This document shows, piece after piece, positions 1 to 64,000 of a stretch of DNA of 64,000 nucleotides. The position numbers were made by a program, and so were the translations under genes. The notes below the pieces were generated by a model that worked only from the letters and a program-made list of their open reading frames with translations, did not search any database and had not been told where the DNA came from. Within the stretch, counting starts at the first letter, position 1. Each line of letters begins with the position of its first letter. The stretch comes from a virus: the IMG/VR virus record IMGVR_UViG_3300045988_105285, positions 32,001 through 96,000 of that record, one strand, 5' to 3'.

Positions 1-138
1 TTCCCAAATCATCATCATTCAGAAGATTATTATCAATAATAACCTTGCCGATAACCTTGAATTTGCCATCTTGCATCATTGCCTCAACGACAAATTCATC
101 GGCAGCGTTGAAATCGCTAATCTCTATGGGTCTCATAA
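1..138 (-). CDS. hypothetical protein (N-terminal part; ORF runs off the left window edge)
   Basis: ATG at 138 (MRPIEISDFNAADEF...). The frame is still open at position 1. It overlaps the stop of the upstream gene by 22 nt. Confidence 0.35.
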
Positions 139-335
139 TACTTATGCTTTATATTCTCGTAAATCACCCTCTTTGCAGCCTTTGCTCTTCTGTTATTATC
201 CGAAAAGACATCATCATACAAAGACATATCTTCACTCTCAAAAGCCACATGCTCACCTTTGTAGCAAGCATCAAAGCGGCATCCTTTTTCGGACTTAGCC
301 GCAGTAAACTTTATCTTACCAAACTTAATCTGCAT
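117..335 (-). CDS. hypothetical protein (72 aa)
   Basis: ORF track entry with an ATG start in a minus-strand operon. No recognisable motif. Confidence 0.5.
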   Translation of the reverse strand: MQIKFGKIKFTAAKSEKGCRFDACYKGEHVAFESEDMSLYDDVFSDNNRRAKAAKRVIYENIKHKYYETHRD

Positions 336-434
336 AAGCCCTATCCAAGAAAATAAATTAATGATACTATTTCAAGAGCAAATAAAAACGCTAACGCATT
401 CTCAATTGTGAATACCTTTTTCATTGTTTCAATA

Positions 435-455
435 CAGTTTTACGTGTGTCTCACG
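435..455 (-). promoter_or_regulatory. conserved leader motif copy 1 (hairpin + AAAACTG)
   Basis: Minus-strand RNA reads CGTGAGACACACG-TAAAACTG. Stem is CGTG/CACG with loop AGACA. Confidence 0.55.
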
Positions 456-472
456 TTCTAAATTTATATTGT

Positions 473-493
473 AAGGGGATTTCATATCCCCTT
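473..493. terminator. hairpin downstream of ORF 502..723 (weak terminator candidate)
   Basis: aaggggat-ttca-tatcccctt is an 8-bp inverted repeat. There is no strong U-run on the minus strand. Confidence 0.35.
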
Positions 494-501
494 TGTTGTT
501 C

Positions 502-723
502 TTACTTCAAAACTCGATAAGTTTTATCGAAATCATTAAAACTCTTCAAGTAACCTTTCTCTGTCAAAGAGTTTAAAATTTCTTTCAACTCATCCTTGGT
601 ATTATCCAAATCGAAATCATACAAATCTTCAAAAGTAAAGTACTTGTTACCTCCGATTACATCAGCCATCACTCCGATGTTGCCATAAACCATTGTCTCT
701 TTCTTACTCAATCTAGTATTCAT
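502..723 (-). CDS. hypothetical protein (73 aa), first gene behind promoter/leader module A
   Basis: ATG lies 10 nt after leader motif copy 2. No recognisable domain. Confidence 0.6.
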   Translation of the reverse strand: MNTRLSKKETMVYGNIGVMADVIGGNKYFTFEDLYDFDLDNTKDELKEILNSLTEKGYLKSFNDFDKTYRVLK

Positions 724-732
724 AACGAATCA

Positions 733-755
733 CAGTTTTTACGGTGTGTCTCACC
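733..755 (-). promoter_or_regulatory. conserved leader motif copy 2
   Basis: Minus-strand RNA reads GGTGAGACACACC-GTAAAAACTG. Confidence 0.6.
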
Positions 756-785
756 TTTTTAATTAGTAACCTTGTTTCTTAATTA

Positions 786-845
786 CGATGCAAAGATACA
801 AAGAATATTCGAAATATGCAAACTATTTAATGTGTTTCTTTTATA
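786..845 (-). promoter_or_regulatory. Bacteroidota-type promoter module A (-7 box at 791..798, -33 TTTG at 819..822)
   Basis: Minus strand reads TTTGCATATTTCGAATATTCTTTGTATCTTTGCA, matching TTTG / TAnnTTTG. By eye about 93% identical to 28831..28890. Confidence 0.65.
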
Positions 846-877
846 TTTTAACGCTTATTATATGTGTAGGCACGAAA

Positions 878-1348
878 TTAACTTTCTGTAGCAGAAAAAG
901 CCAAAGAATCCACCATTTCGTTATACATATTACCTCTATGAGCCTTAACCCAATGGTATCTTATCACCTTGCCTTTCGCTACCTTATTATATATAGGCTG
1001 TAAGTCTCCTAACTTGCAAGCCTGTATTCTCTCTATAGCCACTTGGCAATCCACATATACATCAACAGAACACAAAGGAGGGCAATCACCCAATGCTTGA
1101 ATGACCGCCCTTATTTCGGCTCTCACCGAATCGTTCACTTTGGCTGTGATAAATGTATATTTCCCACTATTGATAATCGCTCCCTTATGAAGCACAAGCC
1201 AACCGCAACCACACTTGTTGTTCTTACTAGAGCCATCAGCATACACTTCATAGCGCACACCTTTATCCTCATCAACAATCATCTGAGCAACAACCTCCAA
1301 AGAGTCATTGCTCATCACATTGGCTATTTGCTTGGCTTTCTTCTTCAT
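878..1348 (-). CDS. RNase H-like protein (RNase HI family)
   Basis: DEDD-type pattern: VYADGSS, RAEIRAVIQAL, VYVDCQ, HWVKAHRGN..NEMVDSLA. Confidence 0.75.
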   Translation of the reverse strand: MKKKAKQIANVMSNDSLEVVAQMIVDEDKGVRYEVYADGSSKNNKCGCGWLVLHKGAIINSGKYTFITAKVNDSVRAEIRAVIQALGDCPPLCSVDVYVDCQVAIERIQACKLGDLQPIYNKVAKGKVIRYHWVKAHRGNMYNEMVDSLAFSATES

Positions 1349-1354
1349 AAGCGA

Positions 1355-2281
1355 TTAAATCAAACCTCGTTCCTTGAACTCATTCATCAATGGGGTTGCC
1401 AAGACCTCAATATCTGGATGAGGCTTTCCGGTAGTTCCTTTTGATCGCAAATCGAAGAAATGAAGCCAATCACTCACGAATGCAGTATGAATCAACTCCG
1501 TGTTGGTATCAAGAGGAAGTATCGTTCTCGCATCCTGTGGCTTAAGACCATCATCCTTGACCAAAGACAAATACATCATTTCGCATACTCTATTTGCAAA
1601 CCACCATTTTTCTACCGGACTCCAATGCTCATAACTACCGATGTTCTTTGATAGGTCAACAAATGTTCCACCATCAAAAGACGATGGATTAACCGCATCA
1701 TCTTCGCTAACCCACTTTGGCTTGTTGATAGCAATCTCTCCTCCGGACTTATCTTTACTATAGTTGCAATATCGGGTGCTTTGTTCCGCTACGGAATCTA
1801 CACGATGTCTGTTAGCCTCTCTACTTACCGCAATCTGAGTAGTAAAGCGGACTGTTATTCGCTTCTCATGCCATTCCGTAGGCTCGCAAATATAGTCCAA
1901 ATCCTCAAACCAGTTATTTTCAACTATCACTCTGTAGTTGGTTGTGATATAGTAGTCGCTGCCAATCTGCATCACCTTTGAATATTTGTTCTCACGATAG
2001 TGCTTGACCAACAAAGACTCCGGTACAAAAAATCCTTCTTCATAGGCTACATGGAGATAAATCGTTCCATGCTCACACATGGCAAGATGATTGCTGCTTA
2101 CCATACGCTCAACGAAAGGCTTTGCGCTGTCTTTATCAATCTTCATACTTGACGCATAGCAAGTGCGACCACACAACTCTATCTGCTTATAAACTCCATC
2201 CATGCCCTCACCTTGGGATAGGATTTCATATCTCGGTTCTAATATCTTCATGTCCTTATAAGTTTTAAAATTCGACCACAA
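1355..2281 (-). CDS. thyX: FAD-dependent thymidylate synthase ThyX
   Basis: ThyX signature RHRxxSxxxxSxR is present as NRHRVDSVAEQSTRY. The 308-aa size fits. Confidence 0.9.
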   Translation of the reverse strand: MWSNFKTYKDMKILEPRYEILSQGEGMDGVYKQIELCGRTCYASSMKIDKDSAKPFVERMVSSNHLAMCEHGTIYLHVAYEEGFFVPESLLVKHYRENKYSKVMQIGSDYYITTNYRVIVENNWFEDLDYICEPTEWHEKRITVRFTTQIAVSREANRHRVDSVAEQSTRYCNYSKDKSGGEIAINKPKWVSEDDAVNPSSFDGGTFVDLSKNIGSYEHWSPVEKWWFANRVCEMMYLSLVKDDGLKPQDARTILPLDTNTELIHTAFVSDWLHFFDLRSKGTTGKPHPDIEVLATPLMNEFKERGLI

Positions 2282-2370
2282 AGATAGCTATTATATTCCA
2301 CTCTACCAAAAATTAGCACTCAGTTTAACAACACTTATCTATATTGTGAAAAACAAAAACTTTCAAGATG

Positions 2371-2409
2371 GAAAAGAGGAGAGCGCATCATGCCTTCCCC
2401 TCCTTCTCG
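2371..2409 (-). terminator. hairpin/terminator-like element between the antirepressor gene and thyX
   Basis: gaaaagaggagagcgcatcatgccttcccctccttctc. The core resembles the terminator at 6083..6117. Confidence 0.4.
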
Positions 2410-2429
2410 ATTATATATCAATATTACTA

Positions 2430-2452
2430 CAGTTGTTCTAGTGTGTCTCACC
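2430..2452 (-). promoter_or_regulatory. conserved leader motif copy 3 (overlaps the last codons of the upstream CDS)
   Basis: Minus-strand RNA reads GGTGAGACACAC-TAGAACAACTG. The TAG within it is the stop of ORF 2438..3277. Confidence 0.5.
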
Positions 2453-3277
2453 GCTTGCAAACATATCTCCTTGACTAGATGGCTTGTAACCGATGATTTC
2501 CAACACCTCCCCAAACTTGTTGTCATACCACTTTGGAATGGTTTGTCCAGGCACATCCTTGTAGATGTCATTCAAAGCATACTCCAATCCTTTCTCTGTG
2601 ACGGAATAGTACTTGTGAACCTTGCCGTGCGCACCCTTTCGGGTCTTCTCTTCCAATAAGCCAGCAGCCAATGCCAGCTTATTGAACTTGATGGCTGATA
2701 ACTCAACACCACGTTCTTTCAATAATTCACTGACTGCGTGCGAAGCACCATTCGGAGCGTGGACGTAATCGGGAACCGGAACACCATAAGGCTCTGCTAT
2801 CTGACTCACCAACTGCAAGCGTGCGGCATCACTATATCGCAACGAGTCCATTACCCAATTAGCAACCGTCAACTTGTCTTGCAAGAAACTTTGCTGAGGC
2901 TTCATTTGCTCGGCTTGCACCTGCTCACGATGCTTAATTTCCAACTCCTCCCAACGCAAAACCAACTTCGCTCTTGCCTCATCATTAAACTTGGTGGCAA
3001 TGTAAAGACTCTCACGTTTGGTAAGGGAATAGCAAGGTCTAGTCTCTCCCTTTTGGTCTTGGTAATTAACGAGCTTAAAACCTAGCCCGTTAACCTTTAT
3101 CCACGCAGCCTCCATCTTACGAATAGACTGCATAACATTCTTATGCAACTTATTTGTCATAGTTGCAATTTCCAACGAGGTGATTCTTTCTTCTCCATCA
3201 CCTGTCATACCAGATTTCACAATACCCGATGGGAACACTGGCGGATTCACCATCATTCGGTTTACATTTTCTGTCAT
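2438..3277 (-). CDS. phage regulatory protein / antirepressor (Rha-like N-terminus, KilAC/ANT-like C-terminus)
   Basis: N-terminus ITSLEIATMTNKLHKNVMQSIRKME...TRPCYSLTKRESLYIATKF is Rha-like. C-terminus SELLKERGVELSAIKFNKLALAAGLLE...YSVTEKGLEY is ANT-like. Confidence 0.7.
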   Translation of the reverse strand: MTENVNRMMVNPPVFPSGIVKSGMTGDGEERITSLEIATMTNKLHKNVMQSIRKMEAAWIKVNGLGFKLVNYQDQKGETRPCYSLTKRESLYIATKFNDEARAKLVLRWEELEIKHREQVQAEQMKPQQSFLQDKLTVANWVMDSLRYSDAARLQLVSQIAEPYGVPVPDYVHAPNGASHAVSELLKERGVELSAIKFNKLALAAGLLEEKTRKGAHGKVHKYYSVTEKGLEYALNDIYKDVPGQTIPKWYDNKFGEVLEIIGYKPSSQGDMFASGETH

Positions 3278-3321
3278 AGTAACTCCAAATTTAATTTGTT
3301 AATAATTATATTTGGCTGTGG

Positions 3322-3370
3322 TGGAAACGAAAAGCCCCATCCGCTAAAGTCACGAGTGCGGACAGGGCTT
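3322..3370 (-). terminator. leader terminator/attenuator (paralogous to 15372..15423)
   Basis: Minus RNA AAGCCC-TGT-CCGC-ACTCGTGACTTTA-GCGG-ATG-GGGCTT followed by TTCGTTTCC. It lies between promoter 3513..3520 and the ATG at 3277. Confidence 0.5.
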
Positions 3371-3512
3371 AGCCACTTGCCCACTAAAGTAGAGAGATGA
3401 GCTTGTGGCAATTCTCCACGCTTGGAGAAAGTGAAATATCTAACAAATTTTAATAGTTTCAATATCCTTATTAGCCGTGCTCTCTACTTCACAACCTTGT
3501 TATTTTCGGCTG

Positions 3513-3520
3513 CAAAGTTA
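3513..3520 (-). promoter_or_regulatory. -7 box (TAACTTTG) for the antirepressor transcript
   Basis: Plus strand caaagtta is the reverse complement of TAnnTTTG. Confidence 0.5.
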
Positions 3521-3698
3521 ATATAATTTTTTCTAACTTGCAAACGCTTTAGTGTTTTATTCAAAACGTTAACGTTTGTTTTGCTTTGGAGGACTTCTGT
3601 CTTCACCAGCACGACCAATTCTTATGGCACTTTTCTGCACATTACTTCTTCTTTCCATTGCTCACGGAATTTAATAGTTAAACTTCAAAGATAATGTG

Positions 3699-3721
3699 CA
3701 GTTGCTCGGGTGTGCCTCACC
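3699..3721 (-). promoter_or_regulatory. conserved leader motif copy 4
   Basis: Minus-strand RNA reads GGTGAGGCACACC-CGAGCAACTG. Confidence 0.5.
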
Positions 3722-3731
3722 TTATATATTG

Positions 3732-4031
3732 TTACGCTACCATTAATAGCATTTCTTTTGATTGCATCTGAATCCATTGGCAAGCATCCTTTCGGAAAAA
3801 GATGTCAGAATCGAACCGCTTGCCATCCACGATAATGTGACTACAATTGCATTCGAACTTATGGTTTCGGGTCAATGGTATCAAAAGGTATGTATCACCC
3901 TCTTTCTTGTCGTACACAAGCGTCAAATCCGTGCCGATAACCTGTGATACCACCTTGTGCTCATCTGAGCTTAAAACACCAATCTTGCCATCATGCTCAA
4001 CATAAAGAGCATCCATCAAATTCTTATCCAT
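3732..4031 (-). CDS. hypothetical protein, member of a 3-copy paralog family
   Basis: The ORF track starts at 4103, but leader motif 5 lies inside that extension, so the likely start is MDKNLMDALYVEH at 4031. It shares YLL(I/V)PLT(R/K)NH.F....VDG..(F/I).S.IFFRKD with 18194..18502, and the LVPLTK.H.F...VDGE.I.S core with 48335..48679. Confidence 0.6.
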   Translation of the reverse strand: MDKNLMDALYVEHDGKIGVLSSDEHKVVSQVIGTDLTLVYDKKEGDTYLLIPLTRNHKFECNCSHIIVDGKRFDSDIFFRKDACQWIQMQSKEMLLMVA

Positions 4032-4064
4032 ATCTCTTAAATATTTAATGTTCAAAGTCCGGTG

Positions 4065-4085
4065 CAGTTTAGCGTGTGCCTCACG
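4065..4085 (-). promoter_or_regulatory. conserved leader motif copy 5
   Basis: Minus-strand RNA reads CGTGAGGCACACG-CTAAACTG. Confidence 0.5.
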
Positions 4086-4092
4086 AAATCTA

Positions 4093-4392
4093 TTACAAGT
4101 CACACTCGTATGAGTATTGCTTTTTCAGCTTGTTCAATGCATTCTCGGTAACGTAGTAGATGTTATCGAAATACTCGCTTTTCTTGATGCTTCGGCTTTC
4201 CTTCAGCTCTACCTTGTGATTGAATGTCACTTCGTAGCGGTTAGCGATGCTTGTAATCAAGAAATCGACCTCACGCTTATGTCTGTCCAGATCGGTCTCT
4301 TTATACTCTCCACGCTTGAGAAATGCGTCCTTGTTCGTCTCTTCGATGGTTGCAACCATGTTGCCTTGCATCACGATAATCTTTGCGCTCAT
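4093..4392 (-). CDS. hypothetical protein (99 aa)
   Basis: ORF track entry in operon context. No motif. Confidence 0.55.
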   Translation of the reverse strand: MSAKIIVMQGNMVATIEETNKDAFLKRGEYKETDLDRHKREVDFLITSIANRYEVTFNHKVELKESRSIKKSEYFDNIYYVTENALNKLKKQYSYECDL

Positions 4393-4425
4393 ATCTAGTT
4401 TCTTTTTAAATCGTTAATAACCTTG

Positions 4426-4761
4426 TTAAGCAACTCTAATCAAGTTGTAGTTCTTGAATTGTCTCCACTCGCCCTTGACTTCATCCCAATACTTTGTGCA
4501 GTCCTTGCAAGCGTAACCCTTGCCGTTTGGAGTGTAGTCAATATGACTCTCCATCAAAGTGCCGAAAGCCTGACGAATCTCACCATTCATTTTCTGAAAG
4601 TAGAACTCAACGACCTGCTTCTTCATGCGAGCCTTCAGTTTGATAACCTGCCAAGCTTGCTTCAAGCATTCTGCCCAACTCATATAAGCACCTTTAAGCT
4701 GAAAGGCTCTGTGTGCCATATTCATCACTTCTCTCATCATATTCTTAAATGTAGTAGCCAT
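4426..4761 (-). CDS. hypothetical protein, paralog of 19137..19475
   Basis: Alignable by eye over its full length to 19137..19475 (MSW.ECLKQAWQV.KL...VVEF.F.KMNGE.RQAFGTL..SHIDYTPNG). Confidence 0.65.
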   Translation of the reverse strand: MATTFKNMMREVMNMAHRAFQLKGAYMSWAECLKQAWQVIKLKARMKKQVVEFYFQKMNGEIRQAFGTLMESHIDYTPNGKGYACKDCTKYWDEVKGEWRQFKNYNLIRVA

Positions 4762-4795
4762 AATCTTTCAATTTTAAACGTTAAACTTAAATTAC

Positions 4796-4978
4796 TTACT
4801 TTGCAAGTCCGATGCTCTCACGCAAGAAGCTCTTAGCCTCATCGTTGTTCATATTGAGCTTTATTGTTATCATATTCAACATTCTATCAACATCTTTTTG
4901 GGTGTTCATTCTGTTGCTTACGAACTCTATCATAACGAACTTCTGAATCAAGTTTCTTCTTATCATTGAAGTAATCAT
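4796..4978 (-). CDS. hypothetical protein (60 aa)
   Basis: First ORF behind promoter 5070..5077 and the variant leader hairpin. Confidence 0.45.
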   Translation of the reverse strand: MITSMIRRNLIQKFVMIEFVSNRMNTQKDVDRMLNMITIKLNMNNDEAKSFLRESIGLAK

Positions 4979-4987
4979 ATTGCTATA

Positions 4988-5010
4988 CCGTTTTACGAGT
5001 GCCGACTCGG
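4988..5010 (-). promoter_or_regulatory. variant leader hairpin (identical to 19485..19507)
   Basis: Minus-strand RNA reads CCGAGTCGGCACTCGTAAAACGG. Stem is CGAGT/ACTCG with loop CGGC. Confidence 0.5.
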
Positions 5011-5069
5011 AGGTGCAACCTCAGCTAAATTAATAATGTTATTGTGACCTTTGTTTCTTAATCACGATG

Positions 5070-5077
5070 CAAAGATA
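5070..5077 (-). promoter_or_regulatory. -7 box (TATCTTTG), leftward promoter of divergent switch region 1
   Basis: Plus strand reads caaagata. Confidence 0.55.
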
Positions 5078-5078
5078 C

Positions 5079-5192
5079 TAAGTTTTATCCTAACTGCCAA
5101 ATATTTTATTAAGTTTTATCCTAACTTTAACCTTTGTTTGCTGATTTAATATACAAATTAAGATATGTTTGCATAGTTAGGTTAAAAACTTA
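5079..5192. promoter_or_regulatory. operator-like repeats (two direct copies, one inverted) between divergent promoters
   Basis: TAAGTTTTATCCTAACT occurs at 5079..5095 and 5110..5126. An inverted, degenerate copy agttaggttaaaaactta lies at 5175..5192. Confidence 0.5.
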
Positions 5193-5231
5193 GTTTTTCA
5201 TAATAAGTTTGGCTGTTTGCGAAAATATTTG

Positions 5232-5239
5232 TATCTTTG
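5232..5239 (+). promoter_or_regulatory. -7 box (TATCTTTG), rightward promoter of switch region 1
   Basis: gtatctttgca lies about 43 nt upstream of the ATG at 5282. Confidence 0.55.
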
Positions 5240-5281
5240 CAACATCAATAAATAAAGTTAGAACTTAATATATAATAAGGT

Positions 5282-5587
5282 ATGGATATACGAGGCATAA
5301 TTAAACGAAAAGGCTTTACGCTAACGTATGTAGCGGATAGGCTGACTAATAAAAAAGGTGGTAAGGGAGTATCTTTGCCATCCTTGATACAAACTATTGA
5401 TGGGAATCCGACTGTCGCTAGTCTTCAGGAGATAGCAAGCATTATAGGTGTAACGCTTGCAGAACTAGTTTCCGAAGCTGATAGTTCTGATTTCATCGCC
5501 CTAATAAAACAAGGTGGTGAGTTGTATTCCGCATCGTCCATTGCTGAGGCTAGGGACGTGCTGGACAAGTTGGAATGTGTTAAGTAA
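5282..5587 (+). CDS. XRE-family HTH transcriptional regulator (repressor candidate)
   Basis: Contains IKRKGFTLTYVADRL...SLPSLIQTIDGNPTVASLQEIASIIGVTLAELV. It is divergent from the leftward operon. Confidence 0.7.
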   Translation: MDIRGIIKRKGFTLTYVADRLTNKKGGKGVSLPSLIQTIDGNPTVASLQEIASIIGVTLAELVSEADSSDFIALIKQGGELYSASSIAEARDVLDKLECVK

Positions 5588-5635
5588 CGTAAGGAACATT
5601 CCTTGCAAGTATTAATAATTAAAACTTTTACGGCT

Positions 5636-6076
5636 ATGAATGATTTTTTCAATTTGAGAGGTACAGCGGTATTCCGTGTTCTCTCGTTAATTAGTACAGT
5701 AGCACTATGGTTAACTATCTTATTGTTTGCCATCGGCTTGATGATGGGCTTCTTTGGAGAGCAGGAGACGAAGGCGATAGGATGGGCAACGGTTGGATTC
5801 TCAATCTCTTCCTTTATCTCTTGCCTATTCATGTTCGGCTTCTGCTACCTGATTAAGATAGCTAAGTCTTACGACAAGGACAAACAAGAGGATAATAAGG
5901 AAATAGTATTCCAATACAAGGGTTACAAAGGCACTTTCACAAAGGATGACAATACTGGAAGGTTTGATGGCCACATCATCGGGACAAGCTATTCCTACTC
6001 TGGCTACAGCCTTTCAGAGACAGAACTTGCATTTCAAGCGAGAGTTGACGAATTACTGGAAGAAAAGAAACTATAA
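5636..6076 (+). CDS. membrane-anchored protein with a HicB-like (HicB_lk antitoxin-type) C-terminal domain
   Basis: The ORF track starts at 5603; the likely start is MNDFFNL at 5636. It has 2-3 hydrophobic segments, then YKGYKGTFTKDDNTGRFDGHIIG...GYSLSETELAFQARVDELLEE. Confidence 0.45.
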   Translation: MNDFFNLRGTAVFRVLSLISTVALWLTILLFAIGLMMGFFGEQETKAIGWATVGFSISSFISCLFMFGFCYLIKIAKSYDKDKQEDNKEIVFQYKGYKGTFTKDDNTGRFDGHIIGTSYSYSGYSLSETELAFQARVDELLEEKKL

Positions 6077-6082
6077 AAAAGA

Positions 6083-6117
6083 AAGAGGAGCGCATCATAC
6101 GTTCCTCTTCTTTGTTT
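6083..6117. terminator. bidirectional intrinsic terminator between convergent genes
   Basis: Stem aagagga/tcctctt is flanked by an A-run and a T-run. Confidence 0.55.
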
Positions 6118-9100
6118 ACAATCTACTCATCTTGTCTTTTAATTCGTGAATATCATTGAATGCTTGCAGCATAGGCTTATGCCATCGCTCTTGTCGCTCA
6201 TCAATCGACTGCAAGTACATCAAGCTTTGTGCAAGGATAGTCCTACCCTCATCAACCGCTAACCAAATGTTACCTACATTACCCATAATAGTATTCACGC
6301 TAGCCGTTAATAAGCTACCCTCTGTACCACCATCACGAGCCGCAATAGCATCCAACTTGGTATTTATGAGCTTTGCTTCCTCATACGTTCCCTCTGTGGC
6401 GATCTGCACCGCAGTGAAACGACCATTCAACTCTTCTCCTGTATCTTGGCTCATTGATTCAAAAGAACCGGAAGAAGCGGACTGCTCGTAAGATTGCTTG
6501 TAACCCGTAATATCAGCAATATTATCACGAATAGCCAAACCCTCTTGAACTATCTTGTCATACTCTTCTTTAAGATTATTCAATTCGGTTGGCGTGAGCT
6601 GCCTTCCTCCATTCTCCTTCATCTTGTTTGCCCAGCTCTCATAAAGAGGCTTAAGCTTTTTATTCATAAGGTCTCCCAAAGCGAAGTTAAGCATCGACTG
6701 GTTGAGCATTGTAGTGAAGTCATTAGAAAAATCCTTTGCAGACTTACTCATATCCATAAGATTGTTTATGAAGTCACTCTTCATCGAATCAAAGGTTGTT
6801 TGAGTCAAATTCTCATTGATTTGCTCCGTCAACTCCTCTAGTTTTCCCGCCAGTTCTGTATATTGCTCCCAATATTCCGTCTTATCATACTTACCTTGGT
6901 CGGTCATGTTCTTCCATACATCCGCATTATGTGTACGAATGTCAGCCATCTGCTCTGGAGTGAGCTTATATATATCCTCCAAGGAATTAACCTTGTTTAT
7001 CGAAGAATTGGTATAACCGCCTCTGACTGCCGATTGCTGTGCCAAAGTCTTATTGATTGCCGCATAATCTTGTGCAGAAAGATTCCAATAATAAGCATTT
7101 GAATGGTGTGCCCCATGATACCCCATCTGTGTTTTGAGAATATCCATCGTTTGGGTATTAACCTGCTTTTGGGCATCATAAGCAGCATTATAATTGCTGA
7201 CTGCCGTATAACCGGAAGACTTGTCGATAGAATCCTTTAACTTATCAATAGAATACATCAATCTGTCATTGCTCTCGGTCAGCTCTTCTGTTTTCTTCGC
7301 AACTTCTGCACCATTACCTCCGCCAATACCGAACATCTTGCCCAACGAGCCAATGGTTTTTATTCCATTCATAGCCGCACCTATGTAGTTTCCGCTTGCA
7401 AAATCAGAAAAGGCTTGTGTTCCACTGTTCAATGCATCCATTCCGTTATTCACGGCTTTACCAAAGCCTGTGTTTCCGAGACCCAAAGCATCGACTAACC
7501 CAGGAAGGTCTTTCAGCTTCTCTTGGATTTTCCTCAAGCCTTCAGCCCATTCCTCTATAGTATCATGCAAGCTCTTCTTTGCAGCATCCTGCTTTACCTT
7601 GGCTTCTTCCTGTGCCTTTCCGACTTCCTTCGTAGCCTTTCCGACCTTAACCTCTGAAACCGCCAAATCATCAAAAAGCTTACGTAACTTCTCCGTTTGG
7701 CTTACACTGAGATTCTTGGTAGAACCCATAAGTTTGTCCTTATTGGCAGAAGTGATATTACTGGTATCTATGTTAACCCCACTTTCAGCAAACACGCCTT
7801 GGATTTTTCTCCTTTGGCTCATATTATCAGCCTTGGCATCAAACTCCCCCTTTCTAGCTTGTGCCAATCGGTCTTGCGCATCCTTCGCCTCATCAATAAG
7901 CCTACGGTGTTCACGGACTGCATCATTAACCAATCCCCATCTATCCTTCTGCTCGGAAATCGCATCATCAATCTTGTAGATTTGGTCAGATACGGTTTTC
8001 ATGTCATCAATTTCCAACGTACCCGAACCAAGCAACTCCTTCATCTTCTTGCGAAGGTCTTCAAGATAAGGAATACTCAATCGGTTCATATCCTGAAAGA
8101 CAACATCCCAATTGATAGAATCCTTGAAATCCGAAAAATTCAACTTCTTCAACTGGTCGCTCATCTCCATTTCCGCACTCGCTGCGCCAAAAGTATCCCC
8201 CTTTTCTCTTGCAAGGTCTATCTTGTCGGCATATTCTTTCAAGATAGCATAACGCTGCTGTTCCAAGCTACCATACTGCTTCATGAAATCCAACATATCC
8301 TTTATCTCCGCTTGCTGGATTTCCTTCAGCTTTAATTGTCTCTGTTTCTCAATCAAGGCAATTTGGTCTTCAGAGTCCTGTCCAATGGTCTTTCCTAGAT
8401 GATTACCTTTGTCGTCAACCATTTGTGTGCCCAATACCTCTTTGCGGTATTCTGCATCGGACTTACCCTGTTTCCACATGCTGGCTTTACGACCTTTTCC
8501 CGAATTTACCCATACGATTTGGTCTTTCTTCTTCTTAGCCTCAACGAGTTTGTCAATCGAATCCTCTATAGCCTTTTTCTCCTTGTCTGAAGCCATGTTG
8601 ATTTGAGCAATCTCCTTTTCGGTCTCATTCTTAATCAATTCCGTTCTTCGCTTTGACAACTCATCGCTAGCTTTCTCCGAATAGGATGAAATAGACTTGG
8701 AATAGTCCTCCTCAGCCTTGCGCTTATTACCAGCCCTTGTCTCGGCATCATTCCTAGCCTTTTCAGCTTCTCTAGCCGATTTTTCTCTTGCCTTCTTCTC
8801 CTTATCTATCTCCTTTTGGCTTTTCTTCGGCTTACTTTCGATGTTGTTACCTCTCGCTTGCATCATAGCTAACTCATTAGCTACCTGTTCGTAAGTTTTC
8901 CATTGTCCTCCGATATTTAAAAAATCCCCCTTCTTGTGTGTATCAAGAAAGTGTTGACGAGCAGCCATACTCGCTTTCAACTGAGACTGAGACATATTCT
9001 TAATCCATGCAGGAAGCTCACTATCATCATAGTTAACTTTAATATCAAGATGCAACTTTCTACTGCACAACTTTATTGTTTCTTGGATTTCACTATTCAA

Positions 9101-12100
9101 ATCCTTGAAGCTCTTCTTTGCATATTGATTTTTCAAAGCTTGTTCCTCTTGCGCATAAGTCAACTTAGATGTGGCTTTTCTCGCACGTTCTGCGGCATTG
9201 ACGCTATTATTTATAGAATCAACAGTACCATCCAACTCAACTTTGTTGCTAACAAGCCCATCAGTAAAGTCATTTATATCAGGAATCATCTGAGCCACCT
9301 CAGAACGGCTATGGTGCATATTTTCGAGATAAGTTCCTATTTTTACATTCAACTCCCCTTGTAATTGAGAATATTGAGCATTCAATGCGTTGTACACCTT
9401 TAAATCTCCACCACAAGCATTCATCTCCTTTCGCAGTTCAGCTAACTTGTCTATGTCATCCTGACTTATGAGACTTCGAATAGTTCCCATTTCTACATCT
9501 GACAACTTGTCGTCAATAGAATCTTTGAATGAACCGAAAGAGGAATCATTTGAAGAATTATAATTATCATAAGCCTCTTGTAATTGATTTGCACGCTCCA
9601 TTTCAAGAGAACGCTTTTCAATAATACCGATAAGTTCTTCTTCATGCGCCTTTAACTCTTTAGCTTGCTCACTCATGCTTTGAGACTTCATTTTAGTCTC
9701 ATCCAATTTTATTCCATATTCTTCATAAGCAGACTTCAATTCATTTATTGTGTCCTTATGGTCTTCTGCATTGCCGTTTTTAAGAACCGCGAACAAGGAA
9801 CGAACCTTATTGCTAGCCTCAGCAGCCTTATTACCCATGTCTTGAGTCTTCTTAGCAACATCTTCCTCACTACTTCCAAACATCGCAAAAACAGACATAG
9901 CGGTTGTTACCAAAGTAAGAATAGTAGTTAGAGGATTTGAAAGCATTGCAGCCCACAACTCCTTCATGCTTACCGTCACGGCATTAGTCGCCCATGTTAA
10001 CACATTTTGAGCTAAGGCTAACCCCTTTGTGCCAACAGATAATATAGATGTAACAAGGGAATTTCGTTCCTTTGCTCCTGTATTCACGTTCTCGGATGCA
10101 GTATTTACATTGGTAGCCGCAGTATTAGCCGTTTTTGAAGTCGAGTTTGCCGAATTAGCAATAGTTTCCGAAGAAGTAGCATTTGCATTAGCACTTTTAG
10201 CGGTTGCATTGCTAGCTTCTGAAGTCGTATTGGCTTGTGTAGCAGTAGTTGCCGCCTCTGTTATACTAATCTTACCATTCTCTATATCAATTCCTTGCTG
10301 AACAATATCCCCAATTTCATCTGCCGCAGCTCCGGTCTCTTTATAGACCTCAGTTTCATACTCTTCAGCTTCTGCTAACTTTTCAGTCGTAGTTTGAAGC
10401 TCCTGTTGGATAGCCTTACGCTTTGCGTTAGAACTTTCGTATTCCTCATCCGCTTGCTGACGCTTTTGTATCAGCTCTTCCAATTTCGCTTGTTCAGCCT
10501 CGTATTGAACTATTGAACTATTTTCGTTATCCGAAAAAGAATCCTCATAGCCACCAAATGAAGTCGTATCAACCGCCCCATTATCATAGACCAATTCCTT
10601 TTCTTTCTGCTCTATGATTTGCTGCTGCTTTTTTATTTCCTCATCAAGCTGAGCAAGGACTACTCTCTTTTCACGAGCCTCATCCATCGCTTTGTCGTAA
10701 CTCTCTTGCTGCAAATCTACTTTCTTCTGTAAGGCGTTAGTTTCCAAAAGAGCCTTACCATAAGCGGTTTCATTTGCCTTGGCTATTTTTTGTTTAAGGT
10801 CAGCCTCAGCCTTTGCTTGTTCCGCAGCCTTATTTGCAGCAGCAATGTCGGCTTCTTGCGATCTTTTTGCACGCAACTCTTCTTCTGCGGCTTCCTTGGC
10901 ATTTACCGCATTTTGCCATTGGAGTTGTTCTTTCTCCGCAAGTCTTGTCTGCTCAACCAAGAGGTCACGCTTCAACTGGAGTTGTTTAGCCATTTCTTCA
11001 CTAATCAACCCCTCAGATTTCGCTAATTCTATCTGCTTAGATATGCGTTTCTCCGTTTCATCATCACCGATATTTTCGGTATCGGACAAAGCATTCCCCA
11101 ACTCATTATAACGGCTTGCCTTATAATCTTTTGTATCTTTTCCGTTAAGATGTCGGTAATCATTTTCCATTTCCTTGAACTGAGCCATTTTCTCATCAAG
11201 TCCCTTGGAAAGTTCCAAAGCCTCCATCTGTTCCTTAGCAGCAGATTGTTGCTGAGTGACAAGCATATCACGTTTAAGTTGCAATTGCTCTGCCATTTGT
11301 TGGGTAATGATGCCATCGGTCTGAGCCTCCTTAATTTTAAGAGATACAAGTTCCTCAGCCTTATCCGTACCCAACATATCGGTATTAGCTACCGCCTTAT
11401 TCAAATCCGAAAGTCTTTGGCTCTTATATTCTGAAGTATCTTTTCCGGTATAGGAATGGTATAATTCGGCTTCATCTTTGTACGCTTTTATTTTTTCGTC
11501 AAGATTACTTGCAATACCATCAAGTGTAGCTTGGTTCTGAGCTTTTTGAATGGATGCTGCCGCCATCAATCCAGCTTTGTAAGTTCCAACCATAACAGCT
11601 GCACTTCCTATCGTTTTAACCAAAGTCTGCCAATTATCAACCAAAGACGAAATCAAATCTAAGCCTGTGCCAAATATTCCTTGTGACTTCTTGCCAAGTT
11701 CGTTAAACATCTGGTCAACGCTATCGCCTATGTTAGACCATTTGCCTTGCAAGGTTGTGGATTGTTTTTCCATCAGTCCGCCAAACTTGCCGCCCTCTTC
11801 GGTCATGTTGATGATAGCTTTCTTCACCAAATCAGCCCCAACCTTTCCATCGGTAACCGCTTGCTGAACCTCTTGGGTTGTCTTGCCCATGATTTTGCCA
11901 AGCTCCTCAGCCATCGGGATGCCCCTGCCCATAAACTGACGCAAGTCCATCGTGTACATGCGGCCTTGGCTCATTGTCGTACCATACAAATACACCAAAT
12001 CGTTCAACGGAACGTTCAGACCTGCCGAAATATCTCCAAGATGAACAAGAATATCATTAACCTCATTTGCAGCCGTACCATAAGCCAACAACTGCTTTGC

Positions 12101-12943
12101 CCCATTCGTTATCGAACTCATGTCGAAAGGAGTCTTCGCAGCCGTTTGAACAAGTTGATTCATTAACGCTCCCGCTCTCTGCTCACTGCCCAACATCGTT
12201 GTAAAAGAAATTTCCAGTTGTTGGAATTGTGAGCGGACATTAAAGATGTGTTCTGCCAATTGTTCAAACCCCAGGCCACCTACGAGGCTCATTGCTAATT
12301 GCTTTGCATCACCACCGAGACGATTAAATAAAGATGTTGCACCCTCACCGACAGTAGGAATTTTCTTCATTTCCTCAATCATTCCGGCAAAGGCATCAGT
12401 CATCACCTTCACGTTATCAGTAGTTGCATTCGAAGAACCTGAATAGCGGACATACTCTGCTTGCATGTTTTGCAATTCGATTCTTGCCTGCTTACCTAAT
12501 CCGGTTAGATTCTCATAACGCCTTTTCTCATCATTGAGTATAGTGGAATTTTCGCTTATATCACGATTAAGGATTGTTGAAGTGCCAATATCTAAGCCTC
12601 CTTTACGAAGTTTAGACTGCATCTTTGCAATCTCAGAAGAAAGTCTTTCAATCTTTCGCTTAGATGCGTCTGCTTGCAGCTCGAAAGAATAAACCTCTCT
12701 TGTAAGATTCTGCATTTTCTTGGCATAATCACTACTCATCACCAAAGCGTAGCGAGACATTGCGGAACTAAGCTCTGTCACCTTTTGCTTTTGCTCTGCA
12801 TATTTGTCCGTAAGGTCTTGAACCACCGCCTTATCTGTCGCCTTTGTTGTTTTCAACAACTCACCACGCAATCTTTCAAGTTCTTGCTTGGCTAGCCTTA
12901 TTTGGTCGAAATTCGCTTTGATATTAAATTCTAACTGTGCCAT
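6116..12943 (-). CDS. tail tape measure protein (TP901-family core), 2275 aa
   Basis: Core region FTTMLGSEQRAGALMNQLVQTAAKTPFDMSSITNGAKQLLAYG, long coiled-coil stretches and hydrophobic segments, all typical of tape measure proteins. Confidence 0.9.
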   Translation of the reverse strand: MAQLEFNIKANFDQIRLAKQELERLRGELLKTTKATDKAVVQDLTDKYAEQKQKVTELSSAMSRYALVMSSDYAKKMQNLTREVYSFELQADASKRKIERLSSEIAKMQSKLRKGGLDIGTSTILNRDISENSTILNDEKRRYENLTGLGKQARIELQNMQAEYVRYSGSSNATTDNVKVMTDAFAGMIEEMKKIPTVGEGATSLFNRLGGDAKQLAMSLVGGLGFEQLAEHIFNVRSQFQQLEISFTTMLGSEQRAGALMNQLVQTAAKTPFDMSSITNGAKQLLAYGTAANEVNDILVHLGDISAGLNVPLNDLVYLYGTTMSQGRMYTMDLRQFMGRGIPMAEELGKIMGKTTQEVQQAVTDGKVGADLVKKAIINMTEEGGKFGGLMEKQSTTLQGKWSNIGDSVDQMFNELGKKSQGIFGTGLDLISSLVDNWQTLVKTIGSAAVMVGTYKAGLMAAASIQKAQNQATLDGIASNLDEKIKAYKDEAELYHSYTGKDTSEYKSQRLSDLNKAVANTDMLGTDKAEELVSLKIKEAQTDGIITQQMAEQLQLKRDMLVTQQQSAAKEQMEALELSKGLDEKMAQFKEMENDYRHLNGKDTKDYKASRYNELGNALSDTENIGDDETEKRISKQIELAKSEGLISEEMAKQLQLKRDLLVEQTRLAEKEQLQWQNAVNAKEAAEEELRAKRSQEADIAAANKAAEQAKAEADLKQKIAKANETAYGKALLETNALQKKVDLQQESYDKAMDEAREKRVVLAQLDEEIKKQQQIIEQKEKELVYDNGAVDTTSFGGYEDSFSDNENSSIVQYEAEQAKLEELIQKRQQADEEYESSNAKRKAIQQELQTTTEKLAEAEEYETEVYKETGAAADEIGDIVQQGIDIENGKISITEAATTATQANTTSEASNATAKSANANATSSETIANSANSTSKTANTAATNVNTASENVNTGAKERNSLVTSILSVGTKGLALAQNVLTWATNAVTVSMKELWAAMLSNPLTTILTLVTTAMSVFAMFGSSEEDVAKKTQDMGNKAAEASNKVRSLFAVLKNGNAEDHKDTINELKSAYEEYGIKLDETKMKSQSMSEQAKELKAHEEELIGIIEKRSLEMERANQLQEAYDNYNSSNDSSFGSFKDSIDDKLSDVEMGTIRSLISQDDIDKLAELRKEMNACGGDLKVYNALNAQYSQLQGELNVKIGTYLENMHHSRSEVAQMIPDINDFTDGLVSNKVELDGTVDSINNSVNAAERARKATSKLTYAQEEQALKNQYAKKSFKDLNSEIQETIKLCSRKLHLDIKVNYDDSELPAWIKNMSQSQLKASMAARQHFLDTHKKGDFLNIGGQWKTYEQVANELAMMQARGNNIESKPKKSQKEIDKEKKAREKSAREAEKARNDAETRAGNKRKAEEDYSKSISSYSEKASDELSKRRTELIKNETEKEIAQINMASDKEKKAIEDSIDKLVEAKKKKDQIVWVNSGKGRKASMWKQGKSDAEYRKEVLGTQMVDDKGNHLGKTIGQDSEDQIALIEKQRQLKLKEIQQAEIKDMLDFMKQYGSLEQQRYAILKEYADKIDLAREKGDTFGAASAEMEMSDQLKKLNFSDFKDSINWDVVFQDMNRLSIPYLEDLRKKMKELLGSGTLEIDDMKTVSDQIYKIDDAISEQKDRWGLVNDAVREHRRLIDEAKDAQDRLAQARKGEFDAKADNMSQRRKIQGVFAESGVNIDTSNITSANKDKLMGSTKNLSVSQTEKLRKLFDDLAVSEVKVGKATKEVGKAQEEAKVKQDAAKKSLHDTIEEWAEGLRKIQEKLKDLPGLVDALGLGNTGFGKAVNNGMDALNSGTQAFSDFASGNYIGAAMNGIKTIGSLGKMFGIGGGNGAEVAKKTEELTESNDRLMYSIDKLKDSIDKSSGYTAVSNYNAAYDAQKQVNTQTMDILKTQMGYHGAHHSNAYYWNLSAQDYAAINKTLAQQSAVRGGYTNSSINKVNSLEDIYKLTPEQMADIRTHNADVWKNMTDQGKYDKTEYWEQYTELAGKLEELTEQINENLTQTTFDSMKSDFINNLMDMSKSAKDFSNDFTTMLNQSMLNFALGDLMNKKLKPLYESWANKMKENGGRQLTPTELNNLKEEYDKIVQEGLAIRDNIADITGYKQSYEQSASSGSFESMSQDTGEELNGRFTAVQIATEGTYEEAKLINTKLDAIAARDGGTEGSLLTASVNTIMGNVGNIWLAVDEGRTILAQSLMYLQSIDERQERWHKPMLQAFNDIHELKDKMSRL
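10928..11503 (-). repeat. tandem internal duplication inside the tape measure gene (two units of about 92 aa)
   Basis: aa 481-572 aligns with aa 581-672 (GKDT..YK..R...L..A...T...G.D..E....K.......G.I...MA.QLQLKRD.LV.Q). Confidence 0.7.
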
Positions 12944-13031
12944 CCTTATACGTTTTTCTTGGCAAAATTAGCTAATAATCAAAGGAATAGCGAAAGAATT
13001 AATGTGTGCTATTTCACAAAAAATTTAAGTG

Positions 13032-13039
13032 CAAAAATA
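13032..13039 (-). promoter_or_regulatory. -7 box (TATTTTTG) upstream of the tape measure gene
   Basis: Plus strand reads caaaaata. It lies inside an 18-nt block identical to 62645..62662. Confidence 0.45.
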
Positions 13040-13052
13040 AAGGTCTATATAC

Positions 13053-13086
13053 AAAAAAAGCCTTCCACATTCACATGCAGAAGGCT
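13053..13086 (-). terminator. intrinsic terminator after hicB
   Basis: Minus RNA AGCCTTC-loop-GAAGGCT followed by TTTTTTT. Confidence 0.7.
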
Positions 13087-13124
13087 CGGTTGTTTACTTA
13101 TTTTTCTTCTATATATAAAGACCG

Positions 13125-13529
13125 TCAAATCACGACAGCCTGTAATTCTTTTGAAATTCCATGTAAGCAATCAAGAATTTGCTGCTTACGTTTTTTGCTA
13201 GGCTCATGGATTCCCATTGCATACTGACGCATCAGAGAAGCATTAATGCCAGCTTTCTTTGCGACACCATTTATATTCAGATATGAAAAATAATCGAAGA
13301 AAGAACCTATATCATACCGGAACTCAAACACCAATTCAGGCATTTGTTTTCCCTCTTCTTCAAGAAGCTCTTTAATCTCTTCCTTTGCTACAAAAATATC
13401 ATCCATCGCTTGTTTTGCAGAGTTGCCAAATCCGACTAGATGGAAGTCTGGAAATTTATCCACCATATAGCAAGAAAAATTCTTTTCTTCTTTACACTTT
13501 TCTACTTGTATAATTACCTTTGTTGCCAT
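13125..13529 (-). CDS. hicB: HicB-family antitoxin
   Basis: N-terminal HicB/UPF0150-like fold pattern. C-terminal HTH (NINGVAKKAGINASLMRQYAMGIHEPS). It sits immediately downstream of hicA. Confidence 0.75.
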   Translation of the reverse strand: MATKVIIQVEKCKEEKNFSCYMVDKFPDFHLVGFGNSAKQAMDDIFVAKEEIKELLEEEGKQMPELVFEFRYDIGSFFDYFSYLNINGVAKKAGINASLMRQYAMGIHEPSKKRKQQILDCLHGISKELQAVVI

Positions 13530-13606
13530 AATCCCGATTCTAAACTTTAAAAAGAGGTCTTAAACCCATATCAACGTCTTGCTATATAAGCGAAAAATTG
13601 CTGGGC

Positions 13607-13795
13607 TTAAAGCCCAAGCAATCTTTCAAGAATACTGTCGTAAGTCTTTCGAGAAACTTCACGACTGCCGTGCCGTGGCACTGGACATTTAAGTTTTGTT
13701 GTTGGACTAAACCAAATGTCGTGATTACCACCATGCCGAACCACATAGCAACCTGCTTGGGTCAGCTTTCTCACTAATTGACTAGTCTTCATCAT
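13607..13795 (-). CDS. hicA: HicA-family mRNA interferase toxin
   Basis: 62 aa with LVRKLTQAGCYVVRHGGNHDIW...CPVPRHGSREVSRKTYDSIL, matching the HicA pattern (G.H...... VP.H...E....T...IL). Confidence 0.8.
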   Translation of the reverse strand: MMKTSQLVRKLTQAGCYVVRHGGNHDIWFSPTTKLKCPVPRHGSREVSRKTYDSILERLLGL

Positions 13796-13849
13796 ATATA
13801 GAAGAAATTAATAAATAAGTAAAAGACCTCTTTTGTCCTAAAGACAATG

Positions 13850-13857
13850 CAAAGATA
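13850..13857 (-). promoter_or_regulatory. -7 box (TATCTTTG) of the hicAB promoter
   Basis: Plus strand reads caaagata. Confidence 0.55.
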
Positions 13858-13904
13858 TAACTTTTTTGTTATATATGCAAATAAAAGGATAACTTTTTTG
13901 TTAT
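13857..13904. promoter_or_regulatory. two palindromic operators ATAAC-N6-GTTAT bracketing the hicAB promoter
   Basis: ataacttttttgttat occurs at 13857..13872 and 13889..13904, with 32-bp spacing. Confidence 0.6.
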
Positions 13905-13920
13905 ATTAACCACAATTAAC

Positions 13921-13949
13921 AAAAAAAGAGCCACCCTAAAGGATGGCTC
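13921..13949 (-). terminator. intrinsic terminator after ORF 14043..14513
   Basis: Minus RNA GAGCCATCC-TTTA-GGGTGGCTC followed by TTTTTTT. Confidence 0.7.
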
Positions 13950-13951
13950 AC

Positions 13952-14042
13952 TTTACTTTACTATACTAAACAGTTCTATACTGGGCTTCGCTGCACAACA
14001 CTATACTGCGCTGTACTGGACAACACTTAACTAAACTGCCCT
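13952..14042 (-). repeat. degenerate short repeats with an AGTATAG / AGTGTTGT core
   Basis: Minus strand has CAGTACAG, CAGTATAG (x2), TAGTATAG and AGTGTTGT(C/G)CAG (x2). Confidence 0.5.
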
Positions 14043-14513
14043 TTATTTAAAATTAGCAAATACATCACGAACCTTTGCAAGTTTCACCAATGTATCGTAA
14101 TACTTAGATTGCTCTTCCATAGGCAAAGGTCGAACATTATTTATGATGTCAGAACCTTGTTTCAACGCCTTCTTAATATCACCCATCATTTGTTCATAGC
14201 CATAATTGGCTTGCTTGTTACTAGGAACTATTTTATAGCCTTTACCCCAATCATTACGAAGACAACATTGCTTATTTTTCAACAAGTCCTCACGCAATTT
14301 ATCAACCATTTCCATATATGTGAATTGCTGTAATTGGATAGCTTCTATATAAGCATCAACATTCTTATCGTAGTTCTCAAAAGACAACTTAGGCAACCCA
14401 AACTTCTCTTTGAGCCACTTATGAGAAATAAGTTGGTCTTCGTCAAAGTTAGCAATCAACTCTTCCTCAAACTTACCCAAAACTTCTCTTGTTAGTTCTT
14501 TTACACTTTCCAT
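14043..14513 (-). CDS. hypothetical protein (156 aa), flanked on both sides by repeat arrays
   Basis: The ORF track start at 14552 is a TTG. The better start is MESVKEL at 14513, preceded by AAAGGAG. Confidence 0.6.
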   Translation of the reverse strand: MESVKELTREVLGKFEEELIANFDEDQLISHKWLKEKFGLPKLSFENYDKNVDAYIEAIQLQQFTYMEMVDKLREDLLKNKQCCLRNDWGKGYKIVPSNKQANYGYEQMMGDIKKALKQGSDIINNVRPLPMEEQSKYYDTLVKLAKVRDVFANFK

Positions 14514-14541
14514 TTTTATTCTCCTTTTATTAAACTTTTTG

Positions 14542-14584
14542 TTCTCTGCCAAGGAATCGAACCTTGATGAATACCATACAGAGA
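14542..14584 (-). ncRNA. tRNA-like minihelix 1 (acceptor stem + T-arm only, 43 nt)
   Basis: TCTCTGT-AT-GGTATTCAT-CAAGG-TTCGATT-CCTTG-GCAGAGA-A. The acceptor stem is 7 bp and the T-loop is canonical. There is no D arm or anticodon arm. Confidence 0.5.
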
Positions 14585-14687
14585 TACCCTTTACTACACT
14601 AAGCTATACCAGTCTGCACTTAACTATACTAGACTTCACTTTGCCCTACAGAACTTCACTTTGCAACACCGTACTTTAAATATCTAG
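14585..14687 (-). repeat. array of roughly 20-nt degenerate tandem repeats between the two minihelices
   Basis: Minus-strand units: AGTGAAGTTCTGTAGGGCAA / AGTGAAGTCTAGTATAGTTA / AGTGCAGACTGGTATAGCTT / AGTGTAGTAAAGGGTA. Confidence 0.55.
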
Positions 14688-14730
14688 CTCCCCACAGAAG
14701 AATCGAACTTCCGCTAGCACCATGTGGGGA
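14688..14730 (-). ncRNA. tRNA-like minihelix 2 (acceptor stem + T-arm only, 43 nt)
   Basis: TCCCCAC-AT-GGTGCTAGC-GGAAG-TTCGATT-CTTCT-GTGGGGA-G. Same architecture and linker length as minihelix 1. Confidence 0.5.
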
Positions 14731-14739
14731 AAACCAATA

Positions 14740-15312
14740 TTATTTTATCACTTTCGCCTCAAACTTACCATACATTGCTCGGTATGTGCCTAAATGGTAT
14801 CTAAGACCAGCAACCTCGAACAACTTAACAATTTGGTCTCGGTCTAATTGACTTTCATCATACCAACAAGTGCATTCTGTACTCCACTCTGGGAATATCG
14901 CACGAGTAGCAAGAACCTTTGCGCCTCGAATACCAACGACACGACAATCTACATAAATACCAAGCTCATAAAGTTGCTCAGGAGTTTTGTCCGCATCCTT
15001 GAACTTCAACAAGCCATCATCCATAACACCAAAAGAACGCTCAACCTTTGCACCGAGTCGAATCTCTTTGGCAGCACATTTAACGGCTTGCATGATGTGC
15101 GAACTAGGAATGTAGTATTCACCCTTTGTGTTCAGATACAAGGATGCCAAGAACCTCAATCTACATATCTCCAATTGGTCTTCTTCCGTCTTTCGTCTCT
15201 TGCTAGTCAAAGAGGAAATCGCTTTTGCGTAATCATCAAAAGGAGAAACTGTTCTCGGATTATTCAACATCAATGGACTAACACCAACCAACTTAAAACT
15301 AATTGTCTTCAT
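14740..15312 (-). CDS. hypothetical protein (190 aa)
   Basis: Clean ORF with an ATG start (MKTISFKLVGVSPLMLNNPR...). I could not assign a family. Confidence 0.65.
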   Translation of the reverse strand: MKTISFKLVGVSPLMLNNPRTVSPFDDYAKAISSLTSKRRKTEEDQLEICRLRFLASLYLNTKGEYYIPSSHIMQAVKCAAKEIRLGAKVERSFGVMDDGLLKFKDADKTPEQLYELGIYVDCRVVGIRGAKVLATRAIFPEWSTECTCWYDESQLDRDQIVKLFEVAGLRYHLGTYRAMYGKFEAKVIK

Positions 15313-15342
15313 ACTTTTCTTTACTTTTAAAATTAGACACGG

Positions 15343-15368
15343 CAGTTTTACAGGTATGCCTCTTACCT
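15343..15368 (-). promoter_or_regulatory. conserved leader motif copy 8 (compensated stem)
   Basis: Minus-strand RNA reads AGGTA-AGAGGCA-TACCT-GTAAAACTG. Confidence 0.45.
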
Positions 15369-15371
15369 TTG

Positions 15372-15423
15372 GGACAAAACAAAAGCCCCGCCCGCTTATT
15401 GTCGTGAGTAGCGAACGAGGCTA
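15372..15423 (-). terminator. leader terminator/attenuator (paralogous to 3322..3370)
   Basis: Minus RNA AGCC..CGCT-ACTCACGACAATA-AGCG..GGCT followed by TTTGTTTTG. The inner stem covaries with the copy at 3322..3370. Confidence 0.5.
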
Positions 15424-15516
15424 AAAGTATAGAAAAGTCCGAAGACTTCTAAATTTCTTCTTATCCCAGTAACCATGCTCACGACTTCACGGCTAAACCA
15501 TTTCTGATTTCGTTTG

Positions 15517-15524
15517 CAAAGGTA
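15517..15524 (-). promoter_or_regulatory. -7 box (TACCTTTG)
   Basis: Plus strand reads caaaggta. Its upstream block resembles promoter modules A-C. Confidence 0.5.
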
Positions 15525-15651
15525 AGCATAATTTCCGAAACACGCAAATTATTTAGTGTATTTCTTTATTCTTTTAAACTTTATTTTCTTTTAGAAACCT
15601 ATTTTAAAGATTACACATTATTATAATTAATAACAAAGTTTAGTTTCCTCG

Positions 15652-16368
15652 CTAATCTGATAATTTATTAAGATTATCCTTTAAGTCTATGAAAACGTAA
15701 TCCTTTGCCGTTATTTTTATAACTTTTGTTTTTGCTTTTGGGTAGTCCAACAACCCCTCTCCCCAAACATCACATAATGTCAACTTTACACGTTCGCTTC
15801 CATGCAACTCTTCAATCAAGACAGTCTTTGATATTTCATCATCAAGCTCATAGAGCTTGCTAAACAAGGAAGATACGTTTTCAGAATACTCTAAAAGCGT
15901 TCCGGTTGGTCTCTTTGTTAAAGATTTGATTTTTTCAATTATCTCTAATTCTTTTTCAAATTTTTCTACTAATTGCTTGTCTGACTCTTCGTTTTTTGCC
16001 AATAAAGACAAATCACTTGCCATTTTGTTTACGCAGCTATCCACTCTTTGAAAAGACCCAACCTTATCATAAAAAGACCATCTCCAAGACATTGCCTTAG
16101 AAAAATCATCGCAACTTACGATTTTATTACTCATGTTTATTGCCACTTCGTTTTCTATTGAGCTATTCCAATTCGTAATATAATCAGCTGTTATAAATTT
16201 TAGTCCATATATAAGGCGAATCGAAGACATACGTATATCTTTAGCCTTAGACTTGCAAATAGCAGCATTCTCTTCCTTAACTTGGTTGGAATGGTACACG
16301 TAGCCACCAATTCCGCCACCTATCACAACGATAGCTACGATGATGGCAATTATCAATTTCTTCTTCAT
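15652..16368 (-). CDS. membrane-anchored protein (N-terminal TM helix), AT-rich moron candidate
   Basis: MKKKLIIAIIVAIVVIGGGIGGYVY is an N-terminal anchor. The local sequence is visibly more AT-rich than its neighbours. Confidence 0.6.
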   Translation of the reverse strand: MKKKLIIAIIVAIVVIGGGIGGYVYHSNQVKEENAAICKSKAKDIRMSSIRLIYGLKFITADYITNWNSSIENEVAINMSNKIVSCDDFSKAMSWRWSFYDKVGSFQRVDSCVNKMASDLSLLAKNEESDKQLVEKFEKELEIIEKIKSLTKRPTGTLLEYSENVSSLFSKLYELDDEISKTVLIEELHGSERVKLTLCDVWGEGLLDYPKAKTKVIKITAKDYVFIDLKDNLNKLSD

Positions 16369-16483
16369 AACTTCAATATTTTACAATATGTTTATATTAT
16401 TTTCTTATTTACCTCTTAGACCCACAAGCACTTTTATGCTAACATTCAAAGACTTGTATTTTTATTACAGAAGTATTGTTATT

Positions 16484-16888
16484 TTACTTTTCAGCTTCAT
16501 TGTACTCATAATCCCAGAGGAACAACTTGCCTTTGACGTTTCTAATCGGCTCATCGAACAATTTAGCATTCTTCAAGAACCAGTGATACTGAAAATCTTC
16601 AGCAAACGCATCCGGATAAGCCTCATGGAATTGAATATCATCCAACTCTACGCTGCCGATAATGGATGACGTTGGCAAGTCTTTGAAGTCTGGAATAACA
16701 ATACCATGCTCTTGGCAATATTTCTTCATTGCGCTCTCCTGCCATCCGTCAAGTTTTTCGGGTTTGGCTTGGCTTGCATGAATAAGGAAACGACCACGGA
16801 ACTTTCTATTCCAGGTTCTGTTTTCAATGGTCTTGCAGCCGATAGCGATTAACCAAGCATACGGCTGGCGAATAGATAATACTTTCAT
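16484..16888 (-). CDS. ASCH domain protein
   Basis: VLSIRQPYAWLIAIGCKTIENRTW..RGRFLIHAS matches the ASCH N-terminal signature. Confidence 0.75.
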   Translation of the reverse strand: MKVLSIRQPYAWLIAIGCKTIENRTWNRKFRGRFLIHASQAKPEKLDGWQESAMKKYCQEHGIVIPDFKDLPTSSIIGSVELDDIQFHEAYPDAFAEDFQYHWFLKNAKLFDEPIRNVKGKLFLWDYEYNEAEK

Positions 16889-16907
16889 AAGCTCATTGTT
16901 TTGTTGT

Positions 16908-17129
16908 TTACATTCGCAAAGGTAATAAAAACCTTCGAGAAATGCAAGAAAACTCTAATTTATTTTCATCTTTTCTAAAAATAATCTTGAAATAATTTGC
17001 ATTCTCAGATATTTCAACACACTTTTGCTTGATGTATTCAGATAAATAACCATCAAGTATGTTTCTTCTGTACTTAAGGCGGTAAGAGGTTAGATCCTCT
17101 TCCGTCTTTTCTTTGAGATTCTGTCCCAA
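16908..17129 (-). CDS. hypothetical protein (73 aa), doubtful
   Basis: Overlaps the upstream gene by 40 nt, and its 3' end overlaps promoter box 16917..16924. Confidence 0.3.
   Translation of the reverse strand: MGQNLKEKTEEDLTSYRLKYRRNILDGYLSEYIKQKCVEISENANYFKIIFRKDENKLEFSCISRRFLLPLRM
16917..16924 (-). promoter_or_regulatory. -7 box (TACCTTTG) upstream of the ASCH gene
   Basis: Plus strand reads caaaggta, 29 nt upstream of the ATG at 16888. Confidence 0.45.
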
Positions 17130-17404
17130 TCCGGTTTTAGCACATCCATCGTGCCGACCATCGCCTTGTACTTGTCTCCAAGTTCGCCCTCGTTCATAGA
17201 GGAACGGAAAGTGTACATCTTGTATCGTTCATGCTCAGGAACATATAATCCCACCATCAAGGAACGGACTCCATCCACCTCCTGCTCCGGCGCTATCAAT
17301 ACAAGCCCCCCGTTCATGCTTTCCAACTTGAAAATCTTTGAGGTGACAACCTCATAATAGTCTAGTATATTCATATTCTTGTCTCCTATAATTAGTTTGT
17401 ACAT
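17090..17404 (-). CDS. hypothetical protein (104 aa)
   Basis: ORF track entry. An alternative start is MNILDYY. Confidence 0.5.
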   Translation of the reverse strand: MYKLIIGDKNMNILDYYEVVTSKIFKLESMNGGLVLIAPEQEVDGVRSLMVGLYVPEHERYKMYTFRSSMNEGELGDKYKAMVGTMDVLKPDWDRISKKRRKRI

Positions 17405-17640
17405 TCAAGCACTTCAATATACTGGATAGAGCTACAATCAATATATTTACGTGTAAACACTACTGTACTTCCGCTCCCAATCATAAGTGTTCTGTTCTTT
17501 GTATTGCAATTGAAAGAGGTTTCACCACCAACACTATTGAAGTCGAAACTTATCTTTGCTCCACCTACCAAGTTGATATTTCCTCTAAGACCTTTATTCT
17601 CGGCTTCGCCCAATATCACATTCACATGACCAGCATCCAT
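17392..17640 (-). CDS. hypothetical protein (82 aa)
   Basis: Same length as the neighbour 17660..17908, with a weakly similar C-terminus (YID.SSI). Confidence 0.5.
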   Translation of the reverse strand: MDAGHVNVILGEAENKGLRGNINLVGGAKISFDFNSVGGETSFNCNTKNRTLMIGSGSTVVFTRKYIDCSSIQYIEVLECTN

Positions 17641-17659
17641 ATTCTTATCTAATCAATTA

Positions 17660-17908
17660 TTATAAACCTTCTTTGCTAAATATGCGAATGATGGAATCGC
17701 TATCAATGTAGTCTCTACTTCCATCCGTATCAATTATTGTCACAAGATGTCTCTCCTCGTCTAAGATAATATCATCTGTAGCAGTAAACGTCTTTATATG
17801 CTTACTAAAGTTTACATGAGATACCTGCCCATTTACAAGTGTAATTGTCGCAAGGTGACCACACACCTTCGCATCTTCTAAAATATTTTTAATAACATCA
17901 ATCTTCAT
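17660..17908 (-). CDS. hypothetical protein (82 aa)
   Basis: ORF track entry in operon context. Confidence 0.5.
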   Translation of the reverse strand: MKIDVIKNILEDAKVCGHLATITLVNGQVSHVNFSKHIKTFTATDDIILDEERHLVTIIDTDGSRDYIDSDSIIRIFSKEGL

Positions 17909-17915
17909 AGCTTTA

Positions 17916-18173
17916 TTATTTTAATTCTTGTTCCACGATGTCGAAATTATCCCACGTTTCTCCTTCGCTGTCTGAGATATGGAAGAAAGAATCTGAGATA
18001 TTGCATAGAGAATCATCGCAATTCAAAACTCGCTTGTAATTCTCCAAAGTGTTCATCCCTTTGTGTCTTATCGCTTTTCTTGCCTTATCTATGGTAGAGA
18101 AGACTTCTGCGTCAACCTCCACTGCTTCACCCAATCCATGTTGGTATGAAGAAATTACTACATATAGTTTCAT
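17916..18173 (-). CDS. hypothetical protein (85 aa)
   Basis: ORF track entry in operon context. Confidence 0.5.
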   Translation of the reverse strand: MKLYVVISSYQHGLGEAVEVDAEVFSTIDKARKAIRHKGMNTLENYKRVLNCDDSLCNISDSFFHISDSEGETWDNFDIVEQELK

Positions 18174-18193
18174 AGCTTAAACCTCCTTATTCC

Positions 18194-18502
18194 TTACGCT
18201 GCCTTAGATAACGTTTCTTTGTCAATCTCAATCCACTGAGCACCATCCTTACGGAAGAAGATTTCACTCTTGATATGCTCACCATCCACATCAATACTAT
18301 TACCCTTGCAGACAAAGGTGTGGTTCTTTGTCAAAGGTACAAGAAGGTACGTTTTGCCCTCTCTCTTGCGTTCTACAAGCGTTTTATCAGTACCTAGGAT
18401 AATAGATACCCTTTCGTCCTTATCGTCCTTTAGAACGCCTATTTTGTCTGTATGCTCGATATAGAGCACATTCAGAAAATTCTCATCCATTTTCTTTTGC
18501 AT
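18194..18502 (-). CDS. hypothetical protein, paralog of 3732..4031 and 48335..48679
   Basis: Contains LYIEHTDKIGVL...TYLLVPLTKNHTFVC....VDGEHIKSEIFFRKDGAQWIE. Confidence 0.6.
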   Translation of the reverse strand: MQKKMDENFLNVLYIEHTDKIGVLKDDKDERVSIILGTDKTLVERKREGKTYLLVPLTKNHTFVCKGNSIDVDGEHIKSEIFFRKDGAQWIEIDKETLSKAA

Positions 18503-18806
18503 TAATCATTATGTTATACTTCTTCTTGTTAACACCTCGTTTAACGGCTTCAGAGAGCAAAGTCAAAGCTAATGCTTCATCCTTGACTTTCAAAGCCTTC
18601 AAGGTATCTCTTTTGACGTAGCGGCTCTCATCGACCTCACACAATGGTACGTAGCCTTTGTGCTTGAAATTTCTTCGACCAATCGCCCAAATCTCATAGC
18701 CATCCGGAAACTCGTTTGTTGTCTCGAATACATAATTGCCATCATTAAACTTTTCCATAATCAATTGTATTAAGTTCTTTACCTTATCTTTTCTTACTCC
18801 TCCCAT
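18483..18806 (-). CDS. hypothetical protein (107 aa)
   Basis: ORF track entry in operon context. Confidence 0.5.
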   Translation of the reverse strand: MGGVRKDKVKNLIQLIMEKFNDGNYVFETTNEFPDGYEIWAIGRRNFKHKGYVPLCEVDESRYVKRDTLKALKVKDEALALTLLSEAVKRGVNKKKYNIMINAKENG

Positions 18807-19042
18807 CGGAAAGCGTTAGGGTCTTTTACGACCTTCTTACTGGCTTCGTCCCACATATAACCATCCGTAAACCATTTAGGGGCTTTACCATTGATTACTC
18901 GTTTTGCATCGGCTATGCTAGCATAGTCCGGTTCAGCAATATTATCAATGCGAACGGATACCTGACCAAATACGTCCTCCACCTTAGTAATATGATGCCC
19001 TTTGTAGAACACTTCTTTCAAACACTTAGCGATTGTCTCCAT
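18794..19042 (-). CDS. hypothetical protein (82 aa)
   Basis: ORF track entry in operon context. Confidence 0.5.
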   Translation of the reverse strand: METIAKCLKEVFYKGHHITKVEDVFGQVSVRIDNIAEPDYASIADAKRVINGKAPKWFTDGYMWDEASKKVVKDPNAFRWEE

Positions 19043-19136
19043 ATCTCAAATACTTTAAAAGTCCTTAACTAAAGGGGTGATTAAAGGCTCACCCCTATTA
19101 AAGCCTCGCCAAACACCTTAGAACGTGTATATATCT

Positions 19137-19475
19137 TTATGCAACTCGCAAGAAGTTGTAAGCCTTGAATTGTCTCCATGCGCCCTTTGCTTCATCCCAA
19201 TAGCGGATGCAATCTCTTGATGCTGCATGACCAGTACCATTTGGAGTGTAGTCAATGTGGCTCTGAAGGAGAGTACCAAAGGCTTGTCTTACCTCACCAT
19301 TCATCTTCATAAAGAAGAACTCTACCACCTTGGTCTTCATCGCTGTCTCAAGCTTTACGACCTGCCAAGCCTGTTTCAAGCACTCAACCCAAGACATTGA
19401 ACTTGATTTCAACTGATAGGCTCTATGTGCCAACTGCATTACCTTTCTCATCTTGTTCTTAATTGAAGTTGTCAT
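19137..19475 (-). CDS. hypothetical protein, paralog of 4426..4761
   Basis: Full-length similarity to 4426..4761. The same variant leader hairpin lies directly upstream. Confidence 0.65.
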   Translation of the reverse strand: MTTSIKNKMRKVMQLAHRAYQLKSSSMSWVECLKQAWQVVKLETAMKTKVVEFFFMKMNGEVRQAFGTLLQSHIDYTPNGTGHAASRDCIRYWDEAKGAWRQFKAYNFLRVA

Positions 19476-19484
19476 ATCCTCAAA

Positions 19485-19507
19485 CCGTTTTACGAGTGCC
19501 GACTCGG
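19485..19507 (-). promoter_or_regulatory. variant leader hairpin (identical to 4988..5010)
   Basis: Plus strand reads ccgttttacgagtgccgactcgg. Confidence 0.5.
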
Positions 19508-19563
19508 CTGCATAACAGCAATTAATAGTTAAACTTTAAAGCCTTTATCTCTTAAAGACACTG

Positions 19564-19571
19564 CAAAGATA
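19564..19571 (-). promoter_or_regulatory. -7 box (TATCTTTG), leftward promoter of switch region 2
   Basis: Plus strand reads caaagata. Confidence 0.5.
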
Positions 19572-19698
19572 CGGTATTATCTTATATCTCCCAAATGTTT
19601 TTGCCTAAAACTTACGATTTAATCTAATATTTAACGCTTATTTATAATAAGAGGTCGTATTTTTACAAAATTTAATACATTTATATCGTATAATTGCG

Positions 19699-19706
19699 TA
19701 TCTTTG
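19699..19706 (+). promoter_or_regulatory. -7 box (TATCTTTG), rightward promoter of switch region 2
   Basis: gcgtatctttgca lies 29 nt upstream of the ATG at 19735. Confidence 0.5.
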
Positions 19707-19734
19707 CACTCAAAAACATTAGATAGTATCGTAT

Positions 19735-20058
19735 ATGAATTACAAGAAAAGCAATGTGCCTCTATATATTAAAGAGGTAATGAAAGAAAAAGGCATCATG
19801 TCAAAGACCTTACAAGAGGCTCTTGGTATGGCTCAAACATCGGTATCATACATTATTAATAATAAAGCGAACCCATCGTTTGATACATTGGTACGTATTG
19901 CCGAAATCCTAGATGTGCCAATTTGGAGGCTATTCTACAAGGAGACACCAAAGGAGCTACAACCAGAGCAGCCATCCATTCCACAATCTCCGGCTATCAT
20001 CTGCCCTTATTGCGGCGAGCCTATCGAGCTGGAGATTAATGTAAAGGAGGGGAAATGA
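19735..20058 (+). CDS. XRE-family HTH regulator with a C-terminal Cys motif
   Basis: IMSKTLQEALGMAQTSVSYIINNKANPSFDTLVRIAEILDVPIWRLF, plus CPYCGEPIE at the C-terminus. Confidence 0.7.
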   Translation: MNYKKSNVPLYIKEVMKEKGIMSKTLQEALGMAQTSVSYIINNKANPSFDTLVRIAEILDVPIWRLFYKETPKELQPEQPSIPQSPAIICPYCGEPIELEINVKEGK

Positions 20059-20079
20059 TATTCCTCTCCTTTAACTCTT

Positions 20080-20856
20080 CTATTCTTTCTCCTTCAAAAA
20101 GCCTATACCTGCATAAACATTACCCAACTTATACCAAGACTGGTCTAAAGTCATAACATAACTACTGAAGGATTCTTCCTCAATATCAAGGGTGAAGTCT
20201 TCATCTACATCAGGCTCTCCGTGTCTTACATATCCCTTATTCGGGGTGTATAGCAATCTATGATATGAGCCGCTCTCGCAAATATAAAGTCCGCTATTAC
20301 GCCAATCGGAACTCCAAAATTCCGGTTTATTCACGTAACAAAGCATTACATCACCATCGTATATAGGAATACTATGACTTCGCTCATCCTTTTCTCCAAC
20401 AAACTTTTCGCTGCCAACATTGTCAGACTGACGGATAACAGATACGATGGAGTAACCATTTCCAATAAAGTCCGCTATATCAACATATGTTCTTTGCTCT
20501 CTAAGGTCAAATTCCAGTTGGCTTCTCACGCCATCTTTCTCAAAGATTACAAGTATTCTTGTGTACTTATCACCAAAATTGACCATACTTAGAATCAAGC
20601 CGTTATTCATGTAAGACGCATAAGCTTCTTTGGCTAGTGTTAATACACGCTCTAGATATTCCAATGGCTTGTATCTAACTAACCAAGACTGACCTTTCTG
20701 CATCTTTTGCAAGTACGAATACATGTTCATCGCCTCGCATTCATCTATTCCATGCTTCTTGCAGACCAACTTGAACTTATCCGGATAAACACTAGTTACA
20801 AGTCTATCCAATTCATCCATAGCTTGCATGGCTTTCAAATAATCATTTGCTTCCAT
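20080..20856 (-). CDS. hypothetical protein (258 aa)
   Basis: The ORF track start at 20880 is a TTG. The likely ATG start is MEANDYL at 20856. Confidence 0.55.
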   Translation of the reverse strand: MEANDYLKAMQAMDELDRLVTSVYPDKFKLVCKKHGIDECEAMNMYSYLQKMQKGQSWLVRYKPLEYLERVLTLAKEAYASYMNNGLILSMVNFGDKYTRILVIFEKDGVRSQLEFDLREQRTYVDIADFIGNGYSIVSVIRQSDNVGSEKFVGEKDERSHSIPIYDGDVMLCYVNKPEFWSSDWRNSGLYICESGSYHRLLYTPNKGYVRHGEPDVDEDFTLDIEEESFSSYVMTLDQSWYKLGNVYAGIGFLKEKE

Positions 20857-20860
20857 TTTA

Positions 20861-21037
20861 CTAATCTTTAAGTTTCTCAATTATATAACCACGACCTGTA
20901 TAGGTACAAGACAAGCCGATATACACTAGCTGATGTAAAAGCCACAATTCTTCAGTGAATGGCAATCTATCACACTTCACAAACTCATCTTCATCCTCAA
21001 AATCAGATGCCTTTTCCAATATTTCTTCCTTTGTCAT
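20861..21037 (-). CDS. hypothetical small protein (58 aa)
   Basis: Read manually: MTKEEILEKASDFEDEDEF... It falls below the ORF-track length cut-off. Confidence 0.4.
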   Translation of the reverse strand: MTKEEILEKASDFEDEDEFVKCDRLPFTEELWLLHQLVYIGLSCTYTGRGYIIEKLKD

Positions 21038-21209
21038 TATCTTTAAATTCGTGCCCGAAAGCTGTTAAATATCCGTATCTTTTATTTTTTGTAATGTGTC
21101 AAATATCACATCTGCAATCTCAAACCTGCCGACATTTGGATTCTGTGGGACACTATAACACAGAGCTTTTAAAAGCTCAAAACATTGATTCTCATATAAT
21201 ATCATACGC

Positions 21210-21383
21210 TTACTTCTTTTGATTAAAATACTTTTCCAACTCTCGAAGAATGAACAGCCCTCCTATCTTGAAAGACTGCTCTATCACCCCTCGATGTTCC
21301 TTAAATACGTTTTGACTTCTTGCAAACCGAAACGCTTCATTCTCTAGCATAAGCACAAACTTATTAAATTCTGCATCGGTCAT
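21210..21383 (-). CDS. hypothetical small protein (57 aa)
   Basis: Read manually: MTDAEFNKFVLMLENEAF... It has an ATGA overlap with the upstream stop. Confidence 0.4.
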   Translation of the reverse strand: MTDAEFNKFVLMLENEAFRFARSQNVFKEHRGVIEQSFKIGGLFILRELEKYFNQKK

Positions 21384-21748
21384 TTGCCATCACCTCCTTC
21401 CTTTGGAAGTAAGTCTTCAGCATAAAGCCATTGAGTAATTTGCATACATCTAACTAGTATTTTCCAACTACAATCTATGTATTCTGTTCCAAATCCATTA
21501 TTGTTAGTGGTTTTAAATATGATGTAACTATGACTCTTCGGCTCTTCGCTAGCAGGATGCCATAAATTCTTAAGAAATTCTTCTTGCATCCACTTAGCAC
21601 CTAGTCCAATAGCTTCTTTGATGTCCTCTTTGTCGAACATTTCCATTTTATCTTCATCTTCGAAGGCTTCTACCATTTCACCGCAGCCAAGGAATTTATC
21701 CTCGTAGATTTCTTCCTTTGCAGTTTCTATTTTCTTATCGTCTATCAT
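21380..21748 (-). CDS. hypothetical protein (122 aa)
   Basis: The likely start is MIDDKKIETAKEE at 21748, preceded by GGAGG. Its first 22 nt are 21/22 identical to the start of 23148..23573. Confidence 0.55.
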   Translation of the reverse strand: MIDDKKIETAKEEIYEDKFLGCGEMVEAFEDEDKMEMFDKEDIKEAIGLGAKWMQEEFLKNLWHPASEEPKSHSYIIFKTTNNNGFGTEYIDCSWKILVRCMQITQWLYAEDLLPKEGGDGK

Positions 21749-21861
21749 ATTTTTAAGTTTTATAATGACCTCCACGACCAGTATTGTGCTGGGGCTAAGA
21801 AGGTATATGGGCATAAAGCCTTAACTTACTTTCGCTCATTCTGTGTCGTGGAAGTTATATT

Positions 21862-22902
21862 TTATTTAGATTTTTTTGTACCTAAAAGATGCTCGTTGCC
21901 TTTATAAGGAATACACTCTGCGTATATTTCGCCTCCTACTGCATGATAGAAGTCACGTTGTTCACCACTTGATGATACACGATGTTCTGTATAAGCATAT
22001 TGGCACAATTCCCACCCTCTATTGTTGTATTTCCCTATGTATTTCATCAAACACAAGTCCATAGGCTTAAACTCATACTTGGGCTTCAAATCAACAATCT
22101 GTTTCTTCTCAGCATCCCATCGTTTGCCTTCCTTGGCTAAAGCGTCAAAGAGCTGCTGCTTCTCTTCTTCTGTGGCAAGGCGAAGTTCACAAAGGTTTTT
22201 CTTAAAGAAACAAGTTCTGTAACCCATACTCAAAGTTAAACCTCTTAAATCTAAAGAAATAAATGAGCTATAACCTTCATATAAATCAGTTTTGTCTGAT
22301 ACTATAAATACATCTTGTCTATTACCATAATCGGCAAAAGCTATATCTCCATCCTTGAACTCTGGCTGAGCCTTCTCAATCTCCAAGGTCTCACGATTGA
22401 GTTTACCACCCAATTTTTCCTCGATGGTTTTGATGTAGGTCTGAACAGCATCACCTTCTTCAATATCGAAGTCTTGTGTCATAGCAAGATTACGTGTATG
22501 AGTATAACTATATCCAGCCCTAGTTGCTTGATAGTACAGCTTACCTGTGAAAGTTGTATATGTATCATCGTTAAACTTTTCAAAGATAATATGTGAGTTA
22601 ACATCTTTACAAACCAATACATCGCCTTTCTTCCACGAGAACTTAGACCAGTCTGCCATTTCCTTAGAAGGTTGCAATACACATTGACCTGCTCTAAAGA
22701 ATTTGCCATCGTACCAAAATCTATGTTGGTTACTTGAATTGAGTTCTTTAACCACAATAGATTTCTTTTTACGTACATCAAGAACTTCTTTAAGCTCTAC
22801 TGCTCCACATATTCGGGAATACAACTTAACTCCTTGTGGCTTATCCTTAAGGGTTGCCACTACATTAATTTCAGTTTCCATGTCTAACTTTTTTATATTC
22901 AT
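21862..22902 (-). CDS. hypothetical protein (346 aa)
   Basis: Long clean ORF. No motif recognised. Confidence 0.6.
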   Translation of the reverse strand: MNIKKLDMETEINVVATLKDKPQGVKLYSRICGAVELKEVLDVRKKKSIVVKELNSSNQHRFWYDGKFFRAGQCVLQPSKEMADWSKFSWKKGDVLVCKDVNSHIIFEKFNDDTYTTFTGKLYYQATRAGYSYTHTRNLAMTQDFDIEEGDAVQTYIKTIEEKLGGKLNRETLEIEKAQPEFKDGDIAFADYGNRQDVFIVSDKTDLYEGYSSFISLDLRGLTLSMGYRTCFFKKNLCELRLATEEEKQQLFDALAKEGKRWDAEKKQIVDLKPKYEFKPMDLCLMKYIGKYNNRGWELCQYAYTEHRVSSSGEQRDFYHAVGGEIYAECIPYKGNEHLLGTKKSK

Positions 22903-23142
22903 TTATTCTTCGCTAAAATATTTCTTAACAAACGCTCGTTCGGTGAGCCATTTCCCTAACCCCACTCTAAAGTAACGCTTTGGTTTACCTTTCGCAAATC
23001 CATATTCGTCACGTGGTGTATTAACACTCATGTGTATCTTCGGAACAGTATTCACCGATACGTATGCGGTTATGTATTCATCCGAGAAAGCCCAATGCTG
23101 GACTTCACGGAACTCTACACTCTTAAAGAACATTTCCTTCAT
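22903..23142 (-). CDS. hypothetical protein (79 aa)
   Basis: Directly abuts the start of the downstream ORF at 22902. Confidence 0.5.
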   Translation of the reverse strand: MKEMFFKSVEFREVQHWAFSDEYITAYVSVNTVPKIHMSVNTPRDEYGFAKGKPKRYFRVGLGKWLTERAFVKKYFSEE

Positions 23143-23147
23143 AAGCC

Positions 23148-23573
23148 TTAGTCCTTATAGATTGCATCAAGAATGCTTCTGAAATTCGGATTATCAATAA
23201 CGGCTTGGGCATCTTCTTTGTTCTTGAAGTAAATTGCACCTTCGTTATAATTACCACAAGAAGTAATACCATATTCGTTGGTTCGCATGATATTATGCTT
23301 ATATTCTTGAGAATTCCAGTCCGGTTTCCAATCTCCATTATAGTACTTAGCTATAGTCATTAACCTAGCTAATGCGATTATCTTTCCAGCAATCATTTCA
23401 GGAACTTTTATATCGGCAGGACAAACACCTTTACCAGCTAAAGCAGATAAAACATCCGCATAGCTGATTTCCTTCTTTCTAAGCTTAATAACACCAGCTT
23501 TTAAATCACAATTCTCAATGTCCACTTCCATTCCTTTAGGAATATCTAGGACTATTTTGTTATCGTCTATCAT
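23148..23573 (-). CDS. hypothetical protein (141 aa)
   Basis: The ATG lies 7 nt after the iscB stop codon. Confidence 0.55.
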   Translation of the reverse strand: MIDDNKIVLDIPKGMEVDIENCDLKAGVIKLRKKEISYADVLSALAGKGVCPADIKVPEMIAGKIIALARLMTIAKYYNGDWKPDWNSQEYKHNIMRTNEYGITSCGNYNEGAIYFKNKEDAQAVIDNPNFRSILDAIYKD

Positions 23574-23580
23574 AACTTAT

Positions 23581-24828
23581 TCAACTTTCGGAAGTCCTTT
23601 CTTCCATTAAAATGTTATTTCTAATTCTTTTCAAAAACTTTATCGTTTTGGCACTCACAGCTTGCGTTTCATGCACCTTTACACCATCAATTTTACGCAA
23701 AACAACATTACCATGCGTACTACCAAAGATAAAACACTCCTTGCCTTTCCACCGCACCATGTCGAAACGCTGAAAGCGAGACTTGCCTATCTTGTGCGAA
23801 GCGATGCAAGACCTACGAATACCACCTTTCTTCGGGTTCGCAACGTGCAATGCTCTCGTATGGCGAGGTACACAACGACACATAAAGAAAGTTCTCGACC
23901 GCCTTGCGTGTACGTTCTTGGCAATACAGAAAGCATCGGCTGCATGAGTTTTCTCAATATCATTCTCTATGCGAGTGTGCTTGGTAATGTAACCATAGGT
24001 TAAGTACACATTTCCAAACTCAGCCTTGGCTCGTTCATACACCGACCAACGCATAATGTTCATCACCGCCGCATCACGCAAAGTTGTACCACGCTTGATT
24101 TTCAAATCGAACTCACCACGATGGTAAGCCTTGTGGCAGGTCTCGCACAAAACAACCAAGTTGGATGGGGAATTGCCACCAACCTTGCGGCTCTCCAAAT
24201 GGTGAACATTCAAGATAGGGTCTTTGCTCTTGCCCTTGCAATGAACACACTTATGTCCATCCCTTGCCAAGACGTACTCCCTCACGTTCCAAAAGCCCAT
24301 TTGCTCACCCTGCTGATACTCTTCGCCCTTGATGTCGGAATTCTTGATTTTCTGAGCATCAAACTGAGCAACCTCGATTGTGGTCTTCGTAATTGGAAGT
24401 AACTTATGAACCAAGCGGATAACCTTTAAGTGGCTCTCTACCTTTTGCTCAATACTGGGTGCTAGCCAACCATCCTTTCGTTTGCGGTTGTCAAAACGAA
24501 CCTTGCGGTAACGTGTCTTGCGGTTTCGTCTTGTCCGTCTCAACTCCCTGCGAGTAGAAAGCAAGTTCACAACATCACTTCTTAACTCGACCTGCGCTGC
24601 AAGCAGCTCCTTCTTCTCGGAACTAGCCGAAACGCCAATGTGCTTTGAGCCAGCATCAATGCCAAGGCTCACTTCCTGTGTGTAGATGGTGCTCTCATAA
24701 TCCAACTGAACGACAAACGGAACACGGCTGACTACATGAGCCTTGCCATGGCGAAGAAGATAGCCTATCCTCCCTTCACGCTCAGTCGGCATCAATGCCT
24801 TACCTTCCTTGTTCCTTACGTAAATCAT
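23581..24828 (-). CDS. iscB: IscB RNA-guided endonuclease (OMEGA effector; PLMP + split RuvC + bridge helix + HNH)
   Basis: Motifs in order: KALMPT; LGIDAGSKHIGVS; RRELRRTRRNRKTRYRKVRFDNRKRK; TIEVAQFD; CVHCKG..LNVHHLESRKVGGNSPSNLVVLCETCH; THAADAFCIA; then a C-terminal beta-rich domain. The ORF-track start at 24837 is a TTG; the ATG is at 24828. Confidence 0.88.
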   Translation of the reverse strand: MIYVRNKEGKALMPTEREGRIGYLLRHGKAHVVSRVPFVVQLDYESTIYTQEVSLGIDAGSKHIGVSASSEKKELLAAQVELRSDVVNLLSTRRELRRTRRNRKTRYRKVRFDNRKRKDGWLAPSIEQKVESHLKVIRLVHKLLPITKTTIEVAQFDAQKIKNSDIKGEEYQQGEQMGFWNVREYVLARDGHKCVHCKGKSKDPILNVHHLESRKVGGNSPSNLVVLCETCHKAYHRGEFDLKIKRGTTLRDAAVMNIMRWSVYERAKAEFGNVYLTYGYITKHTRIENDIEKTHAADAFCIAKNVHARRSRTFFMCRCVPRHTRALHVANPKKGGIRRSCIASHKIGKSRFQRFDMVRWKGKECFIFGSTHGNVVLRKIDGVKVHETQAVSAKTIKFLKRIRNNILMEERTSES

Positions 24829-24844
24829 AAAAATCAATTTAAAT

Positions 24845-25155
24845 TAATAAATAAATCTCACCTCGAAAGGTGGTTGTGCGCCCATCGCCAATGTTATGGG
24901 GTGGTTTCTTGTCCGCAGCACCGCAGCTTTCGCCACTTTTAACCACGAACCGCAGAGGACAGAACTTGGACGGACATCCTGACGTGCCTATGCATTCACC
25001 CCTAACGTAGCTCCCTAATTCCATTCGGGGCTGAGGCTAATCCGCTCCGGACGATTGAATGGATAATCGCTGTAGCCTAATCAAAGGCTTCCGGAACTTG
25101 AATCAGGTAATTTGGCACGTATCATTCTTGTGTTCTCCGCATCAATATAGACGTT
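24845..25155 (-). ncRNA. candidate omega-RNA of IscB
   Basis: About 310 nt with no credible ORF and visibly GC-richer. Stems: TCCGGA(25090-95)/TCCGGA(25046-51) enclosing AGCC..GGCT and CGATT..AATCG hairpins; GTGGTT/AACCAC (24901-06/24941-46); CCCAT/ATGGG; and a terminal CACCU-UUCG-AGGUG hairpin (24859-72) followed by a U-rich tail. Confidence 0.6.
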
Positions 25156-25164
25156 TTTGTATTC

Positions 25165-25172
25165 CAAATCTA
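25165..25172 (-). promoter_or_regulatory. -7 box (TAGATTTG), candidate promoter for the omega-RNA/iscB transcript
   Basis: Plus strand caaatcta is the reverse complement of TAnnTTTG. It lies just downstream of the stop of ORF 25190..25459. Confidence 0.4.
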
Positions 25173-25189
25173 CGCCTAAAATTTCCTGA

Positions 25190-25459
25190 TTAAGCTTTGC
25201 TACATCCATATCTCATTAATATAAAAGCACTACGTTGAAGATCCCTCTGTTTGAACGGATTCTTCTCCTGTATTTTATTCACATCTTTTCGTATCTTGCG
25301 GCTTTTCCACTTCTTTGTAAGACGCATAGCCTTTAACAAACGATGGTCTCCGGCTAGCTTTCCAGCATCCTTCTTGCCACAATAATAGCCTTGCCTATAA
25401 GCCCAATATCGGGTTTTATAGACTTGCTTCATTATCTTCTTAGCTTGTCTTATCTTCAT
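25190..25459 (-). CDS. small highly basic protein (89 aa)
   Basis: Lys/Arg-rich: MKIRQAKKIMKQVYKTRYWAYRQGYY...KKWKSRKIRKD. No family assigned. Confidence 0.5.
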   Translation of the reverse strand: MKIRQAKKIMKQVYKTRYWAYRQGYYCGKKDAGKLAGDHRLLKAMRLTKKWKSRKIRKDVNKIQEKNPFKQRDLQRSAFILMRYGCSKA

Positions 25460-25462
25460 ATA

Positions 25463-25837
25463 CTACTTGTTTTTATAAATTTCACATGTCCCCTCATAAA
25501 TAGTGTTATTACTATAAATGTCATTATATTGCGAAATGGAAACCAATTCGTTTGCCTTCATTCCCCGGAGAATGTCATCATACACACTTTCTATTGCTCT
25601 TCTCTTCAATTGCTCCATGCCAGATTTGTCACGGCAATAGTATTGCATTTCAAAGTGTGACATTTCAACTCTTGAATGAAGCTTAATAACTTGTGGCTTT
25701 ATGTATCTAACCTCTATCTTTGGTTTGATGCCTAATTTGTCAGCTAGCCATTGCTTCCATTTTGGCTTAACATCTTCCCCGTCTAAGCAAGCAAGTAATA
25801 TATAAATAAGACTAACACTTATATATAAAATTTCCAT
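25463..25837 (-). CDS. hypothetical protein with an N-terminal hydrophobic segment (124 aa)
   Basis: MEILYISVSLIYILLACL, followed by a soluble domain. Confidence 0.5.
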   Translation of the reverse strand: MEILYISVSLIYILLACLDGEDVKPKWKQWLADKLGIKPKIEVRYIKPQVIKLHSRVEMSHFEMQYYCRDKSGMEQLKRRAIESVYDDILRGMKANELVSISQYNDIYSNNTIYEGTCEIYKNK

Positions 25838-25943
25838 ACGCTACTTCTTTCTTGTTAAACTTATCGCCTAGGTGATTCAATGATCTTTAGAACGCAATTG
25901 GTCAAATCCTAACTTATACCAATATCTTCTTGACCACCAATAA

Positions 25944-26294
25944 TCATTCCGGTTTTTCTAAATCTTCTTGGCTTGCCTTATTTTCATCTTGCACCTCCTT
26001 TTTTGCGTTTCGTAAATACGACAAGCATTTCTTTCCAATAGTGCTTACAGCCTTGGAATACTCATCATCATATAATGATTCATTACCATCGTATCTACTT
26101 AGATATTTCTTTCTTTTAATGTCTGCATCAACCATGATTCTAAGCTTTGCAACAATCATTTCATTACTGGTTACCTTGCCAAGAAACCACAACATATTAG
26201 TTAATGCTAACTTGTTTGGTTCATAAGCGTCAACATCAGACAATTCTGACAGCCTTCCTTGAATGTATCTCGTTAGTACCTTTTTGTAATTCAT
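25944..26294 (-). CDS. hypothetical protein (116 aa)
   Basis: 4-nt overlap with the stop of the upstream gene. Confidence 0.55.
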   Translation of the reverse strand: MNYKKVLTRYIQGRLSELSDVDAYEPNKLALTNMLWFLGKVTSNEMIVAKLRIMVDADIKRKKYLSRYDGNESLYDDEYSKAVSTIGKKCLSYLRNAKKEVQDENKASQEDLEKPE

Positions 26295-26689
26295 ACCTTG
26301 TCCGCCTTATCGTATTTATTGCCAACAACATAAGCTTTAAATAAATTAACAAATGGCTCGAAATTGTCAACTTTATCTAAACTCTTGAAGGCAAACATTC
26401 CTTCTTTTTCAATATAAACTACCTCATAGAGATTATCTATACACAAAAGGTCATAGTTATCACGCACTATATCGCCTTCCCAAATTTCATTGCAGTCTTC
26501 GTCCATCATTCCTGTGAACTGACAGACTGTTTCTGGAATTACTTTGTAAGGAGTTAAATAACATCTATCATCTTCATCACTTTCTTTACGATGAATATAC
26601 GCTATTCCATGAGAGTATGTAAGTGAACCCTCTACCCATTCCCCGTTATCAAGACGCTTTGCCTTGAATTTTATGTTTTCTATTTTCAT
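26291..26689 (-). CDS. YopX-family protein
   Basis: FKAKRLDNGEWVEGSL....VIPETVCQFTGMMDEDCNEIWEGDIV matches the YopX pattern. Confidence 0.7.
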   Translation of the reverse strand: MKIENIKFKAKRLDNGEWVEGSLTYSHGIAYIHRKESDEDDRCYLTPYKVIPETVCQFTGMMDEDCNEIWEGDIVRDNYDLLCIDNLYEVVYIEKEGMFAFKSLDKVDNFEPFVNLFKAYVVGNKYDKADKV

Positions 26690-26695
26690 AAGCTA

Positions 26696-26896
26696 TTATT
26701 TTAAATCACTTGCACCATCAGCAATGCCAACACTATATCTCTCGACAAACTCAGCAGAGCGTGCTGCCATTCCTTTAATCATTGCCTTTTTATGTGAGAC
26801 GTTACCAGTAGTTAAAACATCAGCTTCTTCGGCAATATTATTAAACCATTTGATAATCTTTTCTCGTAACTCATCCGTTATTACATATTCTTTCAT
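26696..26896 (-). CDS. hypothetical protein (66 aa)
   Basis: ORF track entry in operon context. Confidence 0.5.
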   Translation of the reverse strand: MKEYVITDELREKIIKWFNNIAEEADVLTTGNVSHKKAMIKGMAARSAEFVERYSVGIADGASDLK

Positions 26897-26922
26897 AACT
26901 ATTCTCCTTTAAGTTCTACACT

Positions 26923-27183
26923 TTATTCACCTATCTTTTCAAAAACTAATTTTACTTTTATAGGCTCATCTTCCCATGATAAATCAATATTGTTTCTTGG
27001 GATAGTAAATCTTTTGTTTCTATGGTCTCTAGCAGTTATCTCATCATTACAATTATAATCAATACCACTTTTCCACTTACTCCAAAATCCATACCAATCA
27101 TCTCGGAATGGTTTATCTTTGAACAACACTAGCTCGCCATCTTTATCACAAGCAAGCCATAAATATTTAACTTTATCACTCAT
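26923..27183 (-). CDS. hypothetical protein (86 aa)
   Basis: The ORF-track start at 27210 is a GTG. The likely ATG start is MSDKVKYLWL at 27183. Confidence 0.5.
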   Translation of the reverse strand: MSDKVKYLWLACDKDGELVLFKDKPFRDDWYGFWSKWKSGIDYNCNDEITARDHRNKRFTIPRNNIDLSWEDEPIKVKLVFEKIGE

Positions 27184-27547
27184 ATTTCTTCTTTTTAAGT
27201 TCTCTTTCACGTTTACGTCTCTCCCCTCTTGTAGGTGGTGGAACGTATGTTTTCTTCCTCAATTTTAACCTATGTAATTTTTTATTCTTCCGCACTTTCG
27301 ACACTCTTCAAAATTGATTCTGCCAAATTCTTTATAGACATACTCATGGTGACAAGTTATATTTTGCTTCCACCATTTCTTTAAGAATAAGATTATATCT
27401 CCTATCATAATTAATCCTCCAACTCTTTTTTAATATTGTCTAACCACACAAGAATAGCATCAATATTAACAGAAGTAGCATGCTTCTCTTGACACTTTCT
27501 TAAAAGATTCTTCTTTTCAATGATTTCATTAATCGCAGTTACTTTAC

Positions 27548-27883
27548 TCATTGCTTATTCTTCCTATCTTTATAAAAGTCTGGGACTCTATTAACTTCCC
27601 ACCAAGACATTCCTTCATCACCACGAGACTCTATCCATACTGGTTCTTTAGTATCTTTATCTTGGCAGTAGATCATACCACGAACCTCATCATGCATAAA
27701 GATAGATTCTACCTCAAAATCTAGAGATTCTAGTGTACTATATAATTTGCCCCAGTAATTCGGGTTTAATCTTTCTGCTTTAGCTATTGATGCACCCTCA
27801 TCACAAAGGTCAATTTTTAGTATCTCTAGATTATTCTCTTTAACAACATCTAGAATAGACTTTTTGACGTTCATTTTACTCAT
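27548..27883 (-). CDS. hypothetical protein (111 aa)
   Basis: ORF track entry in operon context. Confidence 0.55.
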   Translation of the reverse strand: MSKMNVKKSILDVVKENNLEILKIDLCDEGASIAKAERLNPNYWGKLYSTLESLDFEVESIFMHDEVRGMIYCQDKDTKEPVWIESRGDEGMSWWEVNRVPDFYKDRKNKQ

Positions 27884-27972
27884 TGCTCATCCTCCTTAAT
27901 TACAGGTTCTTCAATAATGAATTTACCTTCGATTTCAAATGGTAAAACGTTAGTAATATTTGCTCTATAAGC

Positions 27973-28248
27973 TTAGTCTCCTTCACATAAAGTTTCGTTA
28001 ACCTCGTCATTGTATGTGTGAGTAACCGGATTGTACTTGGAATGTATTGCATCTACCCTACCTTTCCGGTTAGTGAAATAGATAGCATTTCCTTGGTCAT
28101 AAAACCTGTACACTGTTATACTATCAACAACAAACAATTTCTCGACCTTGAATTTGTCAACAGAATCCGAGATTTGGACTCTTGTACCCTTACCTTTGCA
28201 ACCTACCAAAATGGCGGCAACGGAAATTATCATAATTACCTTTTTCAT
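27973..28248 (-). CDS. lipoprotein (signal peptide + lipobox LVGC)
   Basis: MKKVIMIISVAAILVGC|KGKG. The start is refined to 28248. Confidence 0.6.
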   Translation of the reverse strand: MKKVIMIISVAAILVGCKGKGTRVQISDSVDKFKVEKLFVVDSITVYRFYDQGNAIYFTNRKGRVDAIHSKYNPVTHTYNDEVNETLCEGD

Positions 28249-28277
28249 ATCAACTTCTTTTCTTCTTGACGAATCCG

Positions 28278-28553
28278 TCATCCATCATACCCTAATATAC
28301 TAAAGAACTCATCCATTCTTGGATTTAGATTGTTTGCCATTAACATATATGCCGGAACGGAGCGACCGATGTTGTACTCTAGCTTCAATGCATGTATCAT
28401 TACTGAAGCTTGATGGCTTGAAATCTTAACCCTATCCAATCTGGAAAGTATTTCGCTCTGCGAATCTGCATTACGAAACACTTTCTTGATAAGACTTTCT
28501 ATGTACTTACGCTGCTTGTCCGTCATTGCTCTTATTGTGCTCAAGAGACTCAA
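28278..28553 (-). CDS. hypothetical protein (91 aa)
   Basis: ORF track entry. Its stop overlaps the extended ORF-track form of the downstream ORF by 4 nt. Confidence 0.5.
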   Translation of the reverse strand: MSLLSTIRAMTDKQRKYIESLIKKVFRNADSQSEILSRLDRVKISSHQASVMIHALKLEYNIGRSVPAYMLMANNLNPRMDEFFSILGYDG

Positions 28554-28767
28554 CCAAAGCCTTCAGACCATTGAAAGTAGCATCCACCAACTCCTTGCTA
28601 TCGGAAGCATCAAAATACCAATTTCCAATAATCTTGCTATTATTTTCGGCAAACATCGTAATACTCGTATGAGTATTTGAAGACGACATCTGGATAGACT
28701 CCTTTGTTCTACCCATGAGGTTGGCAATCTTTACCAATACCTCTACATAAGCATTATTCTTTTCCAC
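28507..28767 (-). CDS. hypothetical protein (86 aa), first gene behind promoter/leader module B
   Basis: GTG start shortly after leader motif copy 9. It overlaps the next ORF by 47 nt. Confidence 0.45.
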   Translation of the reverse strand: MEKNNAYVEVLVKIANLMGRTKESIQMSSSNTHTSITMFAENNSKIIGNWYFDASDSKELVDATFNGLKALVESLEHNKSNDGQAA

Positions 28768-28777
28768 TTTCTTATTA

Positions 28778-28802
28778 CAGTTTTTATGGTGTGTCTCACC
28801 AT
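28778..28802 (-). promoter_or_regulatory. conserved leader motif copy 9
   Basis: Minus-strand RNA reads ATGGTGAGACACACCAT-AAAAACTG (6-bp stem). Confidence 0.6.
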
Positions 28803-28830
28803 TTTAATTAATAACCTTGTTTCTTAATTA

Positions 28831-28890
28831 CATTGCAAAGATACAAAGAATATTTGAAATATGCAAACTATTTAATGTATTTCTTTTAGT
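28831..28890 (-). promoter_or_regulatory. Bacteroidota-type promoter module B (-7 box at 28836..28843)
   Basis: Near-identical to module A. Confidence 0.65.
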
Positions 28891-28939
28891 ATTTAACATA
28901 CTATAATAATACAGACAAATAATTTGCTGACGTTAACAC

Positions 28940-28979
28940 AAAAATCCCCACCACTACATTATTATATATAGTGATGGGG
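28940..28979 (-). terminator. intrinsic terminator after ORF 29025..29300
   Basis: Minus RNA CCCCATCACTA-loop-TAGTGGTGGGG followed by ATTTTTG. Confidence 0.6.
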
Positions 28980-29024
28980 CAAACATTTAAAACAAAATAG
29001 CATTATGGATTTCTACGATTACTA

Positions 29025-29300
29025 TCAAACTAAATCGTCAACATAAGCCCATTTATAGATGGCGTTTGACTTCGTGAACTTCTTCCACCATTCCTCGCCC
29101 AAGAAATTCAGATGCTTGAAACGCTTGCGAACCTTGGTCAGACCGACAATGCGTCTGTTGTGCTCAGGTAATTCTTCTACCGGATGCCAAGCACTATCCT
29201 TTTGGCATTTTATTCCCAACTCCAAGGCTTGCTTGGCTATCTGCCTTGCACCTTGACTCAAGTCTATCTTATCTATCAATAATTCTAAGTCCATAATCAA
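29025..29300 (-). CDS. hypothetical protein (91 aa)
   Basis: ORF track entry. 4-nt overlap with the upstream stop. Confidence 0.55.
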   Translation of the reverse strand: MIMDLELLIDKIDLSQGARQIAKQALELGIKCQKDSAWHPVEELPEHNRRIVGLTKVRKRFKHLNFLGEEWWKKFTKSNAIYKWAYVDDLV

Positions 29301-29536
29301 ATAACTTTTATGTTAACTTTGTCTTCAAAAAACGCTTCTAGCACTTCCTTGGCTTTTGCATCTGCTTCATCCAAGTCTTTGCATATGACTACTTGAACAC
29401 CATAACCTATATGGTTACGCAATTCATAACTACCATCAGCCTTAACCAACCGGAGGAAAATATCTCCACCTTTGAAGCGGTACGAATATCCTTCAGTTGC
29501 CTCGTTCCATTGTCTAACTATGTTCCTCACCGCCAT
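29297..29536 (-). CDS. hypothetical protein (79 aa)
   Basis: ORF track entry in operon context. Confidence 0.55.
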   Translation of the reverse strand: MAVRNIVRQWNEATEGYSYRFKGGDIFLRLVKADGSYELRNHIGYGVQVVICKDLDEADAKAKEVLEAFFEDKVNIKVI

Positions 29537-29741
29537 AATATTTTTGCACTTTTACCAATGTAGCACTAGCACCCTCAATATAGGCTGCGATAATGACATT
29601 TCTATATAGCTCACTATTTTCCTTATCAATTCCTACCAAACCTTCTGTTGATTTCAAAGGCTCAATTGTAAATTTATAAGCCTCCTCTACTATTCAGCTA
29701 GGAACTCCATTTGAAATCAAATTCTCACAATACTCATTCAT
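29514..29741 (-). pseudogene. small ORF interrupted by an in-frame TGA at 29694..29696 (pseudogene, internal start, or readthrough)
   Basis: Read manually: MNEYCENLISNGVPS-TGA-IVEEAYKFTIEPLKSTEGLVGIDKENSELYRNVIIAAYIEGASATLVKVQKYYGGEEHS, all in one frame. Confidence 0.35.
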
Positions 29742-29765
29742 AATTTAACCTTTTAAAATTAGTGG

Positions 29766-30185
29766 ATGACAAGGGATTTAAACCCTTGTTGGTGTCAATA
29801 CCTCCCCAGTGACCTGGTACACGGAATGTTTAATCAAGAAATCCGCTCCAAGTTTGCGAGGGTCGCATTGCTTTCAGTTGCCAATGCCACTCATCCGTTT
29901 GTCAGCGACAGATGCGAATTTGAAGACTATGCACCATTCCCAACCTTGCCCAAGGGTTTCTGTCGCTGACTTATGGGCTTGTGCCAATGGCTGTCGGCAA
30001 ATTTTAAGTGTTCACATCTTACGATGCGGTATTAACTATCTCCCTGCCCAAGGGAACAACCATTAGCGATAGGCTATTTGTAGTTATGAAACTTCAAAAT
30101 AAAGCCGTGTGACTCCTAAGTTTACAATCCCGCCCCCACGCTGGGCATCACACGGCTTTGAGACGTGGGTATTTGGTAGATTATG
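29766..30185 (-). ncRNA. large structured non-coding region of unknown class (strand inferred from neighbours)
   Basis: About 420 nt without a credible ORF and visibly GC-richer. Perfect 12-bp stems at 29901-12/29959-70 and 30101-12/30148-59, plus at least 6 shorter hairpins (29770-88, 29865-88, 30040-55 and others). Confidence 0.4.
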
Positions 30186-30191
30186 GCTTTC

Positions 30192-30353
30192 CTACCTCGT
30201 CTTTCTTATATCATTCCGCTGCCATCCTGCCGCCCAGTCTACCGGAGCTGCATTACAACAGTGAAAAGATGTATTCACATTATACAAGGCAGCTCTGAAC
30301 TCATCCAATTCTTCTGCCGAGAACGGACAATCCTTGTTTACTCGCCTTGCCAT
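30192..30353 (-). CDS. hypothetical small Cys-containing protein (53 aa)
   Basis: Read manually: MARRVNKDCPFSAEELDEFRAALYNVNTSFHCCNAAPVDW... Confidence 0.35.
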   Translation of the reverse strand: MARRVNKDCPFSAEELDEFRAALYNVNTSFHCCNAAPVDWAAGWQRNDIRKTR

Positions 30354-30508
30354 AATTTCACCACCTTATAGCCAAGCCGACTTGCAAGATCAAGAAATAC
30401 GTTAAAGTCTTCCTGTGCAAGTTCTGTTCCTGATACCACTCCATTCTCTATAGTGAAGTAACGCTTTGTATTGTAAAGCGTATCCTCCAAGCAATAAGTT
30501 TCTTTCAT
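30338..30508 (-). CDS. hypothetical small protein (56 aa)
   Basis: Read manually: MKETYCLEDTLYNTKRYFTIENGVVSG... The ATG lies 9 nt after the methyltransferase stop. Confidence 0.4.
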   Translation of the reverse strand: MKETYCLEDTLYNTKRYFTIENGVVSGTELAQEDFNVFLDLASRLGYKVVKLWQGE

Positions 30509-30517
30509 TTCTTCTTT

Positions 30518-31243
30518 CTAATCAATAGTAAACAACCTTTCGACTGGTCTCTTTGTAATATTCGGGTTAATGGAATTAGTTATTTCCTTTTCCCAGACAC
30601 ATCTGAACTCTTGCGGCATCTGATACTCGCTGATAAAGACCTTATGTCCTCTTCTAGCCATTTCCATGCACCAAATATAGAAACTTTCATAATCGAAGTT
30701 CTTTGATACATCATACTTTTTCGTAGCTTTGTAAGGTATATCGCAATACACTATACTCCTTTCCGGTATCACAAGTTCATCATAACTGCCGCTATAGAAC
30801 TCAACACCTTTAATGAGAGGCACATCACGCATTGTATTTTCTATCTGCTCCCTTATGTAATCCCTTGCCTTTCCGTTCTTGCCGACAACATTATGTCCGC
30901 TATAGCCACCATCAAAGAAGCGACCATTAAAGCTTGCCATGAAGCCGACTAGTCCTACACCAGCTTCGGTAAAGAAATTATTCTTTCCATGATAGCAATC
31001 TCGTGCCTTGTCATACGTCTCCTTGCTAATATGCCTGAAGACAAATCCTCCATCCTGAAGATGCTTCCACATTTCGATAAGATACCTATTCTTATCGTTG
31101 GCAATCCTGCGATACGTGTCCGGAACGTTCTCAATAACGCTACAGCCACCACAGAAAGCATCTACAAACGTATCATGTTCCTTGTCCAGCATAATCGGCA
31201 ATATTTCATGCACGATTCTAGCCTTACTACCCATGTACTTCAT
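30518..31243 (-). CDS. N6-adenine DNA methyltransferase (Dam-like, D12 class)
   Basis: YMGSKARIVHEILPIM, FVDAFCGGCSV (AdoMet motif) and VYCDIPY (DPPY-type catalytic motif). Confidence 0.85.
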   Translation of the reverse strand: MKYMGSKARIVHEILPIMLDKEHDTFVDAFCGGCSVIENVPDTYRRIANDKNRYLIEMWKHLQDGGFVFRHISKETYDKARDCYHGKNNFFTEAGVGLVGFMASFNGRFFDGGYSGHNVVGKNGKARDYIREQIENTMRDVPLIKGVEFYSGSYDELVIPERSIVYCDIPYKATKKYDVSKNFDYESFYIWCMEMARRGHKVFISEYQMPQEFRCVWEKEITNSINPNITKRPVERLFTID

Positions 31244-31497
31244 CCTATCAACTTCTTTATCATTTTAACACCTCGGTTGCCAAATTTTCGCTCAACAACC
31301 TCATTGTAACTAACTCCATCAATGGAACACTCATCCGGATAGCGTTCTTCAAGCCAATCCGTAAACTTCAGTAAGTTGAAGACCAACTCTCTTCCCGCTA
31401 AAAGAAACCGCATATCTATGAACTTTCCAAAGTTTTCCCCAAAGATTCGCTGAAATTCATTACCTATCGCCAATAACTCATTTGGGTCTATTTCCAT
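31240..31497 (-). CDS. hypothetical protein (85 aa)
   Basis: 4-nt overlap with the methyltransferase start. Confidence 0.55.
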   Translation of the reverse strand: MEIDPNELLAIGNEFQRIFGENFGKFIDMRFLLAGRELVFNLLKFTDWLEERYPDECSIDGVSYNEVVERKFGNRGVKMIKKLIG

Positions 31498-32345
31498 CAG
31501 CTTGCTTTCTTTGATGTTGTTCTCTCCAAAGGAAAGTCACTCTTCATAAAGTCATTAATCCCTATGTAAGTCCGCTGCAAATCCTTCTCATCGCCTTTTA
31601 AGTCTTCCGTTGCATTAATAGCAGCCTCATTTAATGTCTGTTCGTCAAAGACACCTTTTCTCACCTTGTCGAAATAAGAAAGAATTTCTTTGGTCATCAA
31701 ATGGTCTGCCAGTCTCTCGAAATCCTTATCCATCACTAACGCCATGAAGTCATAGGAGTTTTCAAAAGCAAGTATTGGGGCAAAATCCTTGAACGCTTGC
31801 ATTAAGTTAACGTGCAATTCTTCAAACAGCTTACGGATGATATTCTCATAAGTGCCCAAACAAAGGTTAGTGAGATTATAAAGGATGATTGCATTCGCAT
31901 AAACTCCCGATTTTTCACCAATTCCTAAGTTCTGTAACCTCACCGCGATCTTATCTCGCAACTTATACAAGTCTCCACTAATCTTGTCATAGAACGTCAT
32001 TGCGAATTCGTTATTAAAATCTGCATTAGGAACATAAGCGTCATAATACTTAACCACCTTGCGAAGATTCTTCTTGCAGTCCACCCACCTCTTCTTAACT
32101 TCAAACCTAACGCATTTCTTCTTCAGAATACTCTTTTCGATTTTCTGAATGAAACACTCTGCCAATATCATTTCGACATAGACATACTGCTGTAGATAGG
32201 CTCTGGTAACAACCATAACCTTATTTACTTCGGTTTCGGACATTTCATGCGGAACACTGATGATTGTCTTCTTGCCACCGACATCTAACAGAACTCTTCT
32301 GAAACAATTAACACTAGACATGATGTTTTCTGTTTGAATATTCAA
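31497..32345 (-). CDS. hypothetical protein (282 aa)
   Basis: Long clean ORF. No motif recognised. Confidence 0.6.
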   Translation of the reverse strand: MNIQTENIMSSVNCFRRVLLDVGGKKTIISVPHEMSETEVNKVMVVTRAYLQQYVYVEMILAECFIQKIEKSILKKKCVRFEVKKRWVDCKKNLRKVVKYYDAYVPNADFNNEFAMTFYDKISGDLYKLRDKIAVRLQNLGIGEKSGVYANAIILYNLTNLCLGTYENIIRKLFEELHVNLMQAFKDFAPILAFENSYDFMALVMDKDFERLADHLMTKEILSYFDKVRKGVFDEQTLNEAAINATEDLKGDEKDLQRTYIGINDFMKSDFPLERTTSKKAS

Positions 32346-32610
32346 CGACCTTGTTATAGCACTCTGTTCTTACCAAATCCTCGACCTTATTCAATGTGCA
32401 AACCTCGTGGGTATCATTCATATTGACTTGTGGGCAGCAAATCTGATAAAAATACTTTGTCCTGACGGTGAAACCAAACAACTTGATTTGTTCTCTGATT
32501 ACCCGACCAGACACCACCTTATCAAGTTTCTTCTTTCCTTCAAAGAGATTCAAACTTTCCTCTCTTCGATATATAATATCGGTCATAACCGAAAAAATCT
32601 TTCCGAGCAT
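32314..32610 (-). CDS. hypothetical protein (98 aa or shorter)
   Basis: ORF track entry. An internal start at MTDIIYRRE is possible. Confidence 0.5.
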   Translation of the reverse strand: MLGKIFSVMTDIIYRREESLNLFEGKKKLDKVVSGRVIREQIKLFGFTVRTKYFYQICCPQVNMNDTHEVCTLNKVEDLVRTECYNKVVEYSNRKHHV

Positions 32611-32612
32611 AA

Positions 32613-32960
32613 CTATTCCTCCAAATTTCTAAGTGTCTCCATACTCTCATCATTTTCAGCATCATAGCCGATATGATACTCGCTACCAATTCTTGCACCA
32701 ACATATATCTCTTCTGCATCTAAGATGTAGTGGAACATCTGTTCACGTACCTTTCTCTGCTCTTCATTCAATTCGAGCATATCAAAGCACTCTTCTTGTA
32801 AAGACTTATATGGATTCGCCCCCATATATGCTACATAAGCCAACTTGCCTTCCTGGTGCAATGGTCTCCACTTCTCCCACCAATGGTTGCGGTATTCCAA
32901 GATACCCCTTTCTACTCCATCGGCACAAACATGTTTAACTATTCGTATTCTCATATTCAA
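32613..32960 (-). CDS. hypothetical protein (115 aa)
   Basis: ORF track entry in operon context. Confidence 0.55.
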   Translation of the reverse strand: MNMRIRIVKHVCADGVERGILEYRNHWWEKWRPLHQEGKLAYVAYMGANPYKSLQEECFDMLELNEEQRKVREQMFHYILDAEEIYVGARIGSEYHIGYDAENDESMETLRNLEE

Positions 32961-32976
32961 TCCTTTTATTTATATT

Positions 32977-33207
32977 CTACCAATTTTCCTCCTCTTTTAA
33001 AGCTTCAAACTTATCCTTCATAATAGAATTGGTCTCTGTCCAAAAGACTATGATAACCTTTTTTACATCAACCCCTTCTCCTTGTGCAATATCCTTTGAG
33101 GCCTTAACGAAATCAAAATACCCTTCATCTGATTCTAAAATTCCGACGGAATACGCCATACGTCCATCCTTGATGAATCTTGCGGAAAAATAAAAGTATC
33201 TTTTCAT
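32977..33207 (-). CDS. hypothetical protein (76 aa)
   Basis: 4-nt overlap with the upstream HTH gene. Confidence 0.5.
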   Translation of the reverse strand: MKRYFYFSARFIKDGRMAYSVGILESDEGYFDFVKASKDIAQGEGVDVKKVIIVFWTETNSIMKDKFEALKEEENW

Positions 33208-33494
33208 CGCAGTAACTCCCTAGTAAATTCGTTACGCATCGGCTCTACGATGCTTGTGTACAAGCTCTTCTTGTCTTCCGGAATATCATCCGGTGTAATA
33301 GAGAACATCAACAAGTAAGACATCGGAATCCCCAACACCTTACAAATTGCATCAATCTTACTTTTGCGTGGAAACGTTCTTCCGGTTTCCATAAACAACA
33401 TATTCGTCTCGCTACAACCGATAGCCTTAGCCAGTTGTCGTTGGGTCAAGCCCTTGCTTACCCTAATTGTCTTAATCGCCTTTCCTAAATCCAT
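33204..33494 (-). CDS. XRE-family HTH regulator
   Basis: IKTIRVSKGLTQRQLAKAIGCSETNMLFMETGRTFPRKSKIDAICKVLGIPMSYLL. Confidence 0.75.
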   Translation of the reverse strand: MDLGKAIKTIRVSKGLTQRQLAKAIGCSETNMLFMETGRTFPRKSKIDAICKVLGIPMSYLLMFSITPDDIPEDKKSLYTSIVEPMRNEFTRELLR

Positions 33495-33502
33495 TTAACC
33501 TC

Positions 33503-33811
33503 CTATTTTAATATTTCAAATCTATTCTTAATTGCAATCATCGCATCCTTGACTCCATCCTTATATCCAACAGAATACAAGGAACAATCCTCTTCGCTCG
33601 GCTTTCCGGTTTTTGATTTCAAAAACTCTTCTATCTCACGGAAGCCATGTTCTAAGAATCTAAGGAACATCGCATTCTTCGTAATAGCTGGTCGTAGGGT
33701 ATCTTTAACCCAATCCCAGCCATCACCATAACCTAACGTGAAATTTGAATTGCCACAATATTTCACTTTCTGCTCATCAAGCCATTGTTTTAAAATTTCT
33801 TTCTTTGTCAT
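33503..33811 (-). CDS. hypothetical protein (102 aa), first gene behind promoter/leader module C
   Basis: ATG lies 9 nt after leader motif copy 10. Confidence 0.6.
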   Translation of the reverse strand: MTKKEILKQWLDEQKVKYCGNSNFTLGYGDGWDWVKDTLRPAITKNAMFLRFLEHGFREIEEFLKSKTGKPSEEDCSLYSVGYKDGVKDAMIAIKNRFEILK

Positions 33812-33817
33812 TATTCC

Positions 33818-33842
33818 CAGTTTTTAAGGTGTGTCTCACCTT
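33818..33842 (-). promoter_or_regulatory. conserved leader motif copy 10
   Basis: Minus-strand RNA reads AAGGTGAGACACACCTT-AAAAACTG (6-bp stem). Confidence 0.6.
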
Positions 33843-33871
33843 TTAAATTAGTAACATTTGTTTCTTAATCA

Positions 33872-33930
33872 CGATGCAAAGATACAAAGAATTATCGAAA
33901 TGTGCAAATAATTTAATGTGTTTATTATCT
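33872..33930 (-). promoter_or_regulatory. Bacteroidota-type promoter module C (-7 box at 33877..33884)
   Basis: By eye about 80% identical to modules A and B. Confidence 0.6.
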
Positions 33931-34030
33931 ATATTAATATATTTTAATCTCAATATATAGAATCTACTATTTGTTTTGCAGTTTTTTACATTTCGCTCTC
34001 TTTCAAATACCCATGTTGTCTATTACCTTT

Positions 34031-34047
34031 AACGTGTGCCTCACGCT
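34031..34047 (-). promoter_or_regulatory. leader-type hairpin copy 11 (no AACTG immediately after)
   Basis: Minus-strand RNA reads AGCGTGAGGCACACGTT. The TGA within it is the stop of ORF 34041..34202. Confidence 0.4.
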
Positions 34048-34202
34048 TTGTAATTTTTGCATCTTGCAGCGATTTCTGTCAGTCGCTTCCCCTTTACTTC
34101 CACTGTGCTACCCTTCTTGCATTTCAAAACATTTCCTGTGCTAGTATTTAGTATTCCCAAGAAATGGATACAACAAAAACAACTTCTAAAATTCTTATCC
34201 AT
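34041..34202 (-). CDS. small Cys-rich protein (53 aa)
   Basis: The likely start is MDKNFRSCFCCIHFLG. Confidence 0.4.
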   Translation of the reverse strand: MDKNFRSCFCCIHFLGILNTSTGNVLKCKKGSTVEVKGKRLTEIAARCKNYKA

Positions 34203-34473
34203 TTGACATTTCCTTTTTAAGTTTCTTTCTTTGAGCCAAGAACATAACAATCTCCTCGAAATCTTCGCAATTCAAGAGTATTTGACCAGCCTGCCATTCC
34301 GCAGCTTTCTGCTTTGCATCCTCCATGCCCTTTGCAAAGAATGTGATTTGCTTGCCTTGGCTTCGATTCTCTGCCGTTACTTCAAGTGTTCCGAATTCAA
34401 GTTCTGTAGTATTCATACAGAGACCTTCATCAAAGAGCCTCTGTAGATAATTAAAAAGGTTACAATTTTCCAT
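34195..34473 (-). CDS. hypothetical protein (92 aa)
   Basis: ORF track entry in operon context. Confidence 0.5.
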   Translation of the reverse strand: MENCNLFNYLQRLFDEGLCMNTTELEFGTLEVTAENRSQGKQITFFAKGMEDAKQKAAEWQAGQILLNCEDFEEIVMFLAQRKKLKKEMSNG

Positions 34474-34858
34474 TTTTCAATCTTTCATTTTCCTCCTTCA
34501 ATAAATCATCAATCTCCTTGCGCTTTGCCCGCATGTCTTCAAACCATTTGCTCGGTGTTCTTGGACATCCTATGAGCCAATGATCGAAGTTTGGAATAGG
34601 CAAATTGAACTCACTTGCTTCAATAGTATAATCGTACCACTTCAACAACTCTTCTTCGGGAGCTTCCTTGTCAATATCAGTTACAATAGTAGCCATATCG
34701 AAAGTTAAATCACCGCAATTGGCTATTCCACCTGTATCAATCCAATATGTCTCCGGATTATCCAATCCGTAAAACTCATGCTTCTCACAAAATGCCTCCA
34801 AGTAAGCATTGCAAGCATTCTCGTAATCTTTCTTTAATTTTTCCTTATCCATAATCAT
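34460..34858 (-). CDS. hypothetical protein (132 aa)
   Basis: ORF track entry in operon context. Confidence 0.55.
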   Translation of the reverse strand: MIMDKEKLKKDYENACNAYLEAFCEKHEFYGLDNPETYWIDTGGIANCGDLTFDMATIVTDIDKEAPEEELLKWYDYTIEASEFNLPIPNFDHWLIGCPRTPSKWFEDMRAKRKEIDDLLKEENERLKNGKL

Positions 34859-35148
34859 AAACCCTTAAAAAGTTTCTTAACCTCTCTCTTCTCCTCCTTT
34901 GGATGGGAGCACATCACAACTTGCGCTCTTTGATTGTGTCTTACCTGCCATTCGCAAGTGTTGCAACCCAAATCACCGACCTTATTAACGGCATTGGTAT
35001 ATCTTCCTTTCTCACCATAGGGACAATCGGTAACGAAATCCTTTCTTCCCCAGATATACTCATCTATTCTATATGAGATTGCGTTTACTTTCTCCTTTTT
35101 CTCTTTATTATTCAAAAACATCATTTCGTCAATATTTAAAATAGACAC
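34855..35148 (-). CDS. small Cys-containing protein (97 aa), overlaps the C5-methyltransferase stop
   Basis: DCPYGEKG...GCNTCEW...MCSHP is a possible zinc-binding pattern. Confidence 0.5.
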   Translation of the reverse strand: MSILNIDEMMFLNNKEKKEKVNAISYRIDEYIWGRKDFVTDCPYGEKGRYTNAVNKVGDLGCNTCEWQVRHNQRAQVVMCSHPKEEKREVKKLFKGL

Positions 35149-36185
35149 AACTGACCATCATCAGCGACCTTAACATTATTCTCAGGAAACCAAAGTTCCT
35201 CAAATATTATCTCCATGCATGCTACAACTATAGAGTTTCCAGCAGCTTTTTGAAGACTTGACTTCGACACTCCACTTTCAAGCATCCGACCTATGTATTC
35301 TTCGTCAACGTTCATCAAACGGAAGAGTTCTCTCGGAGTCAAACGCCTAATACGCAACCTTGTCTTTCCAAGCACAACCAAGGAGTCCTTGCTCGCAGAT
35401 GTAATGGTATTAGCTATATTCTTTCCAAGCTCAACCTTTGGACTATGCTTTTCGCCTTTTATCCACTTCCCTTCAGAACGAGTCCTTATAGCTGCACCCA
35501 TAGGCTCTTTCCATTCATTTGGTACAAATTTCTCTTTACATAGCAGAGTATCGCTCAAAAAGTACTTTTCGTCCACATTTTCCTCCAAGACATCAACCAA
35601 ATGTTTCTTCAGCTTTGTCTTTCTCGGGAAATGATAATCTATCTTATCACCATCATTTCGTATAGAGAGCATGAAGACACGTTTTCTGTTCTGAGGAACA
35701 CCGCAGTCGGCAGCATTTACCACCTTTGCATAATTGGCATATCCGTAGGATTCCAGCTCCTTGCGCCACTTGTTGAAGAACCCGATGAACTTTGTTTGAA
35801 CCAAAGCCTCTACATTCTCCATTAAGAGGTATTTCGGTCTCTTGGTAATAATGGCGTTTCTTGTGAACCAAAGGATAGAGGAACGTGTATTGCTTCCCTC
35901 CTCTATTCCTTCCTGCATTCCGGCTTGCGAAACAGACTGACAAGGTGTTGAATATGTCAGCAAGTCAAAATCAGCAACCTTGCTCCAATCTATCTTGGTC
36001 ATATCACCAAAGTTCTTGCCGGACAGACTAGGAAAACAAGCGTTATGCAAGGTTATTGCACTTGGCTCTATCTCCGACCAGCCGATGCACTCGTAATCAA
36101 AATCAGAATGTTTCTTCTTCAGTCGTTCCAAAGCCATCAGTTGAGAATCATATCCGGCACATAATTCAAATGTTCGTATCTTCAT
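35136..36185 (-). CDS. DNA (cytosine-5)-methyltransferase
   Basis: Motifs FELCAGYDS (I), TYSTPCQSVSQAG (IV, PCQ), LLMENV (VI), VPQNRKRVF (VIII), RRLTPRELFRLM (IX) and AAGNSIVV (X). Confidence 0.9.
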   Translation of the reverse strand: MKIRTFELCAGYDSQLMALERLKKKHSDFDYECIGWSEIEPSAITLHNACFPSLSGKNFGDMTKIDWSKVADFDLLTYSTPCQSVSQAGMQEGIEEGSNTRSSILWFTRNAIITKRPKYLLMENVEALVQTKFIGFFNKWRKELESYGYANYAKVVNAADCGVPQNRKRVFMLSIRNDGDKIDYHFPRKTKLKKHLVDVLEENVDEKYFLSDTLLCKEKFVPNEWKEPMGAAIRTRSEGKWIKGEKHSPKVELGKNIANTITSASKDSLVVLGKTRLRIRRLTPRELFRLMNVDEEYIGRMLESGVSKSSLQKAAGNSIVVACMEIIFEELWFPENNVKVADDGQLCLF

Positions 36186-36535
36186 TAAATATCATGGGTT
36201 TTACAAAAATCCTCTACAAAGCTATCACCCCAATCATCCTCATGCCAAATCTTTGCTACTTCAAGTTGCCCCATTTCCTTTATAGCCAACAGAACTTGTT
36301 TTATATCGTCTTCGTACTTAGGTAATGATTTCTCCATAATCGGGAACAAATCCTTTGCCTCTTCAAAAGTCAACAGAACATCAAATGCCCCACCTTCACT
36401 TGGCTTTACTTCAAATAACTTTTCAGAAGGATTCTTTGCAGTTTTCAACCACTTCAAAAATTCCTTTCTACTACGATACTCACAATATAAATTGCTAAAC
36501 TTTACGTATAGCTTATCAAAACCTAACTCTTTCAT
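36185..36535 (-). CDS. hypothetical protein (116 aa)
   Basis: 1-nt overlap with the methyltransferase start. Confidence 0.55.
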   Translation of the reverse strand: MKELGFDKLYVKFSNLYCEYRSRKEFLKWLKTAKNPSEKLFEVKPSEGGAFDVLLTFEEAKDLFPIMEKSLPKYEDDIKQVLLAIKEMGQLEVAKIWHEDDWGDSFVEDFCKTHDI

Positions 36536-36553
36536 AATAAATCAAATTTATCT

Positions 36554-37744
36554 TTAATTATCTGTTTCAAACACCGTTTGCTTGCCTCGTCTTAACACAC
36601 GATACTTCTCAGGAGCCATTGGTAAGCCATTCTCTTTTAAAGCTTTCTCGTAAGCTCCAAAAGCTAAACAATCGGCTTGTTCGTTCAAATCATCACCATT
36701 ATGTCCCTTTACCCAAGTCAAAATAACAAGCTTGTCCTTTGCACACTTACGATACAACTTGATTAAGTCTGGGTTCTTTATATCTGCACCTATCTCCCAA
36801 TCTGTATAGCGGAACATTTTCAATGCGTACTTAGAATCACTTCGAACCTCTATGACAGAACCTTTCGGGCAATAATTAACAGCTGATATTATAGCCAACA
36901 TTTCCATACGATTTGAGGTCGTATGCAAGCAATGATGTGTCTTAACCTTTTCCAACTCCCCTGTAGCCGTGTTCACAACGATATAAGCCGAACCGCCAGC
37001 CTTATGAGTGGAATAATTATCACAACTACCATCGGTATAGCAAATATAGTTTGGAAGAAGCCTTTTTCTTTCCACTACAGTTTCTTCTTTCTTAGGTTGA
37101 ACCTTTCCATACTTTGCATTCTTGCCTGTTCGCAAAACGGAGTTGTAAGCACCTGCCAATGTTCGCCAATCATCACAATAGTTTCCATCTTTCTGTCTCC
37201 ATCCGTTTTTCCATAACAAGTCCCACAAATCTTCGATAAAGCCCTTTTCTATCCAATTTTTCTTTATACAGAAACCCGAAAAGACTCGGGAAGATGGTAT
37301 CTTCGCATACAAATCCTTTGCCATTTCGTCAATAGCATAATCTTTTTTGTTTGCGGTACACCAATTGGGAATAACAATTATCACCTCCCTCTTGCCAAGC
37401 AGACGTTTGAATCTAGATATATTGCCAAAGTAGCGATTAGACTCTTCCGCAAAGTCAGCATTCTTCACTAAATTCGCAAAAGTTTTGTTTGAAACACGAA
37501 TCGTAAACAAGTCTATATCCTTACAAGTTTCCAATATTCTATTAACCAAGTCAAACATAGCCTCTATTTTGTCGGCTTGTTGCTCGTTGACCAGGAAGTT
37601 GTCACGAATGAATTTGTCACCATCATACAATCGACTACAAGCCAACACTCGATTTGCACCTTTCACACGATATGAACTCAGATAAACATCATAAGCTCTA
37701 ACTTGATGTTCTGATTCCAAGTACTTTTCTTCTATCTTCTTCAT
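36554..37744 (-). CDS. two-domain protein: N-terminal degenerate RNase H-like region + C-terminal RNase HI domain
   Basis: The C-terminus has CYTDGSCDN, SNRMEMLAIISAV, VRSDSKY and WVKGHNGDDLNEQADCLA. The N-terminal half has the same spacing but lacks the first Asp. Confidence 0.7.
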   Translation of the reverse strand: MKKIEEKYLESEHQVRAYDVYLSSYRVKGANRVLACSRLYDGDKFIRDNFLVNEQQADKIEAMFDLVNRILETCKDIDLFTIRVSNKTFANLVKNADFAEESNRYFGNISRFKRLLGKREVIIVIPNWCTANKKDYAIDEMAKDLYAKIPSSRVFSGFCIKKNWIEKGFIEDLWDLLWKNGWRQKDGNYCDDWRTLAGAYNSVLRTGKNAKYGKVQPKKEETVVERKRLLPNYICYTDGSCDNYSTHKAGGSAYIVVNTATGELEKVKTHHCLHTTSNRMEMLAIISAVNYCPKGSVIEVRSDSKYALKMFRYTDWEIGADIKNPDLIKLYRKCAKDKLVILTWVKGHNGDDLNEQADCLAFGAYEKALKENGLPMAPEKYRVLRRGKQTVFETDN

Positions 37745-37856
37745 AATCTCGTATATATAATAATAACACGTAATATATCAAGGAACACGTTAGTCTCTTA
37801 AAGACTCCTATACTTATTCCAACTAACTACTAATATGAAAATGTCCAAAATAGAAC

Positions 37857-38687
37857 TTACCCACCATAGAAGTCATCAGGTAGATTTCCTATTGTGCCAT
37901 TTTCCTTTATTTGCATTCGATGTCCCTTCAATTTATAACCATAGATTCTGTGCTTGATAGCAACAGAAGTCTCTCGGTCTCCAAAAGAGTAAGAGCAAGG
38001 TATGATTAAATAGTGCAGGTTACCTACGTTAAACGTAAAGTTCCTACGACCAAACCTTTGCAATGTTCGTTCCATCTCTCCATCGTTTCTATCATCTGCC
38101 ATGTGCATTTCCGCATACGTGGACTTAATCTTACCTTCGCTGATAAGATTCTTCTTGATTCGGCATATAGAGCCATGACCCATATTCACAACCTTTGCAA
38201 ACGAGTTAGTAGTTAGTTGATGCCAAGCACAATCATTGTTGCCAACGTTAAAACAGTCTTGACGAGCACCACTAATAACCGATGTGTACAAAATATTGTT
38301 GACTATAGAATATAACTCCTTTAGCTTATAGTCCTTATTAATAGGAATACGACAAACGTAAGCTCCTTGGAAGCGACCTCCATTTTTATTGGGCTTCTTT
38401 TCTTTGTCACGGAACGTATTCACGATAAATCGCCCGTTACCAAGTTCTGTAAAGAGTCCATCCTCCTTGACATCCTTTAGCAATTTTCTTGCCTTTGGAT
38501 AGCCCACACCGAGTTTTTTCTTTACATCCTTGATGGTTAAGTTAAATATTACAGAATTTCTGCGTTGCATCTTACACCAAATAGCAAAGCAAAGCGTCTC
38601 CTTGTGTGCCTTCACTTCTTGTGATGACGCACCATAGGTGTACTTCTTTACCAAGTCCATACGTATATGTAAATAATGCTTTCCCAT
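37857..38687 (-). CDS. DNA-binding protein, possible replication initiator (function tentative)
   Basis: Two winged-helix-like segments (VKKKLGVGYPKARKLLKDVKEDGLF and FAKVVNMGHGSICRIKKNLISEGKI). A long repeat-bearing leader lies upstream. Confidence 0.4.
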   Translation of the reverse strand: MGKHYLHIRMDLVKKYTYGASSQEVKAHKETLCFAIWCKMQRRNSVIFNLTIKDVKKKLGVGYPKARKLLKDVKEDGLFTELGNGRFIVNTFRDKEKKPNKNGGRFQGAYVCRIPINKDYKLKELYSIVNNILYTSVISGARQDCFNVGNNDCAWHQLTTNSFAKVVNMGHGSICRIKKNLISEGKIKSTYAEMHMADDRNDGEMERTLQRFGRRNFTFNVGNLHYLIIPCSYSFGDRETSVAIKHRIYGYKLKGHRMQIKENGTIGNLPDDFYGG

Positions 38688-38763
38688 AAATTCCTTATTT
38701 GTTTAACTTATCTGTGTTACGCCTACTCCAACAGTTATAGCCCATTGCTAACCTAGAGCTATC

Positions 38764-38847
38764 TAAGGATGTTTCGACTCATAATAAGGATTCTAAAAAG
38801 GAATCCTTACCCTTCATTCGTCTGACCCCCGAAATCTAGGTAAGGAT
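38764..38847. repeat. TAAGGAT repeats (3 direct, 1 inverted) in the leader of 37857..38687
   Basis: Copies at 38764-70, 38785-91 and 38841-47, inverted at 38803-09. 38785..38809 forms a perfect hairpin. Confidence 0.5.
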
Positions 38848-38922
38848 TATCGTAGTATGGCTTTCGCCACTGGAAATCTTGTCGATTCTTGTAAGTGGGG
38901 TCAACACCAACAAAGCACGTTG

Positions 38923-38930
38923 CAAAGTTA
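38923..38930 (-). promoter_or_regulatory. -7 box (TAACTTTG)
   Basis: Plus strand reads caaagtta. Confidence 0.45.
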
Positions 38931-39088
38931 CTAATTAATTTTCAAACTGCAAGGGTTTTAGTGTGCATAATTATATGTATTATGCTTTCTTAACACAGAA
39001 TGCCGTATTTAATTACATATATGAAACTATAAATATATTAAACCGCTTGCATTTATGACATTTCACACACTAAGTTGTTCTCAAGACT

Positions 39089-39121
39089 AAAAAGAGCAGC
39101 CACCATCACTGGCAGCTGCTC
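39089..39121 (-). terminator. intrinsic terminator after ORF 39174..39767
   Basis: Minus RNA GAGCAGCTGCC-loop-GGTGGCTGCTC followed by TTTTT. Confidence 0.65.
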
Positions 39122-39173
39122 CATAAGTTGTTACCTAAAAACCAATCTTAAACCTTAATAACTAAAAATCAAC

Positions 39174-39767
39174 CTAATGAAAAAACTTTTTCTTGTATTT
39201 TACCGTGAGAAAGAAAATCATTGCTACCAGCGTCAAGGAAACGACCCAAAAGGAAATCATTCCGAATTTCCAATAGAATAAGTCCCATCCCGCCAAGTCT
39301 TTCTCGATATATTCCTTTTTGGTCTGGACAATACTCAACTCTCTGTTGAGACTATCCCTCTGAGCCTTGTATATACTTGCTCGCTCTGCTATCTCCTTAT
39401 AATGAATAAGGCTATCACGAACCTTGGATAGTTCCTTGCTATCCCTGTATCTAATCTCTATGTGAATAGAATCCTTACCTAGCACTTTACCACTCTCATC
39501 TACCCTTGTCTTGACATCATCCTTTATGTATGTGGAATCCTTAACCTGCTTTTCGGTCTGCTCCCAATGGTAAGCGAGTAAGCTATCCTGAATGAGCCTG
39601 ACCCTTTCATTGACGATAGAGTCCCAGTGAGCATAAGTAGTAGTGTCTCGCACCACCTTTTCCACTTCTACATATCTCGTTGTCCGGCATCCGTACATCA
39701 TCAGCATGATGAAGAAACCTACCAATATGGTAACGAGCCAACGCCACCAATCAAATCTTAATTGCAT
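39174..39767 (-). CDS. bitopic membrane protein with a central coiled-coil (197 aa)
   Basis: N-terminal TM segment (WLVTILVGFFIMLMMYGC) and C-terminal TM segment (MISFWVVSLTLVAMIFFLTV). Confidence 0.6.
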   Translation of the reverse strand: MQLRFDWWRWLVTILVGFFIMLMMYGCRTTRYVEVEKVVRDTTTYAHWDSIVNERVRLIQDSLLAYHWEQTEKQVKDSTYIKDDVKTRVDESGKVLGKDSIHIEIRYRDSKELSKVRDSLIHYKEIAERASIYKAQRDSLNRELSIVQTKKEYIEKDLAGWDLFYWKFGMISFWVVSLTLVAMIFFLTVKYKKKFFH

Positions 39768-39787
39768 ATCAACCTCCTTTTTGAGTG

Positions 39788-39795
39788 CAAAGGTA
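39788..39795 (-). promoter_or_regulatory. -7 box (TACCTTTG)
   Basis: Plus strand reads caaaggta. Confidence 0.45.
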
Positions 39796-39971
39796 CAAAT
39801 TATATTATATATGGCATAAAAAGAGCCATTTGGGTTATTTCCAAAACCCGAATAAGTGAAAAACTAGCCATTTCCTGTTAACGAATGTAATCAAGCCTAC
39901 TATTATATCCAATAAAAGTTAATGCAAAGAAAATAGCTTGATTTTTTATTGCATATTTCAAATATTCTTTG

Positions 39972-39979
39972 TATCTTTG
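39972..39979 (+). promoter_or_regulatory. -7 box (TATCTTTG) of the plus-strand operon starting at 40060
   Basis: Plus strand reads gtatctttgca. Confidence 0.55.
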
Positions 39980-39992
39980 CATTAGAAATAGA

Positions 39993-40018
39993 AAGGTGAG
40001 ACACACCTTCAGAAACTG
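39993..40018 (+). promoter_or_regulatory. conserved leader motif copy 12 (plus strand)
   Basis: AAGGTGAGACACACCTT-CAGAAACTG. Confidence 0.6.
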
Positions 40019-40059
40019 TATTATTAACAATTAAGCCCTATCGCATCACGGCAAGCGAA

Positions 40060-40266
40060 ATGAATATGGCAACAACTAATAAAAAAAGAATGCGTGAGTT
40101 CTTCGAGTTCGGATTTGAGCAAGTTCAAGCTAAGTCCATCATTAAGGAGTGTAACTTCATTGCAGATGCTAAGGAGTTCGCAAAAGGTGGCAAGTTCGAG
40201 CGCTTCGCAGACTACACAAGAGAGCGTTTCGAGAACGAGTTTCAATGTGCCCTTTTGTTCGCATAA
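40060..40266 (+). CDS. hypothetical protein (68 aa)
   Basis: First ORF of the plus-strand operon. Confidence 0.5.
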   Translation: MNMATTNKKRMREFFEFGFEQVQAKSIIKECNFIADAKEFAKGGKFERFADYTRERFENEFQCALLFA

Positions 40267-40287
40267 TAACCATTTAAACTTACGGAT

Positions 40288-40605
40288 ATGAAAGAATTAA
40301 GCTTGACAACAGATTTGATGTTTAATCGCATTCTCGCTAAAAACAATTTTAAGTATGAGGATGAAGAAACAGCCAAAGAAGAAATAACTAAAATGCTATC
40401 TGATACAGACCTCACTGTAGTTGAGAGTAGATGCAAGGCTATAGAGATAGTCAATCCAGACAAGAGCCTGGAAGTACAAAAGTCTATTATAGCAGAAGGT
40501 TATCTATTCTTAAAAAATGAATATGCAATCTCTATGCGACTTATCCAATATAACGCCTATGATACGATGAAGTTCGCATACGTTGTAAAAAGCATAACTA
40601 TTTAG
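40288..40605 (+). CDS. hypothetical protein (105 aa)
   Basis: ORF track entry. TTACGGATATGAAAGA precedes both this ORF and the next. Confidence 0.55.
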   Translation: MKELSLTTDLMFNRILAKNNFKYEDEETAKEEITKMLSDTDLTVVESRCKAIEIVNPDKSLEVQKSIIAEGYLFLKNEYAISMRLIQYNAYDTMKFAYVVKSITI

Positions 40606-40615
40606 ATTTACGGAT

Positions 40616-40804
40616 ATGAAAGAGATTAGAACATACAATTTCTATAACAATGGAGACCAAAGCCATCTTAACATTTACTTCAAGGATGGCACGCAATGGT
40701 GTAGAACTATCTTCCAAGAAGACCTGCAAAGAGTTATCAAAGAGAAAGAAGGTTGCTTCGAAGAGATTATGAATAGATACAACAACTTGCAAAAAACTCT
40801 ATAA
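40616..40804 (+). CDS. hypothetical protein (62 aa)
   Basis: ORF track entry in operon context. Confidence 0.5.
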   Translation: MKEIRTYNFYNNGDQSHLNIYFKDGTQWCRTIFQEDLQRVIKEKEGCFEEIMNRYNNLQKTL

Positions 40805-40805
40805 T

Positions 40806-41273
40806 ATGGCAAAGAGAGAAATACCACTTTTCATCATTGACAACACTCGCAATCACAAGCGAGGAGAATGCGACTTCCTAGTTTGCACCGATAAGGACAA
40901 CGGCTTTATCGCAAAGGTTGACTATATGGAAGGAGAAATAGAAGAAGTTGGCGATGATTATCGCATAGGTTACCCAAAGCGTGGTGTGAGTTGCCGCATC
41001 CAGATACAACAAATGATAGGCAAAAACAGCCGACCAAACGAGATTAGAACCTTGCTTAAAAAGGGTATGGACTATTTCGTGAAGACGGTTCAAAAACCTA
41101 TCCACGTCAATGCACCAACCAAGGATGAGTGTGCCACGTTCCTAGAGATGCTTATCAGAATGAACAAGCAAGCTCTTGACGAGGCTGGCTCAGACTACGA
41201 TGCCCACAAAGTTGTGGAGAACACCATCAAGATGTTGCAAGCATCAGCGGATTACCTCAAAGAAGATGTATAA
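40806..41273 (+). CDS. hypothetical protein (155 aa)
   Basis: ORF track entry in operon context. Confidence 0.55.
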   Translation: MAKREIPLFIIDNTRNHKRGECDFLVCTDKDNGFIAKVDYMEGEIEEVGDDYRIGYPKRGVSCRIQIQQMIGKNSRPNEIRTLLKKGMDYFVKTVQKPIHVNAPTKDECATFLEMLIRMNKQALDEAGSDYDAHKVVENTIKMLQASADYLKEDV

Positions 41274-41368
41274 TCTTAGAGACCCACGAATGACTAAGAC
41301 GCACATTGTATGTTCCTTGGTCGCATTGATAATTTGGTATGTAATTTATAAAATATTCATAATATAAT

Positions 41369-41755
41369 ATGGAGCATCAAAACATTCTGTCCTACATAGC
41401 AAAGGACATACAAAAGACTTGTGAGAGACTTGGCATTTACGCTGAGTTCATACCCATGGACGAGAAGCACATCGTGAGTTCTGACTTCAAGATGCAGCCT
41501 GCAATCTTCAAGAGCATTCACGTTGAGGCTGACCTCCACATTTACCCTTCAGAAGTATCGGGAGAAGATGATGTGCTTGACATAGACGTTAGCTTGCATT
41601 ATCGCTACTACCATTGGGAAGGTGGCGAGAATGGTTGCAACATCGGTTGGATGAAATACCAAATACAACAAGCCCACTTCAATAAGGACAAAGTGTATAT
41701 TGATAATTTCGAGAGTCTTTGTACCATCAAGAGATGGCGAGGTGTTGAACTTTAA
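41369..41755 (+). CDS. hypothetical protein (128 aa)
   Basis: ORF track entry in operon context. Confidence 0.55.
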   Translation: MEHQNILSYIAKDIQKTCERLGIYAEFIPMDEKHIVSSDFKMQPAIFKSIHVEADLHIYPSEVSGEDDVLDIDVSLHYRYYHWEGGENGCNIGWMKYQIQQAHFNKDKVYIDNFESLCTIKRWRGVEL

Positions 41756-41766
41756 AATAAAACTAT

Positions 41767-42084
41767 ATGAGTAAGACAAAAAACAATATTCCGTATGAGA
41801 GGCAGATGCTTCCCATTCTTCGCAACTACGACAAGCTGGTAGAAGAAAACAAAGCAATGAAAGCTATTATAGCGAACATAAGCAAAGTTTGTAAGCCCGA
41901 AGATACCGTCCTCCAATTCAAGAAACTAGATGGACAAGTCAAAGACTTAACGAACAGACTTAATGTATGCAAGAAAAAATTGGGAGAAATAGACAATTTG
42001 GTTAGGGATAAATTAGAACGAGAGCACTTTTTCGTTTCTAATAGAAGTACCACCCTAGCAAACGTAAGGCTCTTAACAAAATAG
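41767..42084 (+). CDS. hypothetical coiled-coil protein (105 aa)
   Basis: ORF track entry in operon context. Confidence 0.55.
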   Translation: MSKTKNNIPYERQMLPILRNYDKLVEENKAMKAIIANISKVCKPEDTVLQFKKLDGQVKDLTNRLNVCKKKLGEIDNLVRDKLEREHFFVSNRSTTLANVRLLTK

Positions 42085-42086
42085 AT

Positions 42087-42263
42087 ATGGATAACAAGAA
42101 AAGTAACAGAGGAGGTGCAAGGGCTGGAAGCGGACGAAAGAAAGGGAACAACGTGAACCTTTGCATAAGGATGCCAAAGGAAACCGTGGACTATATAAAG
42201 CAGAAGTCCAAGGAGGAAAATGTTCCAATAGGCTCTTGGATAACCACCAAGCTAGGACTTTAA
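42087..42263 (+). CDS. small basic protein, possibly ribbon-helix-helix (58 aa)
   Basis: Read manually: MDNKKSNRGGARAGSGRKKGNNVNLCIRMPKETVDYIKQKSKEENVPIGSWITTKLGL. Confidence 0.45.
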   Translation: MDNKKSNRGGARAGSGRKKGNNVNLCIRMPKETVDYIKQKSKEENVPIGSWITTKLGL

Positions 42264-42268
42264 CGAAG

Positions 42269-42304
42269 ATAGCCCCACCGACTAGAACGATGGAGCTATT
42301 TTTG
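42269..42304. terminator. bidirectional terminator between convergent operons
   Basis: Imperfect 12-bp stem ATAGCCCCACCG/CGATGGAGCTAT followed by TTTTTG. Confidence 0.5.
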
Positions 42305-42309
42305 TGTTA

Positions 42310-42876
42310 TTAGCTGTTTATTACACGTCCATCATTGCAGACGAGCTCTCCGTACTTGATGTTCCCGACACGTCTGAGCCAACCCTTCAGATTTTCCTCT
42401 TGCTTAGGGTCGTTCTTCACGATGTCGTTAAGGTAGGTAATCCTAGCGACCTTCAGACTGTCGAACAAGACCCACTGTCCTTGATTGAAGTTATTGATAG
42501 CCGCCAAGGTGTTCTTGCCCATGATGCCGTCCACCTTTGTTCCTACAACTTCCTGTATCTTCTGGATGGCCTTTGAACATCCGCTATTGTAGGCGAAGTC
42601 CACTAGGAGGTTCGCCACTGACTGGTTGTTTATCTTGTCAGCCATGCAAACATCCCAGTAGTTCCTCTTGAACACTCGGTCATAATCTGCCTTGGTAAGC
42701 AACTTCACATCCTCGGCATTGATTACCCCATCACCATTCTTGTCATATCCAACCTTCTTCCAAGTAGCGAGCGTGATTCCGTATTTTGTCGCATTTCCAC
42801 GATCGCTTTTTCTGTTGGTGTACTTAGACGATTCCCAACTAAGTACGAACTCGCTTAAAATCTCCGATTTAGCCAT
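42310..42876 (-). CDS. endolysin (glycoside hydrolase family 108-like N-terminus + PG_binding_3-like C-terminus)
   Basis: LSWESSKYTN..DRGNATKYGIT fits the GH108 pattern, and VGTKVDGIMGKNTLAAIN is a peptidoglycan-binding motif. Confidence 0.75.
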   Translation of the reverse strand: MAKSEILSEFVLSWESSKYTNRKSDRGNATKYGITLATWKKVGYDKNGDGVINAEDVKLLTKADYDRVFKRNYWDVCMADKINNQSVANLLVDFAYNSGCSKAIQKIQEVVGTKVDGIMGKNTLAAINNFNQGQWVLFDSLKVARITYLNDIVKNDPKQEENLKGWLRRVGNIKYGELVCNDGRVINS

Positions 42877-43159
42877 TGTCTTTTTCCTCCAACTTTAAGT
42901 TATTGTTATTGTGTTCGCCACGTTCCCCTATCGTCTTGGTAATGCCAGCCGTGACGAACAAACTAGCCACACTACCAACAAATGCACTTAACCCCATCAA
43001 ATCGGTCTTGATAGTCCCATAAGTTACCACTTCCCACACTAAGATAAAGCAGACAACCAGGAGCATCAAGAAACCTATCAAAGTAACGGACACTAAAAAG
43101 AATGCCTTGCTTGAATGTCCGCTATTAACTTGTATGAGTAATTTCAGATACTTTATCAT
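42869..43159 (-). CDS. holin-like membrane protein (96 aa, 2 TM segments)
   Basis: Two hydrophobic segments. It lies immediately upstream of the endolysin and overlaps it. Confidence 0.55.
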   Translation of the reverse strand: MIKYLKLLIQVNSGHSSKAFFLVSVTLIGFLMLLVVCFILVWEVVTYGTIKTDLMGLSAFVGSVASLFVTAGITKTIGERGEHNNNNLKLEEKDNG

Positions 43160-43162
43160 AAC

Positions 43163-43591
43163 TTAATCCTCCCTATCACGATATATCGCATCTTCTTCCT
43201 TTTCAACCAACGATTCTAAGGATTCTCGCTTTCTTGGTGGGGTTCTAAGTTGACATCCATCCTTGATGCATCTATTCCATTGTGCCTCATGCAAGGCAAG
43301 CTTCAAATCGTTCTTCTCGTCCCTAAGATTGCGTATCGTAATTCTGTATTGGTTGATTTCCTCATACAATTCATCTACTTTACTGTTAAGATTAACGACC
43401 GACTCGTTGGAACGTTCATAGAGAGCCTTCCACTCATCGGCATATGATGAAATCGTCTTATTCTCTTCCTGTGATGCGAGTGCCGCCTCCTTTCGTTTTC
43501 TACTATTATAGTACAGCAACGTAGAGATAACTCCCGATGCGCAAAGAAGATTTATTCCCGTCTGTATTAATTGAATAGTTTCCGCTGACAT
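43163..43591 (-). CDS. membrane-anchored coiled-coil protein (spanin/lysis-associated candidate)
   Basis: The start is refined to MSAETIQ at 43591, because the promoter box lies inside the longer ORF. It has an N-terminal TM segment followed by a coiled-coil. Confidence 0.5.
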   Translation of the reverse strand: MSAETIQLIQTGINLLCASGVISTLLYYNSRKRKEAALASQEENKTISSYADEWKALYERSNESVVNLNSKVDELYEEINQYRITIRNLRDEKNDLKLALHEAQWNRCIKDGCQLRTPPRKRESLESLVEKEEDAIYRDRED

Positions 43592-43610
43592 TTCCTTATG
43601 TTTTTTGTTG

Positions 43611-43618
43611 CAAAGATA
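43611..43618 (-). promoter_or_regulatory. -7 box (TATCTTTG) of the lysis cassette
   Basis: Plus strand reads caaagata. Confidence 0.5.
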
Positions 43619-43751
43619 ATCATTAATATATAATAATGTGAAAATAATCATACCGGATAACTACACAATTAATTTTTGTGCAAATAATCAAATTTTTCTT
43701 TAAACTAAGTTATAACACATTAAAATATTTGCTCTATCAATAAAATCTCAT

Positions 43752-43759
43752 TACCTTTG
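43752..43759 (+). promoter_or_regulatory. -7 box (TACCTTTG)
   Basis: Plus strand reads ttacctttgca. Confidence 0.5.
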
Positions 43760-43767
43760 CAAATACA

Positions 43768-43792
43768 GGTGAGTCACACCATAAAAAAACTG
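43768..43792 (+). promoter_or_regulatory. conserved leader motif copy 13 (plus strand)
   Basis: GGTGAGTCACACC-ATAAAAAAACTG. Confidence 0.55.
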
Positions 43793-43799
43793 AATAAAA

Positions 43800-44441
43800 A
43801 TGAAGATAATAGAACAAGATACAATAGACATCATTAAGGCGCACGTAAATGAGCGACCAAGATATAAGTTGGCACAGAGAATGGGTGTCAGCGTAAAATT
43901 CCTATATAAGATATTGCACGAATGCGATTGTAATTTTGAGCACAAAAGATTTGTTCCACAACCCAACAGGAAACGTGATGAACAAATCATAAATCTCTAT
44001 CCTAACCATTCGGTCAAAGAGATTGCCGAGATTGTAGGGTGTCATCCATCTACAGTATGAAAGGCGGCAAAAAGACTAAAGCTTACTCATTCGAAAGAAA
44101 CTATCGAAAGACTTAAAAAGAATAGTTTGGCAAACTTAAAGAAAGCGTATGAGAAAGCAATAATAAATAAGAGGGTAAAAAGTTGGAAAAGAACTATGCG
44201 TGCAGAAAAGCTCAGATTTATGTCCTGCATTCCGCAGAAAACGAATCTTAGATTTTCAGAGTTACCTGCAAAAGCATATCACGCCAAATACAATCTCATT
44301 ACGAAACATGGGTATTTCGGTTTTGAAGGCGAACCTTATATCTTGGGTTATGACCGGAATACTCGTAGGATGGATGAGGAATACTATAAGAACAAATATG
44401 GATTTTCTTTTGAGGAGGACGAAGAATGCCAAGAAGATTGA
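43800..44441 (+). pseudogene. double-HTH protein, paralog of 44426..45043, interrupted by an in-frame TGA at 44058..44060
   Basis: ORFs 43800..44060 and 44127..44441 share one frame with no other stop between them. Similarity to the paralog continues across the TGA (HPSTV*KAAKRLKLTHSKET vs IPQSTILGQVSKLGLKHNAET). Confidence 0.6.
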
Positions 44442-45043
44442 CACAGGAACAGATGGACTACATCAAAGCCCATATCAATGACTACCCACGAAAGGAAGTA
44501 GCCAAGGCTGCTGGTGTAACCTTACATACATTATATAAGTATATCACTATTTTAGGTGGTACGAAAATAGACAATAAATTGAATAATGAGACTATCCGTA
44601 AAATCTCCGACATGTACCAAACGATGACGGCAAGAGAAATATCAGAAGTAACGAATATTCCTCAATCGACAATTTTAGGACAGGTCAGTAAGCTTGGATT
44701 GAAACATAACGCAGAAACGGCAGACAGAATTCGCAAAGAGCGTAACAAGTCTTTGAGAAACTATTGGAATAAAGAAAAGTATGCCAATAAAGGCAGAAAG
44801 TTGCATATGCAATATAAAATGGACGAACTTAGAGTGTTGTCGGGTAAGCCTCAAGAAACAAGGTTAAGAATAAGAAAACTCTCCCCAAAGGCTTTGAATG
44901 CGAAGATGTATTTGCGAAAGTCTTATAACTATTTCTACTCTAAGGGTGAGCCGTTTATTCTCTGCTATGACTCCGAGACGAAAAGACATCCGAAAGAGGA
45001 ATACTATACACGAAAGTTTGGCTTTAAATTTGTGTGCGCTTAG
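44426..45043 (+). CDS. double-HTH DNA-binding protein (205 aa)
   Basis: Two HTH-like segments (EVAKAAGVTLHTLYKYI and EISEVTNIPQSTILGQVSKLGL). Confidence 0.6.
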   Translation: MPRRLTQEQMDYIKAHINDYPRKEVAKAAGVTLHTLYKYITILGGTKIDNKLNNETIRKISDMYQTMTAREISEVTNIPQSTILGQVSKLGLKHNAETADRIRKERNKSLRNYWNKEKYANKGRKLHMQYKMDELRVLSGKPQETRLRIRKLSPKALNAKMYLRKSYNYFYSKGEPFILCYDSETKRHPKEEYYTRKFGFKFVCA

Positions 45044-45054
45044 TTTCCGTTTGC

Positions 45055-45094
45055 AATTCCGTTTGCATTTTTTTTGTTTTCTGCAAACGGAATT
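45055..45094 (+). terminator. terminator hairpin (13-bp perfect stem)
   Basis: aattccgtttgca-N14-tgcaaacggaatt, followed by a T-rich tract. Confidence 0.6.
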
Positions 45095-45221
45095 TGCAAA
45101 CAAACCTTTGTTTTTTCGCCCATTCGAAAGTATGATATTACCTCCTATCACCTTAACTACTTGATTATTAGCGGATAAAAGAAAGTTTGATAGAGTTATT
45201 AAACCTTTTGCTTATTATTCG

Positions 45222-45229
45222 TAACTTTG
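45222..45229 (+). promoter_or_regulatory. -7 box (TAACTTTG)
   Basis: Plus strand reads gtaactttgca. Confidence 0.5.
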
Positions 45230-45288
45230 CAGCCGTAACGTTACATAGAGTTAGTTTAATTAAGGTTTAACACAAAAAGATTATTCTT

Positions 45289-46272
45289 ATGGAGACATCA
45301 AAAACTTATGTTTTTAATCCAGAGGGTTCAGGTAACAATGGAGGAATGATGAGCTTGATAGCTCCTTTGCTCCAACAGAGAGGCGTTGACCCAAACGTTC
45401 TTCTTGCGATGAAGGGTAATAACGGATTCGGCAATGGTGATGGTTCTTGGTTCATTTGGCTGCTCTTTATCCTTTGCTTCTGCGGTTGGGGCGGTAATGG
45501 TTTCGGCTTTGGTGGCCGTGGCAATGGCGCAGGTCTTGCTAATGAAATCAACAATGACTATGGTCGTTCCTTGCTTATGGATGCAATCGGTGGCAATCGT
45601 AATGCACTCAGTAATCTCGCTACCCAGCTCAATTGTACAGAAGGACAGATTCAGCAAGCAATCTCTGCTTTGACTACCCAAGTCCAGAACGTGGGCAACC
45701 AAGTAGGCATGAGCGGAATGCAAACTATCAACGCTCTTCAGCAAGGTAATATGCAGATTGCATCACAACTCGCTGATTGCTGCTGCCGTGTAAATAACAA
45801 TATTACGGCTATGGACGGAAACGTCAAGTTGGCTATGTGTCAGCAGACTGGCACTTTGCAGAATGCCATCAACAATGTAGCCGTAGGACAGGAGCGTGGC
45901 TTCTCTAACGTGGCTTACGAGACTCAGAGACAGACTTGTGATTTGCACAACGCAATAAAGGAAAGCACTCAGACCATCGTTGACGGTCAGAAGCAGGCTG
46001 AGATGCGTGAGATGCAGAACAAGATTGATTCTCTTCGTGAGGAGAACAGTACCTTCAAGTCTTCCGCTATGACATCACAGATTGTGGGGCAGGCTGTAGC
46101 ACCTATCAATGCGGTATTGGCTGGCTTGCAGAGTGAGGTGGCTGGTATCAAGTGTAAGTTGCCAGAGACGGTAACTACTCCTTACAGCCCATTTACTGCG
46201 GTTCCTAATTGTGTCGCTTATCAGGCTGGTCTGTATGGTTTGAATGCTGCCAACAACGGATTCTGGGGTTAA
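45289..46272 (+). CDS. Gly-rich / Gln-Asn-rich membrane-associated protein (327 aa), function unknown
   Basis: GNGDGSWFIWLLFILCFCGWGGNGFGFGGRGNG is followed by a long Q/N/A-rich region with a CCC motif. Confidence 0.6.
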   Translation: METSKTYVFNPEGSGNNGGMMSLIAPLLQQRGVDPNVLLAMKGNNGFGNGDGSWFIWLLFILCFCGWGGNGFGFGGRGNGAGLANEINNDYGRSLLMDAIGGNRNALSNLATQLNCTEGQIQQAISALTTQVQNVGNQVGMSGMQTINALQQGNMQIASQLADCCCRVNNNITAMDGNVKLAMCQQTGTLQNAINNVAVGQERGFSNVAYETQRQTCDLHNAIKESTQTIVDGQKQAEMREMQNKIDSLREENSTFKSSAMTSQIVGQAVAPINAVLAGLQSEVAGIKCKLPETVTTPYSPFTAVPNCVAYQAGLYGLNAANNGFWG

Positions 46273-46287
46273 AGAAAGGAGGCTGCT

Positions 46288-46632
46288 ATGTTATGGATGA
46301 GACCTTTTGCATGGGTTAATCGTAACGGCTCGGCAGCTATCGCATCTACAGGCGTGGTGGTGAACACCGAAAATGTTGTTTTCTCGTTCAGAAACCACGC
46401 CTTCGTGAATGCTAACTATAGGGGAACTATCTTTGTGAACCTACATCAAGCCATTCCGACAGGTACGACAAATACGCTGCCAATCCTTTTCGAGACCAAT
46501 GGCGTAACCCAAGCTGTAACTAAGTTCAACGGCAATCCTTTGACGGTAGCCGATATTGCAGGAACTGGAGTTTATCAGTTTTGGTTCGAGCGAGATACTA
46601 ACACCCTTCAGCTAATGACGGGTATTGTTTAA
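46288..46632 (+). CDS. hypothetical protein (114 aa)
   Basis: ORF track entry. Beta-rich composition. Confidence 0.55.
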   Translation: MLWMRPFAWVNRNGSAAIASTGVVVNTENVVFSFRNHAFVNANYRGTIFVNLHQAIPTGTTNTLPILFETNGVTQAVTKFNGNPLTVADIAGTGVYQFWFERDTNTLQLMTGIV

Positions 46633-46651
46633 CAATTAACATTACAAAGCT

Positions 46652-47170
46652 ATGTTTCAAGGACTTCGACCTAACAGCATATTCTATGTGCTTGACAAGG
46701 GTGAAAACCCAAGTCTCAAAATCGGACAGGTTGTGTCGGTCAGTAACCCACAACCTAAGTTCCCAACATATACTCCTGGGCAATTCAACCCACAACCAAT
46801 GGAGACTACCGTTGATGTTGTCGTGAAATTGCCGAATGAGCAAATGGAGTTCAAACAACTCCCATCCAATATGCAAATCGCAAACTCAGAGAACCTCGTG
46901 GTTTCTGAAAGTCGTGAAGCCATGGATGCAGAAGTTGAGGCTATGTATCGGCATTCTAAGGAGATTGTGGAAAGCGAGTCATACCACAAAAAGGTTATGG
47001 AAGAGTGCGCAAAGATGCGTGCCATCTTGAATCCACAAATAGCCAAAGACAGACAACAGGAAGAAGACATCAACAACCTCAAAAGCGAGGTTAGCGGAAT
47101 GAAGGGAACTTTGACCGATATTAAGTCTATGTTGTCAGTGGCTTTGGAAAAAGTTAATACGAAAAAGTAA
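46652..47170 (+). CDS. hypothetical protein with a C-terminal coiled-coil (172 aa)
   Basis: ORF track entry in operon context. Confidence 0.55.
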   Translation: MFQGLRPNSIFYVLDKGENPSLKIGQVVSVSNPQPKFPTYTPGQFNPQPMETTVDVVVKLPNEQMEFKQLPSNMQIANSENLVVSESREAMDAEVEAMYRHSKEIVESESYHKKVMEECAKMRAILNPQIAKDRQQEEDINNLKSEVSGMKGTLTDIKSMLSVALEKVNTKK

Positions 47171-47176
47171 ATCATT

Positions 47177-47413
47177 ATGGGATACATGATAGAAATTACC
47201 GAAAACAAGGTAAATGAAATGTCAGAACTTGTAGAGAAGATGCTTAAGTATGGTGGTAAACTCATGCACTGCATTGATGAAATGGGGGATGACAAGTATG
47301 GACGAATGGGTCACAGAAACCCAATGCCGGATTACCGAGACAATTGGGATGACGATGAAGACCGCTATGGTGAAAGACATGGTGGTCGCAGAGGTGGCGG
47401 TTATCGCTATTAG
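47177..47413 (+). CDS. hypothetical protein with an Asp/Arg/Gly-rich tail (78 aa)
   Basis: C-terminus reads DDDEDRYGERHGGRRGGGYRY. Confidence 0.5.
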   Translation: MGYMIEITENKVNEMSELVEKMLKYGGKLMHCIDEMGDDKYGRMGHRNPMPDYRDNWDDDEDRYGERHGGRRGGGYRY

Positions 47414-47464
47414 TATTACACTTTGAGGTGGGGAGAAATCTCCACCTCCTTAAAAATTTCAGTT

Positions 47465-47893
47465 ATGGGAAGATACAAAATACCACTTGATGCATACGAC
47501 ATGAAGCCCGAAGGAATGATTGCATACCTTCGCTATAATGGATGGCACTTCAATAAAAAGATGTGTGATTGGGCTATCACCTTAATGCGCAAGACAAACG
47601 CAACGACAGGCAAGTTAGAAAGAGTAGAACCTACAGAAAAAGACACTGTGGAGGAACTCCTTAAAGTCAACAACGTAAAGTTGGAGAATGCTGACAATTA
47701 CGATTTTGTCTATGTCGCAAACATGGCTAGAGCCGATTTCTTTAAGTCCTCTTTAAAGGATGAAGCTGCTTTGGCTCAATTTATTAAGGATATGGTGGAT
47801 GACCCAGACCAAGAGGATGGATTCATTTTCAATAGATTTTATGCAGATTGCAACCATAACGGTATCGGCATACCATGGGATGATGTATTATGA
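47465..47893 (+). CDS. hypothetical protein (142 aa)
   Basis: The start is refined to MGRYKIPLD. Hairpin GAGGTGG..CCACCTC occupies the longer ORF-track extension. Confidence 0.55.
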   Translation: MGRYKIPLDAYDMKPEGMIAYLRYNGWHFNKKMCDWAITLMRKTNATTGKLERVEPTEKDTVEELLKVNNVKLENADNYDFVYVANMARADFFKSSLKDEAALAQFIKDMVDDPDQEDGFIFNRFYADCNHNGIGIPWDDVL

Positions 47894-48258
47894 TTAAACA
47901 AGAAATTTACTTAGAGAAATATGATTGGAATGTGATTGTATGTCATGTTGTTAATCAAGAAGAGGTTGATGAGGCTATAGATGTACTAAGTTCCATTGAT
48001 TGTAAAGGGCAACCATTGCTGGATGCATACGACCACATCTCAACCAATTCACCAAACAAAGGCTTGACATACACAAATGTTTCAAAGAACACAAGTGTCG
48101 TCCTTATCTGTAAGTCAACATCTGAAGGCGAGTATATAAACAGCCTCACACATGAAATGTTCCATGTAGTTGCACATATATGCAACCATCTGGGAATAGA
48201 CATGCAAGGCGAAGAACCATGCTATCTCATGGGATGGCTTTGCCAGTCTATATTATAG
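47890..48258 (+). CDS. small HExxH-motif protein (putative mini metallopeptidase, 122 aa)
   Basis: SLTHEMFHVVAHI contains HExxH. 4-nt overlap with the upstream gene. Confidence 0.5.
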   Translation: MIKQEIYLEKYDWNVIVCHVVNQEEVDEAIDVLSSIDCKGQPLLDAYDHISTNSPNKGLTYTNVSKNTSVVLICKSTSEGEYINSLTHEMFHVVAHICNHLGIDMQGEEPCYLMGWLCQSIL

Positions 48259-48334
48259 AAGATTTCCTTATAAGTTTAACTTGGCGGGCAGAACTTGGAT
48301 TTTTCCATCTGCCCTCCTATAAAATTACAAGAAT

Positions 48335-48679
48335 ATGAGTTGTTCTAGCATTAAAAATTATCTTTTCGAACGTTATAACGAGGATTACAACGTTCTTTCC
48401 GAGAATGAAAATCGAGTTATCATCACATTTGATGATTCAGACTTGTCTGTACTAGTGAACAAGAAGGAGAATAAAATGTTTATTCTTGTTCCGTTAACTA
48501 AGATGCATTCATTTGAGTTTCATCCAAATTGGCTATTAGTAGATGGAGAACGTATTAATAGCAATTTGTTTTGGCAGGAATGTGGCAACCAAGTAATAGA
48601 GTACCAAGGCGATGCTCCTATGGCGATCAAGGAAGATTCTATTACGAGAATTATTAAAGATTTCATTAAAAACAGATAA
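48335..48679 (+). CDS. hypothetical protein, third member of the 3732/18194 paralog family
   Basis: MFILVPLTKMHSFEF....LVDGERINSNLFW. Confidence 0.55.
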   Translation: MSCSSIKNYLFERYNEDYNVLSENENRVIITFDDSDLSVLVNKKENKMFILVPLTKMHSFEFHPNWLLVDGERINSNLFWQECGNQVIEYQGDAPMAIKEDSITRIIKDFIKNR

Positions 48680-48727
48680 CGTTTTAAAATTTGCATTAAT
48701 TTATTTGCAAGGCTGTCTTTTTTGTCG

Positions 48728-48735
48728 TATCTTTG
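48728..48735 (+). promoter_or_regulatory. -7 box (TATCTTTG)
   Basis: Plus strand reads gtcgtatctttgca. Confidence 0.5.
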
Positions 48736-48747
48736 CATTATTAAAAA

Positions 48748-48770
48748 GGTGAGACACACCATAACAACTG
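48748..48770 (+). promoter_or_regulatory. conserved leader motif copy 14 (plus strand)
   Basis: GGTGAGACACACC-ATAACAACTG. Confidence 0.55.
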
Positions 48771-48832
48771 TGTTTTTTCGAACTCTATATTAGAAAATAT
48801 AGCTATTAAACAACAATATAGAAAGCAAAGAT

Positions 48833-49342
48833 ATGACAGGAAAAGGATATTTTATCAAGAAAAAAGTATTGTTCATTGATTTAGATGATACTATTATCAA
48901 GACTATTTCAGGAAACAAATTTCCAATAGATGTGACAGATTTCAAAATCCGGAAAGAGGTTTTGGATAAGATCGTAGAGGTGTTCCCTACTCTTTACTAT
49001 GTGGAAATAGTTTCAAACCAAGGAGGCATCCCTCAATTCGTTGACGAACAGGACTTCATAGGAAAGATAAAAGCGATTGAAAGCTTTATGCAAAAATATC
49101 TTCGCAATCATACCGGACGAAATATCTTCGTCAACTCTATGTATTGCCCATCGCATGCAGAGATAGGAATGAGAAAGCCAAATACTGGAATGCTTGAGTC
49201 GTATTCTTCTTGGAAGAAAAGTGAGCTGATAATGATAGGTGATGCTAGCGGAAAAGATGGAGATTTCTCAGACTCCGACAAAAAATGCGCAGAGAATTTC
49301 GGAATTGAGTACATTGATGTAGAAGACTTCTTGAAAATATGA
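48833..49342 (+). CDS. HAD-superfamily polynucleotide 3'-phosphatase (PNKP phosphatase-domain type)
   Basis: HAD motifs FIDLDDTII (DxDxT), VSNQGGI, RKPNTGM and IGDASGKDGDFSDSD. No kinase or ligase domain. Confidence 0.7.
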   Translation: MTGKGYFIKKKVLFIDLDDTIIKTISGNKFPIDVTDFKIRKEVLDKIVEVFPTLYYVEIVSNQGGIPQFVDEQDFIGKIKAIESFMQKYLRNHTGRNIFVNSMYCPSHAEIGMRKPNTGMLESYSSWKKSELIMIGDASGKDGDFSDSDKKCAENFGIEYIDVEDFLKI

Positions 49343-49383
49343 AAGCAATAAAAAAGAGAGGCAATCACTTACCTCTCTTTAAC

Positions 49384-49587
49384 TTATAAGAAATGTTCAA
49401 AGTACAGATACAATCCTACCCCGAACCACATTATCAATATCATAGTTGATGATGTCACCCAAGCCATGAAAAACTTATCGACCTTCTTATATTTATAGGA
49501 AAGATACAAATAAGCAATGAACGAGCAGTTGATGATTACCAGTATCGCTACTATAATCAAAGTACAAAACATATAATCCATACTCAT
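49384..49587 (-). CDS. small membrane protein (67 aa, 2 TM segments)
   Basis: Hydrophobic throughout. Confidence 0.45.
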   Translation of the reverse strand: MSMDYMFCTLIIVAILVIINCSFIAYLYLSYKYKKVDKFFMAWVTSSTMILIMWFGVGLYLYFEHFL

Positions 49588-49627
49588 ATATGCTCGCTTA
49601 TCCGTGCTGCGATAGGGCTTTCATACG

Positions 49628-49969
49628 TTATGATTTTCTCTTGCTTTTTATGAAGTGTAGTATATCCCACTTCTTCCAATATCGGGTGTGCCCACGCTTC
49701 TTGCACTCGCCATTCGGAATATCACCTCTAGCGACCATTCTATTCAATGTAGCATCAGAAACGTGCAGTTTCTCCTTAACTTCCTCGGTAGATAGCATCG
49801 GGTTGAGCATATCTGGTATGATGTCACACAATCTATCCAGGTCATCATCGCTCATTCCGCAAGCGGTGACCTTCTCACCATTTCTCTGTTGCTCGTCTGC
49901 CTTGAAACAAGCATCACTGAGCGACTTTAAAGCCGTGCCGAGTATCTTATAATTCAATATCTTTCCCAT
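49628..49969 (-). CDS. excisionase/AlpA-like HTH protein
   Basis: LSTEEVKEKLHVSDATLNRMVARGDIP....TRYWKKWDI. Confidence 0.55.
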   Translation of the reverse strand: MGKILNYKILGTALKSLSDACFKADEQQRNGEKVTACGMSDDDLDRLCDIIPDMLNPMLSTEEVKEKLHVSDATLNRMVARGDIPNGECKKRGHTRYWKKWDILHFIKSKRKS

Positions 49970-49972
49970 ATC

Positions 49973-50524
49973 TTATGCACAAATTTTACGTCCTAGTTTC
50001 GTATCATTAACAAACATTCTAGCAAAGCTATACAAATAGAATATAGTTGTCACGACCATGACAGTAAAGCAGGAATCCACCATATCTTTAGTTGTGTACC
50101 AACTCCACTCTACAATATGAGCCGCATTGATGCCTAAGTAGTACATAAATGGAATGCGATACCACTGGCACAAGAAGAAAAATCTACTTGCCAGTATCGT
50201 CACCATCGGCAGGACGTAAACCATGAAATAAATAAAGATATAGCAAGGCATATTTTCATTATATGGGATAAACATCTCACGTGGATGCTGAGAGAACTCC
50301 CAAATGCCGTATGCGTGGAAGAACATAATAATGATAGGCACATACTTGCAGAACCAGCGGAAGAACTTTAATATTCTCCTGCTATACCGATTACCATGCT
50401 TCTTAAGCATATCCATCAGCTCCGTCACATCAATGTCCTTTATCAACCGTTGGACTTCGGCTTCTTGTTCTAGTGTCATATTAATAAACCTCCTTTTGTC
50501 TATAGCTAATTGTTCATAATTCAT
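49973..50524 (-). CDS. multi-pass membrane protein (183 aa)
   Basis: At least 4 hydrophobic segments after a soluble N-terminus. Confidence 0.55.
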   Translation of the reverse strand: MNYEQLAIDKRRFINMTLEQEAEVQRLIKDIDVTELMDMLKKHGNRYSRRILKFFRWFCKYVPIIIMFFHAYGIWEFSQHPREMFIPYNENMPCYIFIYFMVYVLPMVTILASRFFFLCQWYRIPFMYYLGINAAHIVEWSWYTTKDMVDSCFTVMVVTTIFYLYSFARMFVNDTKLGRKICA

Positions 50525-50546
50525 TGATTTAAATTAAATGATGTTG

Positions 50547-50554
50547 CAAAGTTA
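50547..50554 (-). promoter_or_regulatory. -7 box (TAACTTTG)
   Basis: Plus strand reads caaagtta, 23 nt upstream of the ATG at 50524. Confidence 0.45.
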
Positions 50555-50705
50555 CACTCTTTTGCACAAAACCAGCGGAAATGAGAATATTTCTGTGTTA
50601 AACTTTATAAAAAGTAACAATCTGAAAGTAGATGGCTACAAAAATAGCGTTAGAACGGCTTTCTTGCCAAATTCTAACGCTATTTCTATATCTACTTATC
50701 AATGT

Positions 50706-51170
50706 TTATCCTATCACAACATCAAGGGTCTCCATATCAGCGAACTTCAAGCCGCAATCCTTAGCAGCTTTGAAGAGCTCCTTCTCGTCAACTTCCTCAA
50801 TGGACACCTCTACCTCGGCATTGGCAAGGTCTGAGAAGTACTTCTCGGTCTTCTGCTTCTGATTGAAGAAGTACTCATTGACCTCAGCGAACTTGGCTGA
50901 ATCGTCCTTGGTGTATTCGTAGCCCTCATTGGCGTGCTTCTGTTCCAACTGCTGGCACTCCTGAAGCTTGCACTGCATCTCCTCGAACTTATCGTCCTTC
51001 AGGCTCTCCTGCGCTTCCTTCACATCCTTGTCGTAAGTGTCGGCTACTTGGCGCAGTGCCTTCATATTCTTCCAAACTCGCATAGCGGCATCATCGCTCA
51101 TAGATGATGTCTTCAATGCTTTCAACGTTCTGTAGGCATCAACAGCCTCGATTGTCTTAATCTTTTTCAT
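50706..51170 (-). CDS. hypothetical acidic protein (154 aa)
   Basis: ORF track entry with its own promoter box at 51248..51255. Confidence 0.55.
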   Translation of the reverse strand: MKKIKTIEAVDAYRTLKALKTSSMSDDAAMRVWKNMKALRQVADTYDKDVKEAQESLKDDKFEEMQCKLQECQQLEQKHANEGYEYTKDDSAKFAEVNEYFFNQKQKTEKYFSDLANAEVEVSIEEVDEKELFKAAKDCGLKFADMETLDVVIG

Positions 51171-51247
51171 AATTGTTTTTTTATTTTTATGTTATACAAT
51201 ATTCTTCACCAGATTGCCATAGCAGAATACCTTTCCTATTAACAGTG

Positions 51248-51255
51248 CAAAGTTA
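51248..51255 (-). promoter_or_regulatory. -7 box (TAACTTTG)
   Basis: Plus strand reads caaagtta. Confidence 0.45.
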
Positions 51256-51423
51256 AGAAAATAATTCCGAATAACAATGCAGGAGGAGCAAAATTTACGA
51301 ATTTTAAAAATCAGCTTCCCCACGTTGGATAATCACTAGGACGTAATGTGTCTGCTTTCTCGGTGAGAACGTAAACCACAAATACATTTCTAGTATATTT
51401 GTTATATTAAGAACATCTACGTT

Positions 51424-52707
51424 TTAATGCATAATATAACTACCTGCTGGAGGAACTTGTTTCCATCCACCATCTATATTAATTTCAAAAGATAATTGAC
51501 ACATTTGTCCATAATAACCTCCTTCATAAACATTATCAAATCTTATATATATATCAACATAATCTGTTCTATCACCTTCAGGAATAGTTACAGCACCTGT
51601 AATTTGACCAGAGCTATTAGATACATAACCTCTTCCGTATGTTGTCTTATTGTTACCATAACCACAAACACTTCTAAATATACCATCAGTAATTGTAATT
51701 GTAGCATCAGGAAGTTTATATATTCTAGCTTTACAAATACAAGTACCACCAACTAATTCTCTCAACGATGAGAAATCAACAAAACCACTAGAACCGCTTT
51801 TAATACTTTCCATATTAATTTGTCTAGGATAATATTTAAAACTAATACTACCCGGACACTTTATAAAAATTATTTTTGTATTATCATATAAAGTTGCATT
51901 ACGAGTATATGCTAAAAAAGGCACAATAGTAATTTCTTTATCATTACCTATATCAAAAGTTATTTCTCTACCTGCATATATAAAATCTGTTGGTTTTTGG
52001 CAATTACCGACATAATAATTTTTATAAATCTTATCATTAACATTATATGGTGAATCATAACGAATTTGAATCCAAAAAGACCAAGCTAAATATAAATCAG
52101 GAATTATATCTTCCATAGTAACATTTATATTATCAACAACATGCACATTCTTATATAGAATACAATTAAATTTAGGAGTTGAAGAATAATAAATTTCAAC
52201 ATTACGTAATTCAGGAATAGAAGTTAGAAACATATTAATTGTTGCTTTACTATTATAGTTTCTAAAATCACTTAATCTATAAGGAGAATTAGCACCACCT
52301 TTTGGAAAATGTTTTCCTGATACTCTTGTACTTGTATTATCAGGAATACCGCCAACTGCACCATATACATTATCAATATAAAAGTTGTAACAACCTTTAA
52401 TTGCAAAACCTTCTTCTCCATAATTATAACGCAAGTTCTTATAAGTGTCCATAGGTATATTCATACCACAACGAACAACACAAGTATATCTACTATATGA
52501 AGATCTTACTATTTCCTCAGAGTCTTCTCTAATAGGATATTCTTTAAATTCACCTTTACAACTAATAGGTTTATACTTACTCCATATATTTATATTTTCA
52601 CTCTTACAAAGAGTAGCAAGGTCATTGCTACTCTCTCCAAGAGCTCGTTTAACATCATCAATGCTAACAGGAGCACTAATAATTCCACTATCACTATTGT
52701 AAGACAT
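51424..52707 (-). CDS. putative receptor-binding / tail-fibre-associated protein (427 aa), strongly AT-rich gene
   Basis: It lies downstream of the giant fibre gene. The start is refined to MSYNSDSGIISAPVS. The function is assigned from position only. Confidence 0.4.
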   Translation of the reverse strand: MSYNSDSGIISAPVSIDDVKRALGESSNDLATLCKSENINIWSKYKPISCKGEFKEYPIREDSEEIVRSSYSRYTCVVRCGMNIPMDTYKNLRYNYGEEGFAIKGCYNFYIDNVYGAVGGIPDNTSTRVSGKHFPKGGANSPYRLSDFRNYNSKATINMFLTSIPELRNVEIYYSSTPKFNCILYKNVHVVDNINVTMEDIIPDLYLAWSFWIQIRYDSPYNVNDKIYKNYYVGNCQKPTDFIYAGREITFDIGNDKEITIVPFLAYTRNATLYDNTKIIFIKCPGSISFKYYPRQINMESIKSGSSGFVDFSSLRELVGGTCICKARIYKLPDATITITDGIFRSVCGYGNNKTTYGRGYVSNSSGQITGAVTIPEGDRTDYVDIYIRFDNVYEGGYYGQMCQLSFEINIDGGWKQVPPAGSYIMH

Positions 52708-52840
52708 AATCTTTATTTTTTTAATATTCAACTTCAGTTTCTAATTCTGTTACAACTTCTTTAATAACAACTCGCTCTACTGTTACATTACTTAAAACAC
52801 TAGGCAAGGCAGCTCTATAAGAGCCACCCTGCGTTAATAC

Positions 52841-53146
52841 TTACTCTGATGCCTCGCTTGCCATATTGGTAGCGATAGCGGAATCAACCTCCGCTATCAA
52901 TGCTGACACCTCACTGAGCTTGCTCTGAGGGACGCCGCTGATGTTGTAGGTCAGCTCGCTGCCGTTTGAGCTGGCGTTCGCGTTGCCGAGATAGTTACCA
53001 TTGGTATCTGCGTAGATACTCATATTGATGCTGTCGATGTTGCCACCCGTCTTGTCAACATTGTAGGTAATTTCTACTCGATAGCCGTCCTTGGTATAAG
53101 TGGCGGTTGTCTGTTCACTCTTCTTGTTAATCTTTAAATTCTCCAT
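52841..53146 (-). CDS. hypothetical protein (101 aa)
   Basis: Immediately downstream of the fibre gene. Confidence 0.55.
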   Translation of the reverse strand: MENLKINKKSEQTTATYTKDGYRVEITYNVDKTGGNIDSINMSIYADTNGNYLGNANASSNGSELTYNISGVPQSKLSEVSALIAEVDSAIATNMASEASE

Positions 53147-53154
53147 TTTCTTAA

Positions 53155-56100
53155 CTAATTTAATAAATTAATATTCTTGTTATCTAATCTCTTCTTGTTA
53201 TTGCCGTCCTGCTTTCCGCTCAATCGCTGAACCTCGGATTCGAGGAAGACCACACGAGCCTTCAATCTACTCACCTCATCGCCCACCTGCTCGATAGCAC
53301 CGAATGCCGTTGCAATCAGCTTCGGAGACCAATAATTAATTTTGTAGTAGCCCTTCTCATCAGTCTCCACGATGTCCTTTAAGTGAGGGTTGCACAAGAC
53401 GTGCTGGGCAATCCAACCGATAGACCTTGTGTTGTCCTTCTTCCAAGCGAAGCCGAACGTGCCACCCATTGCCTTGATGATACCGAAGTAGTCCAGCTTC
53501 CGCAAATCCTGCTTCAAGCGGATGTCTGAGGATGAGTAAGCAGTAATGCCGCCAGTGGCGAGAAAATTACCATTATTTTCATAATCCATCATTGCAACTT
53601 GTTTCCAATTATTGAAGTATGTTGCGTTATATTCTTTGTTCCTATAGTACAATGCTCCGCTTCCACCTGCTAACCATAGTTGCGGTTGCCAATGGTTATG
53701 ATAATTTGTTAATATTTCTATTACATGTCCGTAAGTAGTTGGACCTCCATCATAATATACCTCATAAACATTCATTTTACCAAGCCACGAGGAATCATTA
53801 GTTTTTATTGTTGACCATAAACCTTTATTGACTTTCTCACTGTCGCCTCTGCATAATACACTTGTTACACGTAATGCTTGATTAACCACAAGAGCACTCG
53901 TCATATATGACCTTAAATAGTCATCAGAACCATTTGTTCCCCATACTCTAGCAGGACTACTATTGTTACCTTCATTTCCAGAACTGCAATTAATATAACC
54001 ACAAAATATATATCCATTTTGGTCAGTTCTAACTATTTTATTAGCTTCATTATTTCGTCCTGAATGTACGTGTAACCCATCACAAGTGTCAGCATTACCG
54101 GCATTATTAGCATAACCATTAACTAACGCATTATATAAACTATTAGCACCTTTTTGGCTAAGACTAATAGTACTATTTAAATCCGTAAAAGTATCAGTAA
54201 TTCCACGCCAAGTATTTTGCCAAGTAGTAGAAGTTCCATTAATCGTAATAGTATTACCGCTTACAGAACCTGTAACAAAGTTTTTGTCATTAGCAAACTG
54301 ACTTAACTTCGTTGGTCTCTCACTAACATTTCCCCAAGCTACGGAATTGGCACTTCCTGCACTGCTTGCGTAGTTAACAGATAAACTTGATATAGCCTTA
54401 TGTCCACCACCACCTAATAAAACGTAGTCGTCAGAACTAACACCTCCTATTATAAACCCTTTTGCTTTGATTGGAAGATAACCTTCATTTTTATAATCAA
54501 ACCAAGTTAGAGATGTATCTGATTCCATTCTAAGACTACCCCAACATACGTTTAATATATGGAATCCAATTCCTGGAGTAGATGTTAAACCATCATATTT
54601 ACTTGTATTGAGAAATAATCTCATAGTATTTGGTTCTGTCATTCCTCCAGTTGGAGTATCTAACACCAAAACTCCAGTCATAGTTCCACCTCTAAGTTTA
54701 AGATAGGTATTAGCAGCATCAGCAGACTTCAAATAAGCACTAAGACTTTGATGACTAGTCAGGAACGTTGCACCTTTGGTAAAGGTGAGTTTCTTGCCAC
54801 TTTTCGATACCGAGGTGATAGCGTTGCCAGTGCCGCTAATCGCAACCTCATTGACGTAGCCATCTAGGCTCTGATGTGAAGTCAAGAACGTTATTCCCTT
54901 TGTCACGCTGATAGTCGTTCCGTTCTTACTGATGGCTGTCACTGCGTTTCCACTACCGCTAACACTAACGTCCATAGCCGAGCCTCCTTCTAGGCTGACA
55001 ATACGACTATCAAGAGCCTTGATAGAGTAGGCAGAAGCTATCTCAGACAAAGATTCGCTAGCAAGCTTCAAGGCATCTGCATAGCTCTTCACACTACCAT
55101 TCAACCCACCACCACCTGACGAGCCACTACCTTCACCATAGGCGGTAATGCCACCAGTAGCATAGAAGTTAGCTGCGGTTGTACCATCAGACTTAACTAC
55201 TTTAATGGCAGTATTAGCTTTATCATAAACTAATCTGACATCACCAATTTGCACATAAACACCATCAGTATTAGCAATAGTTATACTGCCATTTACATCA
55301 GCATTACCATTCACGCTATTGCCCCAAAGCTTTCTTGTTGTTCCCCAATAAGAAGTTACTATGTTGGCAGTACCATTAAACGATGTTCCGTTTATAGTTC
55401 TAGAGTTCTGTAACTTAGTAGCACTTCCAGCATTACCGCTAATACTAGCAGAAGCTGTAATGAACCCTGCTCCATTAGTAAGCTGATTAGTATTGTTTGG
55501 AATACTAATAGACTTTGCAGCAGAACCATTATAAGAACCACTACTATAACCGCTCCAAGAAAGAGCATTAGCAACTTTTGATGCAGATGCTACATTGTCA
55601 GTAACTCTAGCAAGTCTTACCCAAGGAGCAGCCCAAGCTGCATCATTACTTATCTTGCCTCCAGCTCTAGAACGGACATAAACTTCAGTAGTGCCAGCTT
55701 TTATAGCAAACTGAGTTTGCCACATATCAGGAGAAGTTGCCGTATTATTACTATCAGTATAAGACAGATTAATATAATGATGCCAACCAGTTTGTCCATT
55801 AGGATTAACATAACCATTCAACGTTTGATAGTTAGCAGTAGAACTAGCATAAGGTGCTGCAATATTAGACATACCCATACTATTCCCGTGTGTTGCAATA
55901 TCGTTAAAATTGTTTCCAACACCACTAGGAAAAGCTCTTACTAAATTCAGTGCTTTAGAAGTTCCACCAATACTAATAGTAACCTTGTTTGCAACATCAG
56001 AAATACTGAAACCAGTAAACAAACCACTAGCGTGATAATTATCTACCATATCTGCGTTATGAGCAGTAGCTTCATTTTTAACCCAATTCTGAGTTGCATA

Positions 56101-59100
56101 AGCTGCGAGACTTTGATGTGTTGTGAGATAAGTTCCCAAATCTACAGCATCTCCACCACTAGCCGCAATGGTTTTAGTGATACCGTTAATCTTTACACTA
56201 TGTGTATGAGTAGTAGCAGACTTACCATTAAGAAGAGAATCTACACTACTCTTTGTGTAATAATTACTTAAACTCTGATGCGAGGTGAGATATGTAGCAC
56301 CCTTCGTGAAGGTGATGGTCTTGCCGCTCTTTGTAACGGCAGTAACGGCATTTCCACTTCCGCTAACTGCTATCGCATTCACGTAACCATCAAGAGACTG
56401 ATGAGCCGTGAGGAACGTACCCTTCGCGAAAGTAATCACACCAGTGCTTGCATCATAGGTTGCACCAGTGAGGGCATTGCCGCCAGTTGGCACAGACACG
56501 CTGATACTAGGAACAGCACTTGCCACATTCTGAATCTCCGAATAGAGCTTTGCTACTGAGTATGCAGAAGCAATCTCTGAAAGGTTTTCCGTAGTAAGCC
56601 TGATAGCATCAGCATAAGCCTTTACAGAGCCGTTGAGCCCACCACCACTTGATGATGATGTTCCCACACCATAAGCGGACACACCACCACTTGTGTAGAG
56701 GTTAGCCACCTCTTCGGTCGTAGTATTCGTAATCTTCAGCGCCTTATTAGCTGCATCATACTCCAACTTGATGTTACCGATGGAGATATACTTTCCACTA
56801 GGCACGATGATGCTTCCGTTAATATCGGCAGTACCGTTAAACGAGTTACCCCAAAGCTTGCGAGCGTTCGTGAGCTGTAGAGCCTTTTTCGCTGAACCGC
56901 TTGTAAAGTAGCCCTGCAAAGTAGTGATATTCGTCTTATTGGTGGATATGCCCGAAGCGTTTACCCCTTCTGCCTTTTTCGCTCTTGTTACCTCGTCAGA
57001 TATAGACTTATTGATTCCATCAACAATACCGCTAAGAGTGTCAGTCTGCGCAATATTGGCGAGGAAGCTAACCACCTCGTTCCACTTGTTGATAATTCCG
57101 TCCGCAGTCTCTTCGTCAGTAGTCATAAGTGCATACCAACCATAAGCGCTATCCCAATGACTTACTTTTGTCGATGAAATACCGTCCAATACAGACTTAT
57201 TGCTATGAGTATGCTTTGCCGATACCGCACCATCCCAAGCTGTCTGCTTTGCAGTAGTAGGAATGGAGTAACCCGAGGCAAGACTAATGGCAAACGTACC
57301 GCTTGTCGTGATGGTCTTTGTTGCGCACGCCAAACCTGTAGGAAGTGTAAGTGCTACAGATGTAACAGTACCCTTGTTTGTGGTATAGCCCTTTGCATCA
57401 ATCTCCGCTTTGGTATAATAGCTTGCGAGAGACTGATGGGCAGTCAGATACCCAGCATCGTTGGTAAGCTGGCTTACCTTCGTGATGCGGTCAGTGATTT
57501 CTGTCCACTTGTGGGTATGCGCACTAGGTGCGAACGTTGATGGTTTACCCGTAATGTTATTCCAAGAGAGATTCAGATCGCCAAGTTCTGTGGCTATGTT
57601 GTCAATTCGGCTGCTGAGAGCCTTGATAGCATAGGCGTTCGGGATACTAGTCAAGTCTGCATCCGTATAGCTTCCCTCTATGATTCTCGCATAGCTGATT
57701 ACGCTTGCATTCAAGCCGCCACCGCCTGAAACACTACTTGCTCCGTATGCTGTGATACCGCCTGTGGCATAGAGATTACCATCCACTTTGATAGCCTTGT
57801 TGGTTGCGTCATACGTAAGCTTGATTCCGTGGAAAGTGATAGTACCCTCGAATGTAGCATCGCCCGATACGCCAAGTTTAGAGAATGGAGCGTTTGGCTT
57901 CAAAGACACAAGGTCGGCAACGCTCGTTCCTGCACTTCCTGCCTTCCACGTAGGCTCGAAAAAGGTGAGGTATGCGCCAAGATTTTTCTCACTGATGATG
58001 AAAGATGTCGGGTCTGCGTGAACCCTACCATCTGTTCCCCACCAGATTGCACCACCTGCCACATAGCCCGAACCATCGAAGCGGAATATGGTGTTGGCAG
58101 GAGTCTTAGAGCCATCGTTGTAGTCCTTATCTACCATTTCGCCACCGAACCAAGCAGCGATGCCGCCTCCCTTTGCAGACTTCTCCGTGATACCATTGAT
58201 ACCTGCCGTAGTGTTTCCGTCCGTGTCTCGCAAACCGATGAGTGATGTAAGAACCAGACCTCCGTTAATCTCAGTATCGGGAGCATCCATCAGAGCCTTC
58301 TTTAAGTAAGCAAGGCTGGTTACGTCACCGATTACTACACCGAGGTTGCTATAAATCTCGCTAGTTATATAGGCGTTTGCCAAGCCAAGCTTGTCATAGA
58401 AGGCTGAATATGCGTTTTGGAAGTTGGTGAACTTCGTTCCGACAGCAGATACGATGGTAGCCTTGCCTTCAGTATCAGCCGCATTATATCTCTTCGAAAT
58501 ATCTGAGAGATACTTGATGAGTTCTGTCTTGGAAGTAGTGAGGGTAGCAAAAGCGGTATTGAGGTCGGTGAGTTCCTTGGTGCCCTTCAGTACCTCTGCA
58601 TCCTTCACCTCATTATATGACTTCTGCGCTGCCGCAAAATCATCTTCGAGTCGCTTAGAATCCTGCGCCATAGCTGCAATCTCGGAAGGCTCTAGGTAGC
58701 CATCGGTAACATAACTATCGAATGCCTTTTTGTTGGTGGTGACGGTAGTTCCTAATTTGCTGATGTCACCCTGCGCCTTTTCTGCCGCCTTCTGCGCTTT
58801 CTCCGCCGCTGCCTTGGCTGCGTTAGCAACGGTATCATCGGTGTATTTAGATGCTTTTATCCAATCACCGATTGCGAACTGAGAACCAGCACCCTTTGCA
58901 GTCTGGCAGCGCAATACCTCATTCTTGTAGGTACTGCCATCTGTAGGATAGGTAGCATTCACCCAAATATCGCCCACCTGATAGGGCGGAATAGGCTGAG
59001 TGCTGAATACCTTCATTTTGCCATTTGCCGTTTCCTGAGCCTTGCTTGCATCGGAAAGGGCTTTAGCGATGTCGGTATCTGTAATGATAGTCCACTTATA

Positions 59101-62100
59101 GGTGTTGCCATCCTTGGCAAAGCGATATGCCTTGCCCGTCTTGTTGTCGTAGTAAAGGTCGCCAAGATGAGTATCTTTATCCTTGTCGGTCGTCCAACTG
59201 CTGGCAGGGGCATTCTTCAAGGTAGGCACACCCTCATAGAACCACGTCTCGATAGCCCCATCCACCTGATTCTGCAAGTCGGCAATGACCTGCGAGTTCT
59301 TTATGAGATTGTTTACCTGCTCCTCGGTCAAGCCCTTTGCTGAGTTCTCCTTGATATACTGAGACAATTCCTTGCCATCCACGGTGGATTTAGCCGAAAG
59401 CTTACCCTTGATGACTACCTGCTTGGTTGCGCTGTCATATTTAACATAAGAGCTTCCTTCATAGCCATTCTCCTTTGTAGGTCGGTCGCCCACATACATA
59501 TCACCATAGACATTAAAAAACGCCTTGTTGGTCTGCTTATTTACGCCACACTCTACGTATTCCTTGTTTGCAAAGGAGTAGCTATTGATGCCGTGGTAGA
59601 GGCTGACGGATGGCGAATAGGTATCTACCGCAGAGAAGATAAGGCAGTTCTGGCGTTCTACATCGGTTCTATTACCGCACTGATTGAGCACATCACCTTT
59701 AGCAGGTACATCGCTTGCCGTAGCGCAATCGGTATCCGAGAGATCGATGTAATGATACTTCTTTCCTTCCAACTCTACAGGGTCTTCATTGCGACCGATT
59801 ACCAATCGCCAATAGAAGTGATTGCCAACTTTGTGGTAAGTTCCCTTGCGTACATTGAATGATTCCGAGCGCACTTGGTCGTTAACGGAGAAATCATTAT
59901 CTACGGCATCACCTTCCTGCTCTGCTAAGAAATAGCAACGATAAGCCTTCTGTGACACATTATTATATGTCACAGTAACATCTTCTACCTTATGAGCCAC
60001 CACGCCTCCAGCAGGAGAAATAATCTCCTTACCGCCAATGGTGGATGTTTTCTTGACAACCAGCTCTTCGAAGATAGCCTTCATTCTCACCTCCAGGTAA
60101 TCGGTGATGAGATGCGAGCGACCTTCTGTATCGGGAGTCCACGAGCCTCCGTTCTCGAAATTGGAGTTACCGACAAGCAAACCACTTAAAAGCTTCTGCA
60201 CCTTCTCCCAGGTGATAGTACCCTTGGCGGTGTCGTCCTTTGTCTTGTTTAATCTTTGTTCATCAACAGCTTTTGCTGAAAATACATTATAATCCGTAGG
60301 AGTTATGCTATCATAACTCTTAATGATGTAAATCGACCTTCCGCTTCCGCCATTACCATTAAGATAACTCTGTCCATTATAGATAAGTTCTTCTATCTTT
60401 GACTCCATTGCATTGAGGCGGGAATACGAAGGCTTTTCTCCAACATAATACTTCGCACCATCAAAAGGAATATCAAGGCTGAATTCATATCCAATAACTC
60501 TTGAAGACCTATATCCATCGCCATAACCTTTATTATAAAGATTAACCCTGTCACCTACCCCATGCAAGTTTCCTCTACCATGATTATAGGAATAGTTATC
60601 CTCGGCAGTACATGTATATGTTGTAGGATCTATCACGGACTTCTTCAAATTCTTGATAGCGTCCGCCAGCAGTTCATTAGAAGCAGAAGGAACCAAAGCA
60701 TCGCCCAATTTGGTAGAATTCCAATTATAGAGAACAAAAGTATCTCCGTCCTTTGGATGCAAAGTTGTGTCCGGCAAAAAACGACCATAATCCTCATTAG
60801 CAACAATCTCAAATACCTGCGACTTAGGATTTATCTGTTCTTTTCCATCCTTAAATATAGGATTTCCATCATCATCTAAAAGTATTTCAGGAACTCCATC
60901 TGGATTAAACTCACATTCGAAGTCCATACCATTAAGAGAACCGCTTTGGAATACTATATGTAAGTTCTTGCCACTAAGGATATACGCCTTTCGGAAAGCC
61001 ATATCACCTGTTTTTTCGCCATCTTCATTGACAATAGTAAGCGAATTTACACGATAGAAAGTCCGTTTGATGTAATCTCCTTCTTCTGGTGTACTTTCAT
61101 CTTCTACATCTTTTTCATATGATGTTACCTTAGAAGTCTTGATAAGATTTCTTGGATAAATATCATCATTTGTAGTTACTCCCTCAACATATTGGTCTTC
61201 ACGGAGTCCACCTACTTGTATATATCCATTTTTCAGTTCAAAGCCATTCTCTGCCAGCATTTGCTTGTTTTGTTCAGAACATTCTGCTGACGTTGGAAGC
61301 ATAAGGCGTTTTTCGACAACACCATCCTTTGTTATATCTGCATCGGAATCATTCTTGTATCCGCTAGGCAAGTTCCTTGCTGCTCCAAAGGCATATACCC
61401 TGTTTGCATAAGTGGATTGGCTTTGTGAGCTTGACATAGAAACGATATTGTCGTTAAGTCTGAAATCAGTAATAGCATTCGTATTCTCACAAGTTCCAAA
61501 ATGCAGTATATTTCCCTCAAACCACCATTCACAACCAAACGTCTGGGCTATATTCGCAATAGCATCCAATATGCTAGAATTGGAATAGGTTATAAGCTTT
61601 GCAGCATTCGCATCTACACTCGCATCTATAACATAAGTATAATCCGTTCCTTCTCCTTCAAAATTAGGGTCATAAAGGTAAGACTTATCTAACTTCGCAT
61701 AATAAGCTAGATTTTTCATTATCACTTCTATATGAGTACTAATTTTTGAAGTAAGAGAGAATGTCGCTTCTTGTGAACCTGTATTCGGGCGATACTTCAG
61801 GATCTTATTCTTTAACTTACGATAATAGGCATCGAATTGGATTTCATAGGAATATCCGATAGTATCATTATCTTTGGCCTTAGTTAAATCTATAAGCTCA
61901 AATCGCCCATATGGTGTTTCGATAAAATCACCAAGCAAGAAATATGTCGGTCTAGAAAGTTTAAACGAAAGCTTACAATAGTGAGACTGCATCAATTCAT
62001 AATGAACTAATGCTTCTTGTGTAACAGGAACAGTACATCTTACTTGTACGTTTCCGCTATTATCGTAGTACTTTATGTCGATTTCCTTGAAAGTTTTCAT
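53155..62100 (-). CDS. giant tail-associated protein / tail fibre (2981 aa) with a C-terminal S74 intramolecular chaperone domain
   Basis: It follows the Dit-like gene. It carries repeated modules, and the C-terminus SSSDIRLKQDL...IGWIAQHV...INYWSPKLIATAFGAIEQV fits the peptidase S74 auto-cleaving chaperone. Confidence 0.85.
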   Translation of the reverse strand: MKTFKEIDIKYYDNSGNVQVRCTVPVTQEALVHYELMQSHYCKLSFKLSRPTYFLLGDFIETPYGRFELIDLTKAKDNDTIGYSYEIQFDAYYRKLKNKILKYRPNTGSQEATFSLTSKISTHIEVIMKNLAYYAKLDKSYLYDPNFEGEGTDYTYVIDASVDANAAKLITYSNSSILDAIANIAQTFGCEWWFEGNILHFGTCENTNAITDFRLNDNIVSMSSSQSQSTYANRVYAFGAARNLPSGYKNDSDADITKDGVVEKRLMLPTSAECSEQNKQMLAENGFELKNGYIQVGGLREDQYVEGVTTNDDIYPRNLIKTSKVTSYEKDVEDESTPEEGDYIKRTFYRVNSLTIVNEDGEKTGDMAFRKAYILSGKNLHIVFQSGSLNGMDFECEFNPDGVPEILLDDDGNPIFKDGKEQINPKSQVFEIVANEDYGRFLPDTTLHPKDGDTFVLYNWNSTKLGDALVPSASNELLADAIKNLKKSVIDPTTYTCTAEDNYSYNHGRGNLHGVGDRVNLYNKGYGDGYRSSRVIGYEFSLDIPFDGAKYYVGEKPSYSRLNAMESKIEELIYNGQSYLNGNGGSGRSIYIIKSYDSITPTDYNVFSAKAVDEQRLNKTKDDTAKGTITWEKVQKLLSGLLVGNSNFENGGSWTPDTEGRSHLITDYLEVRMKAIFEELVVKKTSTIGGKEIISPAGGVVAHKVEDVTVTYNNVSQKAYRCYFLAEQEGDAVDNDFSVNDQVRSESFNVRKGTYHKVGNHFYWRLVIGRNEDPVELEGKKYHYIDLSDTDCATASDVPAKGDVLNQCGNRTDVERQNCLIFSAVDTYSPSVSLYHGINSYSFANKEYVECGVNKQTNKAFFNVYGDMYVGDRPTKENGYEGSSYVKYDSATKQVVIKGKLSAKSTVDGKELSQYIKENSAKGLTEEQVNNLIKNSQVIADLQNQVDGAIETWFYEGVPTLKNAPASSWTTDKDKDTHLGDLYYDNKTGKAYRFAKDGNTYKWTIITDTDIAKALSDASKAQETANGKMKVFSTQPIPPYQVGDIWVNATYPTDGSTYKNEVLRCQTAKGAGSQFAIGDWIKASKYTDDTVANAAKAAAEKAQKAAEKAQGDISKLGTTVTTNKKAFDSYVTDGYLEPSEIAAMAQDSKRLEDDFAAAQKSYNEVKDAEVLKGTKELTDLNTAFATLTTSKTELIKYLSDISKRYNAADTEGKATIVSAVGTKFTNFQNAYSAFYDKLGLANAYITSEIYSNLGVVIGDVTSLAYLKKALMDAPDTEINGGLVLTSLIGLRDTDGNTTAGINGITEKSAKGGGIAAWFGGEMVDKDYNDGSKTPANTIFRFDGSGYVAGGAIWWGTDGRVHADPTSFIISEKNLGAYLTFFEPTWKAGSAGTSVADLVSLKPNAPFSKLGVSGDATFEGTITFHGIKLTYDATNKAIKVDGNLYATGGITAYGASSVSGGGGLNASVISYARIIEGSYTDADLTSIPNAYAIKALSSRIDNIATELGDLNLSWNNITGKPSTFAPSAHTHKWTEITDRITKVSQLTNDAGYLTAHQSLASYYTKAEIDAKGYTTNKGTVTSVALTLPTGLACATKTITTSGTFAISLASGYSIPTTAKQTAWDGAVSAKHTHSNKSVLDGISSTKVSHWDSAYGWYALMTTDEETADGIINKWNEVVSFLANIAQTDTLSGIVDGINKSISDEVTRAKKAEGVNASGISTNKTNITTLQGYFTSGSAKKALQLTNARKLWGNSFNGTADINGSIIVPSGKYISIGNIKLEYDAANKALKITNTTTEEVANLYTSGGVSAYGVGTSSSSGGGLNGSVKAYADAIRLTTENLSEIASAYSVAKLYSEIQNVASAVPSISVSVPTGGNALTGATYDASTGVITFAKGTFLTAHQSLDGYVNAIAVSGSGNAVTAVTKSGKTITFTKGATYLTSHQSLSNYYTKSSVDSLLNGKSATTHTHSVKINGITKTIAASGGDAVDLGTYLTTHQSLAAYATQNWVKNEATAHNADMVDNYHASGLFTGFSISDVANKVTISIGGTSKALNLVRAFPSGVGNNFNDIATHGNSMGMSNIAAPYASSTANYQTLNGYVNPNGQTGWHHYINLSYTDSNNTATSPDMWQTQFAIKAGTTEVYVRSRAGGKISNDAAWAAPWVRLARVTDNVASASKVANALSWSGYSSGSYNGSAAKSISIPNNTNQLTNGAGFITASASISGNAGSATKLQNSRTINGTSFNGTANIVTSYWGTTRKLWGNSVNGNADVNGSITIANTDGVYVQIGDVRLVYDKANTAIKVVKSDGTTAANFYATGGITAYGEGSGSSGGGGLNGSVKSYADALKLASESLSEIASAYSIKALDSRIVSLEGGSAMDVSVSGSGNAVTAISKNGTTISVTKGITFLTSHQSLDGYVNEVAISGTGNAITSVSKSGKKLTFTKGATFLTSHQSLSAYLKSADAANTYLKLRGGTMTGVLVLDTPTGGMTEPNTMRLFLNTSKYDGLTSTPGIGFHILNVCWGSLRMESDTSLTWFDYKNEGYLPIKAKGFIIGGVSSDDYVLLGGGGHKAISSLSVNYASSAGSANSVAWGNVSERPTKLSQFANDKNFVTGSVSGNTITINGTSTTWQNTWRGITDTFTDLNSTISLSQKGANSLYNALVNGYANNAGNADTCDGLHVHSGRNNEANKIVRTDQNGYIFCGYINCSSGNEGNNSSPARVWGTNGSDDYLRSYMTSALVVNQALRVTSVLCRGDSEKVNKGLWSTIKTNDSSWLGKMNVYEVYYDGGPTTYGHVIEILTNYHNHWQPQLWLAGGSGALYYRNKEYNATYFNNWKQVAMMDYENNGNFLATGGITAYSSSDIRLKQDLRKLDYFGIIKAMGGTFGFAWKKDNTRSIGWIAQHVLCNPHLKDIVETDEKGYYKINYWSPKLIATAFGAIEQVGDEVSRLKARVVFLESEVQRLSGKQDGNNKKRLDNKNINLLN
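54990..57800 (-). repeat. three copies of a roughly 500-aa-spaced module inside the fibre gene
   Basis: N(L/F)Y(A/T)(T/S)GG(I/V)(T/S)AYG...GGGLN(A/G)SV..YA is encoded near 55090-55180, 56630-56710 and 57710-57790. A fourth, partial copy lies at 53536-53572. (F/Y)LT(S/A/T)HQSL recurs at least 6 times. Confidence 0.7.
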
Positions 62101-62102
62101 AA

Positions 62103-62582
62103 TTATTCTATATCCTCAAATTCTTTTAAAGTGAATTTTTCTCTATCCGAATCCGTCAGTTCTCCTCTATTTGTAGGATTGTACTCCACTAACTTCAAAC
62201 TCTTCTTGCCTATAGAACCTCCTTTTCCCCTAGAATAGCTAGATGATTTTCTTGCACAATACAAACGATAAACATCATCTTTTGATTTCGGAACCTGTAT
62301 AGTAACAAAGCCATTATCCATAAGCGCATCAAAGGCTTTTACCCTTTTATTGTAGTCAGTATGGTCTCTGCCAATAATGACAAACTCTAATGTAATGCTT
62401 CTTTCTGCCTTTTTTGGACGAATAGGAACAACCCTAGTTCCATGCTCAGTTCTTACCTCGTTGGCAATATAACTCTTATTGTCTGCATCAGCCTCTAATG
62501 CATCTAAGAATCCACTACCCATCTTTACACGATAGTTAGTCCAAGCATCCTTTCCGTTTATGATAAGTTCATTCGAATTCAT
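62103..62582 (-). CDS. distal tail protein (Dit)-like tail component (159 aa)
   Basis: LIINGKDAWTNYRVKMGSG...RSITLEFVIIG resembles the Dit N-terminal pattern, and it directly precedes the Tal/fibre gene. It is shorter than typical Dit proteins. Confidence 0.4.
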   Translation of the reverse strand: MNSNELIINGKDAWTNYRVKMGSGFLDALEADADNKSYIANEVRTEHGTRVVPIRPKKAERSITLEFVIIGRDHTDYNKRVKAFDALMDNGFVTIQVPKSKDDVYRLYCARKSSSYSRGKGGSIGKKSLKLVEYNPTNRGELTDSDREKFTLKEFEDIE

Positions 62583-62657
62583 GTCAGCAAAGTTAAAAAC
62601 AAAATGAGGAATAATATTATATTTTTACCACAATGCTTTCACTTAAAATTTAAGTGC

Positions 62658-62691
62658 AAAAAGGGCGCAAATCCGAGCAGGAAATGCGCCC
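62658..62691 (-). terminator. intrinsic terminator after the portal-like gene
   Basis: Minus RNA GGGCGCA-loop-TGCGCCC followed by TTTTTG. Confidence 0.65.
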
Positions 62692-62715
62692 CCAAAAAAC
62701 AATAAGCATTTGATG

Positions 62716-64000
62716 TTATGAAGTTGAATTTTCGTCTCCCTTTACCTTTGCAGCTAACGCAACTTTTTCTTCGGAATCCTTGCGTATCTTTTCTATCTCT
62801 TCAGCAGGAGCGTCCGTGAGTGCAAGCATTTGAACAGCAGTCTCTAACGAGAGTACGCCTTGATTATATAGTTCCGCAATAACTTTCCACTTATCCTTTT
62901 TGTCATCCTCAAACGGCTCTGAAAATTCGAATTCAACCTCAAGCTTATCCAATTTGCTTCTCATCTCGGGATATAGTTCCTTCATAACGGCAATAATCAC
63001 ATGCGACAATCTACCGACAAGCTCTTCGTAAATTTCCATTCGGTTCGCCCTCTTGATATAGCCCAATACCAACGCTCGCTTTATACCTACACTGGTAAGC
63101 GTGCTCATGGCTTTCATTAATTCCGGTGACATATCCGGTGTAAATGTATCAAACAATATAGATTGAGCCAAGTCCTCTTTCTCCGCCTTGCGGATTTCCG
63201 AGTTCTGAGGAGGATTGATGTATTCAAACCTAGAATTCTTGCCTGTCAGTTGTATCAGCTTCCCTGGCTTATTCCGCTTAGGAATAGAATGTATCACGTC
63301 AGCAGTAGCCGCTGCAATAGGGTCGGCAAAGTAGTTGTTGGTATCTCCAATCTTGGAATCTAGCATCTCTTCACGTTCCATTCTCGGTTCTGCTCCTTCC
63401 CATGACTTCGGCTGATGAAAATAAACGCCATTAATCTTTCCGGTTGGATTAGGATACTTATACACTTTCCATCCAAATCCACCACGCTCACAATGATAGT
63501 TGAAGATTGATGTAAGTATATCCCAACATTCAACTGTCCTTGCTTCTCGTTTTAGAGAATAACCAATCGCAAAAGCAAGCATATTTCCATACTGGTCAAA
63601 CAACTCTCGCATCTTATGTCCCTTTGAACGAGCTGCAACATATACGTCAACGTGCATGTTTCCGTCTTTTTGCGAGAAATTAAAGACAAGTCCGCTTTCG
63701 GTTTCCGCTCCGGCAAGTCGCTTGCATTGGCGAAGCTTGGTATTGAAGTATATATTCTTCAAGTATTTTTTGTATAGCTCAAAGGCTTCATCGTCACCTT
63801 CTACTTTCTTCCACATTATCGGATTACCTAACAAGAAGAACAACTCTACCTCATTGATGTATCTCTGCCTTGTCCTTGCCAACTTCTCCGTCCTATATGG
63901 TTTTTCTCCCTTTACCCATTTATCCTCACGGCTCATCACCTTGTGAGTTTGCGGATTATATTCCGAAATGGCATTATCCACATCGAAATCATGTTGTTCC
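62716..64000 (-). CDS. portal-like protein (SPP1 Gp6-type), 5' end beyond the window
   Basis: The frame stays open upstream of the ORF-track GTG at 63981, through to position 64000. The C-terminal region ELYNQGVLSLETAVQMLALTDAPAEEIEKI is typical of portal C-termini. Assignment is by motif memory only. Confidence 0.5.
   Translation of the reverse strand, partial: EQHDFDVDNAISEYNPQTHKVMSREDKWVKGEKPYRTEKLARTRQRYINEVELFFLLGNPIMWKKVEGDDEAFELYKKYLKNIYFNTKLRQCKRLAGAETESGLVFNFSQKDGNMHVDVYVAARSKGHKMRELFDQYGNMLAFAIGYSLKREARTVECWDILTSIFNYHCERGGFGWKVYKYPNPTGKINGVYFHQPKSWEGAEPRMEREEMLDSKIGDTNNYFADPIAAATADVIHSIPKRNKPGKLIQLTGKNSRFEYINPPQNSEIRKAEKEDLAQSILFDTFTPDMSPELMKAMSTLTSVGIKRALVLGYIKRANRMEIYEELVGRLSHVIIAVMKELYPEMRSKLDKLEVEFEFSEPFEDDKKDKWKVIAELYNQGVLSLETAVQMLALTDAPAEEIEKIRKDSEEKVALAAKVKGDENSTS

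Follow-up and report, generated by a model that had tools for sequence, protein, structure and literature searches.

Positions 25103-24852 of the analysed DNA, read on the minus strand, encode the scaffold of a HEARO-class omega-RNA that belongs to an IscB nuclease. This DNA, called the window below, is a 64,000-nucleotide stretch of the IMG/VR virus record IMGVR_UViG_3300045988_105285, and all coordinates refer to it. The kind of RNA is already known, and the present one is a further IscB omega-RNA, located inside a gut-phage gene that we call orfX. We hold with high confidence the joint reading in which the HEARO-class scaffold forms the IscB-proximal end of a non-autonomous ISC element inside orfX, with the fold and the guide mechanism proposed below. 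The main features are as follows.

24852 to 25103, minus strand: omega-RNA scaffold (HEARO class), 252 nt, recognized by the Rfam match, the shared boundary, the solo copies and covariation.
23581 to 24828, minus strand: iscB ORF, 415 aa, with PLMP/RRXRR, RuvC and HNH regions, recognized by Pfam and PDB matches.
25081 to 25209, minus strand: orfX remnant, the host site, outside the element; it holds the promoter-like box, arm a of an inverted repeat and the guide.

The Rfam model RF02033 matches positions 25052-24873 over its full span with 75.7 bits (E 1.2e-14). This match appears only under an E-value threshold, as it stays below the gathering score of the model (83), and the whole window has no Rfam match at the gathering threshold. 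The score falls short because the P1 domain has diverged and cmscan misplaces P1; in relatives with 44-55% IscB identity, RF02033 scores 105-150 bits. An intact IscB ORF (24828-23581) lies directly downstream of the scaffold on the same strand, with a gap of 24 nt between the scaffold 3' end and the iscB ATG. The protein matches the Pfam families RRXRR (3.6e-60) and HNH (3e-7) as well as OgeuIscB-type PDB chains (E 1e-45); its GIDAG, IEVAQF, NVHH and THAADAF segments align to the catalytic motifs, which are intact, and it is about 50% identical to the IscB of Geobacillus and Anoxybacillus. Public records name this protein NinG or McrA and its PHROGs family is labelled "HNH endonuclease"; within the papers available to a literature search, nothing specific on IscB in phage genomes was found. 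Together with the covariation described below, the HEARO match and the adjoining ORF bear out the initial annotation, which had proposed an omega-RNA upstream of iscB from the sequence alone. All the strings that it listed were found on the minus strand where it had placed them, and about half of its structural details are correct. The RNA is predicted to run from 25119 to 24852, and its ends, its processing and its binding by IscB are likewise predicted from sequence.

The boundaries of the element were obtained by comparing about 280 related phage loci. A 1.52-kb unit begins exactly at ATTCAAG (position 25103). At this point the conserved sequence is joined to more than 15 different upstream flanks, and the similarity to copies at other insertion sites begins here. 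The unit extends to about 23581, with the RNA and iscB as its only cargo; closely related phages carry it at more than 15 different sites, which indicates recent mobility. Solo copies without iscB retain exactly the 252-nt scaffold, 25103-24852. These solo RNA elements are 330 nt long. Two features mark the ends.

25098 to 25103, minus strand: AUUCAA, with which the element begins; the model leaves these bases unpaired, and they are conserved across nearly all insertion sites.
23576 to 23580, minus strand: ATAAG, the flank just beyond the distal element end (...AAAGUUGA|AU), a putative TAM of about ATNR in the IscB sense.

At more than 15 sites the element ends read ATTCAAG... and ...AAAGTTGA(AT); both junctions have only the dinucleotide AT in common, and no terminal inverted repeat was seen at the ends of these copies. 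Copies at different sites thus share discrete ends without target duplication, as is characteristic of ISC elements, and the unit from 25103 to about 23581 is a non-autonomous IS200/IS605-type (ISC) element. A crude motif search of the window in all six reading frames gave no TnpA-like gene, and none lies within the 1.52-kb unit. By analogy with Meers et al. (2023), AUUCAA would stand where the transposon-encoded motif (TEM) takes the place of the TAM beside the guide. The idea that AUUCAAG corresponds to the Geobacillus motif UUUGAAG was rejected, as the scaffolds of the Geobacillus copies reach 32 nt further 5' and begin GTCAAC.

The occupied allele is not a simple insertion. Uninterrupted orfX encodes 111 aa; the occupied allele keeps the first 36 codons and lacks the 3' 223 nt of the gene, and the remnant frame enters the first 22 nt of the scaffold and ends at TGA. 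Pattern scans of IMG/VR with the joined flanks of the window site and of one other site (L006) gave no exact empty sites. In five copy groups the distal junction is the same while the upstream junctions differ, each beside an AT-N-G site. A PHROGs search with orfX and the flanking small genes returned no family. A smaller gene, "orf84", starting from ATGATACGT with TAGATTTG as its promoter, was also considered and was rejected because codon-periodic substitutions place the ORF start at 25209.

As the element boundary lies at 25103, the guide is placed at 25119-25104, with the guide length of 16-17 nt taken from OgeuIscB (Kato 2022, PMC9640706). The initial annotation had expected the guide immediately 5' of the scaffold with its boundary left unplaced, and the flanks joining at ATTCAAG now confirm this expectation and supply the boundary.

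25104 to 25119, minus strand: putative 16-nt guide CGUGCCAAAUUACCUG, phage DNA, orfX codons 31-36, abutting the element boundary.
Predicted target (protospacer) of this guide: CGTGCCAAATTACCTG.

When the guide was searched against related phages, a check that had been suggested along with the annotation, the match was intact orfX. With AT-N-R directly behind it, the exact 16-mer protospacer is present in 52 contigs of IMG/VR and in 33 of the 62 uninterrupted loci compared. The TAM was deduced from flanks alone, and its positions three to five differ between the distal flanks, which read AT-W-A at 12 or more sites, and the present targets, where six uninterrupted sequences have AT-N-G right after the junction. 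These flank and target motifs, and the element start ATTC, are consistent with a putative ATNR TAM. Geobacillus-type loci end with ATGAA, the complement of the published TTCAT TAM. A frequent change, D36Y, affects the TAM-proximal base of the target. D36Y is one of several common non-synonymous sites in orfX and was therefore not accepted as a clear sign of escape; it is only suggestive.

From what is published on the IscB family, the following mechanism can be proposed. The omega-RNA would have no promoter inside the element, and transcription would enter from the co-oriented upstream phage genes. The transcript would be trimmed to about 16 nt of flank (25119-25104) plus the scaffold, which IscB would bind. 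The complex would then cut DNA that carries the same 16 nt followed by AT-N-R, either orfX as it stands uninterrupted in related phages or a product of excision, and repair templated by an element-bearing copy would restore or spread the element. The occupied site would be spared because the guide sequence is followed there by ATTC.

The same machine may also be read as benefiting mainly the phage, as a weapon or homing device against co-infecting relatives with intact orfX, instead of serving rescue after transposase-mediated excision. We consider this possible but somewhat doubtful. The element resides in a phage and a transposase was not seen; the protospacer is intact in the 52 related viral contigs, many of them from the same dataset; the occupied allele replaces the rest of orfX, as gene conversion from flanking homology would spread it; and phage homing endonucleases act likewise (review PMC13565253). 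On the other hand, the argument proceeds purely by inference, the TAM compatibility of the present targets is putative, and more than 15 different sites need true transposition or another joining process, not homing alone. Only tentatively would we describe the element as a device for RNA-guided homing or competition that passes between co-occurring gut phages. On this reading, the upstream side that is re-made in the five copy groups, at AT-N-G sites, would give the nuclease new guides, the 330-nt solo RNA elements could furnish more guides in trans, and D36Y could be an escape allele.

The structure of the scaffold was evaluated by comparison; the single-sequence folding energy is not unusual (z = -1.2), and only comparative evidence counts. 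Two sets were used, 29 close relatives and 56 homologues, the latter down to 33-58% IscB identity. Among the close relatives, 97.8% of the cells are paired compared with 31-44% in shifted-register controls, and 16 pairs and 123 cells are changed on both sides. Among the 56 homologues, whose alignment was fitted to the model and so favours nested helices, 95.7% are paired compared with 73% in shuffles, with double changes in 64 of 72 pairs. Both sets uphold the multi-helix scaffold of the initial annotation. Its elements are listed here from 5' to 3', all on the minus strand.

25044 to 25097: P1 domain (guide-adaptor region), from covariation and the Rfam consensus architecture.
25097-90 with 25051-44: P1 closing stem, GUUCCGGA with UCCGGAGC.
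25089-74 and 25069-52: hairpins inside P1, AGCC..GGCU and CGAUU..AAUCG.
24887 to 25037: nexus stem, GCC (25037-35) with GGC (24889-87), closing the core multiloop.
25009 to 25032: hairpin H2, AGC-CCC / GGG-A-GCU, with double changes in 5 of 6 pairs.
24893 to 25006: central stem, GUUAGGGGUG (25006-24997) with CACCCCAUAAC (24903-24893), which includes the AACCAC and CCCAU bases.
24952 to 24987: hairpin H3, from covariation, with the loop CGUCCA (24972-67) as the 5' half of the pseudoknot.
24911 to 24950: hairpin H4, from covariation, with basal GUUCGUGGU/GCUGCGGAC and apical GUGGC-GAAA-GCUGC.
24879 to 24884: UGGGCG, which pairs with 24972-67 as the 3' half of the nexus pseudoknot and includes the ATGGG bases.
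24859 to 24872: terminal hairpin CACCU-UUCG-AGGUG, CACCTTTCGAGGTG, from covariation.

Covariation shows that the unpaired AUUCAA is followed by the three-way-junction P1, the nexus stem, H2 and the central stem enclosing H3 and H4, and that the H3 loop pairs with the 3' tail as a pseudoknot, after which a short linker leads to the UUCG-capped terminal hairpin. The P1 three-way junction matches the HEARO P1 architecture of the Rfam consensus. At one of its pairs C-G is replaced by U-A in 10 of the 29 close relatives, where double changes affect 3 of 4 P1a pairs; in the 56-sequence set, the helices of the domain have double changes in 7/8, 4/4 and 5/5 pairs. The CGATT/AATCG hairpin is nearly invariant in the close family and covaries in distant homologues. 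Two TCCGGA boxes (25090-95 and 25046-51) had been proposed to close a junction holding the AGCC/GGCT and CGATT/AATCG hairpins, and this proposal agrees with the covariation. The P1 given by cmscan, a short hairpin at 25052-40, is compatible with the sequence but has 0 double changes, whereas the long-range P1 covaries.

In the core, the nexus stem is invariant in the close family and covaries at 3 of 3 pairs in the 56-sequence set. The central stem has G-C to A-U double changes already in the close family, and 8 of its 10 pairs covary in the larger set. The pseudoknot shows double changes in 5 of 6 pairs among the 56 homologues, though this helix is absent from the covariance model, with variants such as GUACCA/UGGUAC, UUCACA/UGUGAA and CUCCUCC/GGAGGAG; an equivalent loop-tail pseudoknot is present in OgeuIscB (PMC9640706). 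H4 changes on both sides at three basal pairs in 14 of the 29 close relatives, and 8/9 basal and 5/6 apical pairs covary in the 56 homologues, which also substantiates the GAAA-capped stem of the earlier description. It contains the GTGGTT string and the GAAA mini-stem, and two of the three CUGCGG copies lie in it as well. The three copies (24950-55, 24921-26 and 24913-18) do occur as described, where they are strands of two helices; as a repeat they are not kept in family members.

Two further stems of the initial annotation, GTGGTT/AACCAC (24941-46/24901-06) and CCCAT/ATGGG (24881-24900), are refuted by covariation. The first pairing is broken in 15 of the 29 close relatives, and jointly the two are 72.6% paired in the 56-sequence set compared with 70% in shuffles; their bases are used by H4, the central stem and the pseudoknot. 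Folding and covariation with homologous loci, the check that the initial annotation itself had named, therefore sustain the TCCGGA junction and the GAAA and UUCG stems and eliminate these two. In the UUCG-capped 3' hairpin, 11 of 29 close relatives have 3 of 5 pairs swapped (CCCAC-UUCG-GUGGG); in the 56-sequence set covariation extends to all 5 pairs, and compensatory changes are seen even in IscB loci that are only 45-58% identical. It was also inspected as a terminator. The pattern, a 5-bp stem followed by AGAUUUAUUU, is a loose match, found 1 time compared with 0.6 expected, and the hairpin is conserved as a part of the RNA in homologues with non-U-rich tails. What had been described as a U-rich tail is an AT-rich spacer specific to the family of this omega-RNA, without wider conservation.

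These data bear on the explanation that the structured region is a mere 5' leader of the iscB mRNA, or the relic of a decaying element whose guide function is lost. The expression and activity of the RNA are predicted, a transposase was not found in the vicinity, orfX is not cleanly interrupted in the occupied allele, and translation of the orfX frame into the first 22 nt of the scaffold could disturb folding. However, compensatory changes in nearly every helix and in the pseudoknot point to selection on the RNA structure, and the scaffold is intact in solo copies without iscB and is therefore maintained independently of a leader role. The catalytic motifs of IscB are intact as well, and the more than 15 insertion sites in closely related phages speak for recent mobility. 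We regard this explanation as improbable, and the functional omega-RNA is retained as the preferred reading.

The remaining question concerns transcription. The TAnnTTTG box TAGATTTG (25165-72) is located 62 nt outside the mobile unit and consists of codons V13-D14-L15 of orfX. In the relatives carrying the same IscB insertion (L004, L051 and L052) it reads TAGACCTAG, and no TTTG was seen at the -33 position of the box on reading the sequence. Within the window TAnnTTTG occurs 61 times on the minus strand, about one per kb, and 34 times on the other strand. The 13-nt inverted repeat, 92% complementary, consists of arm b (25101-13), which is the last 10 nt of the guide and the first 3 nt of the element, and arm a (about 25179-91), which is orfX codons 7-11 (N7-L11), is not conserved and reads AATCGTAAAATTC in the same three relatives. 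Inverted repeats of comparable quality number 17 in the window and 3.7 +/- 1.9 in shuffles. The repeat is thus present as had been noted, but it disappears in relatives and does not hold as a transposon-end hairpin. Since the box and arm a are orfX codons that are lost by synonymous or other changes in same-insertion relatives, transcription is predicted to start upstream in phage DNA. The neighbouring genes are all co-oriented with the RNA, which agrees with the published requirement for IscB omega-RNAs to be transcribed from beyond the element (Meers et al. 2023, bioRxiv 10.1101/2023.03.14.532601).

That the omega-RNA is a self-contained gene driven by a Bacteroides-type TAnnTTTG promoter of its own at 25165-72, with the repeat serving as a DNA hairpin of a transposon end or as a portion of some longer RNA, is therefore very improbable and largely refuted already: box and repeat do exist, the motif is about twice as frequent on the coding strand (61 vs 34) and such repeats are about four times commoner in the window than in shuffles, but the box and arm a lie outside the unit (boundary 25103) inside orfX codons, the changes in the three relatives destroy box and repeat, copies at other sites have unrelated upstream DNA, and transcription from about 25158 would put some 55 nt, not 16-20 nt, ahead of the scaffold.

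For the RNA itself little is new: published work already covers IscB omega-RNAs, how they fold and their need for outside transcription. Our analysis adds a well-resolved structure backed by covariation, and an exact putative guide, for a subfamily that the Rfam threshold misses. Given the labels NinG, McrA and "HNH endonuclease", phage IscB elements are probably under-counted. The 415-aa IscB with its 252-nt scaffold is a possible compact tool, and many natural guide/flank pairs are available for reading the TAM. Occupied, uninterrupted, solo-RNA and possible escape variants together form a natural population suited to examining possible RNA-guided homing between phages.

When compared with the HEARO family RF02033, the present RNA has the same position and strand relative to iscB, a P1 enclosing two hairpins, the nexus stem, the central stem enclosing two hairpins, the conserved UUGGCGA segment and the loop-tail pseudoknot. 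It differs in its diverged P1 sequence (75.7 bits, below 83) and in the six unpaired bases, AUUCAA, before P1, while the consensus and the Geobacillus copies begin with P1. The Rfam model also stops short of the terminal hairpin, a feature noted too by Meers et al. (bioRxiv 10.1101/2023.03.14.532601).

The OgeuIscB omega-RNA (cryo-EM structures 7XHT, 7UTN, 8CSZ; Kato 2022, PMC9640706) likewise has a 16-17-nt 5' guide, a guide-adaptor domain, nexus and central stems, the nexus pseudoknot, a single-stranded linker and terminal hairpin(s), and the proteins are related (E 1e-45) with conserved catalytic residues. There, however, the guide adaptor is a single 14-bp hairpin instead of a three-way junction; stem-loop 3 is on the 3' side, whereas the present RNA has a hairpin on the 5' side that separates the nexus stem from the central stem; and two terminal hairpins and 496 aa are found compared with one hairpin and 415 aa here.

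The ISGst5-type Geobacillus IscB elements (Meers et al. 2023) are also non-autonomous, with the scaffold at the transposon end and the guide outside, and they are transcribed from outside, as is predicted here. Their far-end TAM begins with AT in the IscB sense (ATGAA there, about ATNR here), they have protein-free mini derivatives, and their IscB is about 50% identical. The present element differs by its location in phage genomes, where TnpA was not seen. The Geobacillus copies carry a terminal segment of roughly 60 nt with a DNA hairpin after iscB, while the present element ends at or beside the iscB stop codon.

Finally, the free-standing Seg/Mob homing endonuclease genes of T4 are, like the present iscB, small nuclease genes between conserved phage genes, often just before the next start codon, and related phages hold the uninterrupted target. 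In T4 the recognition is performed by the protein, while here it would be performed by an RNA guide and a short motif, and the present element occupies many unrelated sites.

The ORF at 24828-23581 (minus strand; positions are plus-strand coordinates of the window, whereas sequences are given as minus-strand reads) encodes IscB, with RRXRR (3.6e-60) and HNH domains detected by Pfam. Among proteins of solved structure it matches OgeuIscB-type chains best (E 1e-45), its GIDAG, IEVAQF, NVHH and THAADAF segments align with the catalytic motifs of RuvC and HNH, and its N-terminus carries the LMPT motif. Upstream of this gene, where the initial annotation had proposed an omega-RNA, segment 25052-24873 matches the Rfam HEARO model RF02033 over its full length (75.7 bits, E 1.2e-14). 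HEARO RNA is now called IscB omega-RNA. Since the gathering score, 83, is not reached, a standard Rfam run reports nothing for the window, and no Rfam match was obtained at the gathering threshold in the whole 64-kb window. This RNA falls short on the score cut-off only; judged from sequence, its gene context, fold, pseudoknot and boundaries place the RNA at 25103-24852 in the IscB omega-RNA (HEARO) class, and the original proposal is borne out.

Fold of the RNA in the window
25103-098, minus strand: unpaired 5' end, AUUCAA
25097-90 with 25051-44, minus strand: stem P1, GUUCCGGA with UCCGGAGC
25089-74 and 25069-52, minus strand: inner hairpins of P1, AGCC..GGCU and CGAUU..AAUCG
after P1, minus strand: linker GGAUUA
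25037-35 with 24889-87, minus strand: nexus stem, GCC with GGC
25032-09, minus strand: hairpin H2
25006-24997 with 24903-893, minus strand: central stem, GUUAGGGGUG with CACCCCAUAAC
24987-52, minus strand: hairpin H3
24950-11, minus strand: hairpin H4 with a GAAA loop
24972-67 with 24884-79, minus strand: pseudoknot of the H3 loop with UGGGCG
before the terminal hairpin, minus strand: linker CACAAC
24872-59, minus strand: terminal hairpin, CACCU-UUCG-AGGUG

The G+C content is 47% in the region, 56% in the core and 39.5% in the whole window. The single-sequence fold (-82.4 kcal/mol, z = -1.2) is thermodynamically not unusual, and so the reality of the helices was judged by comparison with related sequences. 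The structure was written from the HEARO consensus, with the pseudoknot and the terminal hairpin added. In an alignment of 29 distinct members of the close family, 97.8% of the cells are paired compared with 31-44% on sliding the register, and both sides change in 16 pairs (123 cells). A covariance model built from this alignment found 56 loci with RNA upstream of IscB genes, from sources that include Prevotellaceae, Lachnospiraceae, Clostridioides, Geobacillus, Anoxybacillus, Spirochaetales, cyanobacterial and archaeal contigs. In this wider alignment 95.7% of the cells are paired compared with 73% in shuffles, with both-side changes in 64 of the 72 pairs; the compensatory changes that the initial annotation had proposed to look for in homologous loci are present in both sets. 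The pseudoknot is absent from the covariance model and therefore serves as an independent test: 5 of its 6 pairs covary in the wider set, reading CGUCCA/UGGGCG in the window and GUACCA/UGGUAC, UUCACA/UGUGAA or CUCCUCC/GGAGGAG elsewhere.

All the motifs first listed by eye are present where they had been placed, and several of the proposed stems gain support. At one pair of the TCCGGA/TCCGGA closing stem, 17 relatives have C-G and 10 have U-A, and the junction closed by these boxes is exactly the three-way-junction P1 of the HEARO consensus, an 8-bp stem with two inner hairpins. The AGCC/GGCU hairpin shows double changes in 3 of its 4 pairs and is replaced as a whole by UAGUU-GAAA-AACUA in one relative, while the CGAUU/AAUCG hairpin is invariant in the close family and covaries in the wide set. 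The GAAA-capped stem is supported by covariation; in the UUCG hairpin, 11 of the 29 relatives have 3 of 5 pairs swapped, and the wide set shows covariation in all 5. On the other hand, GTGGTT/AACCAC has one pair broken in 15 of the 29 relatives and CCCAT/ATGGG shows wobble changes only; jointly they are 72.6% paired in the wide set versus 70% in shuffles. H4, the central stem and the pseudoknot account for their bases. The three CUGCGG copies provide strands for H3 and H4, and relatives do not retain them as a repeat. The short hairpin into which cmscan folded P1 was rejected as misplaced, having no covariation support.

The window is part of a large human-gut phage group in IMG/VR, with one GenBank relative (MT835610); no tRNA genes occur in its 64 kb. 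The element boundaries were mapped by blastn of 26300-22800 against 127 related loci. For IscB copies at other genomic sites the similarity is confined to 25103 to about 23578, and phages without IscB at the window site are collinear to 25102 and resume at 23564. More than 15 unrelated upstream flanks each join the conserved sequence at ATTCAAGTT (25103 onwards) in the junction printout, and conservation ends just past the iscB stop codon, at ...AAAGTTGA-AT. From these shared ends at unrelated flanks, the mobile unit is about 1.52 kb and consists of the RNA and iscB only. At 8 of 14 insertion sites the ATG of the next phage gene lies 4-8 nt past the ...GAAT end (window 23573-23583 and related loci L006, L008, L021, L022, L025, L027 and L131); the element is nearly always wedged directly before a start codon. 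More interesting than the RNA itself is its setting, in which a mobile IscB element occupies many sites in a gut-phage group, has solo-RNA derivatives and has had its guide side remodelled repeatedly; a limited literature search found no paper dedicated to IscB elements in phage genomes. Public annotations miss the identity of the window protein. Its identical entry in NCBI nr, DAU08027.1, is a "NinG recombination protein [Caudoviricetes sp.]", it is elsewhere named McrA, its 90% cluster has 666 members, and it matches phrog_119 ("HNH endonuclease", PHROGs) at E 4e-57; mislabelling of phage IscB genes appears to be systematic. Two distant IscB loci from viral contigs carry other RNAs a few kb downstream of iscB, namely a type-P5 twister ribozyme (L036:6778-6827; 44.8 bits, above gathering) and a Fusobacteriales-1 RNA (L042:4938-5056; 96.6 bits).

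Six loci contain 330-nt solo elements, L048-L052 (about 4664-4995) and, as a second copy, L016 (L016:4946-5277). Each is exactly 25103-24852 plus a 45-nt insert and the last 32 nt of iscB, which means that the functional scaffold extends no further than 24852. The insert has a hairpin, CATCCC-TTCG-GGGATG, that is strong and terminator-like and precedes a U-rich run. The presence of a full and a solo element together in L016 suggests that additional guides act in trans. In five groups, copies have a distal junction in common and differ in their upstream, guide-side junctions, with the intervening DNA missing: the window and L048; L008/L030, L016 and L019; L022 and L023; L015 and L024; and the L006 group with the L016 solo copy. 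AT-N-G directly follows the junction in these groups wherever the uninterrupted sequence is known. The differing junctions possibly arose by a second nearby insertion and then recombination between copies, or possibly by another guide-renewing process.

In phages without the element the insertion site lies in orfX, a 111-aa ORF starting at 25209 (L095:4670-5005) and having no match in PHROGs. The junction falls inside codon 36 (G|AT), and the window retains 36 orfX codons, after which the frame continues for 22 nt of the scaffold and ends at a TGA (25209-25081, minus strand), a remnant of 42 aa. With the 3' 223 nt of orfX missing, the window allele is not a simple insertion; pattern scans of IMG/VR found no clean pair of empty and occupied sites. 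As first proposed, the guide lies directly 5' of the scaffold, whose boundary, earlier left unplaced, is now mapped at 25103. With the length taken from the 16-17 nt of OgeuIscB (PMC9640706), the putative guide would be 25119-25104 (minus strand), CGUGCCAAAUUACCUG. The suggested search in related phages found this exact 16-mer followed by AT-N-R in 52 IMG/VR contigs. Among 62 uninterrupted orfX loci, 33 have the perfect match followed by ATGG, and in 25 (e.g. L055, L081, L098, L102) the sole difference is G to T at the motif-adjacent base, D36 to Y, equivalent to window 25104, the TAM (transposon-adjacent motif)-proximal base of the protospacer. It is conceivable that D36Y is a cleavage-escape allele, but other sites are similarly polymorphic; by frequency, its site ranks within the top three non-synonymous ones of orfX. 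AT-N-G follows the junction in 6 of 6 uninterrupted targets with six different upstream junctions, the distal flanks at 12 or more sites read AT-W-A, and the element itself begins with ATTC. These sequences are consistent with, rather than proof of, a TAM of about ATNR in the IscB sense, with ATTC as a non-permissive motif at the occupied site.

The promoter box of the initial annotation, TAGATTTG, is orfX codons V13-D14-L15, and synonymous changes turn it into TAGACCTAG in 8 of 28 distinct orfX alleles, including L004, L051 and L052, all with the same insertion as the window. TAnnTTTG occurs about once per kb on the minus strand of the window; over the whole window there are 61 on this coding strand versus 34 on the plus strand, about twofold, a bias that would fit a Bacteroidota host. 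The proposed 13-nt inverted repeat does exist (arms 25101-13 and 25179-91, 92% complementary) but is not part of the element, and the window holds 17 of such quality. One arm is orfX codons 7-11, reading AATCGTAAAATTC in L004, L051 and L052; the other combines the final 10 nt of the guide with the first 3 nt of the element. Substitutions among the relatives follow a codon periodicity. As judged from these alleles, neither feature belongs to the element or is conserved with it.

Because the box is outside the element and not conserved, the omega-RNA has no promoter of its own here. The terminal hairpin and AGAUUUAUUU match a loose terminator pattern, but the U-richness of the described tail is not conserved in homologues. 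A strong terminator would separate iscB from the sole visible source of transcription; the hairpin and tail therefore at most attenuate.

When compared with known systems, the RNA has the same architecture as the solved OgeuIscB omega-RNA, namely guide adaptor, nexus stem, central stem, nexus pseudoknot, linker and terminal hairpin (PMC9640706), and the differences are local. IscB omega-RNA biogenesis relies on transcription started outside the element, and IscB elements are preferentially co-oriented with the upstream gene (Meers et al., 10.1101/2023.03.14.532601); the genes neighbouring the window element are all co-oriented, which fits this finding. The solo elements resemble the protein-free derivatives of Geobacillus elements (Meers et al., 10.1101/2023.03.14.532601). 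Geobacillus/Anoxybacillus IscB elements (L135-L138, L143) carry a conserved terminal segment of about 60 nt between iscB and the ATGAA TAM, containing the hairpin TCCCCGACTT...AAGTCGGGG, whereas the phage element has nothing comparable, which raises the question of how TnpA could recognise its distal end. The ATGAA distal flank of the Geobacillus relatives is the complement of their published TAM, TTCAT (Meers et al., 10.1101/2023.03.14.532601), and is consistent with the putative ATNR here.

Follow-up and report, generated by a model that had tools for sequence, protein, structure and literature searches.

We report here that an intergenic block on the minus strand of a human-gut phage is a real, conserved structured RNA gene, whose 3' third forms a tRNA-like cloverleaf with a long hairpin in place of the anticodon loop. 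The block lies in a stretch of 64,000 nt, here called the window, from the virus record IMGVR_UViG_3300045988_105285 (positions 32,001 to 96,000). With no match from Rfam 15 or ARAGORN, it counts as neither tRNA nor tmRNA, nor as omega-RNA or intron. An unannotated 450-nt gap in very common uncultivated gut phages gains a concrete identity, that of an RNA family which Rfam lacks. The explanation towards which we lean, with modest confidence, is that of an operon-embedded phage tRNA mimic which RNase P and RNase Z would probably cut free and whose gene is also a homing site of a TnpB cassette.

A non-coding structured RNA read from the minus strand

The block occupies the whole intergenic space between two small reading frames:

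29744..30191, minus strand: structured-RNA block, whole intergenic region (ORF map, alignments of relatives)
30192..30353, minus strand: Cys-rich ORF of 53 aa, directly upstream (ORF map)
29514..29743, minus strand: gene of 75 aa, starting 19 nt past the discriminator of the tRNA-like domain and carrying an in-frame TGA at 29694-29696

In the ORF map it extends from the stop codon of the 53-aa ORF to the start codon (ATG) of the 75-aa gene; in alignment the homology of the GenBank record MT835610 to it begins at 30174. Within the block the G+C content is 0.45-0.51, as against 0.395 across the whole window, and the GC skew, about -0.3 in the flanks, comes close to 0. The minus strand folds with an energy z-score of -3.45, with none of 100 shuffled sequences folding equally well; the plus-strand z-score is -2.48. 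An earlier note, made from the letters of the window alone, had described the region as GC-enriched and highly structured, which these values bear out. Its individual stems were likewise recovered by an inverted-repeat search: the two perfect 12-bp long-range stems at 29901-12/29959-70 (I1) and 30101-12/30148-59 (I2), the gcattg/caatgc stem (I6) and the hairpin at 29769-89 (I3), which the note had placed at 29770-88. What it had overlooked were the strand and the cloverleaf that unites these separate stems.

The longest minus-strand ORF in the block has no more than 37 aa, and the plus strand holds ORFs of 67 and 85 aa, both antisense to the operon and neither conserved as a protein. In the homologues described below the tRNA-like domain measures 134, 138, 135, 135, 158 and 118 nt, differences that are not multiples of three. 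The block is non-coding, as first proposed, and is not the remnant of a gene. A plus-strand protein gene of 67 or 85 aa could draw on the fact that the 67-aa antisense ORF is still open in close variants; however, amino-acid changes are dense there (5 of its first 20 residues are altered), the length differences are non-triplet and the substitution pattern fits minus-strand pairing. A self-splicing intron remnant, one of the candidates raised initially, finds no match to any Rfam group I or group II intron model at E up to 10 and no interrupted gene: the flanking ORFs are complete in all lineages, and the number of modules varies by lineage. We regard the plus-strand gene and the intron remnant, taken together, as hardly credible.

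The locus is present in more than 120 IMG/VR contigs and one GenBank record at 92-99.8% identity; when annotated phage genomes were sought, this record, MT835610, was the sole match, and it is itself unannotated. Alignment of 35 distinct variants yielded an RNAalifold consensus with 16 helices, in which 99.4% of the stem cells are canonical when read as minus-strand RNA versus 85% when read as the plus strand. Almost all variable stem columns are switches from G-U to G-C or A-U, which only the minus strand tolerates. Hence, the alignment indicates that the RNA is read from the minus strand, in the direction of the operon. Nucleotide diversity in the block does not exceed that of the flanking genes.

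The tRNA-like domain and its 5' modules

Distant homologues were sought in contigs chosen via a neighbouring 282-aa protein with 48-74% identity, and the matching intergenic gaps of these contigs hold diverged but recognisable copies of the block. A further group, G5, which has few shared genes (35-54% amino-acid identity), was added by a DNA-pattern scan; a wider pattern search of IMG/VR and a metagenome collection returned only the window's group and G5, plus false positives. From six sequences of six phage lineages, all belonging to one broad phage family, a covariance model (R1) was built, which finds exactly one copy per phage locus in these lineages (152 bits and E 1e-36 for the window, 72 bits for G5 and 45 bits for G4). 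In an alignment fitted to R1 itself, 29 of the 34 pairs change on both sides across the six lineages, 92.5% of the paired cells can pair versus 71.7% after shuffling, and the covariation score is 0.49 versus 0.16 in shuffled alignments and at most 0.10 with slid partners. Across the six lineages covariation is seen in every cloverleaf helix. The domain, delimited by R1 and a helix-by-helix parse, and its parts, taken from the same parse, are as follows:

29763..29896, minus strand: tRNA-like domain, 134 nt
29890-29896, minus strand: acceptor 5' strand
29865-29887, minus strand: D arm
29800-29862, minus strand: extended 'anticodon' arm
29788-29799, minus strand: variable region
29771-29787, minus strand: T arm
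29764-29770, minus strand: acceptor 3' strand
29763, minus strand: discriminator A

An acceptor stem of 7 bp followed by a discriminator is found in all six lineages; its sequences differ (5' strands GGAUGAG, GGAUGGG, GGACGUG, GUGGAGG and GAAGUUG) with full compensation. The window's own acceptor has a G-G mismatch at the seventh pair, and the stack of acceptor and T stems comes to 11-12 bp, this seventh pair being ambiguous. The D stem has 6 bp, where 3-4 are usual, and is also compensated (GCAUUG, GCAUGG, GCCACG, GUAUAG). The T-arm-like hairpin of the earlier note proves to be the genuine T arm of this domain, with a 5-bp stem and a 7-nt loop of the pattern U54, U55, C56, R57, A58. In lineages G2-G6 the T loop reads UUCGAAU, UUCAAAU, UUCGAGU or, in G6, UUCGACC, and is of the canonical UUCGAAU/UUCAAAU type in four of these five; the window's lineage alone has U56, in a non-canonical UUUAAAU or UUUGAAU. 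The D loop contains GG in the other five lineages and GA in the window's lineage only. The co-occurrence of U56 and GA is suggestive of the expected change of the elbow pair from G19:C56 to A19:U56, and the domain probably has a tRNA elbow, formed by D loop and T loop.

The variable region is 12 nt long and unpaired; a competing pairing joins it to the D loop (AUUGG/CCAAU, GUUGG/CCAAC). The elbow covariation represents a single evolutionary event. CCA is not encoded, the discriminator being followed by CUA, CGG, CGA or CAA.

The most marked departure from a tRNA lies in the anticodon arm. A 5-bp anticodon stem is retained (GCCUC/GAGGU, GCUUC/GAAGU, ACCAC/GUGGU) and the 7-nt loop with U33 is absent, its place being taken in the window by a hairpin of about 54 nt. 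The stem runs on through an internal loop, GCAA/CNCUGGG, into two further helices: one of 6 bp, which is fully paired in two lineages and has tandem A-A/A-G mismatches in three, and, beyond an A/GUA internal loop, one of 5 bp (GCGGA/UCCGU; GCAGA/UCUGU in one lineage), capped by an apical loop that includes UGRUUAAAC. G4 has a single long helix instead of this composite arm. Because it has no anticodon loop, the RNA as folded here would be unable to decode. We also considered CUCUGGG, the 7-nt 3' strand of the internal loop, as a true anticodon loop formed after removal of a 5' 'intron'; this was rejected, as an A occupies the position of U33 in G1 and G2, and no bacterial intron of the kind needed is known.

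Upstream of the tRNA-like domain the RNA contains further modules:

30101..30159, minus strand: hairpin P_a, 12-13-bp stem and 35-nt loop with the conserved core GCCUUGCGUGGGGGC (inverted repeat I2)
29983..30067, minus strand: module M1, with a 13-bp closing stem GCUAAUGGUUGUU/GACAGCCAUUGGC (RNAalifold helices 4-7)
29901..29970, minus strand: module M2, perfect 12-bp stem and 46-nt interior (inverted repeat I1)

The stem of P_a covaries in the distant phage L204, with compensatory double changes (GUGCAA/UUGCAC); that of L161, by eye, is wholly different (AAGGAGGGUUG/CGACCCUUCUU) and out of register in the stem alignment. The core of the P_a loop is conserved although the sequence of the stem varies. 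M1 encloses hairpins, one with a GUAA tetraloop, and its closing stem shows double changes in L157, L204 and L161, while M2 has an A-U/G-U switch at one pair. M1 and M2 share CCCUUGGGCARGG..., and M2 has the look of a tandem duplicate of M1 that has diverged; L157 has one module only, the interior of which mixes M1- and M2-like sequence. Module number differs between lineages: two P_a-like hairpins and one M module in L157 and L204, one of each in L161, a reduced version of the 5' part in L158, and essentially the tRNA-like domain alone in L206 and G5. The tRNA-like domain thus constitutes the conserved core of the family.

These data bear on the possibility that the block is a decaying tRNA pseudogene together with neutral spacer, devoid of function. 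Such an origin would accord with the rejection of the domain by ARAGORN and the Rfam tRNA model, with the degenerate T loop of the window's lineage and with the destruction of the gene by TnpB in many relatives. We nevertheless disfavour it as very improbable: compensatory changes keep every helix in lineages whose neighbouring proteins are only 48-72% identical, the 6-bp D stem and the internal and apical loops, all foreign to tRNAs, are conserved, and the block is no more diverse in nucleotide sequence than the genes beside it.

Known RNA classes were compared in turn. A search of the whole window with Rfam 15 at the gathering threshold returned no match, and thus no known housekeeping RNA; the E-value mode (E up to 10), applied to the block and two divergent homologues, gave only noise, namely the L31 leader, mir-71 and T-arm fragments. 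The region had been put down as of unknown class, with a new phage ncRNA among the candidates, and we judge that candidate to be the right one. ARAGORN at default settings called 0 tRNA or tmRNA genes, and the Rfam tRNA model RF00005 had no match at E up to 10. Only at -ps80 was ARAGORN forced into a call, a tRNA-Pro interrupted by a 54-nt 'intron', which was not accepted. The RNA is like a canonical tRNA in the 7-bp acceptor, the discriminator, the 5-bp T stem and the order of the four arms, as well as in the 7-nt T loop with U54, U55 and A58, with C56 outside the window's lineage, and in the GG of the D loop of five lineages. It is unlike one in having a 12- to 17-bp arm with an 11- to 48-nt loop instead of a 7-nt anticodon loop, in the 6-bp D stem and 12-nt unpaired variable region, and in the missing CCA.

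The tRNA-like domain of tmRNA has the same topology, in that acceptor and T arm are kept and a long helix replaces the anticodon arm. The tmRNA assignment was rejected: ARAGORN -m finds none, the Rfam tmRNA model covers only 13 nt of the T arm, and there is no tag reading frame. Position 3:70 is A-U (G-C in G4) and not the G3:U70 of tmRNA, and this RNA, unlike tmRNA, has a true D stem and an acceptor 5' strand internal to a longer transcript. [quoted passage not shown] The Rsr-binding motif GNCGAA(N)G, as defined for this class (PMC4201824), is, however, absent from all six lineages in a regular-expression search, and so YrlA and Y RNAs were set aside. Moreover, the order of elements in YrlA is circularly permuted compared with this RNA, the Rsr-binding stem being built from its ends; YrlA carries GNCGAA and lies within 4 kb of an rsr (TROVE-domain) gene; no TROVE domain was found among the 17 window ORFs scanned with Pfam.

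The C4 RNAs of phages P1 and P7, the CI RNA of P4 and the 'species 1' RNA of T4 are phage ncRNAs with tRNA-like ends that are excised by RNase P from longer transcripts. This RNA is unlike them in being much larger and in having extra 5' modules; there was no match to the Rfam C4 model, and no complementary target sites for the loops were found. As in the plant-mitochondrial t-elements and the MALAT1 mascRNA, where tRNA shapes in longer transcripts serve as signals for RNase P and RNase Z, the shape may act as such a signal here by analogy. Those elements are eukaryotic or organellar and unrelated in sequence, with the T arm of mascRNA alone matching, at E = 7.5. In short, the RNA resembles tRNA mimics and fails the defining tests of each class compared.

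The TnpB cassette at the same site

In a large fraction of sister phages part of the block is exchanged for a nuclease gene, and the block of the window is the uninvaded allele of that site, a relation that had escaped the first reading. Two stretches of the window are concerned:

29819..29980, minus strand: stretch of 162 nt replaced by the TnpB cassette, comprising M2 and the 5' two-thirds of the tRNA-like domain (split BLAST matches)
29801..29819, minus strand: stretch directly after the right end of the cassette in sister phages, ACCAGGTCACTGGGGAGGT (junction variants)

BLAST matches to the block are split into positions 18-211 and 374-448, and in 30 of the 77 close loci the positions between them, 212-373 of the block (window 29819-29980), are swapped for a cassette of 1.27 kb. 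The copy in L021 encodes a TnpB ORF of 378 aa with the Pfam domains OrfB_IS605 and Cas12f1-like_TNB, in which, by eye, all three RuvC motifs are apparently kept (GIDFG, CLEDL and RDLFAAENI). The cassette lacks tnpA. A copy of the promoter-leader that belongs to the phage drives it and fills the 100-120 nt from the left junction to the start codon of tnpB. The left junction joins ...CCATTGGCAC to TTTAATTATAAAAC, directly 3' of the M1 closing stem. The right end, GAGTATGTCA, is conserved in the unrelated contexts L145, L146 and L147 (Prevotella bivia, a ruminal Prevotella and another S. copri contig), with divergence immediately after it; the cassette therefore ends exactly at the junction. It follows that the adjoining ACCAGGTCACTGGGGAGG would template the guide of the omega-RNA, and the stretch 29801..29819 of this window is a matching potential target. 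The intact allele reads GTGTA followed by CCAGGTCACTGGGGAGG across the junction.

The distant phage L204 has the cassette at the same site with the same junction. Its copy shares 89.8% identity with that of L021, against no more than 68-77% for the flanks; among the close relatives identity is 99.8% in the cassette and 90.8-93.3% in the left flank. That the cassettes are more similar than their flanks indicates horizontal spread to a single site, in keeping with the homing that has been proposed for OMEGA nucleases (TnpB, IscB and relatives) and discussed for phages that infect together (PMC13565253); it is plausible that the block is the homing site of a TnpB-omega-RNA cassette. Two features count against homing: the cassette replaces 100-162 nt rather than being a clean, simple insertion, and no empty-site allele, in which the left flank (part A) would be joined to the right flank (part C), was found in IMG/VR. 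About 40% of the close relatives are without an intact copy of the RNA gene, so that the RNA is dispensable and accessory.

Compared with IS200/IS605 TnpB elements, the cassette of the sister phages is alike in its OrfB_IS605 and TNB domains and in the conserved 3' scaffold that runs to the junction and is followed by locus-specific sequence. It is unlike them in the missing tnpA and in the phage promoter-leader, and the block of the window is the target allele, not the element. What sets the RNA apart most is this link with a TnpB cassette adapted to phages. Reviews regard TnpB homing in phages as a theoretical scenario; the locus looks like a natural instance of RNA-guided TnpB homing in a phage population, with a phage promoter driving the cassette and the target gene as the would-be template of the guide.

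Conversely, the block might itself be a piece of an IS200/IS605 element, either its terminal hairpins or an orphan omega-RNA or guide scaffold left after loss of the nuclease, the latter having been among the first candidates. Both the TnpB cassette at the same locus in sister phages and the IscB with its omega-RNA 5 kb away in the window would be consistent with this. The reading is nonetheless largely refuted, and we give it very little weight. The block shows no similarity to the IscB omega-RNA region or leader: the 10-nt identity once offered as a link is a matter of chance (E = 21), dozens of 10-mers of the block recurring in the window. Nor does it resemble the TnpB 3' scaffold, which ends exactly at the junction, and the part A and part C flanks are absent from other copies of the same TnpB. 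It occurs in lineages without an adjoining nuclease gene, OMEGA or other, and its own flanks are the 53-aa and 75-aa ORFs. As regards a decayed TnpB, tblastn found none in the block; the small upstream ORFs are not TnpB remnants, the resemblance of a 56-aa ORF to a RuvC-II segment being weak (E = 26) and without Pfam support.

Operon context and possible roles

The window derives from a tailed phage, with a portal protein, Rha, ThyX, RNase H, two DNA methylases and IscB. A promoter-leader cassette of the form TTTG...TATCTTTGCA...GGTGAGACACACC...AAAACTG recurs in it 9 times versus 0.13 expected. The copies that bracket the block, at 33.8 kb and 28.8 kb, were placed by motif count and aligned contexts:

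33829-33840, minus strand: promoter-leader cassette, previous copy
28789..28800, minus strand: promoter-leader cassette, next copy downstream

As the block lacks a copy of its own, it is probably part of a polycistronic transcript. Our preferred reading starts from there: the block would be transcribed within the minus-strand operon as a P_a hairpin, one or two long-stem modules and a terminal tRNA-like domain, in this order. The stack of acceptor and T stems and the elbow of tRNAs are recognised by RNase P, RNase Z, the CCA-adding enzyme and several modification enzymes. Going by shape, the domain would recruit RNase P to cut at G1 (29896), and RNase Z or an exonuclease would act after the discriminator (29763). 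The two cuts would free a stable tRNA mimic of about 135 nt and would also part the 5' structured RNA from the downstream mRNA. The mimic, being non-decoding, may then occupy tRNA-binding factors, such as host enzymes or tRNA-directed defence nucleases. In the sister phages the guide of the TnpB cassette would be templated by the adjoining conserved stretch, which is retained in the intact allele of the window.

A serious rival, which we rate as less than likely, is that the tRNA shape is mere punctuation in cis: it would direct the RNase P and RNase Z cuts of the mRNA and so define or stabilise the 3' end of the preceding message and the 5' end of the one that follows, with no function in trans for the released RNA. 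The element precedes the next start codon closely in five of the six lineages, with 12-28 nt between discriminator and ATG (19-28 nt in four, 12 nt in G5), and it sits within an operon without its own promoter cassette. A search of the window for antisense targets of the conserved loops gave none above chance, and the TnpB alleles, which bring their own promoter, would render the element dispensable; all of this agrees with a role in cis. However, an acceptor/T minihelix would be enough for processing, and the extended arm, with its GCAA/CNCUGGG and UGRUUAAAC loops, is nonetheless conserved across differing helices; the 5' modules with their conserved loops are maintained as well; and L161 has a terminator-like hairpin after the element and about 230 nt to the next gene. 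That the extended arm and its loops are conserved speaks for action in trans rather than for a mere cleavage signal.

The tRNA mimic of our preferred reading can be given a bolder form, which we put forward tentatively, judging it possible but not probable: an undescribed class of trans-acting, anticodon-less tRNA mimics fused to modular structured domains and conserved throughout a family of abundant Prevotella/Segatella phages of the human gut, the gene of which would also be the natural target of a gene drive, a phage-adapted TnpB cassette that spreads among co-infecting phages through cutting of the intact gene. In trans the mimic could, for example, decoy or inhibit host defence nucleases directed at tRNAs, or enzymes that process or modify tRNAs. 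tRNA mimics are rare and usually informative, as in tmRNA, YrlA and the viral tRNA-like structures. A tRNA body that is kept while the anticodon loop is lost, with conservation at the level of a family, offers a lead on tRNA-centred conflict.

The host is likely Prevotella/Segatella, because near-identical TnpB loci occur in Segatella copri metagenome bins and remoter TnpB relatives in Prevotella. Pfam and PHROGs searches of the neighbouring genes gave no functional clue, and the 53-aa ORF, which keeps its position in G1, G2 and G4, has no match in either. The in-frame TGA in the small gene downstream, noticed at the outset, is real (29694-29696, minus strand) and unique to the window, the codon being TGG in 77 of 77 relatives.

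Variable genes around the structured RNA

Two gene units lie near the structured non-coding RNA block:

30175-31240, minus strand: cassette of a D12-class (Dam-like) methyltransferase and two small ORFs
23581-24843, minus strand, leader to about 25100: IscB, with RRXRR and HNH domains

The methyltransferase cassette is absent from MT835610/L001 (an unannotated GenBank entry), in which the RNA block lies directly 3' of the 85-aa gene. In another relative, L151, the methyltransferase is 580 aa long and contains a LAGLIDADG_3 domain, which suggests an intein or homing-endonuclease insertion. The structured leader upstream of IscB matches no Rfam family at the gathering threshold. In relative L152 an IscB gene is located elsewhere, upstream of the 274-aa gene; as the site thus differs, the OMEGA elements (RNA-guided transposon nucleases) are polymorphic insertions within this phage population.

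Downstream of the RNA block, a 75-aa gene (29514-29743, minus strand) has an in-frame TGA at 29694-29696. This codon is TGG (Trp) in 77/77 related loci, and the in-frame stop is no trait of the phage group. The options are a lone nonsense mutation in the window genome, a sequencing error there, or read-through of the TGA. The alleles of this gene are strongly divergent, with 66-69% amino-acid identity between the window and the related contigs L149-L153, whose DNA is otherwise 92-96% identical to the window over the surrounding region. The gene marks a local hotspot, shaped either by replacement or by diversifying selection.

A recurrent promoter-leader cassette

A cassette combining a Bacteroidota-type promoter (-33 TTTG and -7 TATCTTTG) with a conserved leader, GGTGAGACACACC...AAAACTG, occurs nine times in the window, against an expectation of 0.13:

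444-455, 744-755, 2441-2452, 3710-3721, 28789-28800 and 33829-33840, minus strand: promoter-leader copies
39995-40006, 43768-43779 and 48748-48759, plus strand: promoter-leader copies

Every copy is co-oriented with the local genes (9/9), and the copies probably mark the starts of phage transcription units. In the sister-phage loci where a tnpB cassette replaces the middle of the RNA block, tnpB is predicted to be driven by a copy of this promoter-leader cassette.

tRNA genes and tRNA-like elements in distant relatives

Unlike the window, which has no tRNA genes, the distant relative L161 carries an array of six canonical ones (Glu, Gln, Met, Thr, Tyr, Phe) at 9038-9682, about 2.5 kb downstream of the L161 copy of the tRNA-like RNA, as does L162 in the corresponding gap.

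At least one additional anticodon-less tRNA-like element is present in L166, a phage of the distant G5 lineage, at 1750-2330, chiefly 2233-2310. The 2233-2310 element, for which ARAGORN makes no call, combines an acceptor stem AGGAGAG/CUCUCCU and a T arm ACUGG-UUCGAUU-CCAGU with an anticodon arm that is lengthened to about 11 bp and capped by an 11-nt loop. G5-type phages may encode several such anticodon-less tRNA mimics; a further T-arm-like hairpin, GCGG-UUCGACU-CCGC, lies near 1890 of L166.
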